Translations under genes and position numbers: made by a program | Assembly (NCBI GenBank): GCA_028864975.1 | Contig: JAGWLG010000049.1 | Span: 1-14,971, forward strand | Direction: 5' to 3' | Source: Thermoplasmata archaeon | Lineage (GTDB): Archaea > Thermoplasmatota > Thermoplasmata > Lutacidiplasmatales > UBA184 | Length of the DNA: 14,971 bases | In this document: one piece after another, positions 1 to 14,971 of the stretch | Numbering within the stretch: position 1 is the first letter of the stretch | How the letters are laid out: every line of letters starts with the position of its first letter | The notes under the pieces: model-generated | Database searches by the model: none | What the model was told of the DNA's origin: nothing | Seen by the model: the letters and a program-made list of their open reading frames with translations, nothing else

Positions 1-528
1 GCCGCGGAACGCGAGCGGATCTATCATGCGCTCCAACGGCTGGGAAGGGCGGCCGCTCCCCGGGCCGAACCGGCGCTCGTCGACCGCTACGTCGACCGGG
101 GCCGGCTCAACGAGCTCGAGCTCTCCATGATGGCGCGCCTCGTGGTGCGGCTGTCGCCCGAGGAGGTGTACGCCGATGCGTGCGACCCGGACGCGGCACG
201 CTTCGGTCGGGAGCTCGAGCGGCGCGCGGCGGCGCGGGGATGGCGCGGGCGGGTCGTCGCGCGGCACAAGGCCGACCGCGACCTCCCCGTGGTCGGGGCG
301 GCGAGCATCGTCGCGAAGGTCGTGCGCGACCGGGCCCTCGCCCGCCTGCAGGAGGAGAGCTTGCGGCGGATGGGGTCGGGGTACCCCTCCGACCCGCTCA
401 CCCGGGAGTTCGTCGGTCGTTTCCTCCGCGAAGGGGCGACGTTGCCCTCGTGCGTGCGTCGTTCCTGGTCCACGCTCGACACGCTTAAGAGCGGTACTCG
501 GCTCCGCCCGCTCGAGACCTTCCGATGA
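1..528 (+). CDS. rnhB: Ribonuclease HII, 5'-truncated by the window edge
   Basis: Frame 1 is open from base 1 (AAERERIYHAL...RLNELE) into ORF 127..528. It has the archaeal RNase HII motifs VYADACD, HKAD..PVVGAASIVAKVVRD and GSGYPSDP. Confidence 0.95.
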   Translation, partial: AAERERIYHALQRLGRAAAPRAEPALVDRYVDRGRLNELELSMMARLVVRLSPEEVYADACDPDAARFGRELERRAAARGWRGRVVARHKADRDLPVVGAASIVAKVVRDRALARLQEESLRRMGSGYPSDPLTREFVGRFLREGATLPSCVRRSWSTLDTLKSGTRLRPLETFR

Positions 529-860
529 TGATCGAGGAGCTCCTGGTCTCCCTCGTCGAGCGTTTCAACCGGCGCACCCAGGAGAGCCCGGGGATCCGCC
601 AGGAGCTGGAGGACAAGCACCGGATCATCCAGCTCAACTTCACGGATGCGGGACCCTTCACCCTCGAGCTCAAGGAGGGGAAGTTGGGACCCCCGCACAG
701 CGGTAACGGTGTCTCCCCTCAGGTCAAGATCACGACGGACACCGGGACCTTCCAGAGCCTGGTCAAGAAGGAGTTGGGTCCGATCAAAGCCCTCTACTCG
801 GGGAAGCTCAAGATCGACGCGAGCCTCGAGGACAAGATCCTGCTGCGGCGCCTGATCTGA
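525..860 (+). CDS. SCP2 sterol/lipid-binding domain protein
   Basis: 111 aa. The pattern IIQLNFTD..FTLELKEG..VKITTD..F..LVKKELGPIKALYSGKLKI matches the SCP2 fold. ATGA overlap with the rnhB stop suggests translational coupling. Confidence 0.8.
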   Translation: MMIEELLVSLVERFNRRTQESPGIRQELEDKHRIIQLNFTDAGPFTLELKEGKLGPPHSGNGVSPQVKITTDTGTFQSLVKKELGPIKALYSGKLKIDASLEDKILLRRLI

Positions 861-936
861 GCGCGCTCGCGCCTCCACCCCGAGGATGAAATAGGGGAGA
901 CGACGGTTCGTGAGTGGGCCCGGGAGGGCCTGACCC

Positions 937-2286
937 ATGTACGACCCCAGCGGAAACTATCCACCACCGGGAGCTCCCTATCCTCCGCCGTCGAGCGAGC
1001 CGTACTACCCTCCGCCTCCCGGCTACGGGGCACCGCAGTACGCTCCACCGCCGACGGGCCCCGCCTGGGCCGCGCCGCCGGTGAAACGACGCTCACGGAC
1101 GCCCATCTACGTCGCCGTGGCCGCGGTCGCGGTCGTCGTGCTGCTGGTCCTTCTCCTGCTGACCGGAGTGCTGAACCTGAGCCCCTCCGGGAAGAACGGG
1201 GGAGGAGGGGGTGGGGCTCCGACCGCCCTCACCTACCGCCAGGCGCTGAACGTCGCGAACTCGAGCCTGGCGAGCCGCGGCGGTTCGACCAGCTGGCAAG
1301 TGGCCTTCGCCCAGATGGTCGACCCTGGGGTCGTCTTCAATCAGCCCTTTTGGGGGCCCTGCCGCTTGATGGGGTTCTCGCCGAACGGGACCGGCCTTCT
1401 GGGGCAAGGGACCGCCTACCTGTGGTACTTCACCTTCGTCTCGGTACCGTTCCAGACCACTTGGGCCCACCAGGTCACGATGACCGTGTGGAACGACTCC
1501 GGAACGGTCCAGGTCCAGCTCGATCCCGAGGGGGTCTGTTCCTCGTTCGCCGCCCCGCTCCCCGCGAACCTCACGGACTCGGGAACCGCCCAGGCGCAGG
1601 CCCAGCTGGATGGTGGGTCGACCTTCCTCAGCGCCCATCCCCTCTCCTCGGTCACGGGGGTCTCCGAGATGGTCTACCTGAGCTATCCGAACGTGGTCCC
1701 GGAGTGGTGGTTCTCGTACAGCTCCGCCGTGCCCTCGACGCCGGGGACCTACGCCTTCAGTTCCCTGACCGTCTTCTTGCGCGGCGACAACGGCCATCTG
1801 TTGCGCGACTACTGGTACAATGGGACCACGACGGTCAGGAGCTCGCACCTGAACGCCTACCCCGTCACCTTCTCGGTCGTCTCGAGCGGGTCCTCCGCAG
1901 GGAGCGTCGCGTACTTCGAGAACTTGAGCCTGTCCATCCCCTCGACACCGCTCATGACCACCACGAACCTCTCGCTCGCGCTCCTTGAGCCTAACTCCAC
2001 CTATCTGAATCCCGGCGCCGTCAGCTTCTGCGCCCCGCCCTACACCGGGTGCATCCTGCCTCCCGCGGGGGGTGGATGGGATGCCCTCCTCCGAAGCTCC
2101 TCCGCCAACCTCGACATCTATCCCGCCTGCGAGTTCTGCACGAGCTGGAACGGGTTCGCGGGGTCGGTGTCGGTCTCCTCCGGGTACACCCTCGAGCTCG
2201 TCTCGAGCTTCCCGCTCTCCGGGAGCGGGGACATCCTGCGCGCCTACAGCTACGGCGCGGCCACGACGGGGCAGGTCACGCTCTAG
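937..2286 (+). CDS. Single-pass membrane/surface glycoprotein: Pro/Tyr-rich N-terminus, one TM helix, large Ser/Thr-rich extracellular region
   Basis: 449 aa with strong GC3 bias. TM segment IYVAVAAVAVVVLLVLLLLTGVL follows KRRSR, then a Gly linker. Nine N-x-S/T sequons, all after the TM. Confidence 0.85.
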   Translation: MYDPSGNYPPPGAPYPPPSSEPYYPPPPGYGAPQYAPPPTGPAWAAPPVKRRSRTPIYVAVAAVAVVVLLVLLLLTGVLNLSPSGKNGGGGGGAPTALTYRQALNVANSSLASRGGSTSWQVAFAQMVDPGVVFNQPFWGPCRLMGFSPNGTGLLGQGTAYLWYFTFVSVPFQTTWAHQVTMTVWNDSGTVQVQLDPEGVCSSFAAPLPANLTDSGTAQAQAQLDGGSTFLSAHPLSSVTGVSEMVYLSYPNVVPEWWFSYSSAVPSTPGTYAFSSLTVFLRGDNGHLLRDYWYNGTTTVRSSHLNAYPVTFSVVSSGSSAGSVAYFENLSLSIPSTPLMTTTNLSLALLEPNSTYLNPGAVSFCAPPYTGCILPPAGGGWDALLRSSSANLDIYPACEFCTSWNGFAGSVSVSSGYTLELVSSFPLSGSGDILRAYSYGAATTGQVTL

Positions 2287-2298
2287 CGAGCTCCGTCC

Positions 2299-2802
2299 TC
2301 AGCGCAAGAAGACGCAGGCCGCGATGCAGACCCCGTAGTGGTCCATCGGGATCGAGAGCTCTTCGGTCCGGTAGAAGATCTTGCGGAGCTCGACCCCGCG
2401 GAAATGGGCGATCTCCTGCATGCGCCAGCGTAGGAACTCCTTGAGCGCCTTCTGGGTCCCGTGGATGTGGCCCTCGGCCACGTAGCCCCCGTGGCCGTCG
2501 GTTCGGAACCCGTAGGCGATGCCTGCGCTGATGACCTCCCCTTCGCCGCCCTGGTGGCGGGCCAGGACGCAGTGCGTGATGGCCCCCATCGGCAGCACCT
2601 GCCGGTCCACCTGACGGATCCCGTCCGGGAGCACGGAGGAGACCGAGACCAAGTTCTGTTCGCCGATCCCGGCCTTGAGGAGCGCCAAGTCGAAGGCGTT
2701 GAGCTCGCTCGTCTTGTTGATCGCCCGGCCGCTCGACACGAAGAACCGCGTCGGGATCGGGACCAAGGAGGTCGTGTCGCTCTTCTTCTCGGCCTTGGGC
2801 AC
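2299..2802 (-). CDS. pdaD: Pyruvoyl-dependent arginine decarboxylase
   Basis: C-terminal part of track ORF 2299..3900: P.RFFVSSG, SELNAFDLALLKAGIGEQNLVSVSSVLP (Ser-Ser autocleavage site), ISAGIAYG, GYVAE. GTG start at 2802 chosen because CTTAAG (2827-2832) lies about 25 nt upstream. ATG at 2826 is an alternative. Confidence 0.92.
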   Translation of the reverse strand: MPKAEKKSDTTSLVPIPTRFFVSSGRAINKTSELNAFDLALLKAGIGEQNLVSVSSVLPDGIRQVDRQVLPMGAITHCVLARHQGGEGEVISAGIAYGFRTDGHGGYVAEGHIHGTQKALKEFLRWRMQEIAHFRGVELRKIFYRTEELSIPMDHYGVCIAACVFLR

Positions 2803-2826
2803 GAAGAAGGGCCACACGTTCCACAT

Positions 2827-2832
2827 CTTAAG
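2827..2832 (-). promoter_or_regulatory. Putative TATA box of pdaD
   Basis: CTTAAG in GC-rich context, about 25-30 nt upstream of GTG 2802. Confidence 0.5.
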
Positions 2833-3058
2833 CTGATGCCTTCGGCGCTCCCACGGACCCCTTGCGTTCGGCCCCCCGAGATGCTCGGCGTGCGCCGGCC
2901 TCCTCGCGTCACCGACCCGACCGTGAGGTCCCTGGACGAACGAGCGTAGGTTCAAGAGACGGCCCCCCCATGGCGTTCCCGAAGCCGAGCCCCACACGGA
3001 ACGTCGGCACGTCCCAGGCGTGACGGAGGACGGGGTCTCGTCAGGACCGAGGAGGACG

Positions 3059-3505
3059 ATGGCGCTCAAGGAGAAGGACCGCAAGCTCCTCGAGGAGCTC
3101 AAACGCGACGGGCGCGCGACGCTCACCGCCCTCTCCTCGCGCCTTGGCGTGCCTCGCGTCACGTTGCACGACCGGCTCGAGCGGCTGAAGCACGACGGTG
3201 TCATCCGACGGTTCACCGTCATCACCGATGCCTCCCTCGAGGGATTGGGGACCGCCGCCTTCGTCCTTGTCAGCTTCGAGAAGAGCGGAAAGGTCACCCA
3301 GCGTGCGGTCGCCGAGTCGGCGGGTCGGCTGCCTGGCGTGCAGGAGGTCCACATCATCGCGGGCGAGTGGGACATGCTGCTCAAGGTGCGAGGGGAGAGC
3401 TTGGAGGCGATCGGGCGCCTCGTCGTCGAGAAGCTACGGGAGGTCCCCGGGGTCGCTTCGACGATGACCCTCCCCTGTTTCTTCACCGTGAAGGAACTCC
3501 CCTGA
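3059..3505 (+). CDS. Lrp/AsnC family transcriptional regulator
   Basis: N-terminal HTH (KDRKLLEELKRDGRATLTALSSRLGVPRVTLHDRLERL..DGVIRRF) plus RAM domain (VQEVHIIAGEWDMLLKV). ATG 3059 is preceded by GAGGAGG. Confidence 0.95.
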   Translation: MALKEKDRKLLEELKRDGRATLTALSSRLGVPRVTLHDRLERLKHDGVIRRFTVITDASLEGLGTAAFVLVSFEKSGKVTQRAVAESAGRLPGVQEVHIIAGEWDMLLKVRGESLEAIGRLVVEKLREVPGVASTMTLPCFFTVKELP

Positions 3506-3656
3506 ACCCTAAGGGGGGGTCGAGGCTCAGGGAACGTCGAGCGTGGGAGCTCGAGGTCGACCGATCTTCGGTCGATCTTCCCCAGGCCAGGGGCCCGCGA
3601 GCAGGACCTCTCACCGCCCGCGTCCGTCGTCACCGCCTTGGGACTTGGGTCGATCG

Positions 3657-3986
3657 CTAGGCGAGGGACGGCACCGCGCCCGGCGGAACGACCGAAGCGA
3701 GGAGGCTCCCCGGGGTCGGGCTGAACACCCCGTCCACCGCCAGGGTGACCACGATCACCAGGATGACGAGCGCGAGCAGAAGGCCAATGACGATCCACGC
3801 GGGCGGACCGCGCCCCGCGCGCACCGTGGGTGACCATTCCGGTGCGAACAGCACCGGCGTCGGGGCGACCTGGGGAACGTGCGTCGTGCTCATCGAGCAA
3901 CGGGGACAGCCGCTCATCGGCTCGGAGGAGAGGTAACCGCAGACACTGCAGTACCTCCGCGACTCCCCGGTCCCGAGGTCGGACAC
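3657..3986 (-). CDS. Small zinc-ribbon membrane protein
   Basis: Within track ORF 3657..4133: CSVC..CPRC, a Pro-rich linker and TM helix WIVIGLLLALVILVIVVTLAV. GTG start at 3986 is inferred. Confidence 0.7.
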   Translation of the reverse strand: MSDLGTGESRRYCSVCGYLSSEPMSGCPRCSMSTTHVPQVAPTPVLFAPEWSPTVRAGRGPPAWIVIGLLLALVILVIVVTLAVDGVFSPTPGSLLASVVPPGAVPSLA

Positions 3987-4134
3987 GCGGAGAGGACGGC
4001 GGGGGTCGGAGTTATGGCTTTCCGTGGGGCGGCCGCCGGTAACGATGTCGCCTTTCTCGCGCCTCGCGCCCAAGGGAGGAGGCTCCGAGGAAGCTGGCCT
4101 CCCTCCACGTTGCGCAGGGTCGGCCTTGGGCAAG

Positions 4135-4174
4135 TTATATCACAGAGGGACACTTTACGTCCGCATGTGATATG
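4135..4174 (+). promoter_or_regulatory. abiE promoter with inverted repeat (putative AbiEi operator)
   Basis: TTATAT at 4135-4140. ATATCACA (4137-4144) and TGTGATAT (4166-4173) form an 8-bp inverted repeat with a 21-nt spacer, overlapping both the TATA box and the ATG. Confidence 0.6.
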
Positions 4175-4816
4175 ACTGCAAGGACCACGAGCGCAGTCCT
4201 CTGGGAGGTCTCGGTCCGGGAGGGGCGCGAACTGCTCACCACGAGGGAGCTCTCCGAGATGGCCGGGCGCATCGGGGCCCGACCCGAGCACGCCCTCCGT
4301 CACCTGCGCCGGGAGGGCTACCTCGTCCCCCTCTTCCGAGGCTTCTACTACGTGAGGACCCCTGAGGAGGTGAGGCTGGGTACTGAGCGGCACGACCCCC
4401 TCGAGCTCTTCGCCCTCGCGGCCCGGGCCAAGGGGATCGGGGCGTGGTACTTTGGTCTCGAGACCGCCTTGCGCCTGCACGGGCTCACGCACGAGGACCG
4501 CCGTGAGGAGACGGTCGTGAGCCGCTCGTTCTACCGCATTCGCGGGGTTCCGATAGGGAGCCGGCGTTTCGTGATCCACAAGTGGGACCCCGGGCTCTTC
4601 GTCTTCGGACTCGTCCGGAGGGGATCCTACCGAGTCAGCGACCCTGAGAAGACCGTCCTCGACCTTGCCTACTTGGACTTCTGGCGGTCGAAGAAGGGGC
4701 ACCCTCCCACCGGGAACTGGACCGAGCATCTGGCCGAGGTGGATGCTCGTCGGGTCCGCCGTTACCTACCCCACTACCCGGAGGAACTCCGTCGGATCGT
4801 GGAGGAACGCCTGTGA
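4172..4816 (+). CDS. Type IV toxin-antitoxin antitoxin, AbiEi family
   Basis: N-terminal wHTH (LLTTREL...L.HLRREGYLVPLFRGFYY), YFGLETAL.LHGL and the SDPEKTVLD motif. GTGA overlap with an AbiEii-like reading frame. Confidence 0.88.
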   Translation: MTARTTSAVLWEVSVREGRELLTTRELSEMAGRIGARPEHALRHLRREGYLVPLFRGFYYVRTPEEVRLGTERHDPLELFALAARAKGIGAWYFGLETALRLHGLTHEDRREETVVSRSFYRIRGVPIGSRRFVIHKWDPGLFVFGLVRRGSYRVSDPEKTVLDLAYLDFWRSKKGHPPTGNWTEHLAEVDARRVRRYLPHYPEELRRIVEERL

Positions 4817-5063
4817 GGTCTTTCGTTTCGATGCTCGCCCAGCACCTGGGCGTGAAAGACCAGGAGCTCCTAGAGAAGGATGTTCGGCTCCACGCTCTTC
4901 TTCGGGGTCTGGTCCGGGACCCGGCCTTCGGCCCACATCTCGTCTTCAAGGGGGGGACGCGCGCCCCCTCCTGCTCAAGCCGATCGACACGGTAGCGTTC
5001 CAGAAGTACAGGGTACGTCTCGTCCCGTTCCTCAAGGGCAGGCTTCCGCGCATCCTCGCGTGA
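4813..5063 (+). pseudogene. AbiEii nucleotidyltransferase toxin, internally deleted
   Basis: Frame from GTG 4813 gives ..LLEKDVRLHALL..LVFKGGT (AbiEii signature) and then stops at 4995. Another frame from about 4968 gives a GC3-rich, C-terminus-like LLLKPIDTVAFQKYRVRLVPFLKGRLPRILA* ending at 5063. The downstream SEDLD-type motif is absent. Confidence 0.75.
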
Positions 5064-5222
5064 CCACCGCTGCACCTTGTTCCTTTCCCACAGGCCGACG
5101 GGCGAGCGATGCCGTCTCGTACCCGTCAGCCCAGTTCCCTACGCCCCACGACGACCGAAGTCGGACACGAGAACGACGGGCAGCGCAGTACCGGGGAAGG
5201 GAAGTGTCCCCGGCAGCCGCGC

Positions 5223-5813
5223 TTAGACCATGATGGCGTGCCGCTGCCGCAGGGACTCTTCGGTCTCGCCGCGCACCTGCATAAGCTCGGCGATGATCCC
5301 GTCCGCGAGGCGCAGGCTACCGGACTCGAAGAGCGTCCCGAGTGGGGAGAGGGTGGGACGGTCCTTCTCCTCCGGGAAGTCGAGCTCGAGCAGGATGTTC
5401 GCAGCGTGGGAGAGCTTGCTGTTACCACGGGAGGTCACGACGATCAGGTCCGCCCCTTCCCGTCGAACGATGTTCGCGGTCTGCAGCGAGGACTGGCTCT
5501 CCCCTCGGTTCGAGAAGATCACCACCAGGTCCCCTTTGCGGACGATGGGGGTCACGGACTCCCCGATGACGTAGGCGGTCACCCCGGTCTGGACCAACCG
5601 CATGGCGAAGGCCCGTGCGATGATCCCGCTCCGACCGGCCCCATAGACGAAGACCTGGGGGGCTTTCTGGACCATCTGCACGGCACGGGAGACCCGCGCC
5701 GGGTCGATCCGGGCGATCGCCTCCGTGACCCGCACCCCGATGTAGTCGACCGCGCGTTGGAACACCCCGCCGGGGGTCGAGGAGGCCGAGGAAGCCCTAT
5801 CGCTTCCGGGCAT
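5223..5813 (-). CDS. SIS-domain protein, 6-phospho-3-hexuloisomerase (HxlB/PHI) homolog
   Basis: VFVYGAGRSG..ARAFAMRL, YVIGESVTP....GDLVVI, PLGTLFE and the C-terminal RH. ATG 5813; overlaps the upstream gene's stop by 17 nt. Confidence 0.88.
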   Translation of the reverse strand: MPGSDRASSASSTPGGVFQRAVDYIGVRVTEAIARIDPARVSRAVQMVQKAPQVFVYGAGRSGIIARAFAMRLVQTGVTAYVIGESVTPIVRKGDLVVIFSNRGESQSSLQTANIVRREGADLIVVTSRGNSKLSHAANILLELDFPEEKDRPTLSPLGTLFESGSLRLADGIIAELMQVRGETEESLRQRHAIMV

Positions 5814-7017
5814 GGGACCCCTTCGACGCCGGTTTCCCCTTGGGCTTCGGTTTCGGTTTCGGTTTCGGCTTGGGCTTCGCCTTGGGCTTAGCCTGCGCCG
5901 GGACCTTCCCTTTGGGCTTTGCGGCGGGCTTACCCTTCGCGGGCTTGGCGGCCTTGGTGGGCTTCGCGCTCTTGACAGGGACCGCCGGGGTCGGGGGAGG
6001 GGGCGCATGCTTCTTCGCGAAGCGCTTCGCCAGCGCCCGCTCGTACAGGAGCTTCATGTACATCGCGTCGTGCTCGAGCAGCGGCGAAGAGGAGATCACC
6101 GTCCCGTCGTACTCGCGCTCGGCGAGCACATCGGCGACGGAGTCGAAGTGGACCGCTCCGCGCTTGATCGGGGTCAAGCGGAAGTCGCCCTGGGCGTAGA
6201 ACTCGACGCCGGAGAAGTTGAGGTAGAGGTTGCCCCGGCTCGCCTCGACGAAGTCATCGACCAGCTTGTGGAGCTCGACCTTGTCCGAGAAGTTCTTGCC
6301 CTCCCGGGCCGCGATATGGGCCAGGTTGAGGACGGGCACGAGCCCCTTGACCTCGCGGGCGAGCTGGAGGATCTCCTCGCGCGTGCCGAAGACCTCGGGG
6401 TGTCCCGAGGGCTCGATCCCCAGTCGGAGCTCCCCGTGGTCGACGCGGTCGAGCCACTTTCGGAGGTCCTTCAGGTCGTTGCGCGTGCGCTCGAAGGAGG
6501 CGTCGTGGTCGGAGGTCCCGTAGAACCCCAGGTGCCCCACCATCGTCTCGGCGCCCAGGGCCTGGGCGAGCGCGGCCGCCCATCGGTACTGCCGCAGGGT
6601 GCGTTCGCGAGCGGAGGGGGAGCTTGCGAAGTCGACGTAGTAGGGCGCGTGCAGCGCGAGATGGACGTCGACGGCGCGGGAGAGGACGCGAGCCTGTTGG
6701 AGGTCGGCGTAGCTCTTCGCGAGGAACCAGGAGAGGACGGTCACGTTCGCCTTGCGGGGGATGGGCTGAAGGAGCGCGGCAGGGTCGGGCGCCTGGTCCG
6801 GCCGCGAACCGGTCGCCACCTCGACAATCAGCTCGTTGGGGATGTCGTAGGGGCGCTTCCCGATCTCCTCCTCGCTCGCCGGGCGGGTGTGCGCGTTGAC
6901 CTTGATGAACTGGACCTCCATCGCCGTGAGACCCAGCGAATGGATGTCGGAGATCCCGTCCCGCAGCGTCCTGCCCTTGCAGGAGAGTGGGATACCTGCA
7001 GGACCGAACCGGATCAT
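5797..7017 (-). CDS. Endonuclease IV-like TIM-barrel protein (degenerate metal sites) with Lys/Pro/Ala-rich C-terminal tail
   Basis: MIRFGPAGIP, LHAPYY, GHLGFY, IEPSG, FSG and SPLLEHDA follow the archaeal EndoIV layout. The last ~65 aa are low-complexity KP/KA. Confidence 0.88.
   Translation of the reverse strand: MIRFGPAGIPLSCKGRTLRDGISDIHSLGLTAMEVQFIKVNAHTRPASEEEIGKRPYDIPNELIVEVATGSRPDQAPDPAALLQPIPRKANVTVLSWFLAKSYADLQQARVLSRAVDVHLALHAPYYVDFASSPSARERTLRQYRWAAALAQALGAETMVGHLGFYGTSDHDASFERTRNDLKDLRKWLDRVDHGELRLGIEPSGHPEVFGTREEILQLAREVKGLVPVLNLAHIAAREGKNFSDKVELHKLVDDFVEASRGNLYLNFSGVEFYAQGDFRLTPIKRGAVHFDSVADVLAEREYDGTVISSSPLLEHDAMYMKLLYERALAKRFAKKHAPPPPTPAVPVKSAKPTKAAKPAKGKPAAKPKGKVPAQAKPKAKPKPKPKPKPKPKGKPASKGSHARKR
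5839..5886. repeat. Coding hexamer tandem repeat (Pro-Lys)n
   Basis: cttggg cttcgg tttcgg tttcgg tttcgg cttggg cttcgc cttggg: eight units encoding PKAKPKPKPKPKPKPK on the minus strand. Confidence 0.9.
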
Positions 7018-7068
7018 CCCGAAGACCCCCGGTCGCCCGGGCGCGCGCGCGGCCTATGGGGCCTTTGA

Positions 7069-7076
7069 GTTAAACC
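7069..7076 (-). promoter_or_regulatory. Putative TATA box of the EndoIV-like/PHI operon
   Basis: GGTTTAAC on the minus strand, about 50 nt upstream of ATG 7017. Confidence 0.45.
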
Positions 7077-7463
7077 TTACGAGCTTCTCAGAGCGCCATT
7101 TCGACCTCCTCGGACAGAGGAATGCCCGGGGAAGTCGACCTCCCGGGGCAGGACCCACCAGCGGTCCCGGGGCTCCACGAGGTCGCGGGAGAAGAGAAAG
7201 CTGCGGGAAGTTCACCCTTCCGCGCCGACGACGGAAGAGGGGAATGTACTCGCCGAGCGCGCGAGCCGCTCTCCGGGGGCGCGGAAGAACTGATCTGGCG
7301 CCGTGCCCGCGAGGCACGGGGCGGAGCGACACCACCGTCAGCAGGCCCAAGGGCGCGATCCCTGGGCTCGTGTCCAAGGAGGGAGGTCGGAGATGCGCGC
7401 GAAGTACGGAGGTCTGGAACGACTTGGCCCTACCACGATCTTCCACGATCCGGAGAACGGCGC

Positions 7464-8852
7464 CTAAGGTCGGAGGCGATCGAACCCCGCTTCCAGGTCG
7501 GTGAGCGCAAAGACCTTCCCCCCTTCCTGGGCCAACAGCTCCTCGGCCCCCGGAGCGACCGGCCCTCGGGCGACCCAGAAGGGTCGCACGGGGAGGTGAT
7601 CGGTGCGCTCCAGGAGAAGGACCTTCCTCCGAAGGCCGCGCACGTCCGCTTCCGACACGGGCCGCTGGGACCAGGTCACCTCCCCTGCCCAGATCTCCTT
7701 CGCCGAGCGCCCGACCAGGTCGATCTCCTCCCCCACGCGGTTCCACCAGCGCCCGACCTCCGTGAATCGAGGGACGCCGGCGAACCGTCCCTCACGGGGG
7801 GCCTCCCGGAGGGCCTCGCGTGCGACGTCCTCGAACACCTTCCCCACGTAGCCGTCGAGCTCGCCGCGGACCTGCGCCCAGGCCTCTCGACCGTGTCCGG
7901 AGTCGATGCTGGCTCGGAGCGGGACGATGAACCGGTAGTAGAAGCGAAAGAAGGGGTCATGGACCTGGTAGCGCGTTCGCTTGGAGAGACCACAGATGGG
8001 GGTTTCGGCCTCGAGGAGGTCGAGGTCGCCGCTCAGGAGCCGCAGGTAGGGGGCGAGGCCCCCCGAGGCGACCCCGAGCCGAGATTCGAGCTCGCGGACC
8101 GAGCGCCCTCCGCGCGCCACCTCGCTCAGGATGCTGTGGTAGCGCGTCGGCTCCCGGGTCTCCTCGGCGAGGAGCCCTTGCGGCTCGTCCAGGAGCGGGA
8201 GCCCCGGCTCGAGCATCGAGGCCCGCAGAGCCTCCTCTCGCGATCGCCCCACGCTTTGCTGGTGGTAGTACGGGGTTCGGCCGAAGATCGCGAAGCGCAC
8301 GACACGCTCAGGCTCCTTGAGCTCAGGGTAGAGGAGCCGCACCGCCGCGTAGGAGAAAGGGTGGAGGTGGAGGTCGCGGGTCAGCCGTCCGTAGAACGGA
8401 CCCGACCGATACCGCGAGAGCGCCTGCATCATCCCCACGCTGCTACCGGAGACGACGAGGTGAGGGCCCTGCTCGTGCCAGCGGGCTTCCCAACGGCGCT
8501 GGACCTGACCCGCGACATGGAGGTCGCGTCCGATCAGGTTCTGGAACTCGTCGAGGATGACGCTCCTGGCCCCCGACCGCTCGAGCTCGTCCAGGAACCC
8601 CTCCCAGGTGGGATCCGGGGGGACCGGGCGACGGGTCGCGAGCGCGAGCTGGGACCAGAGCGCCCGCAGTTGGACCTCCCGTTCCCCCGGGTCCGCGACC
8701 AGGTAGAGGGCGCCGGTCGTGGGGAGGATCTCTCGGAGGAGGGCGGTCTTCCCCACGCGCCGTCGTCCCGCCACTCGGACGAACTGCGGAGGTCGTGCCG
8801 TGAGTAGGTTCTGAAGGAGCTCCCGCTCGGAGGACCGGTCAACAAACTTCAC
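7464..8852 (-). CDS. Archaeal AAA+ ATPase (COG1672 type) with wHTH and C-terminal DUF234 nuclease-like domain
   Basis: MKFVDR..E, Walker A GRRRVGKT, Walker B VILDEFQ, LVVSGSS, PFYGR, DPFFRFYYRF, GKVFE, GRWW...EEIDLV. Confidence 0.92.
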   Translation of the reverse strand: MKFVDRSSERELLQNLLTARPPQFVRVAGRRRVGKTALLREILPTTGALYLVADPGEREVQLRALWSQLALATRRPVPPDPTWEGFLDELERSGARSVILDEFQNLIGRDLHVAGQVQRRWEARWHEQGPHLVVSGSSVGMMQALSRYRSGPFYGRLTRDLHLHPFSYAAVRLLYPELKEPERVVRFAIFGRTPYYHQQSVGRSREEALRASMLEPGLPLLDEPQGLLAEETREPTRYHSILSEVARGGRSVRELESRLGVASGGLAPYLRLLSGDLDLLEAETPICGLSKRTRYQVHDPFFRFYYRFIVPLRASIDSGHGREAWAQVRGELDGYVGKVFEDVAREALREAPREGRFAGVPRFTEVGRWWNRVGEEIDLVGRSAKEIWAGEVTWSQRPVSEADVRGLRRKVLLLERTDHLPVRPFWVARGPVAPGAEELLAQEGGKVFALTDLEAGFDRLRP

Positions 8853-8862
8853 GACGTTGGAT

Positions 8863-8876
8863 TATCATTAATGATA
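8863..8876. promoter_or_regulatory. Perfect 14-bp AT-rich palindrome upstream of the ATPase gene
   Basis: TATCATTAATGATA, 11 nt upstream of GTG 8852, inside an AT-rich island (about 8857-8897). Confidence 0.6.
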
Positions 8877-9530
8877 TTTTAGATTATGGTATTTCTGTGG
8901 CTGGTCACTCGAGGGAGGTCGACCCTGTCGGGACTTGCTGGGGACGAACAGGCAGGGAGGACCTCTCAGGTCCCTTCGGAGCCCCTCTCCCCGTCGGCAT
9001 AGCCGCTCGAGGTAGGTCAGCTCCCCCTCCCCCCAGGGAACGATGAGGTAACCTCCCTCCACGAGCTGATGGGCCAAGGCGGCCGGTAGGGCTCCCCTCA
9101 CGGCGTAGGAGACGACGATGCGGTCGAAGGGTCCCTCCTGGGGCCAGCCTTCCTCGCCGTCACCGATCCTCACTCGGACCTCGCGCCCGGGCGCGATCGA
9201 CCTCAGCGTCCGCTCGGACCGCTCAGCCAGCTCGCGTTCGAACTCCACGCCGCGGACCTTCCCTCCCGGGACCACCAGGAGGTCGAGCAGGGCCAGCAGG
9301 TACCCACACCCGCTGCCCACTTCAAGCACCTTCAGCCCGGGGGAGAGCAAAGCCCACTCCAACTGGAGCGCGACCATGTGGGGAGCGGAGATCGTCGCCT
9401 CGGGTCCGACGGGCAGAGGGGTGTCGGCGTAGGCTTGCTCCCGCCACCGCTCGTCGAGGAAGAGATGGCGAGGGACGAGGGAGAGGGCCCTCCGGACCCG
9501 GGCGTCGGAGCAGTCGACCTCGGCCGCCAT
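8868..9530 (-). CDS. pcm: Protein-L-isoaspartate O-methyltransferase
   Basis: VPRHLF, AYADTPLPVG..ATISAPHMVA, SAM motif VLEVGSGCGY, GDG..GW....PFDRIVV, LIVPWG. ATG 9530 is the first canonical start after the rlmE stop, but the true start may lie slightly upstream. Confidence 0.92.
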   Translation of the reverse strand: MAAEVDCSDARVRRALSLVPRHLFLDERWREQAYADTPLPVGPEATISAPHMVALQLEWALLSPGLKVLEVGSGCGYLLALLDLLVVPGGKVRGVEFERELAERSERTLRSIAPGREVRVRIGDGEEGWPQEGPFDRIVVSYAVRGALPAALAHQLVEGGYLIVPWGEGELTYLERLCRRGEGLRRDLRGPPCLFVPSKSRQGRPPSSDQPQKYHNLKYH

Positions 9531-9603
9531 GCGCCGAGCACGGCTCCTCCACTCGGGCAGGAAGGGGTCGGCCGGGGGCGGGTCCAGCGGGATGGGGCCC
9601 TCT

Positions 9604-10269
9604 CTACGCCGCGTTCCTATCCTCCGCCGGGGAGGGGGGCGAGGGCTCCTCGGAAGGCGCGCCGACAGGCGCTCGGGCGCCACGGAACCTCCGACCGATG
9701 AGGTACATCTCGGAGGAGGCATCGCGAGAGGCCGGGGGCTTGGTCGCGTCCACGCGCTCGAAGAGCGTTCCCATCTTGCGTCGAAGCTCCTCGGTCAGGT
9801 CCCCCTGGAAGACCTTGACGGCGATGCTCCCCCCGGGGCGGAGGACCTTCTCGGCGAGGCCGAGGGCCAGCTCGGCGAGCTCGACGCTCCGCGCGTGGTC
9901 GACGTCGTAGTTCCCGCTCACGGAGGGAGCCATGTCCGACAGGCAGACATCGAACGGTTCCTTCCCCAGCCGCTCGATCACGCGGGGGTCGCCTACGCGG
10001 CCCCGGATGAACGTCACCCCGTCGATGGGCTCGAAAGCGCGAAGGTCGACGCTCACGACCTCTCCCTGGCGCCCCGCCAGGTCCCGGGCCACGAGACTCC
10101 ACCCCCCGGGAGAGGCGCCCAGGTCCAAGATGCGCTGTCCCGGCCGGAGGAGGTGGAACCGGTCCTGAAGGAAGAGCAGCTTGAAGGCCGCCCTCGAGCG
10201 AAGGCCCTCTCGCTGCGCGGCCCGGTAGTAGGGGTCCCGTCTTCGCTCGGCGGCCCAGCGGGGGGTCAC
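9604..10269 (-). CDS. rlmE: 23S rRNA (U2552-2'-O)-methyltransferase RlmE/FtsJ
   Basis: DPYYRAA.REGLRSRAAFKL, ILDLGASPGGWS, LSDMAP, AVKVFQG and SSEMY supply the K-D-K-E tetrad. GTG 10269 has CTTATG about 25 nt upstream (10292-10297). Confidence 0.95.
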   Translation of the reverse strand: MTPRWAAERRRDPYYRAAQREGLRSRAAFKLLFLQDRFHLLRPGQRILDLGASPGGWSLVARDLAGRQGEVVSVDLRAFEPIDGVTFIRGRVGDPRVIERLGKEPFDVCLSDMAPSVSGNYDVDHARSVELAELALGLAEKVLRPGGSIAVKVFQGDLTEELRRKMGTLFERVDATKPPASRDASSEMYLIGRRFRGARAPVGAPSEEPSPPSPAEDRNAA

Positions 10270-10523
10270 AGCGGGAGGGAAGCCCCCAGGGCATAAGGGC
10301 GGTCGGGGGCGCGGGTTGAGGGCCCCCTCCCTCCACGGCGAGGACCCTGGGAAGGTCTGCCAGTCCGCGATCCCCCACCGGGAAGTGATGGAACTTCCCG
10401 AGCTCTTCCTGGTGGGACACCCCCGGTACGCCGTCGCCCACGTGGGCCTCGGTATGGTCAGGAGAGCACCGTCCCGACCTCTGGCGCATGCACATCTCAC
10501 GGAACCACGGGGTCCCCTTCGAC

Positions 10524-10530
10524 TTCAAAA
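10524..10530 (+). promoter_or_regulatory. Putative TATA box for the tRNA-like gene
   Basis: TTCAAAA at -29..-23 relative to 10553. Confidence 0.5.
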
Positions 10531-10552
10531 CCCCCGGCCGCACGACTTGCAT

Positions 10553-10664
10553 GCCGGGGTGCCCGAGCGGCAAGGGGACCGAGGCTGCGTCGACGGTCAG
10601 GCGCCATGGCGCCGCCTCGGCGGGGCGTGACGTCGCCTCGCGGGTTCAAATCCCGCCCCCGGCA
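10553..10664 (+). tRNA. tRNA-like gene with a type II (Ser/Leu-like) body and an expanded anticodon loop; anticodon undetermined
   Basis: Acceptor GCCGGGG/CCCCGGC plus A discriminator. D arm TGCCCGAGCGGCAAGGGG. T arm GCGGG-TTCAAAT-CCCGC. Long variable arm GGGGCG/CGCCTC. Anticodon-arm stem CCGAGGC/GCCTCGG encloses 28 nt. Confidence 0.72.
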
Positions 10665-10814
10665 CATAGCCCTTTCCCGAAACTCCGACGGTGAGTCTCT
10701 CGCCGTTCTGAGGGTGCATTGACGAGTGCACGGAGTTCCGTGCATCTGGAGTCGCTCAAGATGAAGTCTGGACGCCGGAATGGGGCCTCCCAAGAATGGG
10801 GGGAAAGGGTTCTG

Positions 10815-10838
10815 CCCCCCGCCCCGGAGGGCGGGGGG
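10815..10838. terminator. Strong GC hairpin between the tRNA-like gene and the secreted-protein gene (possible terminator)
   Basis: CCCCCCGCCC-CGGA-GGGCGGGGGG: 10-bp perfect stem with a 4-nt loop, about 50 nt past the stop at 10890. Confidence 0.45.
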
Positions 10839-10889
10839 AGGAAGAGGTTGGACCGCTGGCTGCCTGTACGCTTCTTCTTGCCGCTGTGC

Positions 10890-11540
10890 CTACGGACAAG
10901 TTGTGGTCGAACCACAGTTGTTCAGGATCACGGTCACCGATGTAATTGTGGGCATTGACGTAAGTGTGCCGAGGTCGATGAACACCGTCTCTCCAATCGA
11001 GCTAGGCGGGGAGCTCGAAGGGATGGCTCCCTGCCCAAGGTATCCGTATCCAACAGCGGTGGCTGCTGGAGAGGACATGATGACAATTATTTCGATGTCA
11101 AACGCGTTGTTCGCGGAGCCGGTGGTTGCCAGAGCGACGGTCATCGGAACCTCCTCGAAGTAGTCTCCGGCTGTAGGAACGTTGGTACCGCTGGCTTGTG
11201 TGTCTTGGTAGGCGGTACAGCCTGACGTGGTACAGAGCGCTTGAGCAGTGCCGTCGAAGCCAACAGTGCTAGTGGTCTGGGTCCCCGCCGCCTGACCTGG
11301 CAGCGTGCCAAGGGTTAGCGTCTGCAGACTACCCATCGTCACTCCCGGAGCGGTACTAGAGCTGGCCGTGCCACCGCTTGTACCCTGGCCTGTCGGAAAC
11401 GACAAGGTTGTCGTGAACGCGGCCAGCGCGAACCCCCCCACCATCGCCAGCATGCTGACAATGGTCGCCACATATACGCTGGATCGCCGAATTCTCCGTC
11501 GAGTGGTCGTCTTCGGTCCGTTCGCTTCCATTCTTCTCAT
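10890..11540 (-). CDS. Secreted/surface Thr-Ser-Gly-rich protein with N-terminal signal peptide
   Basis: 216 aa from ATG 11540, preceded by AAGGAGTG. Basic n-region RRRIRR, hydrophobic VYVATIVSMLAMVGGFALA, and two Cys pairs (CTTSGC, CGSTTTC). TTTATTA at 11650-11656 is a candidate TATA. The track ORF start at 11732 looks over-extended. Confidence 0.8.
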   Translation of the reverse strand: MRRMEANGPKTTTRRRIRRSSVYVATIVSMLAMVGGFALAAFTTTLSFPTGQGTSGGTASSSTAPGVTMGSLQTLTLGTLPGQAAGTQTTSTVGFDGTAQALCTTSGCTAYQDTQASGTNVPTAGDYFEEVPMTVALATTGSANNAFDIEIIVIMSSPAATAVGYGYLGQGAIPSSSPPSSIGETVFIDLGTLTSMPTITSVTVILNNCGSTTTCP

Positions 11541-12063
11541 CACTCCTTCTTGTTTCGTCTCGCCAAGGCTCCCCTGAACCCGGCCCCCCGAGGAAAACAG
11601 GGACGGGTCCGTCTCGACCCCCAGCGAAGGAAGTAATCGTCGTAGGGGGTAATAAACGCCCCGAGGGGGGCCGGACGACGGCGGCGACAGCCACCCCCGT
11701 GAGGGCGCTGGCGGGAGAGACCGCCCGCGCAACGTCCGAAGGGTGCGCTGACGCCATCGAGCGCATCTCGAAGGCGCTGGGACCGGCTTCCGTTACCTCA
11801 CCCTGGAGGCCGACGCGCCCGACGCGCGGCCGGCGGAGCCCGTCCGACGGCGAGCTCGTTGAACGGAAGACACCCGCCGCGTCCCTCTCCTGGCACCTCA
11901 GAAGAGGACTTCGAGGTTGGCGCCAGCGAGGCTGTGCAAGGTTCCGTGGGCCTGAGGGGTCCATGGAGAACGTTTCGCCTTCGATGCGCAACCGGTACGC
12001 CGTTGCAGAAGGGGGTCTCAAATCGCCGGGGTCACGAGGCCTCCAAGGCGCCGCTCCCTGGAT

Positions 12064-12095
12064 GGCCCTGGTATTGACTGAGAACAACTTCTTTC
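12064..12095 (+). repeat. Left terminal inverted repeat
   Basis: GGCCCTGGTATTGACTGAGAACAACTTCTTTC. Confidence 0.9.
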
Positions 12096-12129
12096 GCGTT
12101 TTCCCCGTTTCTCCGATAGTGGAGCCGTC

Positions 12130-14820
12130 CTAGGTGAACCCCTGTTTCCCCATCAGGGCCACGTGGTCCCACATCACGGGCGTGGCCGCAGGGATCTTTC
12201 GTAGCTTCGAGCCGTACCTCTTGGCCGTCCAGAACACGATTGAGTTCATCAGCAGGACCCGGCACAGGACGTTCACCTCCTGGCGACGTGGGTCCCGGGT
12301 TTGCATTCGGCCCGCGTGACCCCAGTTCACATCCGTCTCGAAGAAGTTCCACCGCTCCACCCGGTTGCACGACTCCCGCACCTGGCGCCGGAGATCGGGG
12401 GAGAGGGCGTACCTCAGGACGTAGATGGTACGCACGGCCTTCCCCAGCTCCCGAAGGGCCTCGCTGACGTTCCTCCCCTCCTCGTCGTAGATGTTCCAGG
12501 CCCGGAGAACGTCCCGGGCGTGGACCTTGCCCTCCTGCAACGCCTTCACCAACCGCGCCAGCGAGGGGAGCGCACGCTCGATCTTTCGCCAGTCGATCTG
12601 TCCCACCCCCTCGACGGGAAGTCCCTCCGCGGACCCGTCATAGTAGAGCTTCACCTTCCCGAGGCCACGGAAGCGGGCCATGATCCTCTTGCCCATCAGG
12701 AGGGAGAGCGCCCACAGCGCCAGGTGTTGCCCGTGCGTGTCTCCGGCCGCCCATTCCGGGCTCGTCCCTCCGAAGGGCTCGAGAATCGAGGAGAGAAGGT
12801 ACCACGATTCCCATTCCCTCGGCGAGATCAGCCCCATCTGCACGGCGATGCCATCGTTCCGAATCATCCAGTACACGGTCATCCCCACCTTCTTGTGCCG
12901 AGGGTGGAAGCCCGACTGGAGCGTTTTCTCCGAGGAGATCACGGACTTCCCGTCCGCCGCCGACCCTTTCCCGTCTCCCCACGGGAGTCCCAGCCTCTCC
13001 CGCTCCCAGGCCTCCAGCAACTGTCGAAGGGCCACCCGCAACGCCGGCGCGGTCAGATGGACCTCATCGAAGTTCTTCAGCTTCCCCACGGTCATCCGCT
13101 TGGAGAAGAGGCCGGACATCGCCCGGACCCCCACGTCCATGGCCCGGGCCAGGATGCAGGCGATGGCCTGGGTCTCCCGCTCCAGCTTCGGCAGTCGTCG
13201 CGCCTCGGGATGCTTTGGGGCGAACGCCTCCAGGAAGTCTGTCCACCCGTGAACGTCACGGAGTACTCTGGCAGGGGTGACGTCCGGGACACCGCTTAGG
13301 AATCGTTGCCGGGCGCGCTCGTTGGCCCGCTCCTGCGCTTTCTCCCACTTCCGTGACGGGCGTCGCCCGATCAGTCGTCCACCTTCGATGGCCAGGCCTC
13401 GTGGAGCTTGCGCCAACTCCGTCCATGTCTGTCCGATCTCCCGTCGAATCGTCGCCAGGGCCTCGACGAGAGGGGCCGGGGAGGAAGGGCTCACGTCTCG
13501 CATGGGCTTCCATTCGTCCCTGAACTGACGGGAGGCGGGGCAGACCACCCTTCTGGCCCACAGCATGTCGGCCAGCGTGAGCAGGACGATGGTGTCGAAG
13601 ACACGACGCTCGGTCATCAGCTCGTCCGGGACAGGGAGGAATCTCAGGCGCCACCGGAGGTGGGCCGGAACGGGTGTTCGGAAGGGCTGCACCTCGAGGA
13701 CCTCCGGGAGGATGGCCACCACGGTTCGTGCGTGGGCGTCCTTCCCCTCGAAGGCAACGCCTCGCAGGTGGGGGACCATCTGTCGGGCGACGACGGCCTT
13801 CCTGGCGAGGATGCGGTAGAAACCCCGGCGGGAGCGTACCTCCTTCTCATGCTCGGCCAGGGTCCTGGCCAAGGGCCGGAACCGGTGGAACCTCTTGGGG
13901 GGGCCGGCCCGGGTCGAGCCCAGAAGGGCTCGATAGAGGGGCTGGAACTTGAGGTCCCCGCGCTCGAAGAGGGCTTGGCTGGCCTCGGCGATGCTCTCCT
14001 TCGCCTGCTTCTTGGACCTCTTGCGGATCGAGCTGCACCGCCGCGCGAAGATGTACAGGCAGTTGTCCAAGGCCTGCTGGCCACGGAACGCGAGGTAGAA
14101 TCGATGGGCGTGGAGGACCTGTTTCTCCTCCCAACGGTCCAGGGTGCTGTTGGCCCTGCGTTCGAAGAAGTCGTAGAGCTCCTCGCAGGCGGGGTGGTCG
14201 AGGAGGCGTTCTTGGGAGAGCCCCATGGACCGGAGGGTCTCCTGGACCTCCCGCCGGCAGGTGCTCTCCGCGACGAGCCTGTCGAGGTTGGGCTTGCCGT
14301 GAGCCGCAGGAGGAAAGCGCAGAAGCTCTCGAACCACGACGACCCTACGTGGAAGAGCCCGTCGTGACATCGCGGTCCCGGCTGCGCGGGCAAGGAAGGC
14401 CTGTCGTTCGAGTCGAGACTGGCGGTGGAGCCTGCCGCGGAGCGTCTGGAGGAATCTCCGAAGGCGGTCGGGCGTGGGTGGGATCGCCCCGCGTCTCGAA
14501 AGGTAGCGGCCTGCCGTCGTGACGACGGAACGCGCAGGGGCCGCGGAGTCCCAAGCCCCCTCGGCGACCCCTTCCGCGAGGATCCGGAGGAGCGCGGTGG
14601 GATGGAATCGCCGGAATCGGTGGTCCTTGCAGAAGGTCGTCCAGACCCGGCTGTAGGTGGCTGGGGAGGGATTCGAGAGTTTGGCCTTCAGCGCGGTGGG
14701 GAGCCTGTGGCGCCGTTCTTCCAGGCCTCGGCAGAACATGGGGTACGTGACCCGGGTTGAGCCGTCCCAGAGCCTGTCGACGGTTGAACGATAGGCTGCC
14801 CACCGATCCAGAGGCCCCAC
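12130..14820 (-). CDS. tnpA: Tn3-family DDE transposase (TnpA-like)
   Basis: 896 aa, uninterrupted. Tn3 core motifs WGDG..SAADG (D codon 12952-12954), GFHPRH, REWESWYLL, GDTHG (D codon 12739-12741), ARFRGL..VKLY, ALRELGKAVRTIYVLRY....LRRQV...CNRVE (E codon 12355-12357), L.NSIVFW. Confidence 0.9.
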   Translation of the reverse strand: MGPLDRWAAYRSTVDRLWDGSTRVTYPMFCRGLEERRHRLPTALKAKLSNPSPATYSRVWTTFCKDHRFRRFHPTALLRILAEGVAEGAWDSAAPARSVVTTAGRYLSRRGAIPPTPDRLRRFLQTLRGRLHRQSRLERQAFLARAAGTAMSRRALPRRVVVVRELLRFPPAAHGKPNLDRLVAESTCRREVQETLRSMGLSQERLLDHPACEELYDFFERRANSTLDRWEEKQVLHAHRFYLAFRGQQALDNCLYIFARRCSSIRKRSKKQAKESIAEASQALFERGDLKFQPLYRALLGSTRAGPPKRFHRFRPLARTLAEHEKEVRSRRGFYRILARKAVVARQMVPHLRGVAFEGKDAHARTVVAILPEVLEVQPFRTPVPAHLRWRLRFLPVPDELMTERRVFDTIVLLTLADMLWARRVVCPASRQFRDEWKPMRDVSPSSPAPLVEALATIRREIGQTWTELAQAPRGLAIEGGRLIGRRPSRKWEKAQERANERARQRFLSGVPDVTPARVLRDVHGWTDFLEAFAPKHPEARRLPKLERETQAIACILARAMDVGVRAMSGLFSKRMTVGKLKNFDEVHLTAPALRVALRQLLEAWERERLGLPWGDGKGSAADGKSVISSEKTLQSGFHPRHKKVGMTVYWMIRNDGIAVQMGLISPREWESWYLLSSILEPFGGTSPEWAAGDTHGQHLALWALSLLMGKRIMARFRGLGKVKLYYDGSAEGLPVEGVGQIDWRKIERALPSLARLVKALQEGKVHARDVLRAWNIYDEEGRNVSEALRELGKAVRTIYVLRYALSPDLRRQVRESCNRVERWNFFETDVNWGHAGRMQTRDPRRQEVNVLCRVLLMNSIVFWTAKRYGSKLRKIPAATPVMWDHVALMGKQGFT

Positions 14821-14881
14821 CCATCCCCTGGTGTAGGGCCCGGCGGCATGGAGATGATGGCGCCCGGTCGCGGAATAATCT

Positions 14882-14913
14882 GAAAGGAATAGTGCTCAGT
14901 CAATACCAGGGCC
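14882..14913 (-). repeat. Right terminal inverted repeat
   Basis: Reverse complement GGCCCTGGTATTGACTGAGCACTATTCCTTTC; four mismatches to the left TIR. Confidence 0.9.
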
Positions 14914-14971
14914 GGATGGGGTCACCTCACACCGAAGGGTCATGCGACGGTGAGGGTTATTATCCTGGGAT

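Follow-up and report, generated by a model that had tools for sequence, protein, structure and literature searches.

The question raised by this locus is whether an element of the Tn3 family can be at home, and can move, in an archaeal genome. Surveys treat the family as bacterial, and a 5-bp target-site duplication (TSD) and GGGG tips, the latter following the ISfinder description of the family, count as its hallmarks. The family was found only in bacterial genomes by OASIS (PMC3526298); that plasmidomes rich in archaea lack it has been termed conspicuous (PMC8563766). The window analyzed here is a complete 14,971-bp contig of a Thermoplasmata archaeon, and its end lies 58 bp past a 2850-bp (2.85 kb) element that an initial annotation had described as a complete, resolvase-less Tn3-family insertion sequence in an archaeal chromosome. 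We conclude that this element is, very probably, an autonomous, complete, single-gene Tn3-family insertion sequence, belonging to a small, deep-branching clade so far known from archaeal genomes and unassigned metagenome contigs only.

The element spans positions 12064–14913 and is bounded by terminal inverted repeats (TIRs) of 32 nt that are 88% complementary and perfect over their first 19 nt; the reading frame, the repeats and both spacers (Table 1) are exactly as the initial annotation gave them. Between the repeats lies tnpA alone, with no recombinase-domain ORF, res site or cargo, nor room for one, and searches with Rfam and ARAGORN found no RNA genes within the window. Translation of tnpA from a GTG start codon yields 896 aa. 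The gene callers used for public assemblies place the start at Met28, giving 869 aa, but the longer reading is preferred because homologs from the clade align from residues 3–14. An A/T-rich box, CAGATTATT, on the minus strand at about 14874–14882 straddles the inner end of the TIR, with its inner part within the 61-nt spacer, and the tnpA promoter may be located in this upstream spacer.

Table 1. Features of the insertion, in window coordinates
Feature	Position	Strand	Remark
Left TSD copy, GGAT	12060..12063	.	Same 4 bases beyond the opposite tip
TIR at tnpA 3' end, 32 nt, tip GGCC	12064..12095	+	Homology to the G010 copy starts exactly here
Spacer of 34 nt, stop codon to TIR	12096..12129	-	Leaves no room for a gene or res site
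tnpA, 896-aa Tn3-family DDE transposase	12130..14820	-	Stop codon included
Codon of catalytic E822	12355..12357	-	Coordinate computed from residue number
Codon of catalytic D694	12739..12741	-	Coordinate computed from residue number
Codon of catalytic D623	12952..12954	-	Coordinate computed from residue number
Spacer of 61 nt upstream of tnpA	14821..14881	-	Putative promoter region
TIR at tnpA 5' end, 32 nt, tip GGCC	14882..14913	-	Homology to the G010 copy stops exactly here
Right TSD copy, GGAT	14914..14917	.	

Membership in the Tn3 family, as originally proposed, is borne out by domain, profile and structure comparisons. The Pfam model DDE_Tnp_Tn3 (PF01526) matches residues 519–879 of the protein with 231.8 bits (cut-off 24; 1.5e-68), and profile–profile comparison with classical TnpAs by hhalign gives a probability of 100% over residues 82–901. 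The best Foldseek match of the predicted TnpA structure is 7qd4_A (1.4e-21), and VIA-align superimposes the AlphaFold model (residues 1–896) on the Tn4430 TnpA chain (residues 42–965) with a Z score of 32.1 over 759 aligned residues. In a phmmer match to Tn4430 TnpA that covers residues 470–895, residues D623, D694 and E822 fall exactly opposite D679, D751 and E881, which have been named as the triad of that enzyme (PMC9579193), and all three are invariant across 15 clade sequences. The D-D-E triad is thus complete. The NCBIfam model NF033527 (‘transpos_Tn3’) scores 255.5 bits, below its equivalog cut-off of 500 bits, which marks the protein as homologous and outside the equivalog range. TnpA is a true but divergent Tn3-family transposase with a full multi-domain architecture; judging from the model, the DNA-binding domains, the linker, the RNase H-like domain and the scaffold all appear to be present as in full-length TnpA.

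The N-terminal DNA-binding module is, in our view, strongly diverged. Pfam reports no match to DUF4158 (PF13700) in the whole protein (E ≤ 1) or in residues 1–130 (E ≤ 0.01), and the domain occurs in none of 13 clade matches examined. Foldseek with the N-terminal model returned nothing at E ≤ 0.001, and an ESM Atlas feature search gave sub-threshold Tn3-like leads only. In a comparison of the modeled N-terminal 140 residues with 48,161 chains, the best was nevertheless Tn4430 TnpA itself, at residues 43–183 (Z score 7.0, 127 residues). Tn4430 TnpA (PDB 7QD4, 7QD8) has the same architecture over its full length and a triad identical in position and spacing, whereas identity in the structural alignment is 16% and the sequence match found by phmmer is limited to residues 470–895; the protein of the window is also about 90–100 aa shorter, without the first 40 or so residues. 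The elements differ as well. Tn4430 carries the TnpI resolvase, which adjoins the Tn4430-type TnpA, and none accompanies the element described here, and the Tn4430 repeats are 38 bp long (PMC9579193), whereas those of the window are 32 nt with GGCC tips, in keeping with the repeats of about 38 bp that characterize the Tn3 family.

In a phylogeny of the transposases, a branch with 100% support (stem 1.46) separates 22 sequences from four named bacterial references (TnAs3, ISPa38, TnXax1 and a Tn4430-type TnpA). The same separation is seen in a phmmer search against 1.84 billion representatives, in which clade members of at least 659 aa score at least 386 bits, whereas classical TnpAs score at most 133 bits. 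High identity to an already described subgroup was not seen: the best 5000 matches among plasmid-borne TnpAs are all less than 60% identical, with 22–29% among the matches listed, and identity to classical TnpAs is at most about 29% among the matches listed and is confined to the catalytic half. The divergence that the initial annotation suspected is therefore real. ISPa38 and TnAs3, which are Tn21-type and come from enterobacterial plasmids, have the PF01526 catalytic domain in common with the element, and the ISPa38 record that we inspected likewise shows no resolvase beside tnpA; their identity, however, is 26–27% and limited to the catalytic half, their transposases have 988 aa with DUF4158-type N-termini, and the 100%-supported branch separates them from the clade. 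Among metagenomic clade members, cluster look-ups revealed one record assigned to ‘Nitrososphaerota archaeon’, and IMG/VR contained no relative of the element, leaving a viral vector unsupported. Our literature search, with ISfinder and TnCentral outside its scope, found no description of archaeal Tn3-family elements, and the clade is apparently a small, undescribed archaeal branch of an otherwise bacterial family.

About 20 elements of the clade measure 2.8–2.9 kb (2.82–2.88 kb) and carry tnpA only, and a resolution module (res with TnpR, TnpI or TnpS/TnpT) is absent from all of them. Their TIRs are 32–49 nt long, with GGCC tips at 16 of 18 aligned ends and GGTC at the remaining 2. IS1071 and other IS-type Tn3 members are likewise built of tnpA between inverted repeats, without resolvase or cargo. 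IS1071 itself has repeats of about 110 bp, a 5-bp duplication and bacterial hosts, whereas the element has 32-nt repeats, a 4-bp duplication and archaeal hosts; at the protein level, the limit of about 29% identity among the matches listed refers to a plasmid collection expected to include IS1071 carriers. The initial annotation remarked on the lack of a resolvase and named IS1071 as a known exception. A resolvase is indeed lacking, but this is not unusual in itself, as about 30 Tn3-family insertion sequences are recorded in ISfinder (PMC4133298), and absence of the module does not exclude Tn3 membership because known IS-type members are also without it. A resolvase supplied in trans was considered and rejected. 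The host genome has a single PF00239 match, and the TnpB-like ORF beside it assigns this sole serine recombinase to an element of the IS607 type; nothing connects the Tn3-type element with the genome's seven tyrosine recombinases, which are all unlinked, a single array on contig C73 holding five of the seven.

More distinctive than the missing resolvase are the GGCC tips, the separate and so far archaeal clade, and the length of the TSD. Perfect 4-bp duplications flank seven clade elements (GGAT, TTCA, TCGA, TTTC, AGTA, TACT and GGTT), GGAT being that of the window and TTCA that of a related copy in G010, a metagenome-assembled genome of a Thermoplasmata archaeon from another genus of the same family. 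No clade element has a 5-bp duplication, and no consistent 5-bp model fits the seven; one with a shared G accommodates the window insertion along with L003 and L059 and is ruled out by L027, L028 and L060. When the G010 insertion is aligned with its empty site, represented by two intact paralogs of the target sequence, the flanks show an overlap of exactly 4 nt. The six duplications tested are A/T-rich (8 of 24 positions are G or C, against a background of 65%; P = 0.0016). Roughly half of the clade copies carry no duplication, and some have only one junction in common, although most duplication-less copies stem from assembled metagenomes, in which sequences joined across repeats may be chimeric. 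Duplications of 5 bp are made by Tn4430 (bioRxiv 10.64898/2026.05.30.728999) and are documented for Tn4662a and TIMEs. The 4-bp stagger and the GGCC tips depart from the canonical Tn3 traits, and there may be further differences in mechanism.

Most likely, TnpA binds the GGCC-tipped repeats through its diverged N-terminal module. Nicking at the 3' ends would follow, and these ends would be joined to the target strands with a 4-bp stagger, at tetranucleotides that are locally rich in A/T. Movement would be copy-in (replicative), as family membership suggests from the other Tn3 elements. Intermolecular events would produce cointegrates resolvable only by host homologous recombination, as is assumed for IS-type members such as IS1071, and copies lacking matching duplications would result from intramolecular events. 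The replicative step is proposed by analogy with the family; neither an intermediate of transposition nor a cointegrate was observed, nor did any genome show a second identical copy. It is conceivable, though in our judgment unlikely, that these elements instead move without cointegrates, by cut-and-paste or another simple-insertion pathway, so that a resolvase was never needed and the 4-bp stagger reflects a remodeled transpososome. Such a route would suit the absence of a resolution module throughout the clade, the one copy per genome in G000 and G010, the non-canonical duplication length and tips, and the diverged N-terminal module. However, the whole architecture is conserved with that of Tn4430 TnpA, a documented paste-and-copy enzyme (PMC9579193; bioRxiv 10.64898/2026.05.30.728999). 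Nor did we see a second nuclease or any feature that would form hairpins, and the roughly 30 insertion sequences of the family already in ISfinder are bacterial (PMC4133298). Copies with no duplication or with one common junction, if the assemblies are right, also fit replicative rearrangement better. Copy-in transposition is thus the reading that we prefer.

The copy in G010 bears directly on mobility. It is 94.07% identical and free of indels, its homology coincides exactly with window positions 12064–14913 and stops at both tips, and it lies at a different site, inside another insertion sequence, with unrelated flanks. Between the two copies dN/dS of tnpA is 0.19, and differences affect 2 of 93 positions upstream of tnpA versus 11 of 66 downstream. 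The host PCMT proteins are only 49% identical, versus 94% for TnpA. The element has therefore been mobile between two archaeal genera in recent times, and with both repeats, an intact triad and constraint on tnpA relative to its closest copy it is complete, as first described. Vertical persistence in the lineage, as an immobile relic or as a domesticated transposase gene, would account for this purifying selection, for the single copy per genome and for the constant insertion site across four assemblies of the species, but it is very improbable given the intact repeats and duplication, the highly similar copy inside another insertion sequence of a host with so divergent a PCMT, and the fact that most relatives are without the element (4 of 150 same-family genomes have a match, G000 left out). 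DNA, protein and repeat-pattern searches (≤3 mismatches) of G000, G001, G003 and G010 revealed no extra copies or miniature derivatives beyond the single copies of G000 and G010, which fits an element of low activity. An exact scan for the 19-mer tip in the genome collection recovered G010 and three single bacterial matches, about the chance expectation for a 19-mer, and an exact repeat-tip scan of the metagenome collection gave no match. The search for an orthologous empty site of the window insertion was also negative, the flank past the element being unmatched in G001, G002, G003 and G010.

The host itself is archaeal: archaeal-type genes flank the element on both sides, and the identical insertion occurs in three other assemblies, which extend 300–830 bp further and in one of which it lies on a 161-kb contig. 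That bacterial DNA was misbinned or chimerically assembled into an archaeal genome is hardly credible, despite the nearby contig end, the overwhelmingly bacterial distribution of the family (PMC3526298) and the rarity of PF01526 (3 of 301 host-class and 6 of 401 host-phylum genomes), because the same junctions recur in those assemblies with archaeal-type genes on either side, and further because the G+C content of the element (63–68%) matches its contig, its nearest relatives come from four related Thermoplasmata genomes plus another of the same phylum, and identity to plasmid-borne bacterial TnpAs is below 30% among the matches listed.

These results document recent transposon exchange between archaeal genera. 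We tentatively entertain a bolder interpretation, in which the clade, confined to archaea, would rank as a family-level sister of the bacterial Tn3 transposases, with a transpososome that joins ends at a distance of 4 bp, and would have dispensed with cointegrate resolution, either through coupling of strand transfer to the eukaryote-like replisome of Archaea or through cointegrate-free movement; if true, it would be the first demonstrated case of a Tn3-type system functioning outside Bacteria. With a name and subgroup in ISfinder, annotation pipelines would stop at the right ends. The archaeal clade also lends itself, as a natural variant, to studying which features of the TnpA dimer determine the spacing at which strands are transferred. 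Finally, in the 2026 ‘replication hijacking’ model, Tn3-family transposition depends on the replication fork of the target (bioRxiv 10.64898/2026.05.30.728999), and the clade offers a test of that model, as any fork encountered here would consist of archaeal instead of bacterial replication proteins.

The Tn3-type insertion sequence at window 12064-14913 consists of tnpA and terminal inverted repeats, with spacers of 34 and 61 nt between the open reading frame and the repeats. The initial annotation had described a complete element in which a single 896-aa frame leaves no room for a resolvase, res site or cargo, and the mapped coordinates bear this out, with nothing besides tnpA found between the repeats. 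Moreover, a 2850-bp copy in a genome from another genus of the same archaeal family (G010) is 94.07% identical with zero indels and has flanks unrelated to those in the window; its homology stops exactly at window 12064 and 14913, which independently confirms both ends of the element. The source MAG (G000) comprises 3.6 Mb in 124 contigs and is 89.6% complete, with the window as the entire 14,971-bp contig C81.

Coordinates of the element, its neighbors and related features
Feature	Location	Strand	Remarks
tnpA ORF	12130-14820	-	896 aa
Terminal inverted repeat arms	12064-12095 + 14882-14913		32 nt, outermost 19 nt perfect; strongest inverted repeat in region
Window neighbors of the element			include pyruvoyl-dependent arginine decarboxylase, ATPase_2 + DUF234 ATPase, PCMT, FtsJ, RNase HII
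Serine recombinase + TnpB-like gene	G000:C13:27837-29874 (L035:1354-3391)		IS607-type element
IS gene surrounding the G010 copy	L003:1040-1431 + 4282-5688 (G010:C9)		interrupted DDE_Tnp_1 transposase gene

Bacterial contamination and misassembly are ruled out, and the element's place in an archaeal chromosome upheld, because the identical insertion recurs in three other assemblies (one of them on a 161-kb contig), the neighboring genes are archaeal in type, the host of the G010 copy is an archaeon (contig annotated as a Thermoplasmata archaeon MAG), and the G+C content of the element matches that of its contig. Beyond the element, the other assemblies carry an acylphosphatase-domain gene starting ~76 bp away. 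Public assemblies call no gene in the ~900 bp left of the element (window 11164-12063), where long ORFs have no Pfam match and no Rfam or tRNA match was found; G+C falls to 0.61 at window 11001-11500. Elsewhere, only the last 150 residues of a 533-aa open frame (window 2299-3900, minus strand) match pyruvoyl-dependent arginine decarboxylase and the ~380 upstream residues have no Pfam match; this frame could be a single gene extended far at its N-terminus, or a pair of genes that happen to be in frame.

The sole Pfam assignment of TnpA is DDE_Tnp_Tn3 (residues 519-879, 1.5e-68), and the NCBIfam Tn3 equivalog model aligns to residues 86-864 but reaches 255 bits, short of its 500-bit cut-off. The closest solved relative is the TnpA of Tn4430 (1.3e-23), whose catalytic triad of D679, D751 and E881 (PMC9579193) aligns with D623, D694 and E822, the full D-D-E triad noted initially. 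A profile of 15 members of the clade to which this TnpA belongs matches a profile of 11 classical TnpAs with a probability of 100% over residues 82-901, leaving the first ~80 residues unaligned. For an AlphaFold2 model of TnpA (pLDDT 80.6), Tn4430 TnpA is the only significant Foldseek match (1.4e-21), and VIA-align pairs model residues 1-896 with residues 42-965 of its chain (Z 32.1). Pfam, profile-profile and structural comparisons thus all place the enzyme in the Tn3 family. When residues 1-140 were modelled alone (pLDDT 92.5), the best of 48,161 chains was again Tn4430 TnpA (residues 43-183, Z 7.0, 127 residues aligned); other matches span only about half of the model, save a weaker one with 81 residues aligned at rmsd 9.8. 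At this middling Z, the models suggest a strongly diverged DNA-binding N-terminal module, missing ~40 leading residues, rather than a replaced one.

The clade is well separated from classical transposases. When 1.84 billion representatives were searched with phmmer, the 1544 matches fell into two groups with a clear gap in score: clade members of 659 aa or longer reach 386 bits or more and are 29-45% identical, whereas classical TnpAs (~950-1040 aa) match only over residues ~450-890, at 22-33% identity and no more than 133 bits. PF13700 is missing from 13/13 clade matches in a word-indexed search and present in classical matches. At least 5000 plasmid records match TnpA, none at 60% identity (22-29% among the matches listed), so the divergence proposed initially holds, with no high identity to a known Tn3 subgroup in these records. 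In a FastTree phylogeny of 118 sequences, the 22 clade sequences lie on one side of a branch (support 100%, stem 1.46), opposite TnAs3, ISPa38, TnXax1 and Tn4430-type TnpA; this tree is unrooted and omits IS1071, and is compatible with both a sister and a nested position relative to the bacterial radiation.

PF01526 is rare among relatives of the host: sampling 301 genomes from the class revealed it in 3, and sampling 401 from the phylum in 6. Of 150 further genomes from the same family, 4 match the clade profile. One clade protein carries the NCBI name 'Nitrososphaerota archaeon', and no clade relative was found in IMG/VR. A classical-type Tn3 catalytic domain fragment (L044, G319:C89:2182-3351; 449 bits to PF01526, 23% identical to the window's TnpA) occurs in a 78% complete Thermoplasmatota MAG and may reflect bacterial contamination or a separate acquisition.

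We delimited ~20 further elements in related genomes (G003), in a genome from a different family of the phylum (G346, four copies) and on ENA, NCBI and JGI contigs. All carry tnpA as their sole gene and span 2.82-2.88 kb, with one exception enlarged by a nested DDE_Tnp_1 IS (locus L027, the reverse of the nesting in G010). Most start with GGCC, and the repeat consensus is GGCCTtg..cTTGatT.ag.G.aaa...TTtcaaatT. Toxin-antitoxin or integrase genes near clade elements lie outside the repeats. One MNT/HepT (nucleotidyltransferase/HEPN) pair lies ~500 bp outside a left repeat (L029:3574-4394), whereas in the bacterial ISPa38 record a similar pair adjoins tnpA.

Seven independent insertions are flanked by perfect 4-bp duplications (GGAT, TTCA, TCGA, TTTC, AGTA, TACT, GGTT), across which a 5-bp duplication gives no consistent reading. 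The six tested are A/T-rich amid G+C-rich surroundings (G+C 8/24, P = 0.0016). The G010 copy sits within a transposase gene of an IS4/IS5-like IS, of which a related genome (G001; L013, L015) retains two intact paralogues at 84-87% identity. When the two G010 flanks are aligned on these paralogues, they have exactly four columns in common, reading TTCA in G010 where the intact copies have TTCT and TTCG; this empty-site comparison directly demonstrates a 4-bp duplication. The window and G010 copies differ by dS 0.156 and dN 0.030 (dN/dS 0.19). The element moved between genera recently, since its TnpA shares 94% identity with that of G010, compared with just 43-47% for the TnpAs of same-genus genomes, while host PCMT identity is 49% to G010 and 57-60% within the genus.

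A search for an unlinked serine or tyrosine resolvase returned seven tyrosine recombinases, all unlinked to the element, and a single serine recombinase (271 aa, the sole PF00239 match in G000), which we assign to an IS607-type element because a TnpB-like ORF with a Cas12f1-like TNB domain follows. Cointegrate resolution, if needed, would fall to host recombination. About half of the clade copies have no duplication. Two JGI contigs (L067, Ga0194126_10058887; L069, Ga0194113_10049287) share the element and 116 bp of right flank at 100% identity but have unrelated left flanks; either the element is multi-copy and both junctions are genuine, or the assemblies are chimeric. A second clade element (L029:4900-7758; 917-aa TnpA, 33% identical to the window's) is missing from G000 but present in a sister strain of the source genome, on the ENA contig L029. 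Its left flank (L029:1-4899) corresponds to G000:C16:7091-2194, and the junction falls where C16 continues uninterrupted; the right flank is other DNA, partly C73-like. Possible origins are rearrangement at one end, exchange of an island or chimeric assembly. Such one-ended junctions are the expected remains of unresolved replicative events, and assembly chimeras spanning repeats or flanking-island replacement explain them equally well.

The resolvase-less state is not new, as ISfinder already listed ~30 Tn3-family insertion sequences (PMC4133298). OASIS reported Tn3 in bacteria only (PMC3526298), and our literature search, with ISfinder and TnCentral outside its scope, turned up no published account of Tn3-family elements from archaea. 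Tn4430, Tn4662a and TIMEs are reported to generate 5-bp duplications, in contrast to the 4 bp of the element and its clade. Overall, the initial observation is confirmed and its interpretation supported: the element is a Tn3-family insertion sequence with GGCC tips and a 4-bp duplication, and its clade is distinct and so far archaeal. The case is clear and sharply delimited and offers a mechanistic point of entry, while the element's core enzymology is that of the known family.
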